From an uncultured Candidatus Saccharibacteria bacterium (GTDB taxonomy: Bacteria > Patescibacteriota > Minisyncoccia > Portnoybacterales > UBA2143): 64,000 bases of DNA. The stretch covers positions 21,294-85,293 of the forward strand of contig CAYYLD010000001.1 in assembly GCA_964472495.1 (NCBI GenBank), read 5' to 3'. The position numbers were made by a program, and so were the translations under genes. The notes beneath the pieces were generated by a model, which had not been told where the DNA came from, searched no databases, and was given only the letters and a program-made list of their open reading frames with translations. This document shows, piece after piece, positions 1-64,000 of this stretch (positions are counted from its first letter, which is position 1; each line of letters starts with the position of its first letter).

Positions 1-81
1 GAATCAACAAAAACAATCAACAATATATTGGTTGGTTGTTTTTTTGTTGTTGGCTCTAAGCGGCCATGTTATTATATATAA

Positions 82-1785
82 ATGAAAAAGATTTCTGAAC
101 AGATAATCTCTTTTGGCCTAATTGTCTTTATTGTTTTAATCTATCTGGTTTTCTTTCTCCAGATAGTCAATCATCAGAGAATTGCCTGGGGGGTTAAAGT
201 AGCTGATTTTAACCTTAGTCGGACCAAACCCCAAACAGTCCCCAAAACCCTAAAAGACAAGTTAGATAGTTTCGCTAATCAGGAATTAAATTTTTTCTAT
301 CAAGATAAAAGTTGGTCAGTTAAATTAATTGATTTAGGTTTTCTATTTGATGAAAGAGCCATTCTTGAAGCAGCTTACCAAATTGGTCATCAAGCTAACA
401 TCTTGATTAATCTTAAAGAACAATTAATCGCTTTTATCATCGGACATCAATTAGCCCCGGTCTATCAATTAGACCAAGAGCAGTTTCAAAACAAAACCAG
501 CGAGCTTTTTAGAGATATTGAAAGACCGGCTCAGAATGCTTCCCTGGTCTTTAACCAAGAAATTGATGGTTTTTCTTTGGAACACTCAACCGAGGGAACA
601 ACCATTAAGCGAGGCCAACTATTAACTGACTTGACGGCCCGAATTAGGTCCTTTTCCAGTCAGCCAATTGAGTTGCAGCTGGTTCTTGACTATCCGACAG
701 TTGAAAATGATGAGGTTGAATCAGCTCGTCAGAAAGCTGAACAAATTTTAGCCGGACAACCTTATCAATTAACCTTTGAAGGAAAATATTGGACCATTGA
801 TAAACAAAGAATAATTGACTGGTTAAAATTTGAATCGGTTAAAGAAGAAAACTCTGGTAATCAAATTCTCGGTTGCTTTTTAGATGAGGAAAAAATTAAA
901 GATTATTTAGCCGAAATAGCCAGGACAATTGACCAGCTAACGGTTGATGCCCGCCTAGAAACCGAGGGTAATCGAGCGGTTGTCTTTTCGGCCGGTCAAG
1001 CCGGTTTTCAGGTTTATCAGGAAGAAACTATTCAAGAATTGACCAAAAATATTTTAGCCCAACCGCCAATTAGCCAAACCGAGATTATAGCCAGTATTGC
1101 CCTACCTAAAATTACTTTAGGCCAGACCAATAATTTAGGCATCAACACTTTAATTGGTCAGGGCAATTCCAATTTTGGCGGCTCACCGAGCAATCGGATT
1201 CATAATATCAAAACAGGCACGGCCAAATTCAACGGCTTAATTTTGAATCCGGGTGAGGAATTTTCCTTTAATACTCTTTTGGGTGGCAGCGGCCCGGAAC
1301 AGGGATTTCTGCCGGAACTGGTTATCAAAAAAAATAAAACTGTGCCGGAATACGGCGGCGGTCTTTGTCAGGTTTCGACAACGCTTTTCCGGGCGGCCGT
1401 CAACAGCGGTCTGGAAATTACCGAGCGCAGTCCCCATGCTTTTCCGGTAGTATATTATTCCCCCCAAGGATTTGACGCCACTGTCTACGAACCCCATCCT
1501 GACCTCCGTTTCATTAACAACACGCCCGCTCATTTTTTAATCGAAGGGGTCGTCCAAGGTAATCAATTGACTTTTAATTTTTACGGGGCTGACGACGGCC
1601 GGCGCGTCCAGATTAAAGGGCCTTATCTTTTGGAAAAAAAAGAAGACGGCTCAATGAAAACTGTCTTATACCAGGAAGTCTATCAACAAGGTGAATTAGT
1701 CCATCAGCAAACTTTTTATTCTAATTACGATTCACCGAATTTGTATCCGATTGAAGGAAGCGAAAAAGAGAGCAGAGAGAATTAA
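82..1785 (+). CDS. VanW domain-containing protein, N-terminal membrane anchor
   Basis: 567-aa ORF with N-terminal TM helix. The C-terminal region GGGLCQVSTTLFRAAVNSGLEITER matches the conserved VanW core motif. Several antisense ORFs inside it are spurious. Confidence 0.7.
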   Translation: MKKISEQIISFGLIVFIVLIYLVFFLQIVNHQRIAWGVKVADFNLSRTKPQTVPKTLKDKLDSFANQELNFFYQDKSWSVKLIDLGFLFDERAILEAAYQIGHQANILINLKEQLIAFIIGHQLAPVYQLDQEQFQNKTSELFRDIERPAQNASLVFNQEIDGFSLEHSTEGTTIKRGQLLTDLTARIRSFSSQPIELQLVLDYPTVENDEVESARQKAEQILAGQPYQLTFEGKYWTIDKQRIIDWLKFESVKEENSGNQILGCFLDEEKIKDYLAEIARTIDQLTVDARLETEGNRAVVFSAGQAGFQVYQEETIQELTKNILAQPPISQTEIIASIALPKITLGQTNNLGINTLIGQGNSNFGGSPSNRIHNIKTGTAKFNGLILNPGEEFSFNTLLGGSGPEQGFLPELVIKKNKTVPEYGGGLCQVSTTLFRAAVNSGLEITERSPHAFPVVYYSPQGFDATVYEPHPDLRFINNTPAHFLIEGVVQGNQLTFNFYGADDGRRVQIKGPYLLEKKEDGSMKTVLYQEVYQQGELVHQQTFYSNYDSPNLYPIEGSEKESREN

Positions 1786-2972
1786 GAAGACTTAGCTTTT
1801 TTAGCCGGGAAAACAAATCTGACCGCCCGCGGAATTAAAGCCAGGTCTTTTTTTATTTGTTTTTTTGAATCCTTCTCCAGTTTATCCCAATCACCTCCTT
1901 GATAATATCTTTCCCCTGCTTTAACTAAACAATTGGCTAACCAAATAGCCAGCAAGGTAATTGGCAGAGCAATTAAAATATCAATGAAATAATGTTGAGC
2001 TAAATAAACTGTTCCTAAAATAGAAAAAAACGCCCAAGGGAGAGTAAAATAAATCGTTTTCCTTCTAAATTTAAAAAGATAGTAAACAATAATGATTGTC
2101 CAAGCGACATGCATGCTGGGCATGGTCGTCACCGGAGCAACATCACCTGGGCTAGCACCAACCTCTCGATGAAAATTTATAATATACTTATTCGGTTGAT
2201 AATCTTCAACCGAGTTCTTGATAAACGGGTCTATTTCTCTACCATAAACATTATTCAAAAAAGTATTCTGGGGACTGTTAGCCGGAAAAAAGAACCAGAT
2301 GGGTAAAGCAATCATTGTCGCCAAAGTCATCGCTATAATGTACTGACTAAAAAGTTTTCTCTGGTTTATTAAATAGAAAACAAGCCAGCTGATTCCCATT
2401 AACGAGCCGAGCAAGCAAAAAGAATAGAGAAATAAAGGAGCTAAATATTTTAAAAAACCGATTGAATCCTGAGACCAAAGGAAAGGATAAAAACCAAGCA
2501 TAGATTTATCTATTCTCATCAACCAATTATCGATTAAATTGCCCCGGAGTTGAATAGCCATCAAACCAATCAGGAAGGTAATCAAACTAAAGAAGAGGGT
2601 GACAAAGAAAAGAGGTCTTAAAAAAAATAAGATAGTCATTAAAAAATTTTTAAGTTTAGACCAACTCCGAGAAAATAATTTTGGCCAAGAAAGAAGGACA
2701 TTTTTCAAAGAAACTCTTTTCTCAATAAACGGCGATAACCAATTAATCAAATAGAGATACAGTTTGAAGAAAACGTAAAAATAGATGAAAAATAAGACGA
2801 AAGAAAAATAATTTATCCCTAAGGCCACATTCTTAAAACCAATTTTAAAAGAGCCTAACCAATTTGATTGGGAAACAAAAATCAGACAAGATAGGAAGAG
2901 AATCAGCGAAAAGGCAAATAAAATATATTCTTCAATCCTGATTGACTGAAGAATATTTTTAACTTTAATCAT
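1782..2972 (-). CDS. polytopic membrane protein with PAP2-like C-terminal motifs (PSMH ... HYFIDIL)
   Basis: The track ORF 1782..3056 runs through a tRNA, so I trimmed it to the first ATG after the tRNA (2972). About 10 TM helices, about 30% GC. The C-terminus carries PSxH and H...D motifs like PAP2 lipid phosphatases/phosphotransferases. Confidence 0.5.
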   Translation of the reverse strand: MIKVKNILQSIRIEEYILFAFSLILFLSCLIFVSQSNWLGSFKIGFKNVALGINYFSFVLFFIYFYVFFKLYLYLINWLSPFIEKRVSLKNVLLSWPKLFSRSWSKLKNFLMTILFFLRPLFFVTLFFSLITFLIGLMAIQLRGNLIDNWLMRIDKSMLGFYPFLWSQDSIGFLKYLAPLFLYSFCLLGSLMGISWLVFYLINQRKLFSQYIIAMTLATMIALPIWFFFPANSPQNTFLNNVYGREIDPFIKNSVEDYQPNKYIINFHREVGASPGDVAPVTTMPSMHVAWTIIIVYYLFKFRRKTIYFTLPWAFFSILGTVYLAQHYFIDILIALPITLLAIWLANCLVKAGERYYQGGDWDKLEKDSKKQIKKDLALIPRAVRFVFPAKKAKSS

Positions 2973-2978
2973 AAGCAG

Positions 2979-3062
2979 TGCGGACGGTGGGAGTTGAACC
3001 CACATGAGATTATTCTCACCAGGTCCTAAACCTGGCGCGTCTGCCAGTTCCGCCACGTCCGC
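2979..3062 (-). tRNA. tRNA-Leu (anticodon TAG)
   Basis: Hand fold of the reverse complement: GCGGACG acceptor, anticodon stem CCAGG/CCTGG, loop TTTAGGA, long variable arm, T-loop TTCAACT. No encoded CCA. Confidence 0.8.
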
Positions 3063-3105
3063 TTCATTTCTATTCTAATCCCCCTTTGTTCAAAAATCAA
3101 CACTC

Positions 3106-3134
3106 TTGACATTTAATAATTTGTTATATATAAT
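3106..3134 (+). promoter_or_regulatory. sigma-70 consensus promoter TTGACA-17 bp-TATAAT
   Basis: Exact TTGACA at 3106-3111 and TATAAT at 3129-3134 with a 17-bp AT-rich spacer. It lies about 85 bp upstream of the ORF at 3220, which has the RBS AAAGGAG. Confidence 0.6.
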
Positions 3135-3219
3135 ATAAGCAATGGCAATTTAGGCAAGGAGGGACTATTTTTTAGGTTTCTTTAATAATAGAATAATAAC
3201 CTTTACTGAAAAGAAAGGA

Positions 3220-3741
3220 GTGATTGAAATGGGTAAGCTTAAGGATGTTTTCAAAAAAGGAGCAGGGGTAGTCGGAGATATAGCTAAAGAAGCGGCTGGT
3301 GAAGGAATCGGAAAACAAATAGGAGGCGCGGCAGGAAAAAGGGTCAGCGAACGGGTTTTTGAGGATAAAAGAGGGGAACTGCTAATCGATATCTTGGCAA
3401 TCTCAGAAAATAACGAGCATCTTCTCCGGCGACACAAAAAAGCTTCGGAAAACCATACTGAAAACCGATTTGTCAACCTTCTTTGCAAGATTCCCAAAGA
3501 GCAGCGGAAGGAAACTCTCAAGATACTCAATGGGATGGAAGATTCTCAATTCGAGCAATACTTGGACCTTCTTGAGAACAATCTCTTTACACAATTTTTC
3601 CAACGAATTGGTCATCTTCTCGGAAAAGAATTAAAAGAGCTCGACGAAGGAGCGGCTGCCGGGTTAAGAGAGTTAGCCGCTAAAATAAGGGCAAGCTGCG
3701 AGGAAGGCGGTACGAGACATAAAGGGGGTGATGCGAGATGA
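3220..3741 (+). CDS. hypothetical protein (Gly/Ala-rich N-terminus, helical C-terminus)
   Basis: 173-aa ORF with a good RBS. Its stop overlaps the next start (ATGA). No motif I recognise. GC is visibly higher than in flanking genes. Confidence 0.55.
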   Translation: MIEMGKLKDVFKKGAGVVGDIAKEAAGEGIGKQIGGAAGKRVSERVFEDKRGELLIDILAISENNEHLLRRHKKASENHTENRFVNLLCKIPKEQRKETLKILNGMEDSQFEQYLDLLENNLFTQFFQRIGHLLGKELKELDEGAAAGLRELAAKIRASCEEGGTRHKGGDAR

Positions 3742-4742
3742 AAGAATTTATAAAAGCTTTCTTTGAGGACTTTCTGCCAGCCATCTGGTTGGCCGTCTTC
3801 CAAAAAGGTCCTCAAAAGATGGATAAGTTAGTTAAGTGGGTTAAACCAAGAGCGAAAAAAATCTGGAAGTGCTTTCTAGTCCTAGCGCTCATCCTGATAA
3901 TCATCCCAATCGTAGCAGTGGACTTGGCGCTCCTGTTCAAAGCAGGCTGGATAGCTGCTTTGATTGGAACCCTTCTGGCCTTAATCTTAATGGTGCTTTT
4001 TTTCAAGCCAGTCTATCTGGGCTTAGCTGCGTTGTTGGGAATAACCTGGGAGGTTCTCTACCTGCGGATTAAAGAGGCGCCAAAAACTGGTGTAAGATAC
4101 GGTAAATTATACTTGGATATTGGACTGGGTATTCTGCTCTGGGAGCTAATTATCCTTTCTTATATATCTATTTTTCCTGTCTGGAATAATCCTCAAGCAC
4201 TTCCTGTATTAGCTTTGTTTTCTCTTCTAGCGGGTTTGATGGTTTATGTCTGGAAGTTCGAGAAAATTTTCTTCCGGAAATTCGCTTACAGATTCGTAGT
4301 TTTGGTCTTAATCGTGGAAACACTCAGCTTTTTCTTCCCGTTGACTAGCCAGGCCATCAATAAAAAAATGCCAGTTGTCGATAGAAAGATATCCAATAGC
4401 ATTAAGGCATTCGGCACTTCCCGCGAGCCACCCGTGAAAAAGGATAGCTCTAAAGAACCATCTCGCCGGCTCTCCGGAATCTTCGTTCTGCCCAAGGGCG
4501 TAAAGGTGACTAAGGACATCAATGGACATGAGTATGACTATCTGGAGGGAGAAAGAGGACATTTCCAACAACTCGGCCCAACAGGACAATTTACCGTATT
4601 GAATAAGAAGATATCTTCTCTAGTAATCGATAAGCCAACCTATACAACTGACCCAGCCATCTCTGATGGCCAAGTTAAGCTAATGGCTACCGGCGGAAAG
4701 GATGTGATAGTTGAATTAACAATCCTTCCGCCGTGTTCCTAA
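3738..4742 (+). CDS. hypothetical membrane protein (about 6 TM helices + about 130-aa soluble C-terminal domain)
   Basis: 334-aa ORF translationally coupled to the previous gene. Hydrophobic N-terminal two thirds. No recognisable motif. Confidence 0.55.
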   Translation: MKEFIKAFFEDFLPAIWLAVFQKGPQKMDKLVKWVKPRAKKIWKCFLVLALILIIIPIVAVDLALLFKAGWIAALIGTLLALILMVLFFKPVYLGLAALLGITWEVLYLRIKEAPKTGVRYGKLYLDIGLGILLWELIILSYISIFPVWNNPQALPVLALFSLLAGLMVYVWKFEKIFFRKFAYRFVVLVLIVETLSFFFPLTSQAINKKMPVVDRKISNSIKAFGTSREPPVKKDSSKEPSRRLSGIFVLPKGVKVTKDINGHEYDYLEGERGHFQQLGPTGQFTVLNKKISSLVIDKPTYTTDPAISDGQVKLMATGGKDVIVELTILPPCS

Positions 4743-4749
4743 ACGCCAA

Positions 4750-4794
4750 AAGCCAGGCAAAGCAACAAAAATTGCTTTCCTGGCTTTTTTATTT
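4750..4794. terminator. bidirectional Rho-independent terminator
   Basis: AAAGCCAGGCAAAGCAA-caaaaa-TTGCTTTCCTGGC followed by TTTTTTATTT. Reads as hairpin + U-run on both strands, between convergent genes. Confidence 0.7.
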
Positions 4795-4875
4795 ATCTTA
4801 ATTCTCTCCTTGATTGTCTATCAAATTTTACTGATTAGTCAAAATCATCGTCTCTACTCATCGCTATTATCCGGC

Positions 4876-5214
4876 TTATAGCATGCTTGTAATAAATTTC
4901 TGCGCTACATAGGCAAAGAGAGCTATGCCTATGCCGACCAAGCCCCAAATCAATGTTTTTCTGGCCTTGCCTAATTTTTCTTCATCACCAGCCGCCGTCA
5001 TCCAAACAAAACCGGCGTAGATAATCATAATGATAGCAATAACCAAAACAATGACTTGGAACCATCCGGCAATGTTTTTAATTATGCCTATTAATTCCGT
5101 CGGGCTTTCCGGGCCGACATTTGTAATTGGCGCCCCGAAGGCCATCGAGACAGCAAAAGCAAAAATAGATAAGGGAAGAAGAATGGAAGAAAAAACTTTT
5201 ATCTTTTTGTTCAC
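4876..5214 (-). CDS. T4SS-pilin-like small membrane protein (paralog 1 of 3)
   Basis: 112 aa: signal peptide, then two hydrophobic helices separated by the charged loop TAAGDEEKLGKARK. This is the architecture of TrbC/VirB2-type conjugative pilins. Confidence 0.45.
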   Translation of the reverse strand: MNKKIKVFSSILLPLSIFAFAVSMAFGAPITNVGPESPTELIGIIKNIAGWFQVIVLVIAIIMIIYAGFVWMTAAGDEEKLGKARKTLIWGLVGIGIALFAYVAQKFITSML

Positions 5215-5246
5215 TAATATTCACCCCCTTTCCTTTAATAATTTAA

Positions 5247-5621
5247 TTAACCAGCTCCAAGAATATTTTTAATCAATTCAATCAAAGCCCGGCTGCTTAT
5301 CAATACAGCCAAACCAATTAAAGACCAGGTCAGGGCTTTCTTGGCTTTGCTCACTTTTTCCTCGTTGCCGGCCGCGGTCATAAATAAAAGAGCGGAATAA
5401 ACAATCATAATTACGGCCACAGACACACCAATATTAACAATCCAGGTAATAATGTCTCCGGCTAAATCGGTAAAGCTGGTGACATTAAGTGGATTAGGCA
5501 CTGAAGTTGGCGAAGCCGCTGGCCAATCTGCTTTAACGACAACCAATGGCAGACTAATCGTCAAAAGAGACAGAATCAAAATAATTGATGAAAGATTTTT
5601 GGGAGAGATATTTCTAAGCAT
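5247..5621 (-). CDS. T4SS-pilin-like small membrane protein (paralog 2 of 3)
   Basis: Same architecture, with loop motif MTAAGNEEKVSKAKK. The track start at 5651 is a non-ATG codon; the first ATG (5621) gives a typical signal peptide MLRNISPKNLSSIILIL. Confidence 0.45.
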   Translation of the reverse strand: MLRNISPKNLSSIILILSLLTISLPLVVVKADWPAASPTSVPNPLNVTSFTDLAGDIITWIVNIGVSVAVIMIVYSALLFMTAAGNEEKVSKAKKALTWSLIGLAVLISSRALIELIKNILGAG

Positions 5622-5641
5622 ATATTTTATAAACAAATCTT

Positions 5642-6076
5642 CTAAGGACAACTAGGGAATACGTTCCAAGCGCCACTGAAGGCTCCGGTAGTCAAAGTTT
5701 TAACTAAAGTGTCAATCAACAGCCAGCCGGTAAAAATGATGACCAAGCCGATAACGGTGTTAGCAAAAATACTTTTGGCCAAAGTAACTCTTCCTTCACT
5801 GCCACCGGAAACAAGGAAGATAATCCCAGCAGCTGCAAATAGAAGAATAGCCGCTGGGATAGCTAAATTAAAACTGATAAAATTGATGATATTGCTGGCC
5901 AAATGCCATAAATCACAGAGATTACATTTCTCACTGGCATCTAGCTGGCCATCACCATTAATATCCCGGCCACAAGGGACTAATGGTTCAGTGATAAAGC
6001 CAGCATAGGCCAAATTAGCGACAAACAATCCTAACAAGAGCAAAGAACCGATTAAAATTTTATGAAAGGTTCCCAT
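5642..6076 (-). CDS. T4SS-pilin-like small membrane protein (paralog 3 of 3, Cys-rich N-terminal segment)
   Basis: 144 aa. Signal peptide, a 4-Cys segment CGRDINGDGQLDASEKCNLCDLWH, then two TM helices with a SGGSEGR loop. Confidence 0.4.
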   Translation of the reverse strand: MGTFHKILIGSLLLLGLFVANLAYAGFITEPLVPCGRDINGDGQLDASEKCNLCDLWHLASNIINFISFNLAIPAAILLFAAAGIIFLVSGGSEGRVTLAKSIFANTVIGLVIIFTGWLLIDTLVKTLTTGAFSGAWNVFPSCP

Positions 6077-6077
6077 G

Positions 6078-7400
6078 TCATTTCATTAAGAGAGTTATTT
6101 GATTAGCCGCCCGATTAACCGCTTCTCTAATCGTCGCCCGGCCTAATACTACTGATTCTATCATATCGGCCAAGTATTGCTCAATAGTCAAGTTATCCAC
6201 CTGATACCAGGAATAAGCGGTCAAGGCCTGCCCGGCGAAAATTCCTAAATCGGGGTCGTCTTTCTGCCAAGTGATTAAATCACGCCGGGCCGTCGGCTTT
6301 TTAGCCAATTCTAAATATTTCTGGGCATTTTCTTTCTCGGTCAACCAAACAATAAATTGCCAGGCCTGGTCAGCGTTCTGGCAATTATGGGAAACAGCCA
6401 AGCCCCAATAATTGGCATAATTAACCTTACTAGTGGCCGCCTTAATTTGGGGCATCGGGGCAATGGCAAAATTTAAATAAGGTGACTTGGCTTGGATAGT
6501 CGGTATTTGATAGGCATAATTAAACATCATCGCCGTCTGGCCCTGAACAAAGGCGTCTAGCGAATAGTCCATCCGCGTATTCCAGGTATAAACTGATTTT
6601 AAAGGGTCAGCGAAGTCAGTATAAAATTCTAAAGCTCTTTGCCCAGGATAAAAACTTTGGCCGTCAAGTTCAACTGACTGGTTAAAGGCAGCGGCTGTTT
6701 TTTCCTGATTGACCATTTGAGCGCCCGACTGAAGCATCAAGAGAGTCAGAATATCAGTTGACCGATTAATATTGCGAGCTGTTCCTAAGGCCGCTCCGGC
6801 CCGGATAATATTATCTCGCTCGTCCTTTATGGTTAAGGCCTCTACGTCGGCCAGAAATTCTTCCCAGGTAGCTGGCGCTTGAGGAATGACAGCGGTATTA
6901 AAAATATCTTGGTTGTAAAAAAGGGTTAGGGTGTCAACGCTTAAGGGTAAGGCGGCAATAGCCCCATCGGAAACAAAATCGTCATAGACAACATCGACAA
7001 AATTTTCCTTTAACTCTTTGAGGGTAATTAACTCTGAAGGAGCGGCCCAAATCTTATCTTCGTAACGAGGCAGCCAAGTATTATGAATCACCAAAATATC
7101 CGGACCGCGACCACTGGCCATTGCTTCTAATAAATCGCTTTCATAAGTCTGGTAAGTCTTTTTGTAATATTTAATTTCTGTTTTGGGAAAAACCTGATTG
7201 AATTCTTCAATTAACGGTTGGAAAATATCCGAATCATCGAAAACGCCCCAAAACTCCAGCTTCACTTCTTTAGCTGGCGGCTCTTTACAGCCAGGCAAGA
7301 CGACGGCTAAACCAAGGAAGATAATCGGCAGGATAATTGTATAAAGAGTAGTAGCTTTGGTCTTAGACACAGTTTTAGCTCTTTTTAAAAACCAGACCAT
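6078..7400 (-). CDS. extracellular solute-binding lipoprotein (ABC-type, family-1-like), orphan
   Basis: 440 aa. Signal peptide with lipobox LPGC. The region LEFWGVFDD...[15 protein letters not shown] is typical of MalE-like substrate-binding proteins. No permease or ATPase genes nearby. Confidence 0.55.
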
Positions 7401-7914
7401 AATGCTGACCGTCCATGGTTAATTCTTTAACTAAAGTCAAACCTTGGCCTTCGACTAATTGACGAGCTTCATCTTTAGAAATAAACCAACCTTCCTTGGG
7501 AGCCAAAGAAGAACCGGCTAACCAATCAATAATGACCAGCTGACCATTCTCTTTCAAAACCCGCTTAGCTTCTTTTAAAATTTCTTCTTTTTTTTGTGAC
7601 TGAAATAAAATATTGGCCAAAACGACCAAATCAACTGACTGGTCGGTTAATTTAGAGCCACCAGACACTTCCAGATTACCACGGATAGTTTCGATATTAG
7701 AAACTTTTTCTATTTCGGCCCGGCTTTTAACTGACTGGAGGGCCTCTTCCAGAACATCCAAGGCATAAACTTTTCCTTGGCTGACCTGCTTGGCTAAGGG
7801 AAGACTGAAATAACCGTGTCCACAGCCAAAATCAGCGATAGTCATATTATCGCGGATATCTAATTGGTCTAAAATTGTCTCTGGCTGGAGAAAACCGCCA
7901 GTTCCCTTAGCCAT
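7375..7914 (-). CDS. class I SAM-dependent methyltransferase
   Basis: Motif [15 protein letters not shown] and a Rossmann-fold pattern. 179 aa. Overlaps neighbouring genes on both sides. Confidence 0.65.
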
Positions 7915-7917
7915 ATT

Positions 7918-10368
7918 TTAGATGCAAGCTATCGAGGCGATTTTATCCCCTCGAGCCATCCTCATTAATTTGACTCCTTGAGTCGTCCGACCCAAAGAGG
8001 GAATGTCTTTAAGTCTAGTCCTAATGACTTGTCCTTTTTGAGAAATGGCAATTAAATCTTCGTGCTCCGGCCTTAAGATCTGACCGGCTATAATTTGACC
8101 GGTCTTGGCTGTCAAGCGGGCTGTTTTAATTCCCAGACCGCCCCGCTTCTGTAGTTTATAATACCGCAAATTGCTCCTTTTGCCAAAACCATTCTCCATG
8201 ACAACTAATAATTTAATCTGGTCTTCCCTTTTTTGGTCATCAAGAGTAACTATCTGCATACCAACTAACTTATCTTCTTTTCTCAAACCAAGCCCCTTAA
8301 CGCCGGTAGCTGTCCGGCCCATTGGTCTGATTTCAGTCTCTTTAAAATGAATACTTTGTCCCTGGGCGGTGATTAAAATAACCTGGTCTTGTCCGGAAGT
8401 AAGTTTAGCCCATTTTAGACTATCTCCCTTTTTCAAATTAATAGCCATTAGGCCATTCCGCCGGACATGACTAAATTCTTCTATCTTAGTTCTTTTGATT
8501 ATACCATTTTCCGTGGCCATAACCAAATATTTAAAGGGCTGACCATTGTTTCCATTTGGTTTAATGGTTACCACGGCCGTAACCCGTTCTTGAGCGGCCA
8601 ATTGTAGAATATTAACAATGGCTTGGCCACGGGCCGTCCGGCTGGTTTCGGGAATCTCATAGGCTTTGGCCTGGAAAACGCGGCCGCGGTCAGTAAAGAA
8701 TAAAATATTATCATGAGTGGAAGAAGATAGGAACCAACCAACAGCATCTTCCTCACGTGGGGTGATACCGAGAATACCTTTGCCGCCTCTTCTTTGAGCT
8801 CGATAAGATTGGGGATTAACTCTTTTAATATAGCCTCCTTGGGTCAGAATAATGACGCAATCTTCTTGAGGAATTAATTCCTCTTCGGTTAACTGACCGA
8901 CCGCCTGCCGATAAACTTTGGTCCGTCGCTCGTCAGCGTATCTTTCCTTTATTTCCCGCAACTCCTTCTTAATCAAGGTCAAAATTTTCTTAGGACTTTT
9001 TAATAAGGTCTCCAATTCTTTAATCAATTCTTTTTTCTCCTTTAATTCGTCCTTAATCTTCCTCTGCTCTAAACCAGCTAAAGCTTGTAACCTCATTTCC
9101 AGAATGGCCGTCGCCTGACGGTCAGTTAATTTAAATTTCTTGATTAAATTCTGATGAGCCGCTTCTCGCGTCTCTGATTTTTTAATTGTTTCAATAACTG
9201 CATCTATTTGATTAAGGGCTTTACTCAAACCAGTCAAAATATGGGCTCTCTCTTTGGCCTGCTTCAATTCAAATTGACTGCGTCGGGTAGTGACCTGCTG
9301 ACGGTGCTTAATGAATTCTTCCAAAAGCCCCTTCAAGGATAAGACTTGCGGCTGTAACCCATTAACTAGAGCGAGCATATTTAAATGGAAAGTTTTTTGT
9401 AAATCAGTTAATTTATACAAGCGATTAAGAATTTTCTGCGGTTGAGCATCGCCCTTTAGTTCAATAACTACCCGGACACCTTCTTTGTCTGATTCGTCGC
9501 GAATATCTTTAATGCCTGGCATTCTTTTGTTTTTAACCAGTTCAGCAATTTTAGCAATCAAATTGGCCTTATTGACTCCGTAAGTCATTTCGGTAATTAA
9601 AATCTGGAACTGGCCGGCTTTCTTCTCAACAATTTCTGTTTTAGCCCGCATGACAATCGGCCCCCGACCGGTGCTATAGGCCTGAATTAGTCCCTGACGG
9701 TCATAAATGGCCCCGCCAGTTGGAAAATCAGGTCCTTTAATAAATTGGAAAAGGTCCTTAACCGTTGCTTGCGGATGGTCAACGAGATAAATAACTCCCT
9801 CAACAACTTCAGCCAAATTATGAGGTGGAATATTAGTGGCCATGCCCACGGCAATCCCCATAACCCCATTTAAAAGTAATTGAGGTAATTTAGCCGGTAG
9901 AACAACCGGCTCCTGACGAGTCCCATCATAATTATCAGCCCAGTTAACCGTTGACTTCTCTATATCAACCAACATTTCTTCAGATATCCTGGCCAACCGC
10001 GATTCGGTATAGCGATAAGCAGCTGCACTATCTCCATCCATCGAGCCGAAATTCCCCTGACCATCAATTAAGGGATAACGCAGGGAAAAATCTTGAGCCA
10101 TCCGGACCAAAGCGTCATAAACAGCCGTATCTCCGTGGGGATGAAATTTTTTTAAGACATCGCCGATTACCCCGGCGCATTTCGAATATTTGCCGCTATG
10201 CCGCAGGCCAGCTTCCCACATGGCATACAAAATACGGCGATGAACTGGCTTGAGTCCATCGCGAACATCGGGCAAAGCCCGGGCGACAATCACGCTCATG
10301 GCATAGTCCAAATAGGACTCTTTCATTTCCTCGGCAATGGCTCTTTTTTTGATGTAACCTATTTCCAT
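7918..10368 (-). CDS. gyrA: DNA gyrase subunit A
   Basis: [24 protein letters not shown] active-site region with C-terminal beta-pinwheel repeats. The ORF extends to 10395; I chose the internal ATG at 10368 to match usual GyrA N-termini, but the start is uncertain. No gyrB adjacent. Confidence 0.9.
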
Positions 10369-10432
10369 TAAATTTAGCCAACAAAGAACAGCCAAGAATA
10401 TTTCTATTCACTATTGGCTGTTAGTTGATTCA

Positions 10433-10798
10433 TTATCTCAAAGGCAATTTGGCCGGTTTAATTGTTTGCCCTCCGAGAGCATCTTCAATTGCTTGAGGAG
10501 TTAACTGGCTTTCTTCTGAAATATTTTCTTCTTCAGGCAAATTATTTTCCTCAAAAAAAGCACCGATACTGGCTCGGAAAATTTCTCCTAAAGAAGGAAT
10601 TTCTTTTTCTACCTCCTTTTTCATCTCTCCCAAGGGCTGGCTGGTCTTCTCGGCCGTGCCGGGCAAAGAATGCTTTAAAGAAATCACCCAAAGGGAGCCA
10701 ATCAAAAACATACAAATAAAGACGGCCAACCATAAAATCTGGAAGCGAATATAGCGCGGTTTCTTTTGAATTTTTTCTAAAAATTCATTTAAAGACAC
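10433..10798 (-). CDS. hypothetical membrane-anchored protein
   Basis: 121-aa ORF with one TM helix and an acidic C-terminal half. No motif. Confidence 0.4.
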   Translation of the reverse strand: MSLNEFLEKIQKKPRYIRFQILWLAVFICMFLIGSLWVISLKHSLPGTAEKTSQPLGEMKKEVEKEIPSLGEIFRASIGAFFEENNLPEEENISEESQLTPQAIEDALGGQTIKPAKLPLR

Positions 10799-10822
10799 GG
10801 CTTTGTTTATTGAATAAGGATT

Positions 10823-11467
10823 CTAATACTTAAAAATAACTACTTCCATCTCTTTGCTGACTAAATCTTTTTTCTTGAGAGTTAATTTATCTACGGCTGG
10901 TTTTTTGTTCAGGCCCATTTCCTTTAAAAAATCAGCTAAGCCGGCCAATTTGATTTTCAAACCAGGCAATTTGTAATGCATCGGAATAATCAAATGAGGC
11001 TCCAGTTGTTCGGCCACTTTGACCGCTTCGCCCGCCTCAATGGTATAGGTACCGCCAACTGGGATAATTAAGATATCCACTTGACCAATAACTTCTAATT
11101 GTCTTTCGGTTAAACGCTCCTGGCCGAAATCACCTAAATGACAAACTCTCATTTTGTCTACCTCCATCAGATAAATGGTATTAGGGCCCCTTTCCTGCCC
11201 CTGCTTTTTATCATGATAACTGGAGCAACCAATAATCTTGATACCTTTAATTTCGTATTCGCCGGGCCCGTCAATAACAAAAGGCTGACCACTGATGGCC
11301 CGAACATTATTATGGTCGTGGTGGTCATGAGAAACGGTAACGATATCGGCAGTGCCCCGCGGCGGAGTCAGGCCGATACTTTTATCAAAGGGGTCGGTAA
11401 TGATAGTTAAGTGGCCGCCCTGATTAGTAATCTTGAAACAAGAGTGGCCGTACCAGATAATAGTCAT
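10823..11467 (-). CDS. MBL-fold metal-dependent hydrolase (UPF0173/YtkL-like)
   Basis: MTIIWYGHSCFKI start and HDHHDHN metal-binding motif. 214 aa. Confidence 0.6.
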   Translation of the reverse strand: MTIIWYGHSCFKITNQGGHLTIITDPFDKSIGLTPPRGTADIVTVSHDHHDHNNVRAISGQPFVIDGPGEYEIKGIKIIGCSSYHDKKQGQERGPNTIYLMEVDKMRVCHLGDFGQERLTERQLEVIGQVDILIIPVGGTYTIEAGEAVKVAEQLEPHLIIPMHYKLPGLKIKLAGLADFLKEMGLNKKPAVDKLTLKKKDLVSKEMEVVIFKY

Positions 11468-11541
11468 AAATTCTTTTTATTATTCTATCACAAATTTTCT
11501 CTCTTGCCAAGCTAATAATTTTAGGTTATACTTTACTCAAT

Positions 11542-12129
11542 ATGACCAAAGAAAAATCAGAATTAATGAAAGATTTAATAACCAAAGATAAGCAAGCCCC
11601 ATCTTTACCTCAAGCGGGCGATTTAATTGAAGGAAAGATTATTAAAATAAGTAAGAGCGCTATCATTCTTGACTTGGGCCCTTTGGGTACCGGAATCATC
11701 TATGGTGGTGAATTAAAGGAAGACAAAGAAACGCTCAAAGAATTAGCCCTGGAGAAAACCATTACCGCTTTAGTTTTAGAGCCGGAAAATGAAGACGGTT
11801 ATGTTGAGCTTTCTTTAAGAGAAGCCAGCCTGGAGAAAACCTGGTTAGAAGTAAAAGAAAAGAAAAAATCCGGTCAGCCAATCACCGTTAAAGTGATTGA
11901 AGCTAACCGCGGCGGCCTGGTCATCAGGTCGGCCAGTTTGGTCGGTTTTTTACCTGTTTCTCAATTGTCGCCCAAAAATTATCCTAAGGTTGAAGGCGGC
12001 GATAAAGAGAAAATTCTGGAACATTTGAATAAATTTGTCGGCCAGGAAATGGAAGTCAAAATTCTTGACTTAGACCAAAAAACAGACAAATTGATTGTTT
12101 CCGAAAAAGCCCTTCAGGAAAAAAAATAA
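11542..12129 (+). CDS. S1 RNA-binding domain protein (short ribosomal protein S1-like)
   Basis: Two S1-like OB-fold segments (GDLIEGKIIKISKSAIILDLG..., GQPITVKVIEANRGGLVI). 195 aa. Confidence 0.55.
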   Translation: MTKEKSELMKDLITKDKQAPSLPQAGDLIEGKIIKISKSAIILDLGPLGTGIIYGGELKEDKETLKELALEKTITALVLEPENEDGYVELSLREASLEKTWLEVKEKKKSGQPITVKVIEANRGGLVIRSASLVGFLPVSQLSPKNYPKVEGGDKEKILEHLNKFVGQEMEVKILDLDQKTDKLIVSEKALQEKK

Positions 12130-12130
12130 G

Positions 12131-13954
12131 ATGAAATATCTTCTTAAAAATCTAATCATTGTTTTTCTGGTCTTTATAACCATCGCCGGTTTCTTCACTT
12201 TGCTCAGCCAACCAACTGAAAAACCGAAAGAAATTACCCTAAATCAATTAGTTAACCAAATCAATCAGGAAGAAATAACTAATATTGTCATCAAAGGCGA
12301 CCAATTGGAAATTGAATTAAAAGACGGCTCTTCAGAAAAAGCGACCAAAGAGAAAGAGGCCTCTTTAACCGAATCTCTGAAGAATTACGGACTTGATTCG
12401 GAAAAACTGAAACTGGTCAATTTAGAAGTTAAAAGCGAAAGCGGCCTGGTCTTCTGGCTGGGAACAGTCCTTCCTTTCCTTTTGCCTTTGCTGATTCTCG
12501 GCTTTTTCTTTTGGTTTATTTACCGGGGCGCTCAGCGCGGCCAGATGCAGGCCTTTACTTTTGGTCGTTCGCGAGCCCGACTATTCAGCCCCAAGGATAA
12601 AAGAGGCCAGGTTACTTTCAAGGACGTAGCCGGCCTAAAAGAGGCCAAAGAAGAATTAGAAGAGATTGTTGGATTTTTAAAGAATCCCAAAAAATTTGTT
12701 AATTTAGGAGCTAAGATTCCCAAAGGAGTTCTGCTGGTAGGGCCTCCCGGCACAGGAAAAACTTTATTGGCAAGGGCAATCGCATCGGAAGCTAGTGTTC
12801 CCTTCTTTAGCGTCTCTGGTTCAGAGTTCGTTGAAATGTTTGTCGGAGTCGGTTCATCGCGAGTCCGCGACCTTTTCCAGACAGCTAAAAAGCATGCCCC
12901 GGCTTTAATTTTCATTGATGAATTAGACGCCATCGGTCGGCAACGGGGAGCCGGTTTAGGCGGCGGCCACGACGAAAGAGAACAAACCCTAAATCAAATT
13001 TTGGTGGAAATGGATGGCTTCGACCCTAATGCCGGTATCATCCTAATTAGCGCGACCAACCGACCGGATGTTTTAGACCCAGCTCTCCTGCGACCAGGCC
13101 GTTTTGACCGAAGAATTGTCTTGGATTTGCCTGACTTAAAAGACCGAGAGGAAATTTTAAAAATTCATGCTCGGAATAAACCTTTAGAAGAAAAGGTTAA
13201 TCTTAAAGAAATTGCTGAACGGACGCCCGGTTTTTCCGGAGCCGACTTAGCTAATATCGTTAATGAAGCAGCCATCCTGTCAGCCCGACGCAATAAGAAA
13301 AAAATCTCCCAAGATGAACTGCGAGAATGTATTGAAAAAGTTCTTTTGGGCCCGGAACGGAAAAGTCATATTCTCTCTAAAAAAGAAAAAGAAATCGCTG
13401 CTTATCATGAATCCGGTCATGCTTTAGTGGCCGCTTCATTAACTCATACAGATCCAATTCAAAAGGTTTCCATTATTGCCCGGGGAGCAGCGGCCGGCTA
13501 CACTCTTAAATTACCGGTCGAGGACAGACACCTACACAGCCGCTCGGAATTCTTAGATGAATTAGCGGTTCTGCTGGGTGGCTACGTGGCTGAAGAACTG
13601 GTCTTCAAGGAACTGACCACCGGCGCTTCCAGCGATTTGCTAAAGGCGACGGAATTGGCTCGCAAACTGGTAACTAAATATGGAATGAGTGAAAAATTAG
13701 GCCCAGTGACTTTTGGCGGCCGCGAAGAAATGGTTTTCTTGGGCCGGGAAATCGCCACCGAAAAAGATTATTCCGAAGAAGTAGCTGCTCAAATTGACAA
13801 AGAAGTAGCTAAGTTTATTGATGACGCCTACCGAACCGCTAAAAAAGTCTTGACTGAAAATAGGGCACGACTAAACCTAATCGCCAAACGTCTCATTAAG
13901 AAGGAAACCATTGAACGAAAAGAATTCGAAAGATTGATGAGACAAAAAATTTAA
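12131..13954 (+). CDS. ftsH: ATP-dependent zinc metalloprotease FtsH
   Basis: TM helices, Walker [12 protein letters not shown] region, HESGHA zinc motif. Start set to the ATG at 12131 (track ORF begins at 12095 inside the upstream gene). Confidence 0.9.
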
Positions 13955-14071
13955 TTAGAACCTTAAAAATAGAAAGGAGTCATTTGATAAGAATCTTGGG
14001 AATATCTGGGAGAGATTGGATTCGGACGAGAAAAGATAAACGAGAATTATTGCCAAAGTGCGGAGGACAAA

Positions 14072-14242
14072 ATGGATAGTCTGAGTGCAGTCATTAATTG
14101 TCTTAAATTAATTTTTCTGGTTTTAATAATGGTTATTTTTATTCTAACTCCTATCTGGCTTCCAGCTTGGCTCTCGGCTTGGCGAAGTATTCCGCCGCGC
14201 CTAACTGATTTTCTCTCTCGATGGGCGAGGAGAAATCTCTGA
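14072..14242 (+). CDS. possible small hydrophobic protein (56 aa)
   Basis: ATG with a GGAGG RBS 8 nt upstream. I counted 56 sense codons, mostly hydrophobic. It is below the ORF-track cutoff. Confidence 0.25.
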   Translation: MDSLSAVINCLKLIFLVLIMVIFILTPIWLPAWLSAWRSIPPRLTDFLSRWARRNL

Positions 14243-14286
14243 ACAAGAGGATGGTTCATTAACCATTCTCTTTTTTTAAAAAAAGA

Positions 14287-14315
14287 TTGACCAAATAACG
14301 AATTTCAGATAAAAT
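14287..14315 (+). promoter_or_regulatory. sigma-70-like promoter TTGACC-17-TAAAAT upstream of the tRNA pair
   Basis: The -35 and -10 hexamers are correctly spaced, and the -10 ends about 12 bp before tRNA-Ile. Confidence 0.45.
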
Positions 14316-14326
14316 AACAATGTTTT

Positions 14327-14400
14327 GGGCGTGTAGCTCAGGGGTTAGAGCATTGCTCTTATAAAGCAAGGGTCGATGGTTCGAATCCATCCACGCCCAC
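14327..14400 (+). tRNA. tRNA-Ile (anticodon TAT)
   Basis: Hand fold: acceptor GGGCGTG/CACGCCC, D-arm GCTC..GAGC, anticodon stem TTGCT/AGCAA, loop CTTATAA, T-loop TTCGAAT. Confidence 0.7.
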
Positions 14401-14403
14401 CCC

Positions 14404-14477
14404 GGGCGGTTAGCTCAGCTGGTTAGAGCGCTACCTCGACACGGTAGAGGTCGCAGGTCCGAGTCCTGCACCGCTCA
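14404..14477 (+). tRNA. tRNA-Val (anticodon GAC)
   Basis: Acceptor GGGCGGT/ACCGCTC (one G-U pair), anticodon stem CTACC/GGTAG, loop TCGACAC, T-loop TCCGAGT. Confidence 0.75.
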
Positions 14478-14481
14478 CTAA

Positions 14482-15741
14482 ATGAAACAAAAAAATCTAA
14501 TCATCAGTTTAATCGTTCTGGTAGCCGTTATTGTTATCGGCGCCTTGTTGTACAAACCAGCTTCGGAAACGCCTCCTCCTGCCCCACCAGTTGATGACAG
14601 CGGAGCGACTGACCAAGGAGTTGCCAGTGTTATTGAAGCTAATAATCAATTTGCCTTAGAGTTCTACCAGCAAATTAAAGATGGGGAAGAAAATATCTTT
14701 TTCTCGCCTTATAGCATCTCGACCGCTTTGGCCATGACTTATGAAGGGGCCCGCGGCCAAACCGCTCAAGAAATGCAGTCAGTTTTCCATTTTCCGGAAG
14801 AGGATAGTATTCGCCGACCGGCCATGGCCAAGATTTACAACCAAATCAACCAAGAAGACAAGGAATACGAACTTTATACGGCTAATGCTTTGTGGGCTCA
14901 AGAAGATTATTCTTTCTTAGACGAGTATATTAATTTGATTGACCAATATTATGGCGGCCGGGTGACCAATCTTGATTTTATTAAGGAAACCGAGAAGTCA
15001 AGGAAGACAATTAATGACTGGGTCGCTCAACAGACCAAAGACAAAATACTTGACTTGATTCCAGCTGGCGTCCTTAATGAACTAACTCGTCTTGTTTTAA
15101 CTAACGCTATTTACTTTAAGGAACAATGGCTAATCCAATTTGATGAAGAGAATACGACCGAGGAAGATTTTAGGGTCAGTCCGGAGAAAACAATTAAGGT
15201 GCCGATGATGAGTTTAACCGATGGAGAAATAGAATTTAATTATCTGGAAACGGAAAAATTACAAATCTTGGAAATGCCCTATGATGGAGAAGAATTATCT
15301 ATGTTGGTTTTGCTCCCTCAAGAGGATAGCTTAGTCACCTTGGAAGAATCGCTCAACCTGGATAATCTTGCCCAATGGCGAGAGATGCTTAGTCAACAGC
15401 CGGTTAACGTCTTTATGCCCAAATTTACTTTTGAGACCAAATATTTCTTGAACCAAGACCTCCAGGAAATGGGCATGCCGACTGCTTTCTCCATGCAGGC
15501 CGATTTTTCCGGCATGGACGGGACCAAAGATCTTTTTATCAGCAAGGTCATCCATCAGGCCTTTATTGAGGTAAATGAAGAAGGAACCGAGGCGGCGGCG
15601 GCCACGGCGGTGGTTATAGAATTAAAATCAGTCGGGCCTTCCGTAGCCGTTTTCCGAGCCGACCATCCTTTCATTTTCTTAATCCAAGACAACCAGTCAG
15701 GCAACATTTTATTTTTAGGCCGGGTAGTTAATCCCAGTTAA
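14482..15741 (+). CDS. serpin (serine protease inhibitor) with N-terminal membrane anchor and Pro-rich linker
   Basis: FFSPYSISTALAMTYEGARGQTAQEM matches the conserved serpin N-terminal core, and the C-terminal FRADHPFIFLIQDNQSGNILFLGRVVNPS matches the serpin signature. A reactive-centre-loop-like EGTEAAAATAVV lies upstream of it. Confidence 0.8.
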   Translation: MKQKNLIISLIVLVAVIVIGALLYKPASETPPPAPPVDDSGATDQGVASVIEANNQFALEFYQQIKDGEENIFFSPYSISTALAMTYEGARGQTAQEMQSVFHFPEEDSIRRPAMAKIYNQINQEDKEYELYTANALWAQEDYSFLDEYINLIDQYYGGRVTNLDFIKETEKSRKTINDWVAQQTKDKILDLIPAGVLNELTRLVLTNAIYFKEQWLIQFDEENTTEEDFRVSPEKTIKVPMMSLTDGEIEFNYLETEKLQILEMPYDGEELSMLVLLPQEDSLVTLEESLNLDNLAQWREMLSQQPVNVFMPKFTFETKYFLNQDLQEMGMPTAFSMQADFSGMDGTKDLFISKVIHQAFIEVNEEGTEAAAATAVVIELKSVGPSVAVFRADHPFIFLIQDNQSGNILFLGRVVNPS

Positions 15742-15834
15742 TATATTTCCCGATTTAAAGCTGGATAAAAATAGTCGTCTCAGGCGACTATTTTTCTTGC
15801 TTTTTAGCTGTTTTTTTGGTATTTTATGATTATT

Positions 15835-15907
15835 GGGCCGGTAGTTCAGCGGTAGAATATCTCTTTTGCACAGAGAAGGTCGTGGGTCCGATTCCCACCC
15901 GGTCCAC
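15835..15907 (+). tRNA. tRNA-Ala (anticodon TGC)
   Basis: Acceptor GGGCCGG/CCGGTCC with the G3:U70 Ala identity pair. Anticodon stem TCTCT/AGAGA, loop TTTGCAC. Confidence 0.8.
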
Positions 15908-16666
15908 ATGCCCCTTAAGCCAAATCCATCTATTAAGTTAAAGATTGTTTATGAGAATACAGATGTTCTTGTTATTGATAAGCCAGCCGGCTTGGTCGTC
16001 CACCCGATAAAGTCAACCCAAAGCGATACTTTAGTTAACGGCTTAATCGCCTACTACCCGGAAATTAAAAAGGTTGGCGATGATTCTTTGCGGCCGGGCA
16101 TTGTTCACCGATTAGATAAAGACACTTCCGGCTTAATAGTGGTAGCGAAAAACAATGCTGCTTTCGAATATTTAAAAAAGCAGTTTGCCGCGCGAAAAGT
16201 TGTTAAAAAATATTTGGCCTTGGTATATGGTCAAGTTAAAGATAAAAAAGGAACGATTACTAAAGCCATCAGTTTATCTAAAAAAGACCATAAAAAAAGA
16301 AGCGCTTTATTGGATGATAAAGCCAAGCGAGCTTGGACTGAATATAAGGTTTTGAAAAGATTTTCTGCCAAGAGCGGATCCGCCTCTGGCGAGAAGGACT
16401 ATACTCTTTTAGAAGTTGAGCCAAAGACCGGCCGAACCCATCAGATTAGAGTTCATTTAGCTTCCATTGGCCATCCGATTGCCGGCGACCAGCAATATAA
16501 ATTCAAAAGACAGCCAGCATTAGCTGGCTTGAAAAGACAATTCCTCCACGCCGCTTACTTGAAATTAAAACTGCCCAATGGTAAACTGGTCGAGCTTAAA
16601 TCGGACTTGCCAGAAGATTTAGAAAAGACTTTAAAGGATCTCGGGGCGTCCCGAGACACACTATGA
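15908..16666 (+). CDS. RluA-family pseudouridine synthase (RluD-like, no S4 domain)
   Basis: [16 protein letters not shown] catalytic motif. Start trimmed to the ATG at 15908 because the track ORF begins inside tRNA-Ala. Confidence 0.8.
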
Positions 16667-17001
16667 ATAAGCTTGATTTATTCAATAAAAAACAACTAAA
16701 GAAAATACCAGAAATTAGACCGGGCTACACAGTCCGGGTTCATCAGAAAGTAAAAGAAGGCGACAAAGAGAGAATTCAAATCTTTGAAGGTTTAGTTATC
16801 GCTTGTAAACATGGCCGTGGTGTCAACGGGACAATCACTGTTAGAAAAGTCAGTCAGGGGTTTGGCGTAGAAAGAATTTTTCCGCTCCATTCACCAGTCA
16901 TTGAAAAAATAGAAGTGGTTAAAAAACATAAAGTGAGACGGGCCAAACTTTACTATATCCGTCATAAATCAGCTAAAGAAGCGAGGTTGAAGGAGAAATA
17001 A
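16663..17001 (+). CDS. rplS: 50S ribosomal protein L19
   Basis: Matches the conserved bL19 sequence along its length ([15 protein letters not shown]...RIQIFEG). 112 aa. Confidence 0.85.
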
Positions 17002-17087
17002 GCCCAGGTGGCGGAATTGGCATACGCGGCAGCTTGAGGAGCTGTGCTCGAAAGGGCGTGCGGGTTCGAGTCCCGCCCTGGGCACCA
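17002..17087 (+). tRNA. tRNA-Leu (anticodon GAG)
   Basis: Acceptor GCCCAGG/CCTGGGC, anticodon loop TTGAGGA, long variable arm, encoded CCA. Confidence 0.75.
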
Positions 17088-17088
17088 A

Positions 17089-17166
17089 GGGGCGGTTGGC
17101 GCAGTTGGTTAGCGCGTCTCGTTTACACCGAGAAGGTCGGGGGTTCGAATCCTCCACCGCCCACCA
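17089..17166 (+). tRNA. tRNA-Val (anticodon TAC)
   Basis: Acceptor GGGGCGG/CCGCCCA, anticodon stem TCTCG/CGAGA, loop TTTACAC, T-loop TTCGAAT, encoded CCA. Confidence 0.8.
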
Positions 17167-17246
17167 AATAGCTGTTATCAGCGGTTATTTTATTTGACAA
17201 ATCAATAGATTCATGCTATCCTTGAACAAAATTAAAGGAGGGTAAA

Positions 17247-18260
17247 ATGGCTAAAAAACCAACCATTGAAGAAATCAGAAAGTACCTTAACGAGTATGAT
17301 CCACTTGGTCTGAGGGGAGCGTCAATTGACTTAATTGGCGCTCACAACCATATTATTTACCGATTAGCCAGGGCTGGCAAATCCTTTTGTCTGCGGATGA
17401 TAAATCCGGAAAGCTATCGGGCCGGCGAGTGGCTGACTATCCCTGAAGAATTTACTATCCTTCACTACCTGAAACTCACCGGCTTAGGGCCAATACCCTA
17501 TTTTGTTGACCCGGAACGATTCAGACTCCCATTAACTATCCAAGAGTTCGTCTCGGAAATCACCTACTTTAATAATTTGAAGCCGTTCAACGAAGAGCAT
17601 CTGAAGGCAGCCGCCAAGGCGATCGCCTTACTAAACTCCCTAAACATTGACCCGATCAGATTCCCTTTCCGAAAAGGTTTTACCCGCTACTCTTATCTGA
17701 CCAGCTTGGAAACCTGGCGAGAACGCCTGGCGATAATTAAAAAGTCCGAACAGAAAGATATTCTGGAATGGGTAGACAAACTCAAAGAAGTAGTCAAGCA
17801 GGCAAAGCCGATTTTGGAAGGATTTGAACCTCTCTTGAGAGAGAGTGGTTCGCTTTTTAACTTCGACGGCGCTCACTGCGGAAATACTTTTTTGCGAGAA
17901 AAGTCAGGCAAAGTTGTTTTCCTTGACTGGCAGAAAGTAAGCTACGGAGATCCCAGTTTTACCCTGGCCCGCTTCTTAACCTCTATTGGAAAAAAAGGGG
18001 AGATTCCGGACGGAGCTAAAGAGTTGATGATTGAGGCCTATACTCAAACGGCGGCCTATCATAACTTGCTTAATAGTCATCCCAAATTAGCAGTAAATTT
18101 TGAGAAGCTGGTTGACCAGCGCCTCTTTGAACGCCAGATAGCTGACCTCATCTGGGTGGTCTGGGACTATACCAAACAAGTCAAAACCGAACCAGTTGAG
18201 GAAGCAACTAGCGTAGTTGCTCGCTACCAAAGAGTTATCGAGATGCTGAGACAATACTGA
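17247..18260 (+). CDS. phosphotransferase-family kinase (APH/choline-kinase-like fold)
   Basis: Catalytic-loop-like FDGAHCGNTF and the LDWQKVSYGDPSFTLA (DWE..GDP) motif typical of aminoglycoside/choline/homoserine kinase-type phosphotransferases. Strong RBS AAAGGAGGG. Confidence 0.6.
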   Translation: MAKKPTIEEIRKYLNEYDPLGLRGASIDLIGAHNHIIYRLARAGKSFCLRMINPESYRAGEWLTIPEEFTILHYLKLTGLGPIPYFVDPERFRLPLTIQEFVSEITYFNNLKPFNEEHLKAAAKAIALLNSLNIDPIRFPFRKGFTRYSYLTSLETWRERLAIIKKSEQKDILEWVDKLKEVVKQAKPILEGFEPLLRESGSLFNFDGAHCGNTFLREKSGKVVFLDWQKVSYGDPSFTLARFLTSIGKKGEIPDGAKELMIEAYTQTAAYHNLLNSHPKLAVNFEKLVDQRLFERQIADLIWVVWDYTKQVKTEPVEEATSVVARYQRVIEMLRQY

Positions 18261-18287
18261 GACACTCTCAATTTTTTCTGGAAAACA

Positions 18288-18324
18288 AACGGTTGCCGGG
18301 AAACAAACCGACAACCGTTTTTTA
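18288..18324 (+). terminator. Rho-independent terminator
   Basis: AAACGGTTGCCGG-gaaacaaa-CCGACAACCGT with one mismatch, followed by TTTTTTATTT. Confidence 0.65.
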
Positions 18325-18397
18325 TTTGACCCCGCATCAGAGAAATCTCGGGGCGGGGTTTGACCAAAACGCTTAAAAATGGTAATTTAGGCATTAA

Positions 18398-18488
<91 letters not shown>

Positions 18489-18518
18489 TTGGAAGTTATT
18501 ATCTTTTAATCAGAAATT

Positions 18519-18986
18519 ATGAGAGATCCGCTTCTTGAAATATCAGGTAAAATTATTGGTTTTTACGAACGAGAGTTTTATTGTTTTTCTAATTTTTCCA
18601 GTTTTACAGTTCAATGGAAAGACAAATTATGGCAAACATCGGAACACGCTTATCAAGCTTCAAGATTCTTTGAAAAGCATCCCGAAGTGGTGGAAGAAAT
18701 TTTTAATGCTCGTTCAGCTCATCAGGCCAAAAAAATTGCAGAAAAATATAGTGATTTAGCTGCCCCTGATTTTCACAAAGATAGGATTGCGGTAATGGAA
18801 GATATCTGCAGCCATAAACTACAACAGCATCCCTATATTCAAAAGAAGCTTTTACAAACAGAAAATAGAGAGATTGTAGAAGATTCTCCTCAAGACAGCT
18901 TTTGGGGCTGGGGTCCGAATAGAGGTGGCAGAAATGAATTGGGCAAAATTTGGATGAGACTTAGAGATAAATTTGTAAACCAATAA
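18519..18986 (+). CDS. NADAR (YbiA-like) domain protein
   Basis: FYCFSNFS...WQTSEHAYQASRF matches the NADAR/DUF1768 core. 155 aa. Confidence 0.6.
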   Translation: MRDPLLEISGKIIGFYEREFYCFSNFSSFTVQWKDKLWQTSEHAYQASRFFEKHPEVVEEIFNARSAHQAKKIAEKYSDLAAPDFHKDRIAVMEDICSHKLQQHPYIQKKLLQTENREIVEDSPQDSFWGWGPNRGGRNELGKIWMRLRDKFVNQ

Positions 18987-19006
18987 ACTTATAGAGTGAA
19001 TTACAT

Positions 19007-19357
19007 ATGAAAGAAAAACAAATCACTAAAATTAAACAAGCCCAGCAATTAGCAAAACTTTTTGCTAAACACAATCACTGGAAAGATATTCCCAATATTG
19101 ATAAGATTGACCATCTCCATGAAGAATTAACCGAACTTTCCCAACACCTGAGATATAAACCAGAAAAAGAACGGATAAAATTCGTTAAAGAGAATAAAGA
19201 AATCTTTGTTGACGGGATTGGCGACTTATTTTTCGGTCTCTGTCGGCTATCTAATCAGCTTGGTGTTGATATGGAAAAGGCACTAAATCTGGTTAAAAAA
19301 GAAATCTTTAACAAATATAATCATAAAAATCCCGAAAATAATATTGTTAAAGAATAA
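19007..19357 (+). CDS. MazG-like nucleotide pyrophosphohydrolase domain protein
   Basis: Small all-alpha protein with an EExxE-type segment HEELTELSQHL and a DGIGDLFF motif. 116 aa. Confidence 0.45.
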   Translation: MKEKQITKIKQAQQLAKLFAKHNHWKDIPNIDKIDHLHEELTELSQHLRYKPEKERIKFVKENKEIFVDGIGDLFFGLCRLSNQLGVDMEKALNLVKKEIFNKYNHKNPENNIVKE

Positions 19358-19375
19358 TTAATTGGAATAAAATCT

Positions 19376-19861
19376 ATGTTTGATACTTTAGTTGACCAGC
19401 CGATTTTTTTTCTCTTTCTAATAGCCATAGCTTTGCTGCTAATTTGGATTCTATTTCTTCATTTCAATCTCTGGCAGGTCAAGAAAAAGCTAAAAGTATT
19501 TTTTGCCGGCAAAAAGGCCTCGGATTTGGAAGGAGTTCTTTTTGAAGAAATTAAGCGGCTGAAAAAATCAGAAGCCGAGATTAAAAAATTGATTAAATAT
19601 TCCCAGGCCTTAGAAAAAATGGCTTCCCAAAGTATTCAGCGAATCGGCGTAATCCGGTTTAACCCTTTTAAAGAAACTGGCGGCGACCAGAGCTTTGCCA
19701 TCGCCTTGCTTGATTCGAAAGAAAACGGGCTGGTCATTTCTAGTCTATACTCCCGCGAAGGGACCAGAATTTATAGCAAACCAATTGAAGCCGGTCAGTC
19801 AAGATATCCTTTATCCAAAGAGGAAATAGAAGCCTTGAAAAAAGCCGGGATAAAAAGATGA
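19376..19861 (+). CDS. DUF4446-family protein
   Basis: N-terminal TM helix, then IGVIRFNPFKETGGDQSFAIALLD...SSLYSREGTRIYSKP, which matches my recollection of DUF4446. Confidence 0.5.
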   Translation: MFDTLVDQPIFFLFLIAIALLLIWILFLHFNLWQVKKKLKVFFAGKKASDLEGVLFEEIKRLKKSEAEIKKLIKYSQALEKMASQSIQRIGVIRFNPFKETGGDQSFAIALLDSKENGLVISSLYSREGTRIYSKPIEAGQSRYPLSKEEIEALKKAGIKR

Positions 19862-21366
19862 TTAAAAAATCGGTCAAACAATCAAATAAGCTCAAAATAA
19901 GGCCACCGGTGGTGGTCATTTTAGGCCATGTTGACCATGGTAAAACTTCTATTCTTGATTACATCCGCAAAACCAAAATAGCCGAGAAAGAGGCCGGCGG
20001 CATTACCCAACATATCGGCGCTTATCAAATAGAACATCAGGGTAAAAAAATTACCTTCATTGATACGCCCGGACACGAGGCCTTTTCGGCCATGCGTTCG
20101 CGGGGGGCTAAAGTAGCTGATGTGGCTGTTTTAGTTGTCGCCGCTGAAGAAGGGGTCAAGCCGCAAACTAAAGAAGCTATTGGTCACATTAAGAAAAGCG
20201 GCCTGCCGGCAATCGTTGCTCTGAATAAAATTGACAAAAAAGAAGCCCAGCCGGAAAAAGTTAAAGGAGAATTAGCCAAACATGGCCTGGTTGTTGAATC
20301 TTTAAACGGTCAAGTTCCTTCAATCAACCTTTCAGCTAAAACCGGCCAAGGCGTTGATGAACTCTTAGATATGATTATTTTAGTCGCTGAAATGGAAGAA
20401 TTAAAAACTGATCCCGACCAAAAGACCTCAGGAGTAGTTATTGAGGCCTATCAGGACCCTCGCCGGGGGCCAACGGCTACCCTTTTAGTCAAAGAAGGGA
20501 CTTTGGAGAATAAAGACATTGTCGGCACTGATTCGGCTTGCGGCCGGATTAAAACAATGGAAGATTTCCAATGGCAGTCGATAGAAAAAACAACCGTCTC
20601 CAGCCCTGTAATCATCACCGGCTTCAATCAGGTTCCTCAGGTCGGTGAAAAATTCTTTGCTTTTGATAGTCTGGAAGAAGCCCAAGCCAGAATCGCCAAA
20701 AAAACAGCCAAAAGAAAAGAAGAAAAAGAAGTTTTTGTCTTTGAGCCAGCCAAAAAAATCCTCAATTTAATTCTGAAAGCTGATGTCCAGGGTTCTTTAG
20801 AAGCGATTAGGGAATCGCTCAAAAGTATTCCCAGTGAAGAAGTTATTTTAAGAATCTTGAAAGCGGAAGTTGGCGAAGTCAACGAATCCGATATTAAATT
20901 AGCTGAATCAGCTCAGGCCAAAATAGTCGCCTTCCGGGTCAAGGTCAGTTCAGCCATCCGGGAATTAGCTCAGCAAAAGAAAATTAAAATCTCAAGCTTC
21001 GAAGTAATCTATGAACTAATCCAAGGAGTCCGCGAATTACTGGCTAAACTTCTAGAGCCGGAAATTGTCAAAAATGTTATTGGTCAGGTTAAGGTTCTGG
21101 CTCTCTTCCGTCGGGAAAAAGGCCGTCAGATTGTTGGCGGCCGGGTGACTGACGGCCTGGTCAAAAAAGGAGCTTCTATTGAAATTAGCCGTGAAGGGAA
21201 AAAAATCGGCCGGGCTAAATTAATTCAACTGCAGCGGAATAAAAAAGACATTGAGGAGATAGCCAAAGGGCAAGAGTGCGGCATTTTATTAGAAAGCTCT
21301 ACGGTCGTTGAAAAAGGAGATGTTTTGGAAATCTACGAGGAAGAAAAAAAGAAGAGAGAGATATAA
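19858..21366 (+). CDS. infB: translation initiation factor IF-2 (short form)
   Basis: G-domain [29 protein letters not shown], then IF2 domain II/C-terminal regions. 502 aa, i.e. lacking the long N-terminal extension. Confidence 0.9.
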
Positions 21367-21368
21367 CA

Positions 21369-21704
21369 ATGTCCCAAAGAATCCAACGAGTCAATAAATT
21401 GATTAAAGAACAAATCAGCCAGTTGATTTTAAAGGAGATTGATTTTGGCGGCACTTTAGTGACCATCACCGAAGTTGAGACGGCCGCTGATTTAAGCCGG
21501 AGTAAAATAAAAATCAGCGTCTTGCCAACCGAAAAAACCGAACAGGTTTTGCGGATTTTAAAGAAAAATATTTTTCAGCTGCAGCAGACGCTTAATAAAA
21601 AACTGACTATGAGGATAGTTCCCAAAATTATTTTTGAAATTGACCAGGCCGAAGTTAAAGCCCAGCGGATTGAGGAAATTTTAGGCCAGATGAAGAAAGA
21701 TTGA
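21369..21704 (+). CDS. rbfA: ribosome-binding factor A
   Basis: 111 aa starting MSQRIQRVNKLIKEQISQLI, typical of RbfA. Directly downstream of infB. Confidence 0.8.
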   Translation: MSQRIQRVNKLIKEQISQLILKEIDFGGTLVTITEVETAADLSRSKIKISVLPTEKTEQVLRILKKNIFQLQQTLNKKLTMRIVPKIIFEIDQAEVKAQRIEEILGQMKKD

Positions 21705-21736
21705 GTTTTTCAAAAAAGATGGTATAGTTAAAGCAA

Positions 21737-21810
21737 GGCCACGTGGCCGAGTGACTAGGCAACGGTCTGCAAAACCGTTTACACCGGTTTGAATCCGGTC
21801 GTGGCCTCCA
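21737..21810 (+). tRNA. tRNA-Cys (anticodon GCA)
   Basis: Acceptor GGCCACG/CGTGGCC, anticodon stem ACGGT/ACCGT, loop CTGCAAA, T-loop TTTGAAT, encoded CCA. Confidence 0.75.
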
Positions 21811-21811
21811 A

Positions 21812-21897
21812 GCCGCGGTGGCGGAATTGGTTTACGCGCACGACTTAAAATCGTGTGGACTTTGTCCATGTGGGTTCGAGTCCCACCCGCGGCACCA
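21812..21897 (+). tRNA. tRNA-Leu (anticodon TAA)
   Basis: Acceptor GCCGCGG/CCGCGGC, anticodon stem CACGA/TCGTG, loop CTTAAAA, long variable arm, encoded CCA. Confidence 0.75.
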
Positions 21898-21900
21898 TAT

Positions 21901-21929
21901 AAAAACCCCGTCGTTCGACGGGGTTTTTA
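21901..21929. terminator. bidirectional Rho-independent terminator
   Basis: AAAAA-CCCCGTCG-tt-CGACGGGG-TTTTTAT: perfect 8-bp stem with an A-run before and a T-run after. It overlaps the stop codon of the convergent minus-strand gene. Confidence 0.8.
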
Positions 21930-22421
21930 TGTCTCCAGAATCTCTACTTTAGCTATTTTGAGACCAAACTCTTTAGCTTCTTGACGGCTGGCAAACCAGA
22001 TATCCACCTTATGGCTGTTCCGAGCAGCCATTCGGTCCTCAACAATGAAGATTTTATCTCCATACAATTGAGGGAAGCGAATCCTGGTACCAAATCTCAA
22101 GAAATTACAAGCGACCACGCCGTCCCGGACATTACTGCCCGAAGCGGTAATAAAAGGCGTGGCGTCGGTTTGGTCAGGGGTGCTGGAATAAGCAGTTACC
22201 GGCACCCAGTATTGAGTAGCGACCACCGGCGTATCAGGATTAGTTGACTGAATCAAGGCCTGGCCCTGAAGAGTAACCAATCCGTCAAGCGGCGTCAGAG
22301 CTAAATCAACTTCTTGATTCCCAATCAAACTAAAGCCGGTTAAGGCCGATTGAGGGAAAACAAGGTGATAAATCAAGCTAACTAAAGTCAAAGAAGCGGA
22401 AATCTTAGGATTAGTATACAT
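21927..22421 (-). CDS. 3D (Asp-Asp-Asp) domain protein, secreted (cell-wall-acting, MltA/YuiC-like domain)
   Basis: Signal peptide. C-terminal VPVTAYSSTPDQTDATPFITASGSNVRDGVVACNFLRFGTRIRF...VDIWF resembles the 3D domain. Confidence 0.55.
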   Translation of the reverse strand: MYTNPKISASLTLVSLIYHLVFPQSALTGFSLIGNQEVDLALTPLDGLVTLQGQALIQSTNPDTPVVATQYWVPVTAYSSTPDQTDATPFITASGSNVRDGVVACNFLRFGTRIRFPQLYGDKIFIVEDRMAARNSHKVDIWFASRQEAKEFGLKIAKVEILET

Positions 22422-22550
22422 ATTGTCCTTTCGGCAATCAAAAAATCCCCTTTCAGGGATTTCCTATATACTATCACATTATAAGTAATTTGTCAATAGT
22501 TTCAGCTGATTCCTAAAATTTCCGCTTTTGGCCATTTTCAGCTGTTTTTG

Positions 22551-22622
22551 AGCGGGTAACGGGAGTCGAACCCGTGTCTTCTCCATGGCAAGGAGATATA
22601 ATAGCCACTATACGATACCCGC
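22551..22622 (-). tRNA. tRNA-Gly (anticodon GCC)
   Basis: The reverse complement folds with acceptor GCGGGTA/TACCCGC, anticodon stem TCTCC/GGAGA, loop TTGCCAT, T-loop TTCGACT. Confidence 0.75.
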
Positions 22623-22628
22623 TTTTGG

Positions 22629-22700
22629 TGCCGAGGGTGGGAGTCGAACCCACTACTTTCTCTTTTTCAGAGAGACACTCTACCGGTGAGTTACCTCGGC
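22629..22700 (-). tRNA. tRNA-Phe (anticodon GAA)
   Basis: The reverse complement folds with acceptor GCCGAGG/CCTCGGC, anticodon stem TCTCT/AGAGA, loop CTGAAAA, T-loop TTCGACT. Confidence 0.8.
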
Positions 22701-22761
22701 ATGGCCCGCCAAGGGCGGACACAATTCTTGTAGCCAAAATAAATTTTAGACAAAAATTATG

Positions 22762-22835
22762 TGGACCCAGAGGGATTCGAACCCTCGACCTTTAGTATGC
22801 CATACTAACGCGCTAACCAACTGCGCCATGGGCCC
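22762..22835 (-). tRNA. tRNA-Ala (anticodon GGC)
   Basis: The reverse complement folds with acceptor GGGCCCA/TGGGTCC including G3:U70. Anticodon stem TTAGT/ACTAA, loop ATGGCAT, T-loop TTCGAAT. Confidence 0.75.
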
Positions 22836-22853
22836 CTTTTTTGCCCACTCGGA

Positions 22854-22925
22854 TGCCCTCGGTAGGAATCGAACCCGCATCAAGGGCTTAGGACGCCCCT
22901 GCTCTATCCGTTGAGCTACGAGGGC
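22854..22925 (-). tRNA. tRNA-Arg (anticodon CCT)
   Basis: The reverse complement folds with acceptor GCCCTCG/CGAGGGC, D-arm GCTC/GAGC, anticodon loop GTCCTAA. One C-A mismatch in the T-stem. Confidence 0.6.
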
Positions 22926-22977
22926 TCAGAAATATTTTACAATCTTAATTTTTTTGCTACAATAGAATGATATAATA

Positions 22978-23006
22978 TTGACTAAAGATAGTCAATGAAA
23001 TATACT
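22978..23006 (+). promoter_or_regulatory. sigma-70-like promoter TTGACT-17-TATACT
   Basis: Near-consensus hexamers with a 17-bp spacer, about 22 bp upstream of the htrA start. RBS AAAGGAG. Confidence 0.5.
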
Positions 23007-23028
23007 TAATAAAAAGGAGAAAATAATT

Positions 23029-24099
23029 ATGGCTCAAAAATCTCCGGTGGTTGAAGTAGTTAAAAAAATAAGCCCGGCGGTCGTCAGTATTACCATCAGC
23101 AAGGACCTCCCTAAAATCAGAAAGTACTATATCCAGCCTTTTGACGAATTATTTGGTCCTTATGGCCAACCAGTCCCTCAATACCGGCAAGAAGGACGCC
23201 AAAAGGTTAAGATTGGCGGCGGCAGCGGCTTTTTTGTTTCGCCAGACGGCGTTATTTTAACCAATCGCCATGTTATCGTCTCGCCTAATGTTGATTACAC
23301 TATTACGACCACTGATGAAAAAGAATATCAGGCCGAAATTTTAGCCCGCGACCCGGTTAATGACGTAGCCATTATTAAAGTCAAGAATGCCAAGGGCAGA
23401 AAATTCCCTATCTTAGAATTAGGCGATTCTGCCAAGGCGGAATTAGGTCAAGGCGTCATTGCCATCGGCAATGCCTTGGGCACTTTTCGTAATACGGTTT
23501 CAACCGGGGTTGTTTCCGGTCTCAGTCGTTTTATCACCGCCCACGACGGCCTTTCGGGCCAAGCTGCTTCCTTGCGGGGATTAATTCAAACTGACGCGGC
23601 TATCAATCCAGGTAATTCCGGTGGTCCTTTAGTTGACTTAGACGGTAAAGTTATTGCCATTAATGTAGCCATCGTCATAGGCGCTCAAAATATTGGTTTT
23701 GCTATCCCGGTTAATAACGCCAAGAAAGATTTGGATGACTTGAAAAAACATGGTCGGATTATTCAGCCATTCTTAGGTGTTCGTTATATTTTAATCAACA
23801 AAGCTCTTCAAGAATCTTTCCGCCAAAGATTTAACATCGATATACCGATTGATTACGGCGCTTTAATTATCCGAGAGCCAGGCAGCGGAGAGCCAGCTGT
23901 CGTTCCCAACAGTCCAGCCAATAAAGCTGGTTTAATGGAACGCGATATTATTTTAGAATTCAATAAGGTCAAGATAACTGATAAAAATCCTCTTCAGGAG
24001 TTGATTCATAAGGCCAAGCCGGGTGACACGATTGATATTAAAATTTTGCGGGGGGATAAATTAGGAACGTTAAAATTAAAATTGGAAGAGAGGAAGTGA
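23029..24099 (+). CDS. htrA: HtrA/DegP-family serine protease with C-terminal PDZ domain
   Basis: Catalytic region GNSGGPLVDLDGKVIAINVA, upstream His and Asp motifs, and a PDZ-like C-terminus. 356 aa. Confidence 0.85.
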   Translation: MAQKSPVVEVVKKISPAVVSITISKDLPKIRKYYIQPFDELFGPYGQPVPQYRQEGRQKVKIGGGSGFFVSPDGVILTNRHVIVSPNVDYTITTTDEKEYQAEILARDPVNDVAIIKVKNAKGRKFPILELGDSAKAELGQGVIAIGNALGTFRNTVSTGVVSGLSRFITAHDGLSGQAASLRGLIQTDAAINPGNSGGPLVDLDGKVIAINVAIVIGAQNIGFAIPVNNAKKDLDDLKKHGRIIQPFLGVRYILINKALQESFRQRFNIDIPIDYGALIIREPGSGEPAVVPNSPANKAGLMERDIILEFNKVKITDKNPLQELIHKAKPGDTIDIKILRGDKLGTLKLKLEERK

Positions 24100-24122
24100 C
24101 TCTGCCTGAGAACAGAAACAAA

Positions 24123-24147
24123 AGCCCTCTGAAAACCAGAGGGTTTT
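24123..24147 (+). terminator. Rho-independent terminator
   Basis: GCCCTCTG-aaaac-CAGAGGG followed by TTTTTG. Confidence 0.65.
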
Positions 24148-24224
24148 TGCTATCTAAGGGTGTAGTTTTGAGGGATACCCTTGGAGGGGACGCCCTTGGA
24201 GAGCGGTCGTCGGAATGACACCCT

Positions 24225-24848
24225 TTAGAGAGGAATGCCAACAATTAGCTGATAAACCAAAAAAATTAGAGGTAAAATCCACTGGAAAGCAAAAAAGATA
24301 AAGAGAAGCAAGACGAACATGCCATAACGCTCTAAAAAAATTCTCAAATTCCTCCAAGAATGGGGCAAAAAGGCAAAAAGAATTTTAGAGCCGTCTAGAG
24401 GAGGCAGAGGAATAGAATTGAAAATAGCTAAAAGGAGATTAAGAAAAATAATCAAACTAAGAATTTGAATTAAACCGGCTGAAATAAATTGACCGGGTAA
24501 GAAACGCAGAAAAAAGCCAAAAACCAAAGCAATCAAAAGATTGGCCGAAGGACCGGCTGCAGCTACCTTAGCTATTCCCCAACGCTGGTCGCGTAAGTTA
24601 TAGGGATTAAAGGGGACTGGTTTAGCCCAGCCGAAGATAAAGCCGCCGCCGGATAATCTGGAAAGAAAGAACAACGTTAACGGCACAATAAAGGACCCTA
24701 TCGGATCCAGATGTTTAAGCGGATTTAGGGTCAATCGGCCAGAATATTTGGCTGTGGAATCCCCTAAACGATAAGCCATCCATCCATGAGCGAATTCGTG
24801 AACGGTAACCGAGAATAATAGGACAGCTAAAGAGAAAATAATGTCCAT
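24225..24848 (-). CDS. site-2 protease family (peptidase M50B-like) membrane metalloprotease
   Basis: HEFAHGWMAYRLGD (HExxH in the first TM helix) and LDPIGSF...NLLLAIFN motifs. 207 aa, polytopic. Confidence 0.7.
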   Translation of the reverse strand: MDIIFSLAVLLFSVTVHEFAHGWMAYRLGDSTAKYSGRLTLNPLKHLDPIGSFIVPLTLFFLSRLSGGGFIFGWAKPVPFNPYNLRDQRWGIAKVAAAGPSANLLIALVFGFFLRFLPGQFISAGLIQILSLIIFLNLLLAIFNSIPLPPLDGSKILFAFLPHSWRNLRIFLERYGMFVLLLFIFFAFQWILPLIFLVYQLIVGIPL

Positions 24849-24893
24849 AAAGCACTTGAAAATTTATTGTTTAGATGATAAAATAAAGCCATT

Positions 24894-25085
24894 ATGTCAA
24901 GACGTTGTGCTATCTGCGGCAAAAAATCAATGGTCGCTACGGTTCGTAAAAAGCTTCGTGGTAAGTATAACCCAACGACCAAAAAAAGAAAATACCCCAA
25001 TCTACAATGGGTTTATTTGCCCAATGGCCGAAGAGTTAAGGCCTGTGCTAAGTGTATTAAGGCTATGGGTAAAAGCAAAAAATAA
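24894..25085 (+). CDS. rpmB: 50S ribosomal protein L28
   Basis: MSRRCAICGKK...NPTTKKRKYPNLQ...KACAKCIK matches the bL28 pattern with a Cys zinc ribbon. 63 aa. Confidence 0.8.
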   Translation: MSRRCAICGKKSMVATVRKKLRGKYNPTTKKRKYPNLQWVYLPNGRRVKACAKCIKAMGKSKK

Positions 25086-25088
25086 TGA

Positions 25089-25162
25089 CGGGCTGTGGCC
25101 TAGCGGTTTAAGGCACACGCATGGGGTGCGTGGGATCGCGGGTTCGAATCCCGCCAGCCCGA
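25089..25162 (+). tRNA. tRNA-Pro (anticodon GGG)
   Basis: Acceptor CGGGCTG/CAGCCCG (C1-G72 as in tRNA-Pro), anticodon stem CACGC/GCGTG, loop ATGGGGT, T-loop TTCGAAT. No encoded CCA. Confidence 0.75.
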
Positions 25163-25288
25163 CTGGACAAAGCTCGAACCTTTTTCGAGCAACAATTTCT
25201 TACCCCAGAACCCTTCCAATTTTTTCGTCGCCTATTTGCCTTGTTCGTAACCGAGAAGCAAAGGTGGGACGAGCCAAAAATTATTGAA
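25162..25288. repeat. left arm of a perfect 127-bp inverted repeat (partner 30675-30801)
   Basis: 25162-25288 equals the reverse complement of 30675-30801 base for base by manual alignment. It begins at the tRNA-Pro discriminator base and contains the hairpin GCTCGAA-ccttt-TTCGAGC. Confidence 0.85.
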
Positions 25289-25571
25289 AGGTTGTGGAAA
25301 ACTTACTTTGCCACGATTGGAATTATTTAGTATTATTATAATTGAACTGATTAAACAATAGATATTTGTTCCTATTTATTTTTTACAGCAAAATAAAGTT
25401 ATGGAGGGTTATGTAAAAAATAAGACGAACTATGCTAATTTTGTCAAAATAAAAGATGGCATAATTAACGCTTGCCGACTTTTTGTTTTGGCAAAAAATC
25501 TTAATAGAAACACTGTTTTTAACAGCGTTTTTTGTTTGTGAAAGGTCAAAATAAAAATTCATTATTGAGTT

Positions 25572-26777
25572 ATGAAAAAAGTTAAAAAAACAAAGGGAGG
25601 AAAAAAACTAAATATTCCCCAGTCAAAAGAAACAGTCAGCGAACGAGAGGCGATTCTCACCTCTGTCGGCGATCCTGTAATGGGATTGGCGGTCGTTGAC
25701 AAAGATGGGAGAATAATACATGTCAATGCAGGCTTTGGAGCGCTGACTGGCTGGAAAAAAGAAGAAGTGATTGGCAAATCTTTGGTTAAAGTTATCCCCA
25801 GAGAAGATGAAAATAGGAATAGAATACCATTCCGAGAAAGAGTCCTCTCCGAGGTATTGTCAGGAAAAGTAATAACTACTATAGCTGTTAATGTTGCGGC
25901 TAATATTGAAAAACTGCCTACTTTTTATTACGTCCGAAAAGACAAAAGCAGATTTCCGGCCAGCAGTGTTATAAGCCCCGTGTTGTTTAAGGGAAAGATA
26001 ACCGGAGCCGCAGAAGTTTTTTACGACATTACTAAAGAAAAAGAATTAGAGCGAATCAGGATAGATTTTTTGTCACTGGCCTCTCATCAATTGCGCACTC
26101 CGCTTTCCGGCACCAAGTGGTTGATTGAAACGATGTATAAAGGACTCGTAGGCGAGATGACAAAAAAACAAAAAGAGTATCTTGATGATATTTATAAAGT
26201 TAATGAGCAGATGATTAAGCTTGTTTCCGATATCTTGAGCACGTTGCGGCTGGAGAGCGAGGCGGCGCTAATAAAAAAAGAGAAAGTTTCAGTATTATCT
26301 CTTTTTAAAGATATTTTAACTGCAGTGACGCCGGCAGCCAAAGAGAGGAGAGTATTATTACAAAGCCCATTAAATCATCGGAGACTTATTATTGAGATAG
26401 ACCCAGAAATATTGAAATCAATTCTTAGATCTTTTCTTTCTAACGCTATTAATTATTCAAGGCCGGGTCAAAAAGTGATTTTGGATGTTAAAAAAGAATC
26501 AGGGGCGGTAGTATTTTTTGTTCGCGATTTCGGGATCGGTATCCCCCAAAAGGAGCAGAAAAGAATGTTTGAACGATTTTATCGCGCTTCTAATGCAAGG
26601 GCTTTTAAACCAACTGGCACAGGTCTCGGTCTTAACATTGCCAGAGTGCTGGCTGAAAAGATTGGCGCAGAAATTTCATTTGAATCCAAAGAGAATAAAG
26701 GTTCTACCTTTTATTTACGCATCCCCAAAAGGTCGAACAGGGGTGCCAAAGCGAAAAGCCGTAAGGCTAAAAAGTAA
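25572..26777 (+). CDS. cytoplasmic sensor histidine kinase (PAS + HisKA + HATPase_c)
   Basis: PAS-like N-terminus, H-box LASHQLRTPLSGTKWLIE, N/G-boxes (NAINYS, DFGIGIP, GTGLGL). No TM segments. Confidence 0.85.
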   Translation: MKKVKKTKGGKKLNIPQSKETVSEREAILTSVGDPVMGLAVVDKDGRIIHVNAGFGALTGWKKEEVIGKSLVKVIPREDENRNRIPFRERVLSEVLSGKVITTIAVNVAANIEKLPTFYYVRKDKSRFPASSVISPVLFKGKITGAAEVFYDITKEKELERIRIDFLSLASHQLRTPLSGTKWLIETMYKGLVGEMTKKQKEYLDDIYKVNEQMIKLVSDILSTLRLESEAALIKKEKVSVLSLFKDILTAVTPAAKERRVLLQSPLNHRRLIIEIDPEILKSILRSFLSNAINYSRPGQKVILDVKKESGAVVFFVRDFGIGIPQKEQKRMFERFYRASNARAFKPTGTGLGLNIARVLAEKIGAEISFESKENKGSTFYLRIPKRSNRGAKAKSRKAKK

Positions 26778-26795
26778 AAAATCTAATAAACTAAA

Positions 26796-27188
26796 ATGAG
26801 TCATATATTAATTGTTGAAGACGAAGATTTTTTAATTCGGACACTTGAAGATAATTTAGTCACCGAGGGCTATACGGTTGATATTGCCAAAGATGGAGAG
26901 GAGGCGGTTGAGAAAATAGGAAAAAAGAAGCCAGACCTTATTCTGCTTGACATTTTGATGCCCAAAAAGGATGGCTTTTATGTGCTGGGGGAGACAAAAA
27001 AGAATCCTGAATGGAAATTGATTCCAGTGATTGTTTTGTCGAATCTTGGAGAAGATACGTTAATCAAGCGGGCTCTGGGGATGGGCGCTGATGACTATTT
27101 TGTAAAATCACAACACCCGATTCAAGAAATAATTGAAAAAGCGAAAGATTATCTTGAAGGCAGAAAAGCGGCCAAGCCCCGTCTTTAA
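26796..27188 (+). CDS. single-domain response regulator (CheY-like receiver)
   Basis: ILIVEDEDF, phospho-acceptor region LILLDILMPKKDGF, then VIVLSNLGE...GADDYFVK. 130 aa with no output domain. Confidence 0.85.
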   Translation: MSHILIVEDEDFLIRTLEDNLVTEGYTVDIAKDGEEAVEKIGKKKPDLILLDILMPKKDGFYVLGETKKNPEWKLIPVIVLSNLGEDTLIKRALGMGADDYFVKSQHPIQEIIEKAKDYLEGRKAAKPRL

Positions 27189-27199
27189 CAGCCGATAAA

Positions 27200-28876
27200 A
27201 TGAAACTTCAGCATATATGTTTCTCACTATTGATCCTAGCATTGGTTCTGTTTTTGCTTCCGATTGTCGTTGTAGCCGATCCGCCAGGCAGCGCAGTTAA
27301 ATTTGTCATTTTAAAACCAGATGACAGCATAGTTGGCACGCCAGTAACTGTTACTATTGAAGCCCAAAAAAGCAATAATCAGGTTGATACGGATTATCAA
27401 AGCGATGTAACTCTTGTGACCAACGGCTCGGCCACGGGCGCCGGTCTGGTGGACATTGTCAACGGCATAGGCACGATTGAAATCAATGACGAAGTGGCTG
27501 AAACCGTCAATCTTTCGCTTTCTGACACAAAAGAAACCGGACTGGATGTGAGTTCTACCCAAGAGGTTGATTTTGAAGCCGCTGAAGAAGCAGTTTGGAA
27601 TCAAACAGATTTTTGGTTCAGAGATGACGACGGAGACGAGGCTACTGCCAGCGGGTTTGGAGCTGAAAACGTAAGTCAGAATACAAATATTATCAATGTG
27701 CCGCAGGGGACAAACTTGCGTCTGCGTTTTGGCATCAGGGTTACTGGCTTTAGCGGTACCCTTATCCCTTGTCTTGAGTTTAAGCAGGGCGCTGATTGTG
27801 CTACCGGCAATTGGACAGTTATTACTCCAACGAGTGATACTTTTAATCTTTATTTATCAGACAATTTTGATGATGGCGACGCTACCACCAAGCAAATCAC
27901 AAACGGTTCTTTTGTCGCCGGCCAAATTCTGGAGTCAACCAATCCGGCTTCTTCTTTAGACCTGGCTAAGAACAAAAACACGGAATACGAATGGTCAATA
28001 GAAGTTGCCGGGGATGTCCCAGTCAGCACAACTTACAGTTTTAGGGTTAGTAATAATGGGACTGCCTTTGATAACTACGATGTGTGTCCGTCTCTGACGA
28101 CTCAATCGGGGTCAGAACCAGAGCCAGAACCAGAGCCGACTCCATCTGGCGGAAGCAAAGTAAGACCTACCACGGTAACATTTTCCGGAAGAGCTTTTCC
28201 GAACGCCAAAATATTGGTGTTAGATAAAGATGCAAGGTTAAGAAAGGCAATTAGCCAAGATTTTGTAGCTGACGAAGAAGGAAAATTTAGCGTGAGCTTC
28301 ATTGGCATAATGCAAAGTTGGCATAGTTTTGGTCTTTTGATAAAAGACAAAGAAAATCGGACCACTCAGACGAAATTTTTTAATATTGATACTTTGGCCA
28401 ATGACCTGGTGGTAAAAGATATTCTGGTACCACCAACCGTAGGTTTTACTCAAGGGGTAGTTACGCGAGGACGCAACGCCGTCATTGTCGGCTACGCTGC
28501 CCCAGAAAATGACGTTGAAATAGAAATAGGAGATATCAAGAAAGAAATTAAAGCAGAAAAAGATGGTTCATATAAAGCAGAAGTTAATACAGGAATGCTT
28601 GAATTTGACCAGCATAGAGTACGCGTAAAACAAATTGATCCGCAAGAAAAAAGGGAAAGCGATTTTTCAGTAACGAAAACTTTAGTGGTTTCGCGTCTTG
28701 CTTCGCCAAAAACAGATTTGTCCGGCGATGGCCGGGTAGATATTAGAGATTGGAGCATGTTTCTTTCAAGGTGGGAGTCAAAAGACAAAAGTCAGAAAAA
28801 AATAATTGATTTCAACGATGACGGGGAAATAAATATTTCAGATTTTAGTATATTTATTCGTGCTATTAAAAAATAA
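27200..28876 (+). CDS. secreted multidomain protein with C-terminal dockerin (type-I-like) module
   Basis: Signal peptide, an EPEPEPEPTP linker, and a C-terminal duplicated Ca-binding segment DLSGDGRVDIRDWSMF / DFNDDGEINISDFSIF that matches the dockerin DxDxDGxVxxxD pattern. Confidence 0.65.
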   Translation: MKLQHICFSLLILALVLFLLPIVVVADPPGSAVKFVILKPDDSIVGTPVTVTIEAQKSNNQVDTDYQSDVTLVTNGSATGAGLVDIVNGIGTIEINDEVAETVNLSLSDTKETGLDVSSTQEVDFEAAEEAVWNQTDFWFRDDDGDEATASGFGAENVSQNTNIINVPQGTNLRLRFGIRVTGFSGTLIPCLEFKQGADCATGNWTVITPTSDTFNLYLSDNFDDGDATTKQITNGSFVAGQILESTNPASSLDLAKNKNTEYEWSIEVAGDVPVSTTYSFRVSNNGTAFDNYDVCPSLTTQSGSEPEPEPEPTPSGGSKVRPTTVTFSGRAFPNAKILVLDKDARLRKAISQDFVADEEGKFSVSFIGIMQSWHSFGLLIKDKENRTTQTKFFNIDTLANDLVVKDILVPPTVGFTQGVVTRGRNAVIVGYAAPENDVEIEIGDIKKEIKAEKDGSYKAEVNTGMLEFDQHRVRVKQIDPQEKRESDFSVTKTLVVSRLASPKTDLSGDGRVDIRDWSMFLSRWESKDKSQKKIIDFNDDGEINISDFSIFIRAIKK

Positions 28877-28885
28877 AATGAAAAA

Positions 28886-30622
28886 ATGAAATATCAATTT
28901 AAAACAATTATAGCCATATTGGCTGGGGTCATTGCTTGGGGTATTTTTTCTTCGGCGCAGGCCGCTACACTTTCTTTAACACCTATTAGTTCCGAGATTG
29001 GAATCGGAGAAAAAATGACGATTGAGATTAGGATTGATAGCGAAGGGGAAAGCTTTAACGCAGCCCAGGCAGTAATTCGTTTCCCTAAAGATACGCTTGA
29101 GGTGACTGCATTAGACAAAGCAGAATCCGTATTCAGCTTTTGGCTTGAAGAGCCAAATTTTTCAAATACGGACGGAGTTGTATCATTTATCGGCGGCACA
29201 CCGTCCGGAGTTTCCGGGGGCGCTGTCAGAGTTCTGAAGATAGAATTTCTGGCCAAAGGAACTGGTAGCGGGACACTTTCTTTTGTAGAAGCCGCTGTCA
29301 CGGCGGCTGACGGAAGCGGAACCAATATACTATCAGAGATAAATGATGCAGTGATTATGGTAGTCCCTCAAAGAGTTATTCCAAAAGTTCCAGAATCCCA
29401 GCAAAAAATTCCGGAGCCCGAACAAATTGTCCGGAAACCCGCGCCTTCAGAGAAATTGCCTTCAAGCCCCGTTCTTAAAATTTCACTCTATCCTGAAGAA
29501 ACCCGTTGGTATAATCTGGTGGCGCAGTTTACGGTAAGTTGGGATTTACCGCTTGATATTTCTGGCGTGAGCACGGCGCTCAACAAATACCCAAACTCTA
29601 TCCCGCCCGGACGATCCGAAGGACTTTTTGATAATAAAAGCTTCGCGGCGCTCGGAGACGGCATTTGGTACCTTCATGTTCGTTTTCAAAACAATCTTGG
29701 CTGGGGACCGACTGCGCATCACCGTTTGGCCGTTGATACCCAACCCCCACTTGGTTTTGAGCTTACCGTCGTTGAAGGCGAGGCGACTGATAATCCAACC
29801 CCTACGTTTCAATTCAAGACCAGCGACGCTCTCTCTGGTCTTCGAGAGTACCAGGTAAGAATTGGCGACGGAGATCTGATAAAAATTCCCGCAGCGGAGT
29901 TTAATGGGAGCTTTAAGTTACCATTGCAATCGCCGGGTAAGCGGCGGATTACCGTAAAAGCGGTTGATCAGGCCGATAATGGCATTGAAGATGACGTAAT
30001 GCTGGAAACTATTCCTATTGCGTCACCGACCATAAGTTTTGTTACCAGGGAATTATTCTCTGATGAGGAAAGAGGCTTAACTATCAAAGGAACGGCCTTG
30101 CCGGGTGTTAATATGCTGCTGGCTGTTCTTCGGCAAGGCGCGCTTGTTGCTGAAAGCACAATTCGCGCTGATGAAAAAGGCAACTGGGAATTTACTTTTG
30201 ACCAGCCTTTTAGGAATGGACGGTATATTTTAACTGCCCAGAGTCAAGATGAGCGAGGCGCCTTGAGCTTAACAGTGGAATCTCCAGAAGTGCGGGTCAA
30301 AAGCAAGCCGATTATCCAGATTGGGTTTATCCAGCTGGGGAAAGGCGGCGCGGCCCTGCTCTTGCTTTTCATACTGATAGTAGGGTTTGGCACAGGAGCT
30401 TGGTTTTATAAAAAACGGCAGGAGAAATTAGCCCTGCGACTTTTGGTTGTTAAAACCGACATGGCCAAGGTCTTTAAACTTATTCAGGACGATATAGAAA
30501 AATTACAAAAAGCCATTGGAACTCCAATCGAGGCGGACGACGAATTTATGATGAAAAGACTGCAGGAAAATATCAAGAAAATGGAAGGATATCTCAAAAA
30601 AGAAATAGAGAAATTAGAATAG
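28886..30622 (+). CDS. cohesin-domain-like surface protein, C-terminal TM anchor and cytoplasmic coiled coil
   Basis: Signal peptide. An N-terminal beta-rich module (ATLSLTPISSEIGIGEKMTIEIRID...AQAVIRFPKDTLEV...VRVLKIEFLAKGTGSGTLSF) resembles cohesin domains. Pro-rich linker, further Ig-like modules, TM helix AALLLLFILIVGFGTGAW, then KR-rich coiled coil. Confidence 0.5.
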   Translation: MKYQFKTIIAILAGVIAWGIFSSAQAATLSLTPISSEIGIGEKMTIEIRIDSEGESFNAAQAVIRFPKDTLEVTALDKAESVFSFWLEEPNFSNTDGVVSFIGGTPSGVSGGAVRVLKIEFLAKGTGSGTLSFVEAAVTAADGSGTNILSEINDAVIMVVPQRVIPKVPESQQKIPEPEQIVRKPAPSEKLPSSPVLKISLYPEETRWYNLVAQFTVSWDLPLDISGVSTALNKYPNSIPPGRSEGLFDNKSFAALGDGIWYLHVRFQNNLGWGPTAHHRLAVDTQPPLGFELTVVEGEATDNPTPTFQFKTSDALSGLREYQVRIGDGDLIKIPAAEFNGSFKLPLQSPGKRRITVKAVDQADNGIEDDVMLETIPIASPTISFVTRELFSDEERGLTIKGTALPGVNMLLAVLRQGALVAESTIRADEKGNWEFTFDQPFRNGRYILTAQSQDERGALSLTVESPEVRVKSKPIIQIGFIQLGKGGAALLLLFILIVGFGTGAWFYKKRQEKLALRLLVVKTDMAKVFKLIQDDIEKLQKAIGTPIEADDEFMMKRLQENIKKMEGYLKKEIEKLE

Positions 30623-30674
30623 TTGATAATTTGTTTACATTTTTGACCGAATTCATCGCTCTCTTTATTTTCTC

Positions 30675-30801
30675 TTCAATAATTTTTGGCTCGTCCCACC
30701 TTTGCTTCTCGGTTACGAACAAGGCAAATAGGCGACGAAAAAATTGGAAGGGTTCTGGGGTAAGAAATTGTTGCTCGAAAAAGGTTCGAGCTTTGTCCAG
30801 T
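30675..30801. repeat. right arm of the perfect 127-bp inverted repeat (partner 25162-25288)
   Basis: See the left arm. Divergence starts immediately outside both ends (25289 a vs g; 25161 g vs t). Confidence 0.85.
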
Positions 30802-30873
30802 AATTGCGACCAAAAGAAAAACGCCTGGTCAGGGTGTTTTTTTATACCCTTAACAAGGCGCTGTATTTAATGC

Positions 30874-31086
30874 TCAAGGTGAACTGATTTTAATACTTTT
30901 TATTCGGCCACCCCGCTTCTTCATCTTGCCTTGAATCCGGCGAAATTTAATATGACGACATTTAACATTGTTAATTCCCCCGCAATTAGGACAATTTACT
31001 AAAAAACTAGGGTTTCCTTCTCCTTTTCTCTTGACTCTGGAGATATCAATTTCATTACCGCAAGACCGACATCTTATCCAGTCCAT
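30874..31086 (-). CDS. zinc-ribbon miniprotein (CxxC-x22-CxxC), paralog C
   Basis: 70 aa MDWIRCRSCGNE...VNCPNCGG. GGGGAGG RBS. Basic C-terminal tail. Confidence 0.55.
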   Translation of the reverse strand: MDWIRCRSCGNEIDISRVKRKGEGNPSFLVNCPNCGGINNVKCRHIKFRRIQGKMKKRGGRIKSIKISSP

Positions 31087-31408
31087 TATCCTCCCCTTGC
31101 TTAGACCACCATTGTATTTTATATTTCCAGCCAGTCAGCGTTTTTCTTGTTCCATCAAATGAACATTCTTCTGCCCAAGGGGGAGCTCTTAAAAAATGTC
31201 GATGATTCCTACTGCGGTGCACCTGGATACTTTCGTCAACATGACCAGAAACAAAAAAGGGGGCGAAATAGCCATTACTTAATCCAGCGAAAAAAACACC
31301 TTCTGTATGCCGAGTAAGTCCGTCATTCGGCTTTAAACGACACCTTGTCCCAGGCGTTTCAGGAATTTTCTCGTCTTCGGCTAATCTGTGAAATGCTGGT
31401 ACTCCCAT
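31055..31408 (-). CDS. hypothetical protein (117 aa; His/Asp-rich segment FFVSGHVDESIQVHRSRNHRH)
   Basis: The track ORF extends to 31465; I chose the ATG at 31408, which has the strong RBS GGAAAGGAGGAGAGG. No confident family assignment. Confidence 0.45.
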   Translation of the reverse strand: MGVPAFHRLAEDEKIPETPGTRCRLKPNDGLTRHTEGVFFAGLSNGYFAPFFVSGHVDESIQVHRSRNHRHFLRAPPWAEECSFDGTRKTLTGWKYKIQWWSKQGEDNGLDKMSVLR

Positions 31409-31619
31409 ACCTCTCCTCCTTTCCGGGTTTATAAAAAAGAACAAATTAAATGGCTTTACTGACAAGACATTTTTTTCTTAAAATTTCGCTCAAAAAATAG
31501 GTGGTTGTCCGCAAGTTAACGCCAAAGCGTTAACCAATATAGGATTCCCTGTCTATGATGATTAATCTGAAATCTTAAAGAAAAATCTTGGACAGTAAAG
31601 CCATCCTTATTATACCGTC

Positions 31620-31811
31620 TCACCAAATACTTGTCAACGGGTCGGTCGCGGCAATTGTCTCAATCCCTTGACCAAATTGTTTAATCATGTTTCTGGCTCG
31701 ACAAAGAGGACATTTGACTATCCGGCTATCTTCAAAACCAGGATTGACTTCTAGAGGTATAGATTCTTCTCCGCACCACCAACACCTTACTTTGATTTCT
31801 TCCTTTTCCAT
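31620..31811 (-). CDS. zinc-ribbon miniprotein (CxxC-x21-CxxC), paralog B
   Basis: 63 aa MEKEEIKVRCWWCGEE...VKCPLCRARN. RBS GAGAGG. Confidence 0.55.
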   Translation of the reverse strand: MEKEEIKVRCWWCGEESIPLEVNPGFEDSRIVKCPLCRARNMIKQFGQGIETIAATDPLTSIW

Positions 31812-31831
31812 CTTTTCTATTCCTCTCTGTT

Positions 31832-31990
31832 CTAAAATTCGTTTGGATTAATAACAATAACCTTGCCGTTCTTTTTCTTCTCAACTATGTTCTTAAAGCC
31901 GCAACGGGGACATTCAATTGCCCTTTTTTTGTCCAAAGAACCGTCCTTGAATATAATTCTTTTCCGACAACCCTGACATTCTAACTTCAT
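31832..31990 (-). CDS. zinc-ribbon miniprotein (CxxC-x18-CxxC), paralog A
   Basis: Start trimmed to MKLECQGCRK... (ATG 31990), which has the RBS GAAAGGAGGGAGGG. The longer track ORF would include the upstream terminator U-run. Confidence 0.55.
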   Translation of the reverse strand: MKLECQGCRKRIIFKDGSLDKKRAIECPRCGFKNIVEKKKNGKVIVINPNEF

Positions 31991-32029
31991 TCCCTCCCTC
32001 CTTTCTGTTGTTAAAATGTTAAAGGACAA

Positions 32030-32055
32030 AACAAAAAACTGACCGGAGAGGTCAG
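32030..32055 (-). terminator. Rho-independent terminator/attenuator on the minus strand, immediately upstream of zinc-ribbon gene A
   Basis: Minus-strand reading GCTGACC-tctcc-GGTCAG then TTTTTTGTTTTG. It sits about 190 nt after the adenylate-kinase-like gene and about 40 nt before the RBS of the zinc-ribbon gene. Confidence 0.55.
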
Positions 32056-32252
32056 CTTCTTTAAATCTTCTAATATATCTTAATTAAAATGCTCAAAAAG
32101 CTGATCTCTCGAGGTCAGTAAAGTAGGCAAAATAGAACCAAAAACCGGACGGATTTTGACTGAAATCAGTAAAAATATCTAGTTTATTCAAGCTGTCTAA
32201 CATATTGATTAATTTAATCTTTAACCGAATGAGTGTCAAGGGGATAATCTGG

Positions 32253-33341
32253 CTAATCCTTTTCTAGTCCCAAAACCTTGACCAATTGCCTGACTAAGCT
32301 GACGACCACCGGCGGAGCCAACAAACTATAAACTTCTTGACCTTGGTCGTCTTTAATTATCCAGGGCTTTTCGGTCATTTTGACTTTGCCTGTCCGAGAA
32401 TCGAACTGATAGCTGTATTCCGGGGTAATTTCATAATCATCAACATATTGTTTAGCCAATTTAACTGGAACAGAATTCCTTAAAAGAATCTTGGGGATGC
32501 CGTGCAAGGAAAAGATTTTATCAATCAGCTGACTATCTAAGGTCAATCTGTCTCTAATGGATTCGATGCCTAAATTATCACCTTCTTTAGCGACCATCCT
32601 GGCCTTCCGGCACTGCGGGTCATCACAAATTAAATAAAACTCTTTTTTCTTTTGGTCATAGCCAATTTCTTTAGTCGGGAACAGTTTCAAACTGCGCGGC
32701 GTCTGGCATTTTGGACAAACGACTCGGTTCTTCATTCTGGCGTCAATGACCGATTCCGGAATATCAATAGCTATAAAAATATCCGGGTCGTCCCGATAAT
32801 TAATCAAATCCCTGAAAAACAAAGAGTAAGAAACCTGGTCCAAATCTCTGGGGAAGCCGTCAATAAAAAGAGATTTTCTGGGTAATTTGTCTATCTCTCT
32901 TTTAAGCAAGGCCAGAATAAACTCGGTCGGCAAAAGGGACTTGGTGCTGCGGCCGGACAAGGACTCGAAAACCTCTTTAATAGAAATATAGCCGCGATAA
33001 TTGCTGGATAAATAATCTAATAATTCCTGTTTCCTCTTCTTGTTTTTTATCTCTTGATGAACGGCTCTGACAATGTCGCCAACGGAAATATGGTTGATTT
33101 TGTCTGAACCGAAAATCTCCATCATTAACTTGGTATAGGTTCCTTTGCCGGCATTCTTTTTACCCAAAAAGTAGGCGATAAAAGTATTTCGCTTAAGGTA
33201 ATTCCTTAAAAGGGTAACTTCTTGGCCGACTTTAGCCTGGAAATATTTTTTTCGTTCCTTGGGGCCAGCCAAATCAAACCCTTTAGTTAATCCCCTGACT
33301 TTTGTTTTGGCTAAAGGAAATTCTTTCCTTTGAGCTTTCAT
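32253..33341 (-). CDS. adenylate kinase homologue with N- and C-terminal extensions and a zinc-binding lid
   Basis: The core aligns by eye to Adk: GKKNAGKGTYTKLMMEIFGSDKINHISVGDIVRAV (P-loop + NMP site), FIDGFPRDLDQ, the lid RMKNRVVCPKCQ...CDDPQC, and ESIRDRLTLDSQLIDKIF. It is 362 aa against about 215 for typical Adk. Confidence 0.6.
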   Translation of the reverse strand: MKAQRKEFPLAKTKVRGLTKGFDLAGPKERKKYFQAKVGQEVTLLRNYLKRNTFIAYFLGKKNAGKGTYTKLMMEIFGSDKINHISVGDIVRAVHQEIKNKKRKQELLDYLSSNYRGYISIKEVFESLSGRSTKSLLPTEFILALLKREIDKLPRKSLFIDGFPRDLDQVSYSLFFRDLINYRDDPDIFIAIDIPESVIDARMKNRVVCPKCQTPRSLKLFPTKEIGYDQKKKEFYLICDDPQCRKARMVAKEGDNLGIESIRDRLTLDSQLIDKIFSLHGIPKILLRNSVPVKLAKQYVDDYEITPEYSYQFDSRTGKVKMTEKPWIIKDDQGQEVYSLLAPPVVVSLVRQLVKVLGLEKD

Positions 33342-33400
33342 ATGGTTATAAATATTTAATCAGATAGTTCAGATTAGCAAAAAAAATGCTTATTGGCAAG

Positions 33401-34270
33401 CTATTCGGTTGTGGCTATTTCAAACCAAATTCCATCAGTATAAATTTGGATACGGCCGTCTCTGTCGGTTCGGTAAACTGAAAAATCTTTTAATCGTTTC
33501 AAAACATCTGAATGAGGATGACCGTAACGATTCTCTTGACCAACCGAAATAATGGCTACTTGAGGATTAACCGCCTCCAAAAACTTTTGGCTGCTGGAGG
33601 TTTTGCTGCCGTGATGAGGCACTTTTAAAACATCTGACCTTAATCGGTCAACCGGCCAATGACTAACTAAATATTGTTCAACGTCCTTCTCAATATCGCC
33701 AGTTAAAAGAAATTCCATCTGGTCGTAAACTAAGCGGCCGACCACAGAAACATTATTAGCTTTTTGGGCTAAATACTTAGTTGAGGACTGTTCCGGCCAA
33801 AGAACTTCCAAAGACGGACCGGCCGGGAAAATAATTTTTTGGCCGGTCTGAGCTATGGTCAAAGGAATACTTTTTTCAGCAACTAAATCCTCCCATCTTT
33901 GATAAACAGCTGTCTCTTTTCGGAAGCCGCTGGTTAGAATATGGCCGATTTGATAATAATTAAGCACCTCCACTAAACCAGTGATGTGGTCAGCGTCAGG
34001 ATGGGTTAAAATAATTAAATCAATGGTCCGGTCATAAAAAGGCATTACTTGATTCAATTCTGCCAAAACTGCTTTATCAGGTCCGCCGTCGATCAAAACC
34101 TGCCGACCAGCCGGCGTCTCAATAAAAATACTATCTCCTTGTCCGACATCAAAGAAATAAACCTCTAAAAGATTATCCGGGGCTTGCCAAAAAACAGCTG
34201 ACCAAATAAGAATAGCAGTGATAGAAAGGATAATTAGGATTAAGTAAGTAAACCTTTTGACCTGGAACAT
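33401..34270 (-). CDS. ComEC/Rec2-type metallo-beta-lactamase domain protein (separate ORF)
   Basis: N-terminal TM helix, then DVGQGDSIFIETPAGRQVLIDGGPD, ILTHPDADH and PHHGS motifs typical of the ComEC C-terminal MBL domain. Confidence 0.75.
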   Translation of the reverse strand: MFQVKRFTYLILIILSITAILIWSAVFWQAPDNLLEVYFFDVGQGDSIFIETPAGRQVLIDGGPDKAVLAELNQVMPFYDRTIDLIILTHPDADHITGLVEVLNYYQIGHILTSGFRKETAVYQRWEDLVAEKSIPLTIAQTGQKIIFPAGPSLEVLWPEQSSTKYLAQKANNVSVVGRLVYDQMEFLLTGDIEKDVEQYLVSHWPVDRLRSDVLKVPHHGSKTSSSQKFLEAVNPQVAIISVGQENRYGHPHSDVLKRLKDFSVYRTDRDGRIQIYTDGIWFEIATTE

Positions 34271-35691
34271 CTGTTAATAATTATAATTAAAAGCGAATAA
34301 TATCCTAATAAAATTATCCAGGAAATATTATTAAATTGATAAGCGGCCAAGGGGAAAGAGGAAAGGTAATCAACTACTTTAACCAGATAAGTTAATAATA
34401 GCCAAACCGGCCAGGTGATTGCTTTAGCTAAAGCCAGCCAAATTAAACCACTGAAACTTAAAATTATCCCAGACATCATCATTAGTGGCAAAAAAGGAAC
34501 AATTAATAGGTTGGCTAAAGGTGAAATTAAAGAAAGTCGGCCAAAGTGGAAAATTAAAACCGGCAAAGTACCTAATTGAGCGGCTAAAGTCATAGTCAGA
34601 ATATCTTTTAAGCGAGCTGGATTAGGCCAATTGGCTGTTCGCTTATCTAAAATTGGTTTGAGATAAATAATACTTAGAGTGGCTAAAAAAGATAACTGGA
34701 AACCAACATCTGATTCTAAAAGAAGAGGACTAACCGCTAGCATGGCGGTGGCCGCTAAAACGACCGCCCGGTCAGCGCTGCGCAAACGACCGACTTTTTG
34801 GGCTAATAAGAGCAGGCCGGCCATCAGGCCAGCCCTCACAGCCGAAGCTGGCGCACCAATCATTAGAATATAGATAATCAGAAAAAAGAGAACAAAATAG
34901 AAAGCTTGACCCCGCCAAAGACCGATAGCCAAGGCCAGGAAAAGCAGAATCTGTGACATAATAATCATGTGCATGCCCGAAATGGCGACAATGTGGCGAG
35001 TACCAGTAATATTCAATTTATCTTTCAAATTATCGGCTAATCCCCATTTATCGCCTAAAAAGATAGCTTTGAGAATACTGCCTTGGGGCGGTAAGAGGGT
35101 TTGGTCAATGATTTTTCTTAATCTATCCTTGAAATTAAAAATTATTTGAGTACACCAAGGGCTTTGATTTTTAGCTAAGTAGTTAATCTGGGGATTATAA
35201 ATAACCGAATAGATTTTATCTTTGGCCAAATATTGGCGGTAATCAAAATCTTCAAATTGAGCCGGTTGTTTTAACTGACCGTTAATTTCTAATCGGTCGC
35301 CATAACTATATTCCGGATAAAGCTCCGTAGTAATCAAAATCCTCCCGGGAATTCCTTCGGCTTCAAATTCAAATTTCTGCTGATTAATTCTCTGCTCTGG
35401 CTCGTCAACAACAATTCCTGATAGAGTCATTGACTGTTCATAATATTGATGAAGCTTTTCCAATTCAGCCGGCTGAGCAGCTATTTGATGTCGCCAAAAA
35501 CCACTAATTAAAACCAACAAGCAAAAGCCAACTAAGGCCAAAACCTTAGATTTAGAATAAAGGATAATCAAGAGGAAAGCTAAAACAAAAATTCCCCACC
35601 AAATTAGCCGGGGAATTTTGATTAAAGAATCCAGAACAATACCACTGATAAAAGCCAGACAGAAACAGAGAAGGATCTTGGATTTAGTCAT
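34240..35691 (-). CDS. comEC: ComEC/Rec2 competence-channel membrane domain protein
   Basis: 483 aa and polytopic. N-terminal OB-like region plus a competence-domain-like TM bundle. Its stop overlaps the downstream MBL ORF by 31 bp in a different frame. Confidence 0.65.
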   Translation of the reverse strand: MTKSKILLCFCLAFISGIVLDSLIKIPRLIWWGIFVLAFLLIILYSKSKVLALVGFCLLVLISGFWRHQIAAQPAELEKLHQYYEQSMTLSGIVVDEPEQRINQQKFEFEAEGIPGRILITTELYPEYSYGDRLEINGQLKQPAQFEDFDYRQYLAKDKIYSVIYNPQINYLAKNQSPWCTQIIFNFKDRLRKIIDQTLLPPQGSILKAIFLGDKWGLADNLKDKLNITGTRHIVAISGMHMIIMSQILLFLALAIGLWRGQAFYFVLFFLIIYILMIGAPASAVRAGLMAGLLLLAQKVGRLRSADRAVVLAATAMLAVSPLLLESDVGFQLSFLATLSIIYLKPILDKRTANWPNPARLKDILTMTLAAQLGTLPVLIFHFGRLSLISPLANLLIVPFLPLMMMSGIILSFSGLIWLALAKAITWPVWLLLTYLVKVVDYLSSFPLAAYQFNNISWIILLGYYSLLIIIINRCSRSKGLLT

Positions 35692-36390
35692 TTATATTCT
35701 CAAAACCGCTTTTTCAGGATAAGGTTTTAATATCTCCAAAAATTTCCTTAAAGTTTCCTCAGAATAAGGTTTTATCTTTTTAAAACGCTCGTCTAAAGCT
35801 TTTTGATTTTGGAATTGCTGGAGGGCAATCAGTTTAACTCCTTGAAGCCATTGACCAATTTTCCTGATTTCTTTTTGACCGACGATGGTCGGGATAACCG
35901 TGATTCTAAATTCATAATCAAGACCACTGTCTTTAATCAAATCAATACTTTTTTGGATATTCTCTAAATTAATCTTTAAGCCAGCTGCTTGGGAATATCT
36001 TTCTGGTGAAGATTTAATATCCATAGCCAGATAATCAACCAATTTCTTTTTAATCAATTTGTCTAATACTGATGGATTATAACCATTGGTATCTAATTTA
36101 ACCAAAAATCCTAAATTTTTTATCTGACGAATAAATTTAGGTAAGTCCCGCTGGATAGTCGGTTCGCCACCGGTCAGACAGACTCCTTCCAATAATCCTT
36201 GACGAGATTTCAAAAAATCGAAAAAATCTTTTTCAGTAATTTGCGGTTGTTTCTTTATTTGTTCGGGAAGGACTAACTCCGGATTCTGACAAAAGGGACA
36301 TCTAAAATTACAGCCACTGCTGAAAACAGTGGCCGCAATTTTTGAAGGATAGTCGACTAAAGTTAGTTTTTGCAGTCCGCCAAGCAGCAT
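35692..36390 (-). CDS. nrdG: anaerobic ribonucleoside-triphosphate reductase activating protein (radical SAM)
   Basis: CNFRCPFCQNPEL radical-SAM cluster motif. 232 aa. Immediately downstream of nrdD. Confidence 0.8.
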   Translation of the reverse strand: MLLGGLQKLTLVDYPSKIAATVFSSGCNFRCPFCQNPELVLPEQIKKQPQITEKDFFDFLKSRQGLLEGVCLTGGEPTIQRDLPKFIRQIKNLGFLVKLDTNGYNPSVLDKLIKKKLVDYLAMDIKSSPERYSQAAGLKINLENIQKSIDLIKDSGLDYEFRITVIPTIVGQKEIRKIGQWLQGVKLIALQQFQNQKALDERFKKIKPYSEETLRKFLEILKPYPEKAVLRI

Positions 36391-36397
36391 AAGATAA

Positions 36398-38530
36398 TTA
36401 ATCCCCGGGATTAAATTTGAATTCCTTCCTTTCTTTAAACTCTTGCTGTTTACCCATATTCCATTGACTAACCGGTCTTAAATATCCAACCACTCGGGAA
36501 TAAACTTCACAGGGTTGTTTAATAGTACATTTGGGACAGTAAAAATGTTCTCCGGCGATATAGCCGTGAGTAGGACAAATTGAGAAAGTAGGGGTCAGCG
36601 TAATATAGGGTAAATGGAATTTTTCAAAAATCTTCTTAATTAAATTCTTGACTGTTTGAATATCAGAAACTTTCTCTCCTAAAAAGAGATGGAGAACGGT
36701 CCCCCCGGTATACTGACATTGAATTTTATCCTGAAGTTCTAGGGCCTTAAACATATCATCGGTAGAATCAACCGGCAATTGAGAACTATTGGTATAATAC
36801 GGTAGTTTTTTGGTGCCGGCCGTAATGATATCTGGATATTTTTCTCTATCAATTTTTGCTTGTCGATAACTTGTTCCTTCGCCGGGAGTAGCCTCAAGAT
36901 TATACAGATTACCAGTTTCTTCTTGATATTTTATTAATCTCTGACGCATAAAATCTAAAATCTCCAGAGTGAATCTTCTTCCCCGTTGAGAAACAACATT
37001 CTCTTCAATGAAATTTAAAAGAGATTCATTCATTCCGATTAAACCAATAGTTGAGAAATGATTTCCAAAATAAGAACCTCTTACTTTTTTAACCGAAGCT
37101 AAGTAGTGTTTTGAATATGGATAGAGGCCTTTCTCCATAAAATTATCTAAGGCCTTTCTTTTAATTTCTAAACTTTCTTTGGCTAAATCCATTAAATGCG
37201 TCAATCTTTGGAAGAATTCCTTTTTAGTTTTAGAAAGATAACCAATTCTGGGCATATTTATGGTGACCACCCCAATACTTCCTGTCAGCGGAGCTGAACC
37301 AAAAAGACCGCCTCCTCTTTTATAAAGTTCTTTATTTGACAAACGAAGTCGACAACACATTGACCTGAAGTCTTCAGGATTCATATCAGATCGGACAAAA
37401 TTTTGGAAATAATTTACCCCGTATTTAGCCGTCGCTTCCCACATCGGCTCTAAGGCTGGTCTATCCCAATCAAAATCTTTGGTAATAGAAACTGTCGGGA
37501 TAGGAAAAGTAAACGGTTTGCCTTTGGCATCCCCTTTCATCAATACTTCATAAAAAGCCCGATTGACCATATCCATTTCTTCTTGAAATTGGCCGTAAGT
37601 TTCTCTTTTGGGCTGTCCGCCAATGATTACCGGCTGTTTAGCTAAAAAAGTTGGGGGGGTGATATCGAGAGTCACATTAAGAAACGGAGTCTGGAAGCCT
37701 ACTCTGGTCGGCACCATACAGTTGTATAAAAATTCCTGCATGGCCTGTCTAACTTGAGAATAATTCAAATTGTCATAACGAATAAAGGGAGCTAACAAAG
37801 TATCAAAATTTGAAACAGCTTCAGCACCGGCCGCTTCACCCTGAAGCGTATAAAAGAAATTAACTAATTGACCCAAAGCTGTCCTAAAATGTTTGGCTGG
37901 CCGGGATTCTAATTTTCCTGAGACGCCGCCAAAACCCCGCAACAACAAATCGTAAAGATCCCAGCCCATGCAATAGCAGGCCAGGGTCTCTAAATCATGA
38001 ATGTGAAAATCTTCGTTAGTGGCTGCCTCTCTTATTTCTTTTGGGTAAATTTTGTTTAACCAATATTTCTTAGCAACGGCAGCCATGCCATATTGATTCA
38101 ATCCCTGTAAAGAATAAGTCATATTGGCATTTTCCTGAATTTGCCAGTCAAGTTCCTGGATGTATCTATCAACCATTTCAGTTGATTCGTCTACAACAGC
38201 CACCGCTTCTCTAATTCTTCTCCTTTGTTCTCTATATAAAATATAAGCTTTAGCTGTTTCGACCAGGCCTTCTAAAATTAAAACTTCTTCGACAATATCC
38301 TGAACTTCTTCAACTTTAGGAACTTCTTCTTTTTTGAAACGGCGTTCCAGTAAATCCAATACTTTATCAGAAAGACGTTTAGCTTTGCGACCGTTACCCT
38401 GATGAGTGGCTGTTAAGGCCTTATAAATCGCCTGAGTAATCTTCTCTTGCTCAAAATCAACCACTCGACCATCTCTTTTAATAATCTTAACTATTTTGTT
38501 CTTAACCATCTTGCTAAGCAGCCCAGCCAA
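36398..38530 (-). CDS. nrdD: anaerobic ribonucleoside-triphosphate reductase
   Basis: ATP-cone N-terminus, a C-terminal Cys cluster CPKC...C, and the glycyl-radical motif SRVVGYLRPV. 710 aa. Confidence 0.85.
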   Translation of the reverse strand: MAGLLSKMVKNKIVKIIKRDGRVVDFEQEKITQAIYKALTATHQGNGRKAKRLSDKVLDLLERRFKKEEVPKVEEVQDIVEEVLILEGLVETAKAYILYREQRRRIREAVAVVDESTEMVDRYIQELDWQIQENANMTYSLQGLNQYGMAAVAKKYWLNKIYPKEIREAATNEDFHIHDLETLACYCMGWDLYDLLLRGFGGVSGKLESRPAKHFRTALGQLVNFFYTLQGEAAGAEAVSNFDTLLAPFIRYDNLNYSQVRQAMQEFLYNCMVPTRVGFQTPFLNVTLDITPPTFLAKQPVIIGGQPKRETYGQFQEEMDMVNRAFYEVLMKGDAKGKPFTFPIPTVSITKDFDWDRPALEPMWEATAKYGVNYFQNFVRSDMNPEDFRSMCCRLRLSNKELYKRGGGLFGSAPLTGSIGVVTINMPRIGYLSKTKKEFFQRLTHLMDLAKESLEIKRKALDNFMEKGLYPYSKHYLASVKKVRGSYFGNHFSTIGLIGMNESLLNFIEENVVSQRGRRFTLEILDFMRQRLIKYQEETGNLYNLEATPGEGTSYRQAKIDREKYPDIITAGTKKLPYYTNSSQLPVDSTDDMFKALELQDKIQCQYTGGTVLHLFLGEKVSDIQTVKNLIKKIFEKFHLPYITLTPTFSICPTHGYIAGEHFYCPKCTIKQPCEVYSRVVGYLRPVSQWNMGKQQEFKERKEFKFNPGD

Positions 38531-38640
38531 CAGACAACCCTTTTAAAAAAGGATTATCCTTGGTCAGTCAACTTTTATATTTATCAACAATAACTCTATT
38601 TTACTCCAATGACCAAAACTGGTCAAACTAATTCAAAAAG

Positions 38641-38676
38641 AAACAGCCATCCGAAATTGGCTGGCTGTTTCAATCA
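38641..38676 (-). terminator. Rho-independent terminator after ftsZ
   Basis: Minus strand: CAGCCA-gccaatttcgga-TGGCTG followed by TTTCTTTTTG. Confidence 0.55.
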
Positions 38677-38692
38677 ACTTATTTATCAAAAT

Positions 38693-39826
38693 TTATTTCA
38701 TCTTTCTTCTGATAAAAGCGGGAATATCCCATTCGCTTTCCGGCTCTTCCACCTCTTTGGGCTTAAATTCCATTCTCTTTCTCGTTTTTTCTTCAATCTG
38801 ATTAATCGGCGAAATATCCTGAATCTTTGGTTCGCCGGCTTTCCTCATCACCTCGTCAAAGCCCGTAGCGATAACGGTAATTTTAATCTCGCCTTTCTTC
38901 AATTTATCATCAACTACCGCTCCGAAAATGACTTTGGCCTCCGGGTCGACTGATTCAACAATTATCTTGGCCGCTTCGTTAATTTCGGCCATGGCCAAGT
39001 CTGGACCACCGCTAACATTAAAGAGAACTCCTTTAGCTCCGTCGATAGAAATTTCTAGCAAAGGCGAATTAATGGCTACCTTAGCCGCTTCAATGGCCCG
39101 GTCGTCGCCAGTTGCTCGACCGATACCCATCAAAGCTGAACCAGCATTCTCCATAATCGCTTTGACGTCAGCAAAATCAACATTAACAATACCAGGCGTG
39201 ATAACTAAGTCGGAAATACCCTGAACGGCTTGTCTCAAAACATCATCAACCACTGAAAAGGCATCGGTCAACGAAGTTTTATGGTCAATCACTGAAAGAA
39301 GTTTGTCATTAGGAATAGTAATTAAAGTATCAACTTTATCGCGTAACTGGTTGAGACCATCTTCGGCGATGCGCATTCGCTGGAGACCCTCAAAGGTGAA
39401 CGGTTTAGTGACCACAGCTACCGTTAAAGCGCCGGAATCGCGGGCTGCTTCGGCAATAATCGGACTAGCGCCAGTCCCAGTACCGCCACCCATGCCACAA
39501 GTAACAAAAACCATATCAGCTCCTTTGACCACTTGATGAATTTCGTCACGATTCTCTTCAGCTGCCTGACGGCCAAGTTCTGGATTCATACCGGCTCCCA
39601 GCCCTTTAGTTAGATTCTTGCCGATATGGAGTTTCTCTGATGAATTAACATGATGTAGATCTTGAGCATCGGTATTGATGGCCACAAAATCTACTCCGTG
39701 AATTTTACAGGCCATCATTCGAGAAATGGCGTTGCCACCGCTCCCGCCAATGCCGACCACTTTAATTTTAGCAAAAGTTTCGACAGCTGGTTTTACTTGA
39801 GCCATATGATTACTTAAGCAACTCAT
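38693..39826 (-). CDS. ftsZ: cell division protein FtsZ
   Basis: Tubulin signature GGGTGTG(A)SPIIAE and the T7 loop. 377 aa. Confidence 0.9.
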   Translation of the reverse strand: MSCLSNHMAQVKPAVETFAKIKVVGIGGSGGNAISRMMACKIHGVDFVAINTDAQDLHHVNSSEKLHIGKNLTKGLGAGMNPELGRQAAEENRDEIHQVVKGADMVFVTCGMGGGTGTGASPIIAEAARDSGALTVAVVTKPFTFEGLQRMRIAEDGLNQLRDKVDTLITIPNDKLLSVIDHKTSLTDAFSVVDDVLRQAVQGISDLVITPGIVNVDFADVKAIMENAGSALMGIGRATGDDRAIEAAKVAINSPLLEISIDGAKGVLFNVSGGPDLAMAEINEAAKIIVESVDPEAKVIFGAVVDDKLKKGEIKITVIATGFDEVMRKAGEPKIQDISPINQIEEKTRKRMEFKPKEVEEPESEWDIPAFIRRKMK

Positions 39827-39831
39827 TAAGC

Positions 39832-39865
39832 AACAATGAGGAGTTTATTGACCCTCCTCATTGTT
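39832..39865 (-). promoter_or_regulatory. perfect 12-bp stem hairpin between ftsA and ftsZ
   Basis: AACAATGAGGAG-tttattgacc-CTCCTCATTGTT, 6 nt upstream of the ftsZ start codon. No U-run, so not a classic terminator. The 3' arm embeds the ftsZ RBS. Confidence 0.5.
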
Positions 39866-39970
39866 CTCAACGGCCCTAAAATGTTTCTCCTTAAATTAGC
39901 ACAACTATTTTAATAAGGCAAGCTTTTTAAGTCAAGGGTATAATTTCGAGAGAGCTCCTTGAAATTATGC

Positions 39971-41218
39971 CTAAGGTAAAAAACCTCGGAACCATCCTTT
40001 AATTTTGTTAATTGTTGGAGCAACTGGAAATCGCCCTAAAGGAATAGTCCGCAGACGGCCACTTTTAAGTTGTTCATCTATACTCCAAAAAATTAAACCG
40101 ACGGCTGTGGCAAAAGCTGGGTCATCAACTTCCTCTACAATACCTTCTAATTCTAAGGGAAAACCCACTTGGGCTGGCAACTTCAATCCTTCTTTGGCCA
40201 AATCGACCAAGCCGGGTATTTTTGCCCCACCGCCCAAAAGAACAACGCCGGCCGGCAGCAATCCCTGTCGGTCAATCCGCTTCAGCTCTTTGTTGACCAG
40301 CTCAAAAATTTCACTTAAGCGAGCCTCGATTATTTCGGCCACCTGAATTCGAGGGACAACTCCTTTTTCCTGGTTAGCTAACTTAGATAAACTAATTGTA
40401 TCTTTCTTGCTAATTTCCGAGATTAGGGCTGTGCCATATTCTAATTTAACCCTTTCAGCTAAATCAATGTCGCTCCTTAAGCCGATAGCAATGTCGTTAG
40501 TAATATGAGAAGAACCGATTGGTAAAACACAACTATGAATGATATCGCCTTCTTCAAACACTGTCAAGCTGGCTGTACCGCCGCCCAGATCCAGAGCCAA
40601 AACGCCCAACTCTTTCTGGCGCTTAGTTAAAGCAGCCCGCGAGGCGGCCAAAGGGGCCAAAACTAAACCCTCTATTTCCAAACCAGCTTCGGAAATACAT
40701 TTGGTCAAATTCTTGATAAAGGGAGTCGCCCCCTCAATAATCAAAGTATCTACCTCTAATCTGACGCCGTTCATACCGACCGGGTCTTTAATGCCGATTT
40801 GGTCGTCAACCGAAAAAGAACGGGGGATAATATGAAGAATTTCCCGATTAGGTGAAATAGAGATGGCTGAAGCGGCATTGATGGCCCGTTCAACATCTTC
40901 TCGCGAAATCTCGCCATCAGCCCGAGAAACGGCCACTACGCCTTTACTGGTTCGAGAAGTAATATGATTACCGCTCAAACTGACATAGGCCCGTTCAATG
41001 GAAACCCCACTATTCCGCTCGGCCTCCTGGACTGATTGACTGATATTCTTGACTGCTTCTTCAATATCAACGACCACTCCTCGCCGCAAACCAAAAGAAG
41101 GTACCTGACTAACGCCAATAATCTGAGGCTTGGTCTGGTCAGCCCTTATTTTAGCGACAACTGTTCGAACAAAGCAACTACCGACATCTAAACCAACAAT
41201 GATAGTTTCTTTAGCCAT
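39971..41218 (-). CDS. ftsA: cell division protein FtsA
   Basis: Actin-like ATPase fold motifs (IVGLDVGS..., DLGGGT, LGGGAKIPGL). 415 aa, upstream of ftsZ. Confidence 0.85.
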   Translation of the reverse strand: MAKETIIVGLDVGSCFVRTVVAKIRADQTKPQIIGVSQVPSFGLRRGVVVDIEEAVKNISQSVQEAERNSGVSIERAYVSLSGNHITSRTSKGVVAVSRADGEISREDVERAINAASAISISPNREILHIIPRSFSVDDQIGIKDPVGMNGVRLEVDTLIIEGATPFIKNLTKCISEAGLEIEGLVLAPLAASRAALTKRQKELGVLALDLGGGTASLTVFEEGDIIHSCVLPIGSSHITNDIAIGLRSDIDLAERVKLEYGTALISEISKKDTISLSKLANQEKGVVPRIQVAEIIEARLSEIFELVNKELKRIDRQGLLPAGVVLLGGGAKIPGLVDLAKEGLKLPAQVGFPLELEGIVEEVDDPAFATAVGLIFWSIDEQLKSGRLRTIPLGRFPVAPTINKIKGWFRGFLP

Positions 41219-41705
41219 AATTCACTTTTTTTAATATTTTCTCTTCCATTGCCTTCATCTCTTTCGCTTCTTGTTTATTTTGCTCATGGTCATAGCCCAG
41301 TAAATGAAGTATCCCATGGATTAATAAAATGGTCAATTCCTTTTTTAAAGGATGACCTAAGCGCTTGGCCTGTTTCTTGGCTCGGGGATAGCAAATAATA
41401 ACTTCTCCCAGCCGCTTAATTTTGTCCGGCGGCTCAACAAATTCAATGTCTCGGCCTTTTCTCAAACGAGGGAAGGCCTTGGCTAAATAGGGTAAAACTG
41501 ATTTATCACCAAAAGCCAGGACATCAGTTGCCCGATTTCTCCCCCGATAGATTTTATTCAACTTTCTCATCCGGCCATCACCAACAATAGCCAAACTGAT
41601 TTCTGTCTTATCTTTAACCCCAACAGTTTTCAAAACAACTTCAGCTATTTTTTGAAACAGCTTCTCATCTATCTCATTCTGAGTAAAATTATGAATTTCC
41701 AACAT
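41211..41705 (-). CDS. ybeY: rRNA maturation endoribonuclease YbeY
   Basis: HGILHLLGYDHE zinc-binding motif. 164 aa. Confidence 0.85.
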   Translation of the reverse strand: MLEIHNFTQNEIDEKLFQKIAEVVLKTVGVKDKTEISLAIVGDGRMRKLNKIYRGRNRATDVLAFGDKSVLPYLAKAFPRLRKGRDIEFVEPPDKIKRLGEVIICYPRAKKQAKRLGHPLKKELTILLIHGILHLLGYDHEQNKQEAKEMKAMEEKILKKVNYG

Positions 41706-42952
41706 TAGTCAATGAATTTAAAAGTGGAAAGGATTTGGTCAAATTCCTCTCTATAACTTTCGGTAATCAATGCAAAAGATATTACTTTTTTATAGACATC
41801 ATGGTTTCCTAATGTGAAAGAGGATTTAGTTTTGTCTTCAAAATCTCCAACAATTGCGATAATCGGGTCTTCTCCTCTACTCCAAGCTCCCATACTCCAT
41901 GTTTTCCATTCTGATAGAAATCCAATTGTTTTATTATCATCAATAATCTTCTGATAAGTTATGAGTTCGCTTTTTTCTTCTCCTATAAACATTCTTGGCT
42001 CATCGTTTTTGATGGCTTCTTCAAAAGTTTCTCCCTGGATGTTTAAATTTCTTGACCAGGAATTGTTTGCTATCATGACATTTCCTTCTTTGTCATATAT
42101 AGCGCCGATGGTATAACCCATACCCTTCTTATAATCCCAATCCTTAGGATATTTTACTTCAAATCCATACTCTTCGTTGCGGTAAGTTTGCCAGTCGGCT
42201 GTGTCAGCTTCAATGAATTTAAAAGTGGAAAGGATTAGTTTTATCGTTTTCAACTCTGTTGAATCAGCTTTAAACCCGGGGAAAGGGAAATTTGTATCAA
42301 CATGTATAAATATCTCATGTCCATCGACAATGATTGGCTCCTCTAAAAACTGTATGCAGTAAATATATCCCTCGTCTATTGTATATCTTACTTTGGTACT
42401 AATACCACCAACAAGGATATCATCATCTACACGAACTCCGCCTCCTAATCCCGTACCCATATCGTAATGAACCCGTATATTCTTTTCGTCTTCGCGTCTT
42501 AACCCGAAATGGATAAAAAAATCTTCAGATACAGGAGAGAAAATAGTATATTTTACATAATCATAATCTTCGTTACCGACTGCGATTGGCATTGATTGGG
42601 CATCCGAAAAAATTTCTTCAGTTTTCCAATCCTCCGGATACTTCAGCTCAAACCCATATTCTTCATTCCGATAAGTCTGCCAGTCGGCTGTTTGGTCAGT
42701 TGGTTCTTCAGCCGGTTCTTCCTCGCCAGCCGTGGGCAATTCAACTGGTTCTGACTGAGGAGCGAAATAGTGATAAGCGCCGTAGCTGATTAAGCCGACT
42801 ATCATAACTGATAGAACCACAATCAAAACAGATGCCCACGCAGGCAAACCGGATTTTTGAGGCATCTCCGGCTGAATACTCGGTTGGGCCTGCTGCGATT
42901 CTTGGGGAATATTCGGCTGATTAGGTTGATTTGGTTGGGTTGATTGATCCAT
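41705..42952 (-). CDS. hypothetical membrane-anchored protein with Q/P/N-rich N-terminus and an internal tandem duplication
   Basis: N-terminus MDQSTQPNQPNQPNIPQESQQ, one TM helix, then two copies of a module starting ADWQTYRNEEYGFE(L/V)KYP(E/K)DW and ending ILSTFKFI(E/D). A 27-bp exact DNA repeat lies at about 41706 and 42214. Confidence 0.5.
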   Translation of the reverse strand: MDQSTQPNQPNQPNIPQESQQAQPSIQPEMPQKSGLPAWASVLIVVLSVMIVGLISYGAYHYFAPQSEPVELPTAGEEEPAEEPTDQTADWQTYRNEEYGFELKYPEDWKTEEIFSDAQSMPIAVGNEDYDYVKYTIFSPVSEDFFIHFGLRREDEKNIRVHYDMGTGLGGGVRVDDDILVGGISTKVRYTIDEGYIYCIQFLEEPIIVDGHEIFIHVDTNFPFPGFKADSTELKTIKLILSTFKFIEADTADWQTYRNEEYGFEVKYPKDWDYKKGMGYTIGAIYDKEGNVMIANNSWSRNLNIQGETFEEAIKNDEPRMFIGEEKSELITYQKIIDDNKTIGFLSEWKTWSMGAWSRGEDPIIAIVGDFEDKTKSSFTLGNHDVYKKVISFALITESYREEFDQILSTFKFID

Positions 42953-43040
42953 CGATTTAAGGATCGTCTTTTCGGATACGTCCTCGCTTACGGCGAGGGC
43001 ATAATCCTCAATGGCAATCCTTAAATCCGTATATCAGAGC

Positions 43041-43538
43041 TTAAGCTTTCCCAAGTTCTTCCTGAACAATTTTATTGACCAGATTTCCATCAGCTTTGCC
43101 CTTTAACTGGGTCATCAGCGCGCCCATAACTTTACCGGTATCCTTGGGACCACTGGCTCCCAATTCTTCTATTTTCTCCTTAACTAATTTACTGATTTCT
43201 TCTTCAGGCATCTGTTCGGGTAAATAACTGACCAAAATTTTTAATTCTTTTTTCTCCTGGTCAGCCAAGTCCTGGCGATTGCCTTTTTCATATTGTTCAA
43301 TGGAATCCTTTCGTTTTTTCGCTTCACTAGAAATAACTTCCGTGGTTTCCTCATCGGTCAACTTGCTCAATTTGTCCAATTTCTCCAAATCTTCTCCGCT
43401 TTTGCTTAATTTAGCTCTCTTTTCTTTTTCCTTATTAAAAACAGCAGCCATCAACATACGCAAAACCGAGACCTTTAATTGGTCCCTAGCTTGCATGGCT
43501 TTCTTGGTATCAGCTTGGATTTTTTCTTTAAGCGACAT
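43041..43538 (-). CDS. GatB/YqeY domain protein
   Basis: The N-terminus MSLKEKIQADTKKAMQARDQLKVSVLRMLMAAV matches the YqeY family. 165 aa. Confidence 0.7.
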   Translation of the reverse strand: MSLKEKIQADTKKAMQARDQLKVSVLRMLMAAVFNKEKEKRAKLSKSGEDLEKLDKLSKLTDEETTEVISSEAKKRKDSIEQYEKGNRQDLADQEKKELKILVSYLPEQMPEEEISKLVKEKIEELGASGPKDTGKVMGALMTQLKGKADGNLVNKIVQEELGKA

Positions 43539-43544
43539 TCAGAT

Positions 43545-43796
43545 TTATCTCCTTTTCCATTTGGGCTCCTCTTCTAAAAGTCCCATTTTTCTCAATTTCT
43601 CTTTTTCTTTGCCGATGCGGGTTCTCCTTAAGGCGCTGGCTCGTCTTTCTCGTTTAGTCTTCCCTCTTTCGCGGAATCTGGCTTTGCGAGCCCGAATCAA
43701 AATACCGCTTTGTTGGATTCTGCGGGTAAAGCGTCTTAACAAACTGCGAGGATTTTCTCGCTCCCTTTTTTTAACCTCAATAACCACATAAGTCAC
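43545..43796 (-). CDS. rpsU: 30S ribosomal protein S21
   Basis: 83 aa, highly basic, with LRRFTRRIQQSGIL...RKARFRE matching the bS21 pattern. Confidence 0.75.
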   Translation of the reverse strand: MTYVVIEVKKRERENPRSLLRRFTRRIQQSGILIRARKARFRERGKTKRERRASALRRTRIGKEKEKLRKMGLLEEEPKWKRR

Positions 43797-43802
43797 CTCC
43801 TT

Positions 43803-44372
43803 TTACGGTTTGATTTCTTTTTCCTTATCAATTAATTTAATCAGTTTTTCGACTAATTTTTGGGGGTCAGAATCGTAAACGATTTTACCTGGTCCTCGGT
43901 GAGAATTAGCGACAATTTCTTTAATCATATCAGCCGTACCACCGGTGCCGGTCAAAACGCCTATCGGCTTTCTGTCCTCAAAAGCGATACTGAATTCGTT
44001 CAGGGTACCCATCCGACCGCAAACAATGATGACCGCATCAGAAGAACGGGTCAAAAGCAAATTGCGGCCAGCGTATTCAAATCCGGTGTAAATAACTAAA
44101 TCATGGAAATCAACCGGCAGACGATATTTTCTCAAATGAGCTTTTTCGGAAGCAGCTGGCGAAAGACCGACAACGATACCGTTAACCTCTTTAGCTCCGA
44201 TAGCCGCCCAATAAGGAACGCCTGTGGTCGCTCCGGTAACCAAAACTCCATTTTGTTTAACAATCTGGCGGCCTAATTCTTTGGCTAAATCCAAGGCATT
44301 CTTGGAACAATGATTGGTTTCAGCCGCTCCGGAAACACAAATTTTGTATTTTAAGTATTTTTTCTTTTCCAT
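43803..44372 (-). CDS. TIGR00725/LOG-like Rossmann-fold (SLOG) protein
   Basis: GVLVTGATTGVPYWAAIGA...IVCGRMGTLNEF...GTGGTADMIKE resembles the LOG/DprA-like SLOG family. 189 aa. Confidence 0.45.
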   Translation of the reverse strand: MEKKKYLKYKICVSGAAETNHCSKNALDLAKELGRQIVKQNGVLVTGATTGVPYWAAIGAKEVNGIVVGLSPAASEKAHLRKYRLPVDFHDLVIYTGFEYAGRNLLLTRSSDAVIIVCGRMGTLNEFSIAFEDRKPIGVLTGTGGTADMIKEIVANSHRGPGKIVYDSDPQKLVEKLIKLIDKEKEIKP

Positions 44373-44391
44373 CTACTTTAGCTTACTATTT

Positions 44392-45789
44392 TTATCGCTT
44401 TTTGTCAAAAGAGAGGTCGATTACTTGGCCCGTTTCCGGCGCTTCGGCGGCTAATCCTAAATGGTCTTTAATCTTCTGGGTCAAAGCCAAGGCCGGTTTT
44501 TCCTCGCCCTGAACAACAAAGACTTTCTTGAGCGTCTTCTTCATCGGTCTAAGCCAAGCCAAAAGTGTTTCTTGGTCAGCATGAGCTGAATAACCGCCAA
44601 TCGCCCTAATTTGTATCTTAACCGGCACTGCTTGACCGAATATTCTGACTGTTTTTGCCCCATCTAAAATCTTTCGACCGATTGTCCCGGGAACCTGATA
44701 ACAAATAATCAAGAGAGTATTTTTCGGGTCGGCTAAATATATTTTTTCGTGATGTAAAATACGACCGCCGGTTGACATACCCGAACCGGCAATAATCACT
44801 TTAGGCGGCTTAGTTTGATTAATCGCTTTGGACTCGGGGACGGTTGGCGTCATTTTCAAACCGGGAAATTTAAAAAGATTATCGCCGGACTCAATCAGAT
44901 AACTGGCTTCCTGATTGAAATATTGAGGATATTTCTGATAAATTTGAGTCAATTCAATGGCCAGAGGACTATCAAGAAAAATAGGCAACTGAGGGATACG
45001 GTGATTTTCAACCAATTCGTTCAATTCGTAGAGAATTTCTTGAGTTCGTTCCAAAGCAAAAGTCGGAATAAGTAAGACACCTCCTCGGCTGACTGCCTCT
45101 TCAATCGTATCTTCTAATAAATCTTTACGCTGTTTTTTATCTTCATGGAGACGGTCACCATAAGTTGATTCAATAACGACATAGTCAGCCTGGTCAATAA
45201 ACTCGGTCGGTCTTAGAAGAGGTACCGGCGGATTACCCAAATCCCCCGAAAAAACTATTTTCCGCCAAGGGCGGACCCGCCTCTGGCGGGTTTCATCCTT
45301 TGCCCAAACCTCAATAAAGGCCGAACCTAAAATATGACCGGCCTCTCTGAAACAAAAAGAAATCTCTTCGTTTAACTTGATTTGTTCTCCGTAATCTACT
45401 CCTTGAAAAAGAGCTAAAGTTTGCTCTACGTCAGCTCGGTCAAAAAAAGATGGCTGACCTGTTATCTGGGCAATTTCCTGTTGAATTTCTTCGGCGTCAA
45501 AAAGCATTATCCGGCTAAAATCCTTAGTTGGCTTGGTGGCTAAAATTTTCCCCCGGAAACCTTCCTTGACCAAGCGGGGCAAACGGCCGATATGGTCAAT
45601 ATGGGCGTGAGTAATCAAAACGGCCTCGATTTCTCGAGGTGAATAAGGAAATTTTTGGCGATTCATCTTCCGAGCCGCTCCGCCACCTTGAAACAAACCA
45701 CAATCAACTAAGATTTTGGTTTGCTTGGTCTCCAATAAATAATTAACGCCAGTTACCCATCTGGCCCCACCGTAAAAATGTAGTTTCAT
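44392..45789 (-). CDS. MBL-fold beta-CASP RNA-metabolising hydrolase (CPSF/RNase-J-like)
   Basis: HAHIDHIG metallo-beta-lactamase motif near the N-terminus, and a length/domain order (MBL, beta-CASP, RMMBL) typical of bacterial beta-CASP nucleases. 465 aa. Confidence 0.7.
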   Translation of the reverse strand: MKLHFYGGARWVTGVNYLLETKQTKILVDCGLFQGGGAARKMNRQKFPYSPREIEAVLITHAHIDHIGRLPRLVKEGFRGKILATKPTKDFSRIMLFDAEEIQQEIAQITGQPSFFDRADVEQTLALFQGVDYGEQIKLNEEISFCFREAGHILGSAFIEVWAKDETRQRRVRPWRKIVFSGDLGNPPVPLLRPTEFIDQADYVVIESTYGDRLHEDKKQRKDLLEDTIEEAVSRGGVLLIPTFALERTQEILYELNELVENHRIPQLPIFLDSPLAIELTQIYQKYPQYFNQEASYLIESGDNLFKFPGLKMTPTVPESKAINQTKPPKVIIAGSGMSTGGRILHHEKIYLADPKNTLLIICYQVPGTIGRKILDGAKTVRIFGQAVPVKIQIRAIGGYSAHADQETLLAWLRPMKKTLKKVFVVQGEEKPALALTQKIKDHLGLAAEAPETGQVIDLSFDKKR

Positions 45790-45834
45790 TAACTTTATCC
45801 TATCAGAATCTTTTTAAAAATAAAAGCCATTATT

Positions 45835-45940
45835 AAAGGGCGTACCTTAAAAGTACACCCTTGCTCAACCATCACTCTTAAAATATTCCTTAATCAATAA
45901 ATTTTAGATGGAAAGGGTGTACTTTTAAGGCACGCCCTTT
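45835..45940. repeat. two copies of a 28-bp palindromic element (45835-45862 and 45912-45940), mutually inverted, 27/28 identical
   Basis: AAAGGGCGTACCTTAAAAGTACACCCTT versus the reverse complement of AAGGGTGTACTTTTAAGGCACGCCCTTT. Each copy is itself a hairpin (GGGCGTAC-cttaaaa-GTACACCC). Confidence 0.7.
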
Positions 45941-45952
45941 AAACCTAATTGT

Positions 45953-46444
45953 TTATATGTATTTGTCCGCCACATGAGAAGCGGCGTAAGATTCTGGCTT
46001 AATTTTAGCTTTAAAACCATTACCTCGAACCATGCCAACCACTTCTTTAATCATTTCCCGGGTCGGCCCGTTTTGCCCGACATCAATGTGAATTTGGAAA
46101 TCGTAGTTAGGTAAATCAGACTTAGTCAATGAGGTTTTTAATTGTTTAAGCATATCTTGAGCCACCTGTAAAGATAAAGCTACCTCCTGATAAATACGGT
46201 CGCGAAGCGTATGATAGATTCTATGTCCATTGGTCCTTTTCCAAAAATAGCGGCCGCCGTGACCAATCCGATAGACAATTACGGCCGTAACAAAATCAGC
46301 CCTCTTGTCACCATTAGAATCAGTGCCGACAACTAAGCGATATTTTGATTGATCATCTTGGCTAATAAAACTAGCTATTTCCTTGGTTACCCTGGTTAGT
46401 TGAAGACGACCCTTGGTTGGACTATGGAAAAAATCACTTTTCAT
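45953..46444 (-). CDS. DUF458/YkuK-like RNase-H-fold protein
   Basis: LVVGTDSNGDKRADFVTAVIVYRIGHGGRYFW resembles the YkuK family core. 163 aa. Confidence 0.5.
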   Translation of the reverse strand: MKSDFFHSPTKGRLQLTRVTKEIASFISQDDQSKYRLVVGTDSNGDKRADFVTAVIVYRIGHGGRYFWKRTNGHRIYHTLRDRIYQEVALSLQVAQDMLKQLKTSLTKSDLPNYDFQIHIDVGQNGPTREMIKEVVGMVRGNGFKAKIKPESYAASHVADKYI

Positions 46445-46754
46445 CTTAATTCCAATATACTATTTTATCTCTTTTTTGGCAAGCCCTTTTGCGGCGGCGA
46501 ACTTCGGCCGGCTCCCGTTAATCGGCCTGATTAAGAAGAAGCAAGTTTGTTTCTTTCTAATCCCAATTTCTGGTAAATTTGGTAAATCTTTTTCTTTTGT
46601 TCGGCTACGTTTAAAATCTCCCGTCTAAGGTGGGCCTTTTCTTGGCGAATATATTTACGGATACCTTCCGGCAATCTTTTTCTTCTGGTCATAATTCTAA
46701 CCCAATGAAAGGCCCTTGAGGAAAATTCAAGAGCCTGTTTTTTATTGATTTATT

Positions 46755-48194
46755 CTATTCCCCCTTAATCACGGCCAAAGGAACTAAGCGAGCCACTTTC
46801 TTGGATAAACCAGCCTGATGGACTACTTCAATAACATTATCAATATTCTTATAAGCCAAGGGAGCTTCCTCGGCTATCCCTCGCAAAGAATGACATTTAA
46901 CGACAATGCCTTTGCTCTCCAATTGTCTGACTACTTCCGGACCGGAAATTCTTCTTCTGGCGGCATGACGGGACATTGTCCGGCCAGCGCCGTGACAAGT
47001 ACTGAAAAAACTTTCCTCGCCTTCCTTGGTGCCGACTAAAACATATGAAGCTGTCCCCATACTGCCGGGAATTAAAACCGGCTGGCCAACCGACTGATAC
47101 CTGGCTGGTATCTCTGAATGATCCGGCGGGAAAGCCCGGGTCGCCCCCTTCCGATGGACAATAACTTCGGTTTCTTTTCCTTCAATAACGTATTTTTCCT
47201 TTTTAATAATATTATGGGCAACATCATAGAGGACTTCAAGTTTTTCTTCCGGACCCAAGATTTTCCGCCAGGCCTGGCTGGTATAGTAAGCAATCATATG
47301 GCGATTAGCCCAGGCATAATTGGCCGCTGAAGCCATAGCCGCAAAATAACGCTGCCCCTCTGATGAATTAAAAGGAACGCAGGCGAATTCCTTATCGGGA
47401 ACTCTAATCTTATACCTTTCCATAGCCGGAATCATTGTTCTTAAATAATCAGTGCAGACCTGATGGCCAAGTCCCCGACTACCAGTATGAATCATCAGAA
47501 CAACCTGGTCTTCAAATAAGCCGAAAGCTTTGGCTACTTCCGGGTTAAAGATTTGGGCTACTTTTTGGATTTCTAAAAAATGATTGCCAGAGCCAAGCGT
47601 ACCCACTTGGTCACGGCCTCGATTTTTAGCCCTTTCAGAAACAGTTCGGCTGTCAGCCCAATCTAATTTGCCGCCGGCTTCACAATTCTCCACGTCTTCC
47701 TTTCGGCCATAGCCCTGCTTTAACAGAATATTAGTCCCTCCTTCTAAAATTTTGTCGATCTGTTCTATGGTCAATTTTATTTTTCTCCCCCGGCCCAGTC
47801 CGGAAGGAACTTGATTTTGAATTTCAGTGGCTAATTTATCCAAATGAGGTCCAATTTCTTTTTCGGTATGTTCCGATTTTAATAAACGCATACCGCAGTT
47901 GATATCATAGCCGCATATACCGGGCGAAATAATGCCATCAGAAATCCTGATAGCGGCCACCCCGCCAATCGGACTGGCATATCCTTCATGCATATCGGGC
48001 ATGGCTAAAGCATATTTCTGGAGGCCGGGTAAAGTGGCTATGTTAACCAGCTGTTCAAGCGATTTATCTTCAAAGCTTCCTTCCAGCATCTCCTCGGAAA
48101 GATAAGCCCGGGCCGGTACCCTCATATCCGACCGAAACTTCTTGGGAATCTCCCAAAGATAATCGTTAATTTTGACTAAATCTTTCTTAATCAT
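46755..48194 (-). CDS. rtcB: RNA-splicing ligase RtcB
   Basis: 479 aa with metal-binding His/Cys positions including GSGNHFLEIQ and HTGSRGLGHQV, and a C-terminal KGE. Confidence 0.85.
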   Translation of the reverse strand: MIKKDLVKINDYLWEIPKKFRSDMRVPARAYLSEEMLEGSFEDKSLEQLVNIATLPGLQKYALAMPDMHEGYASPIGGVAAIRISDGIISPGICGYDINCGMRLLKSEHTEKEIGPHLDKLATEIQNQVPSGLGRGRKIKLTIEQIDKILEGGTNILLKQGYGRKEDVENCEAGGKLDWADSRTVSERAKNRGRDQVGTLGSGNHFLEIQKVAQIFNPEVAKAFGLFEDQVVLMIHTGSRGLGHQVCTDYLRTMIPAMERYKIRVPDKEFACVPFNSSEGQRYFAAMASAANYAWANRHMIAYYTSQAWRKILGPEEKLEVLYDVAHNIIKKEKYVIEGKETEVIVHRKGATRAFPPDHSEIPARYQSVGQPVLIPGSMGTASYVLVGTKEGEESFFSTCHGAGRTMSRHAARRRISGPEVVRQLESKGIVVKCHSLRGIAEEAPLAYKNIDNVIEVVHQAGLSKKVARLVPLAVIKGE

Positions 48195-48595
48195 ATGTCA
48201 AAAACTATTATCGCCTGCCACTGATTATTTGTTTCTTTAATCTCCAGTTGGTGATAAGTGGCTGCCTTAATCTCAAGCCGTTTCCGGTCAATTTTTCGGC
48301 CGGCTATCTTAGCTTTTAAGCGGTTTTTGGATAATTCTTCTATTTGGAAATTATTGTAAACTTTTTGGTTGAGGTCGCTGCGAGACAAAATCTCATTAAG
48401 CCAGTCAACTAAAAGAGAATTAAGGTCTGTTGATTTAATTTCTAATTGTTCCCATTCTTCAGCCGTCTTTTTAGCCGCCGGGTTCTGTTGTTCGGCTATA
48501 GCCAAAGCCGCATTAATAAAAAGCCCGGCTAAATCCTGACTATAAACTTTAATCTTTAAATCAGCTCTATGCTCTAAAAGCTCGTACTTCTTCAT
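48191..48595 (-). CDS. archease (RtcB activator)
   Basis: MKKYELLEHRADLKIKVYSQDLAGLFINAALA... matches the archease N-terminal signature. 134 aa. Overlaps the rtcB start. Confidence 0.75.
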   Translation of the reverse strand: MKKYELLEHRADLKIKVYSQDLAGLFINAALAIAEQQNPAAKKTAEEWEQLEIKSTDLNSLLVDWLNEILSRSDLNQKVYNNFQIEELSKNRLKAKIAGRKIDRKRLEIKAATYHQLEIKETNNQWQAIIVFDI

Positions 48596-48685
48596 GGTTT
48601 TATGATAACCATTTTCAAACCAAATTAAAAGGGCGAAGTGCCGAGAATAACACTTGCCCTTAATTCCTTGACCCGGCTCAAGTTC

Positions 48686-49066
48686 TTAAGCCGTCTTTTT
48701 ACAGGCCTGGGGAATAGAAATTTTCGCAGTTGATATCGGGTTTTCCCAAGGGGGACCCTCGCTAAAACAAAAGGATTCAACGGTTCCCGCTTCGATATCC
48801 ACTTCTAATGAAATTGCTCTTCCATCTCGGAAAATAACTTCAAATCTAAAAGGTTTACTGGTCCTCATCAACACCTTTTCAACTTTCGAAAGATTCCCGC
48901 CTACCGCTTCGGCCAAATCAATTAATCCAATAATACAATAATTGGACGGTATACTGATTATAACTTGCTCACCGTCCGAATCTACCTCGATCGAGGCCTT
49001 GGGCAGTTTGTATCTGGATGAAACAACAATCTTGGCCTTCGGCTTTTGCTCTTTTCTCTTAGTCAT
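48686..49066 (-). CDS. hypothetical protein
   Basis: 126-aa ORF with a basic N-terminus and no recognisable motif. Confidence 0.4.
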   Translation of the reverse strand: MTKRKEQKPKAKIVVSSRYKLPKASIEVDSDGEQVIISIPSNYCIIGLIDLAEAVGGNLSKVEKVLMRTSKPFRFEVIFRDGRAISLEVDIEAGTVESFCFSEGPPWENPISTAKISIPQACKKTA

Positions 49067-49151
49067 CCTCCCGTCCTCCTTCTTTAAAATTTATTAAGAA
49101 CCAATTTCTCGCCTTATGTTAACAAAAAATACCTAAGCGTCAAGTAAATAA

Positions 49152-50273
49152 TTACAGATAATAAATAATCTGGTAAATAATACCGAGGGCTAAGAGTAAA
49201 ATAAGCCCGTAGCTGACAAAAGTCGGCAGTTTCAGAGAATATTCCGGCTGGCGCTGGCCAATTTTTTTAGCTCTTTGATAAATAAAAACCAAAAGGATTC
49301 CATTGAGACCGCCAAAGGTAGCTCCCAAAAAGCCGATAATTGTAATAAAGTCACGTAAATAAAATAAATAGGCCGCCAAAGGAACAGAGCAAGTTAAAAC
49401 CCAGGCCAGATATTTATTAATCCGATAATCATACCAGTAAATCTTTTTTAAAGCTAAACCCAAAACCAAAAAAGAAGTGACCACAGCCAAAAGGCCGAAA
49501 ACAGCTCCCAGAATGATGGTATGATTTTCCAAGGTAACGACTAACCCCTGAATTGCTTCTGATGAGGTTTGCTGGCCAGTCACGCCAACAACGGTTAAAA
49601 TAAAGAGTAAATGGAGAAAGCCCGGCAAAAGAGTTCCCCAAAGAATCGCCTTTTTAAGTAACCGATAATTTCTTTTAAAAATTTCTCTCATTTCCGGAAT
49701 AGCTGTCCAGCCAGTGGCCGCCCAAAGAGTAACTCCGTAAGGCAGAAAAAAATAGGTCCAATTCCAAGTAGTTAAATTAGTCAATTTTATGGCTGGCCAT
49801 CCTTTAACAAAGATTAAAAGAACAACAATTATCAGAAACAAACTCATAACAATTTCTATTTGAGCAATTACCCTTAAGCCGAAAAAGATGGCCGAAGCAC
49901 AGACGGCGAAAAAAATTAAACTCCAAAAAAAATCAGAACCGCCAAAAATAGTTGCTAAAAATTTCCCGCCGACAATTATATAGGCCAGTAAGGCACCATA
50001 AAAAACAAAGACGGAAGTAAGAGCAGCTATTTTTCTTCCCCATCTGCCTAAGTATAGTTGGGCATAGCCAACGAAACGATGCTTGCCCGGCGTCCGTAAA
50101 ACAATTTCCCCATAAAATAAATGGAGCAGCAGGACCGCCCCAGTTAAAACAAACAAAAAAAGTAGACCGATTGAAAAACCGGACTTAGCCACTACATAAG
50201 GAACGCCAAAAATTCCCACGCCAACGACCGTACCGATTAAGGTAGCCGTGGCATAGTAGAAATTTCTATTCAT
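49152..50273 (-). CDS. amino-acid permease-family membrane transporter (aromatic/amino-acid transporter-like, about 11 TM)
   Basis: 373 aa, polytopic. The N-terminus ATATLIGTVVGVGIFGVPYVVAKSG resembles amino-acid transporter families. Confidence 0.5.
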   Translation of the reverse strand: MNRNFYYATATLIGTVVGVGIFGVPYVVAKSGFSIGLLFLFVLTGAVLLLHLFYGEIVLRTPGKHRFVGYAQLYLGRWGRKIAALTSVFVFYGALLAYIIVGGKFLATIFGGSDFFWSLIFFAVCASAIFFGLRVIAQIEIVMSLFLIIVVLLIFVKGWPAIKLTNLTTWNWTYFFLPYGVTLWAATGWTAIPEMREIFKRNYRLLKKAILWGTLLPGFLHLLFILTVVGVTGQQTSSEAIQGLVVTLENHTIILGAVFGLLAVVTSFLVLGLALKKIYWYDYRINKYLAWVLTCSVPLAAYLFYLRDFITIIGFLGATFGGLNGILLVFIYQRAKKIGQRQPEYSLKLPTFVSYGLILLLALGIIYQIIYYL

Positions 50274-50282
50274 TGAAGGTTT

Positions 50283-50558
50283 TTAATAATAAGTAGGTAA
50301 ATAACCCCGGGCAGTTAACCAGTTGACTAAATAGGAGTAAATTATCCCCCAAACAATAGCCACGACCAAAATAATCTTGGCTTCTTTTTTCATCTCTGGT
50401 TCAGTCCAAAAAGCCAGACCCAAAATTAGACCAGCAAAAATGGGATTGACAATGGTAATAATAATACCCAGCCAAAACCACTTTTTGCGAGAAGAAAGAG
50501 CAATTTTTTCTTTGCCAGAAGCATCGGCTAATGGGGAAAGAGATGTTCCCTGGTTCAT
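50283..50558 (-). CDS. small membrane protein (2 TM)
   Basis: 91-aa ORF with two hydrophobic helices. Confidence 0.35.
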   Translation of the reverse strand: MNQGTSLSPLADASGKEKIALSSRKKWFWLGIIITIVNPIFAGLILGLAFWTEPEMKKEAKIILVVAIVWGIIYSYLVNWLTARGYLPTYY

Positions 50559-50569
50559 TATTTTTTCCT

Positions 50570-50989
50570 TTATTTAATATGACTTTTTATTTCCCCGGCA
50601 ATTTGTTTCATTCTTCGCTCGGTTATTTTCTTGACATTCTCAAAAACAACCCCGCCGCCGTGACCGTCGTTTTCAAACCGAGGAATCAGCCAAACATGAG
50701 CGTGAGGAATACTTTCGCCGATTACTACGGAAACTAAAAAATCAGTCTTTAATGCTTTACGGACAGCTTTAGCTATTTTACCAACTACTTGGTAATACTG
50801 GCTAAGATTAGGCGACCTCCGTCTGTCCAGAGGCATATCCCAAACCCAACGAAAATGTTTTTTAGGAATAACTAAAGTATGCCCTGGATTAAGCGGTGTA
50901 ATTGACAAAAAAGCTAAATAATTTTTATCCTCGTATACCCGATAACCGGGCAATCGACCGGCGACGATTTTGCAAAAAACGCAATCCAT
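50570..50989 (-). CDS. HIT-family protein (histidine-triad variant HAHVW)
   Basis: The N-terminal region CVFCKIVAGRLPGYRVYEDKNYLAFLSITPLNPGHTLVIPKKH is typical of HIT hydrolases. The triad region reads PHAHVWLI, with the third His replaced by Trp. Confidence 0.65.
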   Translation of the reverse strand: MDCVFCKIVAGRLPGYRVYEDKNYLAFLSITPLNPGHTLVIPKKHFRWVWDMPLDRRRSPNLSQYYQVVGKIAKAVRKALKTDFLVSVVIGESIPHAHVWLIPRFENDGHGGGVVFENVKKITERRMKQIAGEIKSHIK

Positions 50990-50997
50990 AAATTTGA

Positions 50998-52323
50998 CTA
51001 TTTCCTAATTCTCTTTTTCACTTCTTTAATCACTCTAGTCAAGGGAACCGTCTCTTGAACTCCGGAAGTCATTTCTTTAATGATGATTGTTTCATCCAAG
51101 GCCTCTTTTTGACCCAAAATTAAGGTGAAACGGGCATTGAGCTTATCGGCTGTTTTTAATTGGGCTTTAATCGTATCGCGACTAAAAGAACTAGCCACCT
51201 CTAAGCCGGCCTGTCTCAATTCCTCAAATAGTTTAAGGGATTTTTTCTTGGCTAAATCACCTAATTGAATCAGAAAAATTAAGGGCCTTTTCCGTTGAGG
51301 GATTTTAATATCCCTTTCTTTAATCAAATCAACTATTCTGTCCAAGCCAATAGCAAAGCCAACCGCCGGCGTGTCCTTACCGCCTAGAAGTTTAATCAAA
51401 CCATCGTAGCGGCCGCCGCCGGCTAAAGCAATTTGGCGACCTTCTTCTCCTTCGGGCCAGATTTCAAAGACGGTCTTGGTATAATAGTCCAAGCCGCGAA
51501 CCAAACAGGGATTAAGAATATAGGGAATATTAATCTCATCTAAAAATTCCAAAACGCTCTTGAAATGGTTATGACAATCATCGCATAACTGGTCAATAAT
51601 TTGAGGCGCTTCTTGAGCCACTCGTTGGCACTTGCTCTCCTGACAATCTAACAACCTTAAGGGATTTTGCTTCAATCGTTTCTGGCAATTAGGGCAAAGT
51701 TCTTTTTTACGATTTCTATAAAAATTAACCAGTTTCTTCCGGTAAGCTGGCCGACAGACAGGACAACCGATACTGTTAATCTGAACGGTTAAATTTTTTA
51801 GAGACAATTCCCGGCTAATCGAAAAGAATAACTGGATTAATTGAGCATCAAGAACGGCTTCCTTCTCGCCAATAATTTCAAAATTGGCCTGATAAGATTG
51901 TCGATAACGCCCCTTCTGCGGTCTTTCATAACGAAAAATCGGCCCGATGCTGTAGAGTCTGATTGGATGAGGCAAACTGGACAGGCCACTTTCCAAATAA
52001 GCTCGCATAATGGCCGGGGTAAATTCCGGTCGTAAAGCCAAATACTCACCGCCCCTTGTTCTCAAGATATACATCTCTTTATCAATAATATCAGTGTTAG
52101 GACCGGTCCCCTTAATAAACAGATTGGATTCTTCCAGAATAGGTGTATCCAGACGTTCAAACCCATAAGCTCGGCCTAAATCTTTAATCACCTGTCTGAT
52201 TTTTTCCCAATAGAGCTGGTCAACCGGCAGGATGTCACGCATCCCCCTGACCGCCTGAAAGGTTTTCTTGCCACGCTTAGGCTTGATTTTCTTAATTTGT
52301 TTTTTTTTGACTCTAATTGACAT
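50998..52323 (-). CDS. hisS: histidine--tRNA ligase
   Basis: Class II aaRS motifs including FRYERPQKGRYRQ and GGGRYDGL. 441 aa. Confidence 0.85.
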   Translation of the reverse strand: MSIRVKKKQIKKIKPKRGKKTFQAVRGMRDILPVDQLYWEKIRQVIKDLGRAYGFERLDTPILEESNLFIKGTGPNTDIIDKEMYILRTRGGEYLALRPEFTPAIMRAYLESGLSSLPHPIRLYSIGPIFRYERPQKGRYRQSYQANFEIIGEKEAVLDAQLIQLFFSISRELSLKNLTVQINSIGCPVCRPAYRKKLVNFYRNRKKELCPNCQKRLKQNPLRLLDCQESKCQRVAQEAPQIIDQLCDDCHNHFKSVLEFLDEINIPYILNPCLVRGLDYYTKTVFEIWPEGEEGRQIALAGGGRYDGLIKLLGGKDTPAVGFAIGLDRIVDLIKERDIKIPQRKRPLIFLIQLGDLAKKKSLKLFEELRQAGLEVASSFSRDTIKAQLKTADKLNARFTLILGQKEALDETIIIKEMTSGVQETVPLTRVIKEVKKRIRK

Positions 52324-52324
52324 T

Positions 52325-52861
52325 TTAAAAAACGGTTAATTGGTCAAAAGGCCAAGCCCGTAACCAAACCCGGCCGATAATATTCTCTTTATTTAGGATG
52401 CCCCATTGACGAGAATCGGAGCTGGCTGAACGATTATCTCCCAAAACGAAATATTCATCCGAACCCAATTCTATTTTGGTTTTGCCCCAAGTGATAACGC
52501 CAGCGACCAAATAATTAGATTCATCTAATATTTTTCCCTGCGGCTCAGCCTGATTGTAGATAATAACCTGACCATCCCTTATCTCGACTGTTTCGCCTGG
52601 TAAGCCGACGATTCTTTTAATATAATACTGGGAAGGGTCTAAGGGATATCTAAAAACGACCACTTCGCCTCGCTGCGGTTCGCCTAATCGATAGCTAATT
52701 TCGTCAACGACCAGATACTGACCATTATCAAAATTAGGTGTCATTGAAGCGCCGCGAACAAAAAATGGTTGAATTAAAAAATAGCGGACCGGGATGATAA
52801 TAGCCAAAGAGATACTGACTATCTTGACTATCTCCCAAATAAAAAGAATTATCTTTCTCAT
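52325..52861 (-). CDS. lepB: signal peptidase I
   Basis: VRGASMTPNF (catalytic Ser box), KRIVGLPGE, VLGDNRSASSDSR. 178 aa. Confidence 0.85.
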   Translation of the reverse strand: MRKIILFIWEIVKIVSISLAIIIPVRYFLIQPFFVRGASMTPNFDNGQYLVVDEISYRLGEPQRGEVVVFRYPLDPSQYYIKRIVGLPGETVEIRDGQVIIYNQAEPQGKILDESNYLVAGVITWGKTKIELGSDEYFVLGDNRSASSDSRQWGILNKENIIGRVWLRAWPFDQLTVF

Positions 52862-52920
52862 AGTATTTTGATTCTAACCCATTTCTCAAAGAAAATCAAA
52901 TCTGATATACTGTATTAGTA

Positions 52921-53976
52921 ATGACTAAATTTTTAAAAACGGTCGGTTTAACTTTATTAATTCTAGCAGGGGTATTTTTACTTATTCAGTTCATTCCTGC
53001 TTCTTCAATAGAAATTTCTTCCGAAGGGGAAAAAGTCGCTCCCAAGAAAGAAACTAGTATCTTCAAGACTATTTCTTCGTTAGTTCTAAATGGAAAAAGC
53101 CAAGCTAATCAGCAAAATATTCTTCTGCTTGGCCAGCCGGGACCGGGCTATCTAGCGGCTAACTTAACGGATACAATTATCTTAGTTCATCTGGACCCAG
53201 AAGAATCCGCCAAAGACGGACCTCCGCCAGAGGCGGATGCGCCTCTGGAGCACGCCGCTGGCGGGAAATTAGTTTTAATTTCTTTACCGCGTGATTTACT
53301 GGTCAAGATTCCTCAGCAAGGAGGTCTGACTAAAATCAACTCTCTTTACTCTTTGGTCGGTATTGAAGGATTGAAGGAGAAAATAAGCGAAATTACCGGC
53401 CTAAACATTGACCATTATCTTTTAGTTGACTTGACCGTAGTTGAAAAAGTGATTGGTTTAGTTGGCGGACTTAATGTTTACGTCCCCGAAGATATCGCCG
53501 ACCCTTATTTCCCTGGCCCTAATTATACTTATCAGGTCTTTAATTTAGCGGCTGGCTGGCGTTATTTAGACGGTCAAACTGCTCTTAAATATATCCGGAC
53601 TCGCTATACTTCACCTAACGGCGACTTTGACCGAATGGCCCGCCAACAGCAGATTATTCGTTTACTCAAACAAAAAGTCCTGGCCCTCAATCCCTTATGG
53701 GACTGGCCTACTTACTTGAAAATTTTCCAGCAGTTGAAAAGTCATTTGCAAACCGACCTTGGTTTGATGGAAATGAAAAATCTTTATCAGACGGTCAAAG
53801 AGATAAAAGTAGAACGAATAAACCATTTAGTCATTGATAAAAAACAAACTGATTTATTGACTGGCGGATTAGTCCCTCTCGGCCAACAAACGGCTTCGGT
53901 TGTCTACCCCACAGCCGGCCAAGGAGATTATACCCAAATCAGAGACTATATTGAGAAGATAATAAATGAAGATTAG
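52921..53976 (+). CDS. LCP-family (LytR-CpsA-Psr) cell-envelope phosphotransferase
   Basis: N-terminal TM helix; HYLLVDLTVVEKVIGLVGGLNVYV and ALKYIRTRYTSPNGDFDRMARQQQII match LCP core motifs. Confidence 0.75.
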   Translation: MTKFLKTVGLTLLILAGVFLLIQFIPASSIEISSEGEKVAPKKETSIFKTISSLVLNGKSQANQQNILLLGQPGPGYLAANLTDTIILVHLDPEESAKDGPPPEADAPLEHAAGGKLVLISLPRDLLVKIPQQGGLTKINSLYSLVGIEGLKEKISEITGLNIDHYLLVDLTVVEKVIGLVGGLNVYVPEDIADPYFPGPNYTYQVFNLAAGWRYLDGQTALKYIRTRYTSPNGDFDRMARQQQIIRLLKQKVLALNPLWDWPTYLKIFQQLKSHLQTDLGLMEMKNLYQTVKEIKVERINHLVIDKKQTDLLTGGLVPLGQQTASVVYPTAGQGDYTQIRDYIEKIINED

Positions 53977-54189
53977 TGAAGATATACCTAATTCATTTTG
54001 AAAACATAGTGGAGAATTTTAGAAAATTAAGTCATTCTTAAGACAAAAATAACTGTCGGAAAACTCGCCCATAGGGCGAGGTAAACGAAACAGCGCTAAG
54101 TTTTTGCCGAAGAAAATGACTCTAATTTTCAAAATTCGGAGCTCCGTTTGAGAAATGAATCAGGCATACCTTCAAATGCTTATCAATTT

Positions 54190-54720
54190 ATGAAACTAAT
54201 TGTTGGCTTAGGCAATCCGGGAACTAAATATGGAAAAACCCGCCATAATTTTGGCTGGCGGGTTATTAATCAACTCCGCGAGCAATTAAAACTGACTGAT
54301 TGGCGTCCGGCCAAAAATTTCAAAAGTTCAATCTGTCAAGGAAATTTTAACCGTCAAAAAATTATCTTAGTCAAACCGGAAACCCTAATGAATAATTCTG
54401 GCTTAGCGGTTAAAAAGATAGCTAATTATTATCGGATTCCTACTGAAGAAATTTTAGCTATCCATGATGACATTGATTTACCTTTAGGCCAAATCAAAAT
54501 CCAGCAAAGTCGGGGAGCGGCTGGCCATAAAGGAGTTCAGTCAATTATTAATCATTTGGGCAGCAAAGATTTTATTCGAATGAGAATGGGCATCAGGCCG
54601 GCTCAAGCTGAAAATATTGATACCGAAAAATTTGTCCTGGAAAAATTCACTAACCAAGAGGAAAAAATCGTCCGAGCGACAATAGAAAAGGCCGCTCGTT
54701 TAATCAGAGCGGCTCTGTAG
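54190..54720 (+). CDS. pth: peptidyl-tRNA hydrolase
   Basis: MKLIVGLGNPGTKYGKTRHNFGW is the canonical Pth start. The track ORF begins 42 nt upstream; I trimmed it to this ATG. Confidence 0.85.
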   Translation: MKLIVGLGNPGTKYGKTRHNFGWRVINQLREQLKLTDWRPAKNFKSSICQGNFNRQKIILVKPETLMNNSGLAVKKIANYYRIPTEEILAIHDDIDLPLGQIKIQQSRGAAGHKGVQSIINHLGSKDFIRMRMGIRPAQAENIDTEKFVLEKFTNQEEKIVRATIEKAARLIRAAL

Positions 54721-54730
54721 TGCTCTTTGG

Positions 54731-54967
54731 TCAAATTTTGAGACCGAGTAGTTTTCTTCTTTTCTTTTCCCGTTTCGGAAGAGCCGGCGAGCAGCGCTCA
54801 TAAAGAAACCTTGCTATGATAGTTAAAAGCAGAAGGACTAGCCCGATTGTATAGCTGATTGCCCAATCAGAAAAATTAGAAAATTCGTCCAAATAGATTG
54901 AATACGAAATAGATAGACCAGCCAAAACAAAAAGAATAACATAAACTACCTTTAAAGTTTTTTTCAT
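54731..54967 (-). CDS. small membrane protein
   Basis: 78-aa ORF with two hydrophobic helices and a basic tail. Confidence 0.35.
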   Translation of the reverse strand: MKKTLKVVYVILFVLAGLSISYSIYLDEFSNFSDWAISYTIGLVLLLLTIIARFLYERCSPALPKREKKRRKLLGLKI

Positions 54968-55172
54968 CCATTTTTCCTTTATTTATAGATTGTTAAAAAT
55001 CTAAAAAATATTTAATCTACACAAGCCTACCTAGGAGCGTTAGGGACAAATTCACAAAAGCGAATCATCCCTAATACTTAGGCCTCACTGAACTTTTAGG
55101 AGGGATTAGCCCAGTTACCGGCCACTCGCTAGGCAGGCCTCTGTAGATTAATTCTGCTAATAGTATACCAAA

Positions 55173-56312
55173 ATGACAGAATTTGTCAAGGATGAAGTCT
55201 TGGAACAAAATAAGTCAAAAATTGGTCAAGCTAAATATTTTAATGCCTTTAACTTAATTGACGGGCTCGGTCCGATCGGCTTCAAAAAACTGTTAGCTTA
55301 TTTTACTTCCCTGGCCGAGGCCTGGTCAGCCGAAATTAGTCAATTTAGGCAAGCCGGCTTAGCCTCTTTGGTTATTGAACAAATCAGAAAACAGCGACGA
55401 TTGATTAATCCCGATGAGGAAATGGAAAAATTAACCAGAGAAGGAATTGACTTAATAACTATCTTAGATAAAAATTATCCTCGCCTTCTCAAAGAAATAT
55501 ACAATCCGCCAGCCCTGCTCTATCTTAAAGGCAAATTTAGCCCTCAAGATGAGTTCAGTTTAGCCATTGTCGGCACCAGAAGGTCTTCGCTTTACGGCCA
55601 ACAAATTACTCCTTTAATCACGGCGGACTTAGCTCAAACCGGCCTGACCATTGTCAGTGGCCTGGCCAAAGGAATTGATACTTTAGCTCATCAAGCCGCT
55701 TTAGCCGCTAACGGCCGGACCATAGCCGTTTTAGGGTCAGGTTTAGATAAAAAAAGTATTTATCCTTTTATTAATCGTCGCTTAGCTGAAGAGATTAGCC
55801 AACAAGGAGTGATTGTCAGTGAGTTTCCTACAGGGACTCAACCTCTAGCTCAGCATTTTCCTCAGCGCAACCGGATTATCGCTGGTTTAAGCTTAGGCGT
55901 TTTAGTCATTGAGGCGCCTGAAAAAAGCGGCGCCCTGATTACGGCCCGCGATGCTCTGGAACAAAATAGAGAAGTTTTTGCCATTCCTGGACCTGTTTCA
56001 TCAGAAAATTCCTTAGGACCTAATAATTTAATCAAAATGGGAGCTAAATTAGTCAGTCAAGCTAATGACATCTTAGAAGAACTTAATTTAACTCTCTTAA
56101 CCCAATCAGACCGGCAAAGTAAAGAAGTTGTTCCTGATAATCAAGAAGAGGCCTCAATTTTGGCACAGCTTTCTAATGAGCCAGTTCATATTGACAAAAT
56201 CATTAATCAAACTAAACTACCAACAGCCGTCATTAATTCAACCTTAATTTTAATGGAAATGAAAGGTAAGGTTAGAAATTTAGGCGGTCATAATTATATT
56301 TTAGGTTTATGA
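55173..56312 (+). CDS. dprA: DNA-processing protein DprA
   Basis: Rossmann-like core LAIVGTRRSSLYGQQ..., GLAKGIDTLAHQAAL, and a C-terminal winged-helix region. 379 aa. Confidence 0.85.
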   Translation: MTEFVKDEVLEQNKSKIGQAKYFNAFNLIDGLGPIGFKKLLAYFTSLAEAWSAEISQFRQAGLASLVIEQIRKQRRLINPDEEMEKLTREGIDLITILDKNYPRLLKEIYNPPALLYLKGKFSPQDEFSLAIVGTRRSSLYGQQITPLITADLAQTGLTIVSGLAKGIDTLAHQAALAANGRTIAVLGSGLDKKSIYPFINRRLAEEISQQGVIVSEFPTGTQPLAQHFPQRNRIIAGLSLGVLVIEAPEKSGALITARDALEQNREVFAIPGPVSSENSLGPNNLIKMGAKLVSQANDILEELNLTLLTQSDRQSKEVVPDNQEEASILAQLSNEPVHIDKIINQTKLPTAVINSTLILMEMKGKVRNLGGHNYILGL

Positions 56313-58390
56313 ATTTGATTATCGTTGAATCACCAACCAAGGAGAAAACTATCGCCAAATTTTTAGGTGGCGAATATTCGGTTAAATCATCTTATGGTCA
56401 CATTCGCGATTTGCCCAAAGGAGAATTGGGCGTTGACTTGGAACACAATTTCAAACCGAAATATGTTGTTCCGGTCAAAGCGCGAACGGTGGTCAAAAAA
56501 TTGAAAGAAGCGGCCCAAAAAGCCGAACGAATTATTTTAGCTACTGACGAAGACCGTGAAGGCGAAGCCATCGCCTGGCATATTCTCCAAATTTTAGATT
56601 CAGGTAAAATTAAAAATTACCAGCGAATTGTTTTCCACGAAATCACCAAAAAAGCGATAATTCAGGCCTTAAAAAAGCCAGGGCAAATTGATATTAACTT
56701 AGTCAATGCCCAACAGGCCCGACGTATTTTGGACAGATTGGTTGGCTATAAGTTATCGCCTTTCCTTTGGAAAAAAGTGGCTAAGGGGTTATCAGCTGGC
56801 CGGGTTCAGTCAGTGACTGTCCGCCTAATTGTTGACCGAGAAAGAGAAATAGAAAAATTCAAGCCGGAAGAATATTGGACCATTGAAGCAAAACTCAAAA
56901 AACAAGACCAGCCTGATGAACTTATCGCCCGTCTAATCAAAAAAGACAATCAGAATATTCTTAAATTAGGCATAAAAAACAACGGCCAGGCAGATAAAAT
57001 ATTAAAAGATTTAAAAGGAGCTGTTTATCAAATAGTTGGTCTAGAAAGCAAAGAATTAAATCGATATCCGGCGCCGCCTTTTACAACCAGCACTCTTCAA
57101 CAGGAAGCGGCCAAGAAATTGGGCTTCTCAGCCAAACAGACCATGCGCTTAGCCCAGCAGCTTTATGAAGGAGTAACCTTGGGCAAAAAGGGTTCGGTTG
57201 GTCTAATTACTTATCACCGCACCGACTCCCTCAATCTTTCCACGGAATCCTTAAAGGCGGCTCAAGAACTGATTAGAAATGATTTTGGTCAAAGATATGC
57301 TTTGGCCAGTCCTAAAATCTATAAAACCAAAAGCAAGGGAGCCCAAGAAGCCCATGAAGCTGTTCGGCCGACCAAAGCTGACCGTCGCCCAGACAAAATT
57401 AAACCATATTTGGATAAAAGACAATATAAGCTCTATGATTTAATCTGGCGGAGATTTATTGCCTGCCAAATGAAGCCGGCTCTTTTGGAAGCGACGAAAG
57501 CTGATATTCAAGCCGATGGCTTAACGGGCTCGCCATATATCTTCCGAGCTACTGGTTCGGTAATTAAATTTGACGGCTTTCTTAAAATTTATCCCCTGAA
57601 ACAAAAAGAATTGATGCTGCCTCCTTTAATTAAAAAAGAAATATTGCAATTAATTAAACTCTTTTCGGAACAGCATTTTACCCAGCCGCCGGCCCGTTAT
57701 AGCGAGGCCTCCTTGGTTAAAACTCTTGAAGAGTACGGTATCGGCCGACCTTCAACTTATGCACCAATTATCAGCACGATTCAGGAACGAAATTACGTTC
57801 AGAAAAATGAGCAAAAGAGATTCGCCCCCACCGAAATCGGTTTTTTGGTCAATGACCTTCTGGTTGAACACTTTTCCAGAATTGTTGATTTTAAATTCAC
57901 TGCCCGGATGGAAAACGATTTAGATAAGATTGCTGCCGGCCAAGCCGAATGGACAACCAAGATTAATGATTTTTACCGGCCCTTCCGGGATAATTTAGCT
58001 AAAAAATACGAAGAGGTAGCCAAGAAAAAAATTGAAGAGCCAACTGATAAAAAATGTCCCCAGTGCGGTCGTCAACTAGTGATTAAATTAGGCCGCTTCG
58101 GTAAATTTTACGCTTGCCCCGGCTTTCCCGAATGCAAATATACCGAACCGATAGTTAATTCCACCGGAGTCAAATGTCCCAAGTGCGGTCAAGGAGAAAT
58201 CGTCGAAAGAAAAACCAAAAAGGGCAAAACCTTTTATTCTTGTTCTCGCTATCCTCAATGCGATTTTGCCTTATGGGACAAACCAACCGGGGAGAAATGC
58301 CCCAAATGCGACTCCCTATTAGTGGAGACAAAAAGCCAGCAGATTAAGTGCAGTAATAAAGAGTGCGATTATAAAAAAAATAGGCCCTGA
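56309..58390 (+). CDS. topA: DNA topoisomerase I with three C-terminal zinc ribbons
   Basis: TOPRIM (LIIVESPTKEKTI, ATDEDREGEAIAW), active-site Tyr region, and three CPxCG zinc-ribbon motifs. 693 aa. Confidence 0.9.
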   Translation: MNLIIVESPTKEKTIAKFLGGEYSVKSSYGHIRDLPKGELGVDLEHNFKPKYVVPVKARTVVKKLKEAAQKAERIILATDEDREGEAIAWHILQILDSGKIKNYQRIVFHEITKKAIIQALKKPGQIDINLVNAQQARRILDRLVGYKLSPFLWKKVAKGLSAGRVQSVTVRLIVDREREIEKFKPEEYWTIEAKLKKQDQPDELIARLIKKDNQNILKLGIKNNGQADKILKDLKGAVYQIVGLESKELNRYPAPPFTTSTLQQEAAKKLGFSAKQTMRLAQQLYEGVTLGKKGSVGLITYHRTDSLNLSTESLKAAQELIRNDFGQRYALASPKIYKTKSKGAQEAHEAVRPTKADRRPDKIKPYLDKRQYKLYDLIWRRFIACQMKPALLEATKADIQADGLTGSPYIFRATGSVIKFDGFLKIYPLKQKELMLPPLIKKEILQLIKLFSEQHFTQPPARYSEASLVKTLEEYGIGRPSTYAPIISTIQERNYVQKNEQKRFAPTEIGFLVNDLLVEHFSRIVDFKFTARMENDLDKIAAGQAEWTTKINDFYRPFRDNLAKKYEEVAKKKIEEPTDKKCPQCGRQLVIKLGRFGKFYACPGFPECKYTEPIVNSTGVKCPKCGQGEIVERKTKKGKTFYSCSRYPQCDFALWDKPTGEKCPKCDSLLVETKSQQIKCSNKECDYKKNRP

Positions 58391-58416
58391 TTTCTGCTTC
58401 TACGCAAATCAGGGCC
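58383..58416. terminator. perfect 11-bp stem hairpin between convergent topA and NUDIX genes
   Basis: GGCCCTGATTT-ctgcttctacgc-AAATCAGGGCC overlapping the topA stop. No U-run on either strand. Confidence 0.45.
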
Positions 58417-58452
58417 GGTGTGGCTAAGAGATAAACCCCTTTCTGTCGATGG

Positions 58453-58974
58453 TTAACAAATTGATACTTGTTCCTTTGAACAGTCCTTGGCATTCTTACT
58501 AAACTCTCCTTCGAGACTTCGTCTCCCATCGTCTAACCCTCCTTTTTTTTGGTCAGGCTCCGGACGTCTCCCGAGGTCATCTTTTATTGCTTGGGAAGCT
58601 AACTCATCTAAATTAGGTAATTCCAAAGCCTGTGATCTTCTTATCCAAAACACTGTCTCGCCTTCGTTGTAGATTGTAATCTCGCCTTTCCGAAGAAGGC
58701 AAGAAAAAACCCAGATGAATTTAGCCTTTTTCCCTGGACTGCTTTTGTTCCTGACAAAAGAATCCAAAACATCAACAATCTTTAAAATTTTTATTCCGGG
58801 CAACTCCTCTTTTGTTTCTCTACGGAGGGTCTTCCTGGGATCGAAATTATCTCTTCCTTTCATATTGCCAGTTGGAATAGTCAATTCATCTCCACGGTCT
58901 ACTATCAAAACCTCGTTCCTGCTGTTCATTATTAAAGCAGCTATTGCCGTTTTTCCTTTCTTTTCGTCTCTCAT
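58453..58974 (-). CDS. NUDIX hydrolase
   Basis: A Nudix-box-like segment GNMKGRDNFDPRKTLRRETKEELPGI (Gx5Ex7REUxEExGU pattern). 173 aa. Confidence 0.6.
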   Translation of the reverse strand: MRDEKKGKTAIAALIMNSRNEVLIVDRGDELTIPTGNMKGRDNFDPRKTLRRETKEELPGIKILKIVDVLDSFVRNKSSPGKKAKFIWVFSCLLRKGEITIYNEGETVFWIRRSQALELPNLDELASQAIKDDLGRRPEPDQKKGGLDDGRRSLEGEFSKNAKDCSKEQVSIC

Positions 58975-59091
58975 AATAAAACAACCTCCTTTCCGAAAAA
59001 AGAAGACTTATCTCTTTTGCCTAATTTTAAAGAACTTCTATTCAAATAGTAATCTTTACAGCCATTCTGTCAAGGTATTAAAATTAAAGCT

Positions 59092-60561
59092 ATGGAAATA
59101 GAGCAATTCCTAGAAGAATTAAAGAAAACCAATCCAAATTTAAACTTTGATTTAATTAGCAAAGCCTGTTTTTTCGCTCAAGAAAGATATCAGGGTTTGG
59201 TCCGTCATTCCGGCCAAACCTATTTTAACCATTGTTTAGAAATTGCCTTGGACTTGGCTAAGATGAAATTAGATTCGGCCAGTGTGACTACGGCTATTCT
59301 TCACGAAACGTTAGAAAGAGCCAAAGTGTCTAAAGAAGAACTCAAAAAAGAATTCGGTCCGGAAATCACCTTTTTGGTCGAAGGAGTAACTAATATTGGC
59401 AAAATAGAACATCAAAAAGCCGTCCGGAGCATAGAAAACCTGCGCAAACTATTCCTGGTCATGGCCAAAGATATCCGGGTAGTCGTAATCAAATTAGTCA
59501 ACCGCCTCCATGGCCTAAAAACGCTTTCAGTTTTTCCTCCAGAGAAACAAAAAAGATTGGCCCTGGAAACTTTAGAAATTTATGCTCCTTTGGCTTACCG
59601 TTTAGGCATCGGCGAATTGAAAGGGCAGTTAGAGGATGCGGCCTTCCCCTATGCTTACCCCCAAGAATATCAAAAACTAATTAGCCAAGTTAAAGACAAA
59701 TACAGTCAAGGCGAGAAATATCTTACAAAAGTTATCCCCCTAGTCAAAAAGATTCTGATTAGGCACGGCATCAGAGTGGTCGAAATCCATGCTCGGTCTA
59801 AGCATTATTACAGTTTATACAAAAAACTGCAACGCCATGATATGGACTGGCATAGAATCTATGATTTAGTTGCCATCCGGGTTATTGTCCCGGATGTAGA
59901 AAGCTGCTATGCCGCCTTGGGAATTATCCATAAAAAATGGAAACCGCTGATTGGTCGAATCAAAGATTATATTGCTCTGCCTAAGCCTAACGGTTATCAA
60001 TCTCTTCATACGACCGTCTTTTACCAAGGCGGCAAGATTACTGAATTCCAAATTCGTACTCCGGAAATGCATCGGGAAGCCGAATACGGTATCGCCGCCC
60101 ATTGGTCTTACAGCGAAAAGAAGGGACTAGCTGGTTACATTAAAGAAAAATTCTCAAAGCAGAAACCAACCAGAGAATTGAAAAAAGAATTTATCTGGGT
60201 TAAACAACTCCAGGAATGGCAAAAAGAAAAATTTGATTCAACTAAAGAGTTTATTGATTCCTTAAAAATCGATTTTTTAAAGGACCGCATCTTTATCTTC
60301 ACACCTAAAGGAGATATCATTGATTTGCCCGAAGGAGCTACCCCGGTTGACTTCGCTTATCAAGTCCATACTGATATCGGCCACCAATGCACTGGTGCTA
60401 AAATAGATGGCAAGCTTAGTTCGCTTTCCCAGCCGTTACAAAATGGCCAAGTGGTTGAAATTATCATTCAGAAAAATAAAAAGCCGAAGCAAGCTTGGCT
60501 CAATTCCGTAAAAACCAATTTAGCTAAAAATAGGATTAAAGCGGCTTTAAGAAAAGATTAA
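59092..60561 (+). CDS. RelA/SpoT-family (p)ppGpp synthetase/hydrolase, short form ending in a TGS domain
   Basis: HD domain (HSGQTYFNHCLE...HETLE), then the synthetase region (YDLVAIRVIV..., GYQSLHTTV), then a TGS-like FIFTPKGDIIDLPEGATPVDFAYQVH. 489 aa with no ACT domain. Confidence 0.8.
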   Translation: MEIEQFLEELKKTNPNLNFDLISKACFFAQERYQGLVRHSGQTYFNHCLEIALDLAKMKLDSASVTTAILHETLERAKVSKEELKKEFGPEITFLVEGVTNIGKIEHQKAVRSIENLRKLFLVMAKDIRVVVIKLVNRLHGLKTLSVFPPEKQKRLALETLEIYAPLAYRLGIGELKGQLEDAAFPYAYPQEYQKLISQVKDKYSQGEKYLTKVIPLVKKILIRHGIRVVEIHARSKHYYSLYKKLQRHDMDWHRIYDLVAIRVIVPDVESCYAALGIIHKKWKPLIGRIKDYIALPKPNGYQSLHTTVFYQGGKITEFQIRTPEMHREAEYGIAAHWSYSEKKGLAGYIKEKFSKQKPTRELKKEFIWVKQLQEWQKEKFDSTKEFIDSLKIDFLKDRIFIFTPKGDIIDLPEGATPVDFAYQVHTDIGHQCTGAKIDGKLSSLSQPLQNGQVVEIIIQKNKKPKQAWLNSVKTNLAKNRIKAALRKD

Positions 60562-60567
60562 CCGATT

Positions 60568-61473
60568 TTAAAACTTCAATAAATAATTGACTAATTTATC
60601 TAATTCTTTTTGGTCGGCGAACTCAATACGCAAATAACCTCTGCCTTTCCTTTGAGTGATGCTGACCCGTCGGCCCAAGGTCTCGGTCAGGCCTTTTTCT
60701 TTTTCCTTGAAAATAAGATTTTTCGGCCCACTAGCATGGGGCTTAGGTATAGCTACTTGTCTGGCCCTTTCTTCAGCCCGTCGCACATCTAAATTTCCTC
60801 TAATAATCGCCTGATAAAGAGATAAGCGAGCGGTCGGGTTAGCCATCAAGATAGCCCGACCATGGCCCTCACTAATCCGGCCACTGGCCAGCGCTTTCTG
60901 AACTTGCGGCGGTAAATTTAACAATCTTAAGGCATTAGTCACTGTTACCCGACTCTTGCCTATTTTTTGGGCAATCTGGCTGTGCTTTAATTTAAAATTT
61001 TGATGAAGCTGCTTGAAGGCCCGGGCCGCTTCAATAGGATTAAGATTTTCCCGTTGGAGATTTTCAACTAAAGCCAGTTCCAATTTTTCATAAGCCGAAC
61101 TATCTCGAATGATTACCGGCACATGAGGCAGACCGGCCATTTTTGCCGCTCTTAATCTTCGCTCACCGGCTACCAATTCATACTCTACCTGGTGTCCCCG
61201 TTCAGTCGGTCTCTCAACTTTGGTGACAATTAACGGCTGGAGAATGCCATGTTCCCGAATTGAATCAGCCATCTCTTTTAAGCTTTCTTCGGATATCTCT
61301 TTGCGCGGCTGATGAGGATTGGGTCTAATCTTGTCAATCTCTATATTGAAAACACTCTCTTTTTTCGGCTCCAACCAACTTTCTCTTCGACTTTCATTTT
61401 TAATCAGTTGAGCTATTTTGGGTTGTTTTTTAGGAATAAGGGATTGCAGTCCCTTGCCTAATCCTTGTTTCAT
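60568..61473 (-). CDS. parB: ParB/Spo0J chromosome partitioning protein
   Basis: The ParB box LVAGERRLRAAKMAGL and an HTH region. 301 aa. Confidence 0.85.
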   Translation of the reverse strand: MKQGLGKGLQSLIPKKQPKIAQLIKNESRRESWLEPKKESVFNIEIDKIRPNPHQPRKEISEESLKEMADSIREHGILQPLIVTKVERPTERGHQVEYELVAGERRLRAAKMAGLPHVPVIIRDSSAYEKLELALVENLQRENLNPIEAARAFKQLHQNFKLKHSQIAQKIGKSRVTVTNALRLLNLPPQVQKALASGRISEGHGRAILMANPTARLSLYQAIIRGNLDVRRAEERARQVAIPKPHASGPKNLIFKEKEKGLTETLGRRVSITQRKGRGYLRIEFADQKELDKLVNYLLKF

Positions 61474-61523
61474 AGAATTTAACCCGGCCAGCCAAAATCT
61501 CGCTATCAGTTGACCGGTGAAGA

Positions 61524-62288
61524 TTACTCCCCCAGTTTAATCAATTCTTGAGCTAATTGTCGATAAGCCCGCGCTCCCTTAGAATGAGGATCGTATTGAA
61601 GAATTGATTGGCCAAAACTAGGCGCTTCGGCTAATTTAACACAGCGCGGGATAATTGCTTCAAAAACGTAACTATTGAAATTTCTTTCCATTTCCTTGCG
61701 AACCTGACGGGAAAGCTTGTTGCGACGGTCGTACATAGTCAACAAAGCGCCTTTAATTTCGGTCGGACTATTTAAATTTTCCTGAACTAGTTCAATAGTT
61801 CTCAAAAGCTGACCTAATCCTTCTAAAGCATAGTATTCGCATTGAACCGGAATAATCACTTCGTCAGCCGCCACCAAGCCGTTTATAGTCAAAAGACCCA
61901 AACTGGGCGGGCAATCAACTAAAATATAGTCGTAGTCGGTTCTAATCCGGCGGAGTAATTCATAAAGTTTAAACTCCCGATTATTTTGAGAGACCAATTC
62001 CACGGTCGCTCCGGCCAAATCGGGCGCGGCCGGCATTATGTCACAGCCAAAGAGAGCCGTTCGTCGGATAATCTCTTCAGGGAGCAGACCGCCGATTAGA
62101 GAATGGTACAAATTTAAAGGAATATTTTGGGGATCGAGGCCGATGCCGGAAGTAGCGTTGGCCTGGGGGTCAATATCAACCAAAAGAACATACTTACCCA
62201 GAGCGGCTAAGTAACTTGATAAATTTATAGCCGTGGTACTCTTGCCAACGCCGCCCTTTTGGTTGACTAAACTAATTATCTGAGCCAT
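61524..62288 (-). CDS. parA: ParA/Soj partitioning ATPase
   Basis: Deviant Walker A NQKGGVGKSTTAINL. 254 aa. Immediately upstream of parB. Confidence 0.85.
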   Translation of the reverse strand: MAQIISLVNQKGGVGKSTTAINLSSYLAALGKYVLLVDIDPQANATSGIGLDPQNIPLNLYHSLIGGLLPEEIIRRTALFGCDIMPAAPDLAGATVELVSQNNREFKLYELLRRIRTDYDYILVDCPPSLGLLTINGLVAADEVIIPVQCEYYALEGLGQLLRTIELVQENLNSPTEIKGALLTMYDRRNKLSRQVRKEMERNFNSYVFEAIIPRCVKLAEAPSFGQSILQYDPHSKGARAYRQLAQELIKLGE

Positions 62289-62356
62289 GTTTTATATATT
62301 ATACTCTAATTTTTTCTGATTGACAACAAGGAGATTTTAAGAGAGAATATGATTAA

Positions 62357-62443
62357 GCCGAAGTGGTGAAATTGGAAAACACGCAGCACTCAAAATGCTG
62401 TGGGCGTAAGCCCTTGAGGGTTCGAGTCCCTCCTTCGGCACCA
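62357..62443 (+). tRNA. tRNA-Leu (anticodon CAA)
   Basis: Acceptor GCCGAAG/CTTCGGC, anticodon stem CAGCA/TGCTG, loop CTCAAAA, long variable arm, T-loop TTCGAGT, encoded CCA. Confidence 0.75.
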
Positions 62444-62950
62444 GAAATAAATCAACCAGCCAAAAAACAAGCCGATTAGCCCGCCGGCTAAAATATCGGC
62501 AGGATAATGGAGCCCAACGAAAACTCGGCTTAAACTGATTAAAAAACTGGCCAAGAAAAAGAAAAGGCCGGTTTTTTTGTAGTAAAGAAAAATAACCGCG
62601 CTTAAAGCAAAGAAAAAAGCAGCATGGCCAGAAGGGAAAGAGCCGCTGGCCGAGTGTTCTAATAATTGGTGGACTTGATGGGCAACGAATGGACGCGGTC
62701 GATAGTAGAGCCAATGGATTATTTCAACAATAATAAAACGACTAAAAAGAGCGGCTCCCAAAGATAAACCAATTATTTTAATCGTTCTCGGCCACTTCTC
62801 TTTCCTGAATAAAAAGTCCCAGGCCAACCAAGCTAGTAAAATAAAAATTAAAAAATAACCCAAATATTTAGCTAAAAAAATAGCTAAAGCATCTAAACAA
62901 ATCCATTGGCCAGCCCATTGATTAAAAAAATGGAAAAGATATTTATCCAC
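62390..62950 (-). CDS. PAP2-family membrane phosphatase (undecaprenyl-diphosphatase/PgpB-like)
   Basis: PAP2 motifs YRPRP (KxxxxxxRP), PSGH and SRVFVGLHYPADIL (SRx5Hx3D). The last about 17 codons overlap tRNA-Leu(CAA) in antisense. Confidence 0.7.
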   Translation of the reverse strand: MDKYLFHFFNQWAGQWICLDALAIFLAKYLGYFLIFILLAWLAWDFLFRKEKWPRTIKIIGLSLGAALFSRFIIVEIIHWLYYRPRPFVAHQVHQLLEHSASGSFPSGHAAFFFALSAVIFLYYKKTGLFFFLASFLISLSRVFVGLHYPADILAGGLIGLFFGWLIYFWCRRRDSNPQGLTPTAF

Positions 62951-63594
62951 TAAGTTTTAAGAAGTTTTAATAAGTCCTTTTTATTGGTCGGACCGACCCG
63001 TAAAACTTTCGGTTGAGAACTGGTTAAATCTAAAAGAGTTGCCGGCGAACGAGCTGGTAATTGCCCGGCGTCCAAAATCAAATCTGGTCGGGGATAGGCC
63101 TTGTCAAAAATTTTAACAACTTCAGCGGCCGAACTTAAAGGGGGCTGGCCGGAAAAATTAGCCGAAGTAGCCGTAATCGGCTCTTCTAGATTAGCCATTA
63201 AAGTTCGGGTTAAACGGCAATCAGCGATGCGCAAACCGATTGTTTTTTTGCCAGCCGTCAAAAAATCGGGCACGATATCCCGTTTTTCTAAAATAACCGT
63301 CACCGGGCCCGGCCAAACAGCCGCCAAAACCTTCTCTATTTTCCTGTCAACAAAAGCTAATTCCTTAGCCATGGCTATATCACGAACCATGACCGGGACC
63401 GGCTTGGTTTCCGGTCTTTGCTTGAGCTTAAAAAGCCGCTCTAGACAATGAACCCGTAAAGCGTTTACTCCCAAGCCGTAAACTGTGTCGGTCGGGTAAA
63501 CCACTGAACCATTTCTTTGAATAACTGTTATTACTTTACTAATAATCTTTGGATTCCGCCAATCGGCCGATAAATTAATTTTAATAATTTCCAT
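62950..63594 (-). CDS. tsaC: threonylcarbamoyl-AMP synthase (YrdC/TsaC family)
   Basis: VVYPTDTVYGLGVNA and the KxR...PVPVMV motifs of YrdC-like proteins. 214 aa. Confidence 0.75.
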   Translation of the reverse strand: MEIIKINLSADWRNPKIISKVITVIQRNGSVVYPTDTVYGLGVNALRVHCLERLFKLKQRPETKPVPVMVRDIAMAKELAFVDRKIEKVLAAVWPGPVTVILEKRDIVPDFLTAGKKTIGLRIADCRLTRTLMANLEEPITATSANFSGQPPLSSAAEVVKIFDKAYPRPDLILDAGQLPARSPATLLDLTSSQPKVLRVGPTNKKDLLKLLKT

Positions 63595-63600
63595 TGTTTC

Positions 63601-63763
63601 TTAAGGCCTCTTACATAATAACCTTTCTACTGCAATTTTCAGATTTTGGCTACGGCTTTGCAAAATTTTTTCAACATATATTAGCATATATGCCTCAAAA
63701 TTTTTGCTTCGCCTCGCTCAAAATCTGAAAATTTCGTTACGAAAATTATTATGTAAGAGGCCT
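63601..63763. repeat. about 160-bp imperfect palindrome with perfect 17-bp outer arms
   Basis: Outer arms GGCCTCTTACATAATAA (63604-63620) and TTATTATGTAAGAGGCC (63744-63760). Inner arms ATTTTCAGATTTTG / CAAAATCTGAAAAT. Central palindrome CATATATtagcATATATG. Confidence 0.7.
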
Positions 63764-64000
63764 TTAAACAACTACTAAATTAATCAAGCGATTAGGAATA
63801 TAAATAACCTTCTTTGGCTCTTTATCGGCCAGCCATTTTTTAATCTTTTCTTGAGATAAAGCTAATTCTTTAACCTCTTTCTCAGAAATACATTTTTTAA
63901 CTTCTATCTTGTCTCTGACTTTTCCATTAATTTGGATAATCAATTGGAAAGTTTCTTCTTCAATCAATTTTTTGTCGTATTGAGGCCATTTTTCCAAGAA
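63764..64000 (-). CDS. leuS: leucine--tRNA ligase, C-terminal end (gene continues beyond the window)
   Basis: QLIIQINGKVRDKIEV...KKVIYIPNRLINLVV matches the conserved LeuRS C-terminus. The ORF is open at the window edge. Confidence 0.6.
   Translation of the reverse strand, partial: FLEKWPQYDKKLIEEETFQLIIQINGKVRDKIEVKKCISEKEVKELALSQEKIKKWLADKEPKKVIYIPNRLINLVVV

Follow-up and report, generated by a model that had tools for sequence, protein, structure and literature searches.

Type I cohesin-dockerin pairs have been described in clostridial cellulosomes, such as the CipA cohesin and the Xyn10B dockerin of Clostridium thermocellum (1ohz), where multi-cohesin scaffoldins are found in a cellulolytic Firmicute. 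By contrast, the locus analyzed here comes from a Patescibacteria organism and encodes only one cohesin, carried by a protein named B in this work and 9-16% identical to solved cohesins, and no CBM or enzyme cargo was found in it. The cohesins of the C. perfringens GH33/GH84 toxin complexes (2vo8, 2w1n, 2o4e) and of Archaeoglobus fulgidus (2xdh) are likewise non-cellulosomal. However, the modules of these systems belong to secreted glycoside hydrolases or lie within one polypeptide, whereas here the cohesin is borne by a dedicated stalk protein with a transmembrane (TM) anchor, its putative dockerin partner (protein A) is non-enzymatic and adhesin-like, and the two genes are adjacent (80 of 81 loci) and tied to a two-component pair. 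The anchoring scaffoldins SdbA and OlpB of C. thermocellum and ScaE of R. flavefaciens offer, as predicted for B, a cell-bound cohesin to a dockerin partner, but they carry SLH domains (SdbA and OlpB) or a sortase signal (ScaE) instead of a C-terminal TM helix and a cytoplasmic tail. The predicted A-B complex also resembles bacterial fibrillar adhesins by its anchor, its Ig-like stalk repeats and its distal head (a beta-sandwich in A), and the dockerin partners of related genomes carry repeats typical of these adhesins (CLIPPER, TIG, fn3 and Big). Unlike fibrillar adhesins, the A-B fibre would be split in two polypeptides connected by a putative cohesin-dockerin joint and would therefore have an exchangeable head. 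No description of the present module was found in the searchable literature on Patescibacteria, CPR, Parcubacteria, Paceibacteria and DPANN.

Domain architecture of proteins A and B

In the window (i.e. the whole 64-kb stretch of DNA that was analyzed), A is encoded by the ORF 27200..28876 (558 aa) and B by the ORF 28886..30622 (578 aa), as given in the earlier note. All features described below are on the plus strand, except the arms of the inverted repeat, which have no strand. A is a secreted all-beta protein made of a repeat module, an orphan head, a PEP linker and an Ig-like stalk, and it ends with a type I dockerin whose two calcium loops are intact. Its hydrophobic N-terminus (aa 1-26, 27200..27277; hydropathy) is signal-like, with a putative cleavage site, and is followed by a beta-repeat (Ig-like) module of about 98 aa (aa 30-128, 27287..27583), which has a weak Ig_VWA7 match and recurs in tandem in proteins of other phyla with 50-70% identity (blastp). 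The conserved head (aa 130-300, 27587..28099) is an orphan beta-sandwich displaying the motifs FWFRDDDG...FRLRF...TEYEWS...YSFRxxNNG and two conserved cysteines (Cys200 and Cys296). A flexible PEP linker identified by direct reading, SGSEPEPEPEPTPSGGS (aa 303-319, 28106..28156), separates it from a conserved stalk (aa 320-499, 28157..28696), which probably includes two Ig-like domains (Big_6-like) and is co-conserved with the dockerin in all partner proteins. The passenger of A consists entirely of beta-sandwiches: (i) domain-profile and structure searches detected no catalytic domain in it, (ii) neither A nor B gave a match to a glycoside hydrolase, lyase, esterase or CBM profile, and (iii) no enzyme-like structural match was found for the head. 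This annotation bears out the earlier expectation that the passenger is not a cellulase.

The dockerin (aa 505-556, 28712..28867) contains the duplicated calcium-binding segment that the earlier note had recognized at the end of A, DLSGDGRVDIRDWSMF (aa 506-521) and DFNDDGEINISDFSIF (aa 537-552). It matches Pfam Dockerin_1 (PF00404) over positions 2-56 of the 57 of the profile with a score of 30.9 bits (E 3.2e-07), above the curated gathering cut-off of 22.9 bits, and its top match among PDB sequences is 5lxv_B, a Ruminococcus dockerin in complex with a cohesin. Dockerins were defined here by two duplicated segments of about 22 residues, each with a 12-residue loop followed by a helix. A carries two such EF-hand-like calcium loops of the type with Asp/Asn at positions 1, 3, 5, 9 and 12 (D506-S508-D510-D514-D517 and D537-N539-D541-N545-D548), each followed by a helix starting with [WF]-S-[IM]-F. 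The calcium-ligand positions D506, D510, D517, D537, N539, D541 and D548 are 89-100% conserved in 81 loci, and such a motif pair is unique to A among the 82 ORFs of at least 90 aa in the window.

B is a type I membrane protein with a cleavable-looking signal, a distal cohesin, a Pro-rich linker, an Ig-like stalk, a TM helix and a short helical cytoplasmic tail. Its hydrophobic N-terminal segment (aa 1-26, 28886..28963), delimited by hydropathy and family alignment, resembles a signal peptide and ends with AQA, A26 and A27 being conserved in at least 90% of 80 loci. The cohesin module (aa 27-160, 28964..29365) and the Pro-rich linker (aa 161-198, 29366..29479) precede a stalk (aa 199-472, 29480..30301) that probably comprises three Ig-like domains, the last one passing Pfam Big_13 and the other two giving only sub-threshold Big_13-like matches. 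A single TM helix (about aa 487-507, 30344..30406; hydropathy) is followed by a charged cytoplasmic tail of 71 aa (aa 508-578, 30407..30619) with a basic start (YKKRQ) and two heptad-patterned helices split by GTP, in which a 3-4 hydrophobic spacing can be read directly. This tail is conserved among close relatives; family-wide, no other region of B is less conserved, as its mean pairwise identity is 0.25 and conservation reaches 90% or more at K565 and Y569 alone. B has one cohesin and is devoid of CBM or SLH module, and neither SLH repeats (Pfam) nor an LPxTG motif were found in it.

The signal peptide, TM anchor and coiled coil previously proposed for B are thus those described above; the proposal of a cohesin-like module fared differently depending on the protein that was searched. 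The window protein itself has no match to the cohesin profile PF00963 even at E <= 1 (Pfam), NCBIfam likewise gave no cohesin, and searches of PDB sequences retrieved cohesins with sub-significant scores only (E of 0.07-0.12 for the profile versus PDB). However, PF00963 is matched by 12 of 31 full-length B orthologs (51-88% identical to B) at E <= 0.01, with a best E value of 2e-08, and NCBI gives several B orthologs the name "cohesin domain-containing protein". Since the profile and PDB sequence searches had not retrieved a significant cohesin for B, its fold was also searched, and the module is predicted to adopt the nine-stranded flattened beta-sandwich (jelly-roll) of cohesins, in agreement with the orthologs. 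The conserved residues N58, A59, Q61, F85, W86, P90, F101, G104 and D142-N147 belong to strands 3, 5 and 6 and to the loop between strands 8 and 9, a placement compatible with the known dockerin-binding 8-3-6-5 sheet face, which is putative here.

Conservation of the pair among relatives

The module is present in at least 107 species-representative genomes from the Parcubacteria/Paceibacteria branch, and the search with the cohesin profile retrieved 419 clusters (50% identity) at E <= 1e-30. In related Patescibacteria from different species, 80 of 81 loci have a dockerin ORF as the immediate upstream neighbour of the cohesin gene, in the same orientation, and this adjacency is kept over a deep divergence (identity of B down to about 33%). 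Each of the 80 fetched genomes supplies a single locus, and 82 of 83 loci contain only one cohesin ORF. In the sole case of duplication (L033), a dockerin gene is again found immediately 5′ of the cohesin ORFs; one locus (L016) harbors the cohesin gene and the regulators but no nearby dockerin gene.

A Dockerin_1 match was found in 42 of 50 partner proteins of other species (E <= 1e-4). Whereas their passengers span 420-2979 aa and their N-termini vary, the stalk, the dockerin and the cohesin stay conserved, the last two ranking with the best-conserved segments of the proteins that carry them. The modules of the partners include fn3, TIG, CLIPPER, InlB-repeat, YDG, SusE and CBM96; Ig, fn3, TIG and InlB-repeat modules predominate in the 50 partners, and CBM96, BNR_2 or beta-helix domains are rare (1-2 of 50). 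A mirror-tree comparison of dockerin and cohesin divergence in 80 pairs gave r = 0.34 (partial r = 0.18), the two modules being probably too conserved for this approach. Since this correlation is not higher than those of other pairs of regions, it provides no specific signal of dockerin-cohesin co-evolution.

Two-component genes and inverted repeat

The two genes located just upstream encode the PAS histidine kinase and the receiver announced by the earlier note. The kinase (25572..26777) contains PAS, HisKA (39.3 bits) and HATPase_c (82.5 bits) domains, and the response regulator (26796..27188, 130 aa) a receiver domain (Response_reg, 80.8 bits, aa 4-108). Direct reading revealed the H-box SHQLRTP in the former, with its conserved His, and the motifs VEDED and LLDILMP in the latter, with an acidic pocket and a phospho-acceptor Asp. 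The regulator consists of the receiver domain alone, devoid of any DNA-binding or enzymatic output domain, and hydropathy detected no TM segment in either protein. No other histidine kinase or response regulator was detected in the entire 64-kb window. The intergenic gaps between kinase, receiver, A and B are 18, 11 and 9 nt, the ORFs of A and B being in a common frame and separated by a TAA and 9 nt. The top-scoring sigma-70-like match of the region (TTGCCA-17-TATTAT, 10/12; 25308..25336) lies upstream of the kinase gene and is, as a consensus match, a candidate promoter of the operon. Based on these short gaps and on the position of this site, the four genes probably constitute an operon.

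Among 41 well-flanked loci, the receiver-only regulator is found in all 41, a histidine kinase in 38 and the gene order of the window in 23; the regulator gene is directly 3′ of the cohesin gene in 14. We know of no cohesin-dockerin system linked to a soluble PAS kinase and to an output-less receiver. This linkage hints that signalling may be coupled to surface attachment. However, the link to the kinase remains a conjecture, since the regulator lacks an output domain and the tail of B is its least conserved part.

As described in the earlier note, the four genes form a cassette bounded by an inverted repeat, which is perfect and 127 nt long. Its left arm (25162..25288) starts at the 3′ end of a tRNA-Pro(ggg) gene and pairs with the right arm (30675..30801). 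The left arm was also found in three independent JGI contigs (L085, L086 and L087), which all have the orientation of the window across this arm, and L085 terminates 62 nt into the right arm. We therefore saw no evidence that the repeat serves as an invertible switch. The arm has no Rfam match and is absent from every relative compared; this species-specific repeat was thus rejected as a conserved component of the module.

Proposed function and its significance

We consider it likely, judging from sequence and comparative data, that A and B are a minimal 1:1 non-cellulosomal cohesin-dockerin system, which displays an exchangeable adhesin on the surface and is genetically linked to a two-component pair. 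The earlier proposal that a dockerin partner and a membrane-anchored cohesin-like scaffold form a two-protein surface-assembly system is thereby supported. Both proteins would be exported through Sec, and the calcium-loaded dockerin of A would then occupy the only cohesin of B in a non-covalent 1:1 complex. This would place the head of A several Ig domains away from the membrane, beyond the wall, where it would recognize a ligand of a host cell or of a substrate. Since A and B are encoded by separate genes and would be held together solely through a conserved plug and socket, a lineage could swap the passenger and leave the anchor untouched. In the weakest step of this scheme, the soluble PAS kinase and the stand-alone receiver may relay an intracellular signal to the surface complex, by protein-protein interaction or phosphorelay and not by direct DNA binding.

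In addition to display, and compatible with it, the A-B complex could serve the two-component pair as its extracellular sensor, which we regard as rather unlikely. A ligand or a force acting on the head would be transmitted outside-in, through the TM helix and the cytoplasmic helical hairpin of B, to the PAS kinase or to the CheY-like receiver; alternatively, the phosphorylated receiver would bind the tail of B and alter the surface complex from the inside out, much as integrins do. Because kinase and receiver are devoid of TM segments, they would depend on a partner in the membrane for perceiving external stimuli, and the constant presence of the regulator, directly downstream of the cohesin gene in 14 of 41 loci, as well as the heptad pattern of the B tail and its conservation among close relatives, would fit such a role. 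However, PAS kinases usually detect cytoplasmic cues unaided, and the poor family-wide conservation of the tail argues against it. It is quite unlikely that the kinase, receiver, dockerin-adhesin and cohesin-anchor work in ultra-small episymbiotic bacteria as an integrin-like device for adhesion signalling, in which host contact would be relayed through the B hairpin to the PAS kinase and the CheY-like receiver, or the reverse, and would thereby influence the behaviour of the cell without any transcription factor.

A and B could also be surface proteins that share their expression but act independently of each other, the cohesin fold of B being a generic beta-sandwich spacer or a binder of another ligand and the dockerin of A a calcium-binding stabilizing or EF-hand-like module, or one that binds a host or wall component. 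The failure of the window B to match the Pfam cohesin profile and the mirror-tree result are consistent with this explanation, and many non-cellulosomal dockerins have no known cohesin partner according to the statement of PMC10066038 that cites Peer et al. 2009. Nevertheless, we find it very unlikely given that the adjacency of the two genes persists at low identity of B and in the duplicated locus, that dockerin and cohesin are highly conserved next to a freely varying passenger, and that B orthologs pass cohesin profile searches. Cohesins and dockerins are the hallmark modules of cellulosomes, and the few CBM96, BNR_2 or beta-helix domains of the partners could suggest that A is a dockerin-borne carbohydrate-active enzyme held by a scaffoldin in a polysaccharide-degrading complex. 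This is extremely improbable and was rejected: no CAZyme domain was found in A or B, the head has no enzyme-like structural match, B has a single cohesin and neither CBM nor SLH, and Ig, fn3, TIG and InlB-repeat modules predominate in the partners.

Patescibacteria (CPR) account for a large share of bacterial diversity and most of them are thought to be attached to hosts. To our knowledge, little has been established about their attachment molecules except in a few Saccharibacteria grown in culture. Among these Saccharibacteria, a dockerin-domain envelope protein was reported to be essential (PMC10633639). The pair could also serve protein engineering as an orthogonal cohesin-dockerin pair. 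Overall, this work points to a single-copy plug-and-socket pair whose synteny is nearly universal in the Parcubacteria/Paceibacteria branch. The pair recurs in nearly all related genomes examined, accompanied by a sensor kinase and a receiver, and most likely displays a swappable surface adhesin. Its head varies between lineages, as one would expect if it determined the host range.

Architecture of the secreted and anchored proteins

Two adjacent genes of the plus strand encode the secreted protein A (558 aa; 27200..28876) and the membrane-anchored protein B (578 aa; 28886..30622), as delimited in an earlier note. Domain searches also recovered the two-component pair that this note had placed upstream of A: a PAS-HisKA-HATPase_c histidine kinase (25572..26777) and a receiver-only response regulator of 130 aa (26796..27188), both devoid of TM segments according to hydropathy. 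Since the four genes are separated by only 18, 11 and 9 nt and the sequence of the region that best resembles a promoter (10/12, at 25308-25336) lies 5′ of the kinase gene, they look like a single operon.

Protein A comprises an N-terminal signal-like segment, a beta-repeat module of about 98 aa (aa 30-128; 27287-27583), a conserved head domain (aa 130-300), the linker SGSEPEPEPEPTPSGGS, a conserved stalk (aa 320-499) weakly matching Big_6 and a C-terminal dockerin (aa 505-556). The latter matches Pfam Dockerin_1 (PF00404; 30.9 bits for a cut-off of 22.9, E 3.2e-07) and, weakly, NCBIfam dockerin_GC; among PDB sequences, its best match is 5lxv_B, a dockerin of Ruminococcus flavefaciens from a crystal structure with its cohesin. 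Both of its 12-residue calcium-binding loops are canonical, with key ligand positions (D506, D510, D517, D537, N539, D541 and D548) conserved at 89-100% in 81 loci. Each loop is followed by the same [WF]-S-[IM]-F helix start, making this dockerin nearly symmetric internally. Of the 82 ORFs in the window that reach 90 aa, only A contains such a motif pair. On the basis of its profile match and loops, the module qualifies as a type I dockerin, and the duplicated calcium-binding segment had thus been correctly interpreted. The module at aa 30-128 shares 50-70% identity with tandem repeats of "beta strand repeat-containing" proteins from other phyla (labeled Bacteroidota, Planctomycetota or marine-sediment metagenome). 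This cross-phylum identity is unusually high and may result from domain transfer.

Protein B begins with a signal-like segment, whose A26 and A27 are conserved in at least 90% of 80 loci, followed by a cohesin (aa 27-160), a Pro-rich linker (aa 161-198) and an Ig-like stalk (aa 199-472), the last domain of which passes the Big_13 threshold while the first two are sub-threshold Big_13-like. As had been proposed, it ends in a TM anchor (aa 487-507, from hydropathy) and a coiled-coil-like region, a charged tail of 71 aa that, on direct reading, comprises two segments separated by GTP, both with hydrophobic residues at 3-4 spacing. The cohesin assignment holds for the fold and the family but not for the direct profile: B itself does not match PF00963 even at E <= 1 in a Pfam search and has no significant match among PDB sequences, whereas 12 of 31 full-length orthologs match Pfam Cohesin directly (best E 2e-08). 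Its module therefore qualifies as a divergent cohesin. The family is large and well conserved in Patescibacteria (375 matches in the homology search), and an exhaustive profile search gave 419 clusters at 50% identity with E <= 1e-30, 4371 with E <= 1e-10 and 8885 with E <= 1e-3. Within the B-cohesin subfamily, P0285 (2276 aa) and about 20 proteins of 530-900 aa include some with two matched stretches and one with nine; the single-cohesin anchor B may therefore have relatives that resemble multi-cohesin scaffoldins.

Conservation of the pair and diversity of the passengers

Pattern scanning of a single genome for each GTDB species identified a B relative in 107 genomes, and 80 loci, each from a different assembly, were fetched. 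They were analyzed using an HMM of the dockerin tail built from 66 A homologs and phmmer searches with the kinase, regulator and stalk of the window as queries. The dockerin-cohesin module is widespread in Patescibacteria; the named carriers are Azam-, Wolfe-, Nomura-, Yonath-, Adler-, Staskawicz-, Yanofsky-, Giovannoni-, Harrison-, Colwell-, Ryan-, Lloyd-, Uhr- and Magasanikbacteria, to which a separate search added Niyogibacteria. Of the 81 loci whose upstream sequence extends over at least 300 nt, 80 have a dockerin-positive ORF in the same orientation immediately 5′ of the cohesin gene. In the sole exception, L016 (contig CAYHUD010000002.1), the order is kinase, kinase fragment, regulator, cohesin, regulator, so that receivers and kinase directly flank the cohesin gene. 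A single cohesin-bearing ORF is present in 82 of 83 loci; L033 carries, 4 kb downstream of its primary pair, another gene for a stalk and dockerin, with two more cohesin-module ORFs directly after it (14913-18837), i.e., a duplicated unit in the same order.

The dockerin partners (420-2979 aa, median 1047) all have the C-terminal stalk and dockerin in common, whereas their N-terminal regions vary. Dockerin_1 is matched independently by 42 of the 50 complete partners, which also carry Ig-like, fn3, InlB B-repeat, YDG, TIG, SusE, RTX, CBM96, BNR_2 (n = 2) and beta-helix (n = 1) domains. No catalytic domain was recognised within their 25 most frequent families. In loci L005-L084, contigs end within 3 kb of the cohesin gene about twice as frequently upstream (n = 29) as downstream (n = 14; binomial p = 0.03). 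These upstream ends fall inside the partner gene, pointing to a passenger region that, in natural populations, is repetitive or varies between strains.

Among the 41 loci with long flanks, all encode a receiver-only regulator and 38 a histidine kinase; the kinase-regulator-dockerin-cohesin order of the window is the commonest (n = 23), and a receiver gene immediately follows the cohesin gene in 14. As the same searches detected in the entire 64-kb window only the kinase and receiver of this operon, the linkage is, by this rough comparison, far above background.

Inverted repeat and neighboring features

The cassette, which the note had called IR-bounded, is flanked by a perfect inverted repeat of 127 nt that encloses the four genes; its left arm (25162-25288) begins at the 3′ end of a tRNA-Pro(ggg) gene and its right arm lies at 30675-30801. 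The repeat is genuine. The left arm is also found on independent JGI contigs, one of which stops 62 nt into the right arm, where such a repeat would be expected to break the assembly. The repeat has no Rfam match and is absent from all related loci examined (more than 80), and the orientation of the window is kept in all three contigs crossing the left arm. It is therefore considered species-specific and outside the conserved system.

Past the right arm, 1.45 kb of otherwise ORF-poor sequence precede the next long gene and harbor three paralogous-looking small ORFs on the minus strand (30874-31086, 31620-31811 and 31832-32029; 70, 63 and 65 aa); each product has two CxxC pairs and is zinc-ribbon-like. 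Over the 15 kb that precede the operon, tRNAs form dense clusters (14326-17166 and 21737-22925), with six within 1.2 kb on both strands and several adjacent pairs. The tmRNA called by ARAGORN at 17997-18487 is probably a false positive, since it overlaps a 337-aa ORF (17247..18260; APH domain in an identical JGI contig) and a tRNA-Ser (18398-18487) and is not found in Rfam at gathering score.

A putative two-piece adhesin

The two-protein surface assembly envisaged in the note is supported by the observed domain identities, membrane topology, operon-like arrangement, conserved adjacency and modularity. The calcium-loaded dockerin of A would bind the single cohesin of B non-covalently (1:1), as in a minimal cohesin-dockerin anchoring system, giving a two-piece fibrillar adhesin anchored by the TM helix of B and tipped by the head of A. 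Because the two pieces would meet at a conserved plug-and-socket joint, lineages could swap the head while keeping the anchor. In view of the lifestyle of this clade, whose complete genomes measure 0.84 and 0.98 Mb in two relatives, the head probably binds a ligand on the surface of a host or partner cell. In a mirror-tree test, dockerin and cohesin did not co-diverge more than background, a result that is neutral as regards binding. Overall, we consider this adhesin-displaying mechanism, with a TM-anchored single cohesin, quite probable. The role of the kinase and receiver is its weakest step: as the receiver is devoid of output domain, control must rely on contacts between proteins or on an additional relay. 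Coupling through the cytoplasmic tail of B is attractive, yet no other region of B is so poorly conserved across the family (mean pairwise identity 0.25).

A cellulosome was rejected since the system has no enzymes, no CBM and just one cohesin; likewise, B is not an SLH- or sortase-type anchoring scaffoldin, as it carries neither an SLH domain (Pfam) nor an LPxTG motif. Outside cellulosomes, cohesin-dockerin modules occur in every domain of life (Peer et al. 2009, cited in PMC10066038), and the NCBI pipeline names some MAG homologs "cohesin domain-containing" or "dockerin type I domain-containing". Our search of the literature found no paper on a conserved dockerin-cohesin gene pair in Patescibacteria or on its two-component linkage. 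Among cohesin-dockerin systems, it would represent a TM-anchored, single-cohesin, adhesin-displaying and two-component-linked variant. In a cultivated Saccharibacterium, a dockerin-domain envelope protein was reported to be essential (PMC10633639), which indicates that such proteins are relevant to the epibiotic lifestyle.

Follow-up and report, generated by a model that had tools for sequence, protein, structure and literature searches.

The window, that is the whole 64,000-nucleotide stretch of DNA analysed, carries within 1.2 kb four small open reading frames on the minus strand. Three of them encode zinc-ribbon miniproteins (ZR-A, ZR-B and ZR-C) and the fourth a protein referred to as UNK (Table 1). 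In agreement with the original prediction, all four ORFs were present in the ORF listing and in the sequence, each preceded by a strong, purine-rich Shine-Dalgarno (SD) sequence (GGAGGGAGGGA, GAGAGGA, GGAAAGGAGGAGAGG and GGGGAGGA). The overlap between ZR-C and UNK, also described there, measured 32 nt, and alignment showed the same CxxC...CPxC pattern in all three ribbons. Two other elements of the prediction did not hold. The region had been described as more GC-rich than its surroundings, but at 0.396 its GC content falls below the window mean of 0.412 and is equalled or exceeded in 77% of windows of the same size. The four genes had also been taken for one cluster, whereas a perfect sigma-70 promoter and a structured RNA separate ZR-B from UNK. 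With this independent ncRNA gene in their midst, they do not make up one operon.

Table 1 Features of the locus (positions in the window) and the basis on which each was assigned
Feature	Position	Strand	Description and basis
ZR-A	31832-31990	-	52 aa, C4 zinc ribbon, pI 9.75; ORF and SD
ZR-B	31620-31811	-	63 aa, C4 zinc ribbon (CWWCG...CPLC), pI 5.0; ORF and SD
UNK	31055-31408	-	117 aa counted from ATG; basic, pI 9.06; lineage-restricted family
ZR-C	30874-31086	-	70 aa, zinc ribbon, pI 10.74, charge +13.5; ORF and SD
ncRNA	31442-31606	-	Rod-shaped, conserved, between ZR-B and UNK
ncRNA promoter	31609-31637	-	Sigma-70, TTGACA-17-TATAAT; promoter scan 12/12
Promoter-like site, leader/ZR-A/ZR-B unit	32211-32239	-	TTGACA-17-TAAATT; promoter scan 10/12
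Leader ORF	32093-32203	-	36 aa; homologous ORFs in L103 and L020
Four-segment attenuator	32033-32118	-	Terminator scan and constrained folding
Attenuator segment R1	32113-32118	-	
Attenuator segment R2	32095-32110	-	
Attenuator segment R3	32046-32062	-	
Attenuator segment R4	32039-32044	-	
Attenuator U-run	32033-32038	-	
Weak hairpin between A-run and U-run	30812-30843	.	Sequence inspection; ends the UNK/ZR-C unit

The structured RNA, overlooked in the original prediction, is about 160 nt long. Its promoter sits in the 3' end of ZR-B, with the -35 box within the last ZR-B codons, and is kept in close and distant homologues. We propose that this sigma-70 promoter would drive the ncRNA as a transcription unit of its own. 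In the predicted structure (minimum free energy -59.5 kcal/mol, z = -4.5), helices P1, P2a and P2b are separated by a central asymmetric loop from helix P3 (GGGARUCC/GGACAMCC), beyond which come a conserved internal loop and the apical hairpin P4; a U-rich tract lies 3' of P1. The covariance model built for this RNA (model R1) scored 171.5 bits on the window copy and matched 52 distinct loci at E<0.01. Covariation was computed on an alignment fitted to the covariance model itself, in which 93.8% of the cells were paired, compared with 41-53% when the partners were slid, and 45 of the 48 pairs changed on both sides in a compensatory manner. RNAalifold returned a pairing of AGAUUC with GGGAGU that was dropped for the covarying helices P2b and P3, and a weak match of the covariance model at 45828-45941 corresponded to an unrelated 30-bp perfect hairpin. 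Of 80 related Paceibacteria loci beside the ADK-like gene, about 50 hold the ncRNA, which was also found at loci with an NDK context. Neither the gathering threshold nor a limit of E<=10 brought up an Rfam family for the window copy or its relatives, just long-hairpin miRNA noise, and literature searches located no comparable RNA described from CPR or Parcubacteria. At this locus small genes are gathered on both flanks of the ncRNA gene; in most relatives the ncRNA stands alone with its own terminator.

Upstream of ZR-A and ZR-B, the terminator scan placed a hairpin and U-run at 32061-32033, ahead of the first ribosome-binding site as originally predicted. The accompanying claim that no promoter fits between hairpin and ribosome-binding site was true as such, but upstream of that hairpin come a conserved promoter and the 36-aa leader ORF. 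Both hexamers of this promoter (-35 and -10) are conserved in the sister species (L010) and in L103. The leader ORF (MLDSLNKLDIFTDFSQNPSGFWFYFAYFTDLERSAF) has no SD, and its ATG lies 7 nt past the -10 box; the mRNA may therefore be leaderless. The last third of the ORF contains the aromatic run FWFYFAYF, with Phe, Tyr or Trp at seven of eight consecutive codons. The stop codon lies just past segment R2, a position kept in the homologues from L103 (ending in GFRFYFAYFTDRGDQLF) and L020 (ending in GLFFWFSFYFTDLEGWSFAV). Comparison of the stretch GFxFYFAYFTD between the window and L103 revealed four synonymous changes and one non-synonymous change, and a compensating indel preserves the reading frame between the two. 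Two other species retain the leader/attenuator unit intact; in the sister species it has decayed and the ORF is frameshifted.

Folding of the free leader RNA from the window and from L103 paired R1 with R4 and R2 with R3, directly ahead of the U-run. When R1 was blocked by constrained folding, R2:R3 alone was formed and R4 was free; when both R1 and R2 were blocked, the R3:R4 terminator was formed, again in the window and in L103. The fold was less clear for L020, in which blocking the first 12 nt gave no R2:R3 state as the minimum free energy structure. L020 builds R2:R3 from a different sequence and carries the same module of leader, terminator and Cys-rich gene at another position. The extension of R2:R3 covaries (GAGAG/CUCUC, GAGGAG/CUCUUC, CGGCC/GGCCG), which is anecdotal because the intact leaders number only three. 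The attenuator at which the original prediction had guessed is borne out by the leader ORF and by three mutually exclusive folds of the four segments: a promoter is followed by a short ORF with a regulatory codon cluster and, in the window and L103, by mutually exclusive terminator and antiterminator segments with the terminator directly before ZR-A/ZR-B.

We therefore propose that this promoter drives a first unit made of the leader ORF, the four RNA segments, ZR-A and ZR-B. In untranslated leader RNA, R1:R4 and R2:R3 would make up a long hairpin, and since this hairpin stands directly before the U-run, transcription of the free RNA would terminate. A ribosome at the leader stop codon would cover R1 and R2, leaving R3:R4 to form and terminate transcription. 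A ribosome stalled on the aromatic codons would cover R1 only, so that R2:R3 would form, R4 would be free and transcription would read through into ZR-A/ZR-B. From these folds we infer that read-through at the leader depends on stalling.

On the other side of the ncRNA, UNK is a novel beta-rich (all-beta) protein of a lineage-restricted family. It had no match in Pfam, NCBIfam, PADLOC and PHROGs scans and no detectable fold relatives; the UNK model was built on eight sequences only. Word-indexed homology searches with UNK and ZR-C each retrieved the query alone, and an exhaustive search with UNK returned a handful of relatives together with spurious repeat proteins. P0009 was rejected as a relative because it is the translation of a tandem repeat and includes a tRNA-like stretch, VGVAGFEPAT. 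Homologues of ZR-C were recovered by synteny in L010, L090, L094 and L105; the motif NPS...CPxC...N.[VI]KCRH is invariant and the tail is basic. The UNK and ZR-C families retain invariant motifs across at least five species. Divergence between homologues is saturated for dN/dS. UNK and ZR-C overlap in L010 and L090 as they do in the window, and both are always found directly 3' of the ncRNA, after a gap of about 40 nt that contains no promoter-like site. A small basic zinc-ribbon or zinc-finger gene recurs downstream of the ncRNA in L011, L012, L104, L101, L092 and L017. The weak hairpin beyond ZR-C resembles a bidirectional terminator, although it was not called by the terminator scan, and the same element separates ZR-C from a convergent tRNA-Pro in relatives. 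UNK and ZR-C would form a third, translationally coupled unit with no promoter of its own, made only when transcription reads through the helix and U-tract that close the ncRNA. Genes within each of the proposed units would be co-transcribed, as their arrangement suggests.

The three ribbons had been called paralogues. This is plausible but weak, pairwise BLAST giving E-values of 2e-4 to 0.013 largely through the Cys ligands; profile-profile comparisons gave probabilities of 56-94% and a common strand after the second knuckle. Zn_ribbon_Com (PF10122) was the best-scoring Pfam family for ZR-A (19.9 bits) and recurred for ZR-C homologues (22.8 bits in L094, 17.7 bits in L010), with 12.2 bits for ZR-C itself; none of the window ribbons or homologues scored reached its gathering cut-off of 22.9 bits. 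Alignments displayed the Com layout of two knuckles (CxxC...CxxC), about 60 aa and a C-terminal tail. Weak PHROGs matches pointed to Com-type translational-regulator families and to generic ribbons, and Pfam, NCBIfam, PADLOC and PHROGs searches with all proteins gave sub-threshold generic ribbon matches only. ZR-A and ZR-C are strongly basic, and ZR-B is acidic in the window.

The idea of small nucleic-acid binders or regulators, already raised in the original prediction, fits the near-threshold Com scores, the basic ZR-A and ZR-C and the neighbouring structured RNAs. As a working model, we hypothesize that the ribbons are conditionally expressed small RNA-binding regulators. ZR-A and ZR-C would target the neighbouring structured RNA or mRNA leaders, with UNK as the partner of ZR-C, and the ribbon and UNK proteins may be linked to the ncRNA. 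Since most genomes with the ncRNA lack both UNK and ribbons, the RNA and the proteins need not be obligate partners. Collectively, these sequence comparisons incline us to read the 1.2-kb stretch as three transcription units around a conserved, housekeeping-type Paceibacteria ncRNA, with the ribbons as putative RNA-binding regulators. A bolder version is rather doubtful: the ncRNA would be an undescribed, class-wide Paceibacteria housekeeping RNA of 6S-like shape, the small, basic zinc-ribbon or zinc-finger proteins encoded directly downstream (with UNK in one clade) would be its dedicated partners in a new RNP, and the aromatic leader would be the first amino-acid-sensing attenuator of the CPR, set over zinc ribbons and not biosynthesis.

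The original prediction had suggested a mobile or defence-related role for the four genes as cargo or accessories of a neighbouring inverted-repeat (IR) cassette. The right arm (30675-30801) of this perfect, 127-nt IR indeed lies 73 nt from the end of ZR-C. However, the sister species, with all four genes at the same chromosomal site, has no cassette; of the arm-like sequence only the first 39 nt are found there, and M50 and HtrA genes follow. UNK and a ribbon also lie directly beside tRNA-Pro in L011, L012, L090 and L094. The genes therefore do co-occur in relatives (UNK/ZR-C in several, all four in the sister species) but no cassette accompanies them, and this synteny contradicts the cargo reading, which we consider very improbable. 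The cassette itself encodes a histidine kinase, a response regulator, a dockerin protein and an Ig-like surface protein. PADLOC gave no match at E<=1 for the five proteins searched, PHROGs gave weak generic ribbons, ZR-A had no significant phage match by tblastn, and the ncRNA pattern matched one viral contig in the viral-contig scan. It is hardly credible at all that the ribbons are paralogues of zinc-binding ribosomal proteins (L33, L32, L28, L36 or S14 type), even if they are small, with a C4 motif and basic charge, and a genuine L28 gene occupies the corresponding position in relatives. Screening for ribosomal signatures indicated that they are not ribosomal proteins: in Pfam and NCBIfam, the L33, L32, L28, L36 and S14-Z families gave nothing at E<=10 for the three ribbons, the sole ribosomal model listed being S27e (11.9 bits, E=0.12, cut-off 70), and a profile search of PDB sequences returned non-significant generic ribbons only. 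A ribosomal, mobile or defence-related identity of the locus is not supported. It is also unlikely that UNK and ZR-C form a type II toxin-antitoxin-like pair, or a small conflict module, in a variable slot beside a tRNA gene. They are small, overlap, adjoin tRNA-Pro, evolve fast (24-58% identity vs 77-82% for the ADK-like neighbour) and are patchy in close relatives, neither gene being present in L096 and L102 and ZR-C being found alone in L105. Against this, PADLOC, Pfam and NCBIfam contained no toxin or antitoxin match, and the pair has no promoter/operator region of its own. Its position and synteny are constant across species in which the upstream gene differs (ADK-like or NDK), indicating vertical descent, and the ribbon can be solitary, as in L105, or exchanged for another type in other species.

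Instead of being an independent RNA gene, the ncRNA could act in cis as a riboswitch or attenuator in the leader of the UNK/ZR-C mRNA, given that there is no room for a promoter between the two and that the closing helix with its U-tract resembles a terminator directly ahead of the UNK SD. We give this little credence, since the distant ncRNA homologues inspected have their own promoter and, in most cases, a terminator hairpin; several face a convergent tRNA and have no gene downstream. L096 and L102, which belong to the same clade, carry the ncRNA with nothing after it, and no Rfam riboswitch matched. There is a small but real chance that ZR-A and ZR-B have no specific function and are recent, dispensable or decaying genes that arose in transcribed DNA beside a strong promoter; the same may apply to the other small ORFs. 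The word-indexed searches that returned only their queries covered UNK and ZR-C; relatives of ZR-A and ZR-B were traced solely by tblastn and ORF listing in related loci. A homologue of ZR-A was found in the sister species only (61.5% identical) and is absent from L103. In the sister copy 3 nt are deleted and an in-frame TGA falls on the second Cys; ZR-B of that species is truncated, without the N-terminal half and start codon. Selenocysteine insertion or recoding at this TGA was rejected because the deletion destroys the CxxC spacing and both ZR-B and the leader are also broken there. A mere ZR-B remnant persists in L011 and nothing is left in L012, and the conserved 3' end of ZR-B is the site of the ncRNA promoter. 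Being pseudogenised in the sister species, ZR-A and ZR-B are dispensable. The window copies nevertheless keep all four Cys ligands, SDs and open frames, ZR-B is retained intact in L103 despite 38-40% identity, a dedicated, conserved attenuator lies upstream, and the UNK and ZR-C motifs are invariant as described above.

CPR/Patescibacteria genomes are tiny. To our knowledge, few regulatory RNAs or regulators have been reported from them, and we know of no leader-peptide attenuator in CPR bacteria. If the locus is indeed organised as three units around an ncRNA, a textbook-like predicted attenuator would gate zinc-ribbon miniproteins, and a lineage-restricted, beta-rich protein would be coupled to a very basic ribbon. 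The ncRNA, with its strong covariation, its many Paceibacteria loci and no Rfam entry, is worth curating even if the proteins serve no specific role. The locus also illustrates how new small genes accumulate around a strongly transcribed RNA gene, and it supplies candidate RNA-protein pairs.

Among known systems, the ncRNA is similar to 6S RNA (RF00013) in its length of about 135-165 nt, its strong sigma-70 promoter, its stand-alone position and its class-wide conservation. Its rod shape, with paired ends and a large central asymmetric loop (P1, P2a, P2b, central loop, P3 and P4 in the consensus), is compatible with the 6S rod but non-specific. Unlike 6S RNA, the ncRNA is most conserved at the short helix and internal loop beside the apical hairpin, and the Rfam 6S models matched neither at their gathering threshold nor, in 241-nt and 1.7-kb searches, at E<=10. 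The Rfam SRP models gave none at E<=10, and the apical loops are of YKUG type, in contrast to the GNRA-capped helix 8 of bacterial SRP RNA (4.5S). The toxin-antitoxin likeness of UNK/ZR-C ends with their size, overlap, patchiness and tRNA neighbour.

The attenuator resembles the pheA and pheST leaders in its short ORF with an aromatic codon run, its four segments with mutually exclusive pairings, the terminator and U-run that precede the regulated genes, and a stop codon that lets the terminating ribosome mask segment 2. It differs in that the regulated genes, here in a CPR bacterium, encode zinc-ribbon miniproteins and not biosynthetic enzymes or tRNA synthetases. Its predicted untranslated fold is R1:R4 with R2:R3 instead of 1:2 with 3:4, and the 36-aa ORF has no SD and may be leaderless. 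The Rfam Phe_leader model (RF01859) matched the leader weakly (17.5 bits, E=9, cut-off 55).

For the ribbons, the closest counterpart is Com of phage Mu, a translational activator of 62 aa in which a C4 zinc finger is joined to a disordered tail; it binds an RNA hairpin and opens a structure that inhibits translation (PMC6483171). The ribbons all score below the Com gathering cut-off, their RNA binding is putative, the locus has neither a mom-like target gene nor a phage context, and ZR-C has the additional conserved KCRH and NPS motifs. They share with Com a size of 50-70 aa, an N-terminal C4 ribbon, a basic or unstructured tail and the position of their genes next to structured RNA.

The window is part of a Patescibacteria (CPR, Paceibacteria-like) chromosome; its nearest public genomes are Patescibacteria metagenome-assembled genomes, and several metagenomes hold identical copies of the locus. 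ORF listing recovered, as described in the original prediction, all four minus-strand genes, encoding the zinc-ribbon miniproteins ZR-A, ZR-B and ZR-C and the protein UNK. Each ORF is preceded by a purine-rich Shine-Dalgarno site, and the expected CxxC...CPxC pattern is present in 3/3 ribbons. The terminator scan also placed the predicted hairpin and U-run upstream of ZR-A, at 32061-32033. The region had been described as GC-rich, whereas its GC content, at 0.396, is below the window mean (0.412). One flank codes for an ADK-like kinase, an MBL-fold protein, ComEC and NrdG, and the other is a cassette bracketed by an inverted repeat (IR) and encoding a histidine kinase, a response regulator, a dockerin protein and an Ig-like surface protein. 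Elsewhere in the window, an ARAGORN tmRNA call (17997-18487) with an odd tag peptide overlaps tRNA-Ser; Rfam lists only tRNA there, and the call is probably a false positive.

Coordinates of the genes, promoters and repeat arms in the window
Feature	Position	Strand	Details
IR arms	25162-25288 and 30675-30801		127 nt, perfect; bracket 5.4-kb cassette
ZR-C	30874-31086	minus	70-aa ORF; 32-nt overlap with UNK
UNK	31055-31408	minus	117 aa counted from ATG
ncRNA sigma-70 promoter	31637-31609	minus	TTGACA-17-TATAAT, 12/12 matches in promoter scan; within final ZR-B codons
ZR-B	31620-31811	minus	63-aa ORF
ZR-A	31832-31990	minus	52-aa ORF
Leader/ZR-A/ZR-B promoter	32239-32211	minus	promoter scan; conserved; upstream of hairpin

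A long hairpin-shaped RNA between ZR-B and UNK (the ncRNA), downstream of the 12/12 promoter, had been overlooked. It folds with an MFE of -59.5 kcal/mol (z = -4.5). The nearest relatives keep both the RNA and its promoter, with compensatory changes, and a sequence profile locates the RNA in many more distant loci, nearly always directly 3' of the ADK-like gene; it is present too in relatives with an NDK gene in that position. A covariance model matched 52 distinct loci at E<0.01. In the alignment of 31 sense hits, which had been fitted to this model, 93.8% of cells were paired versus 41-53% with the partners slid, and 45/48 pairs were altered on both sides, values reached by no shuffle. The consensus is a rod made of the closing helices P1, P2a and P2b, a central asymmetric loop and the nearly invariant helix P3 (GGGAGUCC/GGACACCC); beyond these come an internal loop, likewise conserved, and the apical hairpin, whose loops are YKUG. 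No Rfam 15 family matched the ncRNA, at the gathering threshold or at E<=10, and it was essentially absent from viral contigs. A hairpin in an intergenic gap (window 45828-45941, minus strand), with a perfect ~30-bp inverted repeat and a ~50-nt loop (MFE -58 kcal/mol, z = -7.6), gave a weak covariance-model match and was rejected as unrelated. In a related Patescibacteria locus (L032, 757-817), an AdoCbl-II riboswitch match scored above the gathering score, which is notable in a CPR genome.

UNK matched none of the profile libraries scanned, and a word-indexed search returned the query alone. An exhaustive search yielded about 5 genuine relatives of 98-123 aa and a profile search 8 clusters out of 5.8 billion proteins, with invariant aromatic, Gly, Pro and Arg positions in the family. 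UNK is basic (pI 9.1) and ZR-C extremely so (pI 10.7, +13.5). ZR-C homologues, with invariant NPS, CPxC and KCRH motifs and a basic tail, occur in the related Paceibacteria loci L010, L090 and L094; the place of ZR-C is taken by short RanBP2-like fingers in L011, L012, L104 and L101, and by a CxxH...CxxC ribbon in L092. In L096 and L102, the ncRNA is present with no gene after it. In the more distant Paceibacteria L017 and L020, the slot just 3' of the ncRNA holds small Cys-rich basic proteins; that of L017 (3581-3778), immediately 3' of the ncRNA, is a 65-aa basic zinc-finger gene.

The promoter of the ZR-A/ZR-B unit is followed by a 36-aa leader ORF, MLDSLNKLDIFTDFSQNPSGFWFYFAYFTDLERSAF. A third species (L103) holds the same ORF, ending in GFRFYFAYFTDRGDQLF, with 4 synonymous and 1 non-synonymous substitutions in the aromatic block and a compensating indel that preserves the frame and the stop-codon position. 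Folding of the four RNA segments upstream of ZR-A (R1-R4) gave three states: the free RNA forms a single long hairpin abutting the U-run (R1:R4 plus R2:R3), masking R1 leaves R2:R3 alone with R4 free, and masking R1 and R2 allows the terminator R3:R4 to form. The R2:R3 extension covaries across the window, L103 and L010. The leader aromatic codons directly precede R1, and the stop codon directly follows R2, which is the layout of an attenuator that depends on stalling. The folds and leader geometry agree with the attenuator control originally suggested; we infer control by stalling and co-transcription. L020 (4044-4590) has the same design with a different sequence: an aromatic leader ORF (..GLFFWFSFYFTDLEGWSFAV) and a terminator, then a 107-aa Cys-rich RanBP2-like zinc-finger protein.

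Zn_ribbon_Com was the best and recurrent family for the ribbons; its cut-off is 22.9 bits, so the scores of ZR-A (19.9 bits) and of the ZR-C homologues of L094 (22.8 bits) and L010 (17.7 bits) all fall below threshold. Weak PHROG matches indicate Com-type translational regulators. The three ribbon families, proposed to be paralogs, are linked by profile-profile comparison (56-94% probability) and have in common a strand after the second knuckle, making a common origin plausible but not proven. In the R1-R2 region (window 32100-32113), CCUCGAG fits CC(N)2-3GAG, the motif reported for Com binding (PMC6483171); L103 has CCGAGGAG at this position, and the fit may be a coincidence.

Several other readings rank lower than our working model, in which the ribbons would be Com-like. 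The original prediction had named ribosomal paralogy of the ribbons as an outcome that would refute it; the ribbons match no ribosomal-protein model. That the genes are cassette cargo fits their position, since they do adjoin the right IR arm, with the repeat end 73 nt from ZR-C. The insertion site of the cassette falls precisely between tRNA-Pro and the ZR-C terminator, and in other samples of this species a single nucleotide distinguishes the two arms. The segment may be capable of inversion, or its insertion may be recent; no transposase was seen. In the sister species all four genes are present and the cassette is not; arm-like sequence is limited there to the first 39 nt, with the M50 and HtrA genes coming next. 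In L011, L012, L090 and L094 UNK and its ribbon directly adjoin tRNA-Pro. PADLOC gave no match. These cassette-free relatives and the empty PADLOC result therefore do not support the mobile or defence role suggested earlier, and the cassette appears unrelated to the four genes.

The ncRNA might instead be a cis-leader: UNK starts ~40-60 nt 3' of it in every UNK-bearing genome except L092, where extra hairpins separate the two, and the gap holds no promoter-like site. Because the distant homologues inspected have their own promoter, mostly their own terminator hairpin and in several cases a convergent tRNA thereafter, we read the ncRNA as a putative stand-alone RNA gene. A toxin-antitoxin pair is another of the lower-ranked readings. 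UNK is followed by a small zinc-binding gene; L105 holds a ZR-C homologue without UNK. Young genes, decaying or functionless, would be consistent with the sister species (L010, L100, L106), where a frameshift disrupts the leader, ZR-A shows both a deletion of 3 nt and, at its second Cys, a TGA in frame, and ZR-B retains neither its N-terminal half nor its start codon. L103 retains an intact ZR-B behind the attenuator, without ZR-A. Given the sister-species decay and the bare ZR-B remnant in L011, the leader/ZR-A/ZR-B unit is dispensable and narrowly distributed. The last 33 ZR-B codons are 88% identical in the sister species (window 31620-31640 region; L010 9796-9894) despite the truncation of the gene; because the ncRNA promoter has its -35 box within this stretch, what looks like protein conservation may in part reflect a promoter or upstream element.

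We propose that, ancestrally, the ADK or NDK gene was followed by the ncRNA, which faced tRNA-Pro and L28 in convergent orientation. One clade would have gained UNK and a basic ribbon between the ncRNA and the tRNA, where expression would be possible by read-through only, and a subclade the attenuator-gated ribbon unit upstream of the ncRNA. In the working model, the ribbons would be conditionally expressed, Com-like RNA-binding miniproteins and UNK the partner of ZR-C; the layout of the locus, its conservation and the alternative folding are observed, whereas RNA binding and any partnership between the ncRNA and the proteins are predictions. Mu Com, a C4 zinc finger of 62 aa whose tail is disordered, binds an RNA hairpin and activates mom translation (PMC6483171). 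As for the ncRNA, membership of the 6S RNA family is not supported, although the two RNAs are of similar shape.
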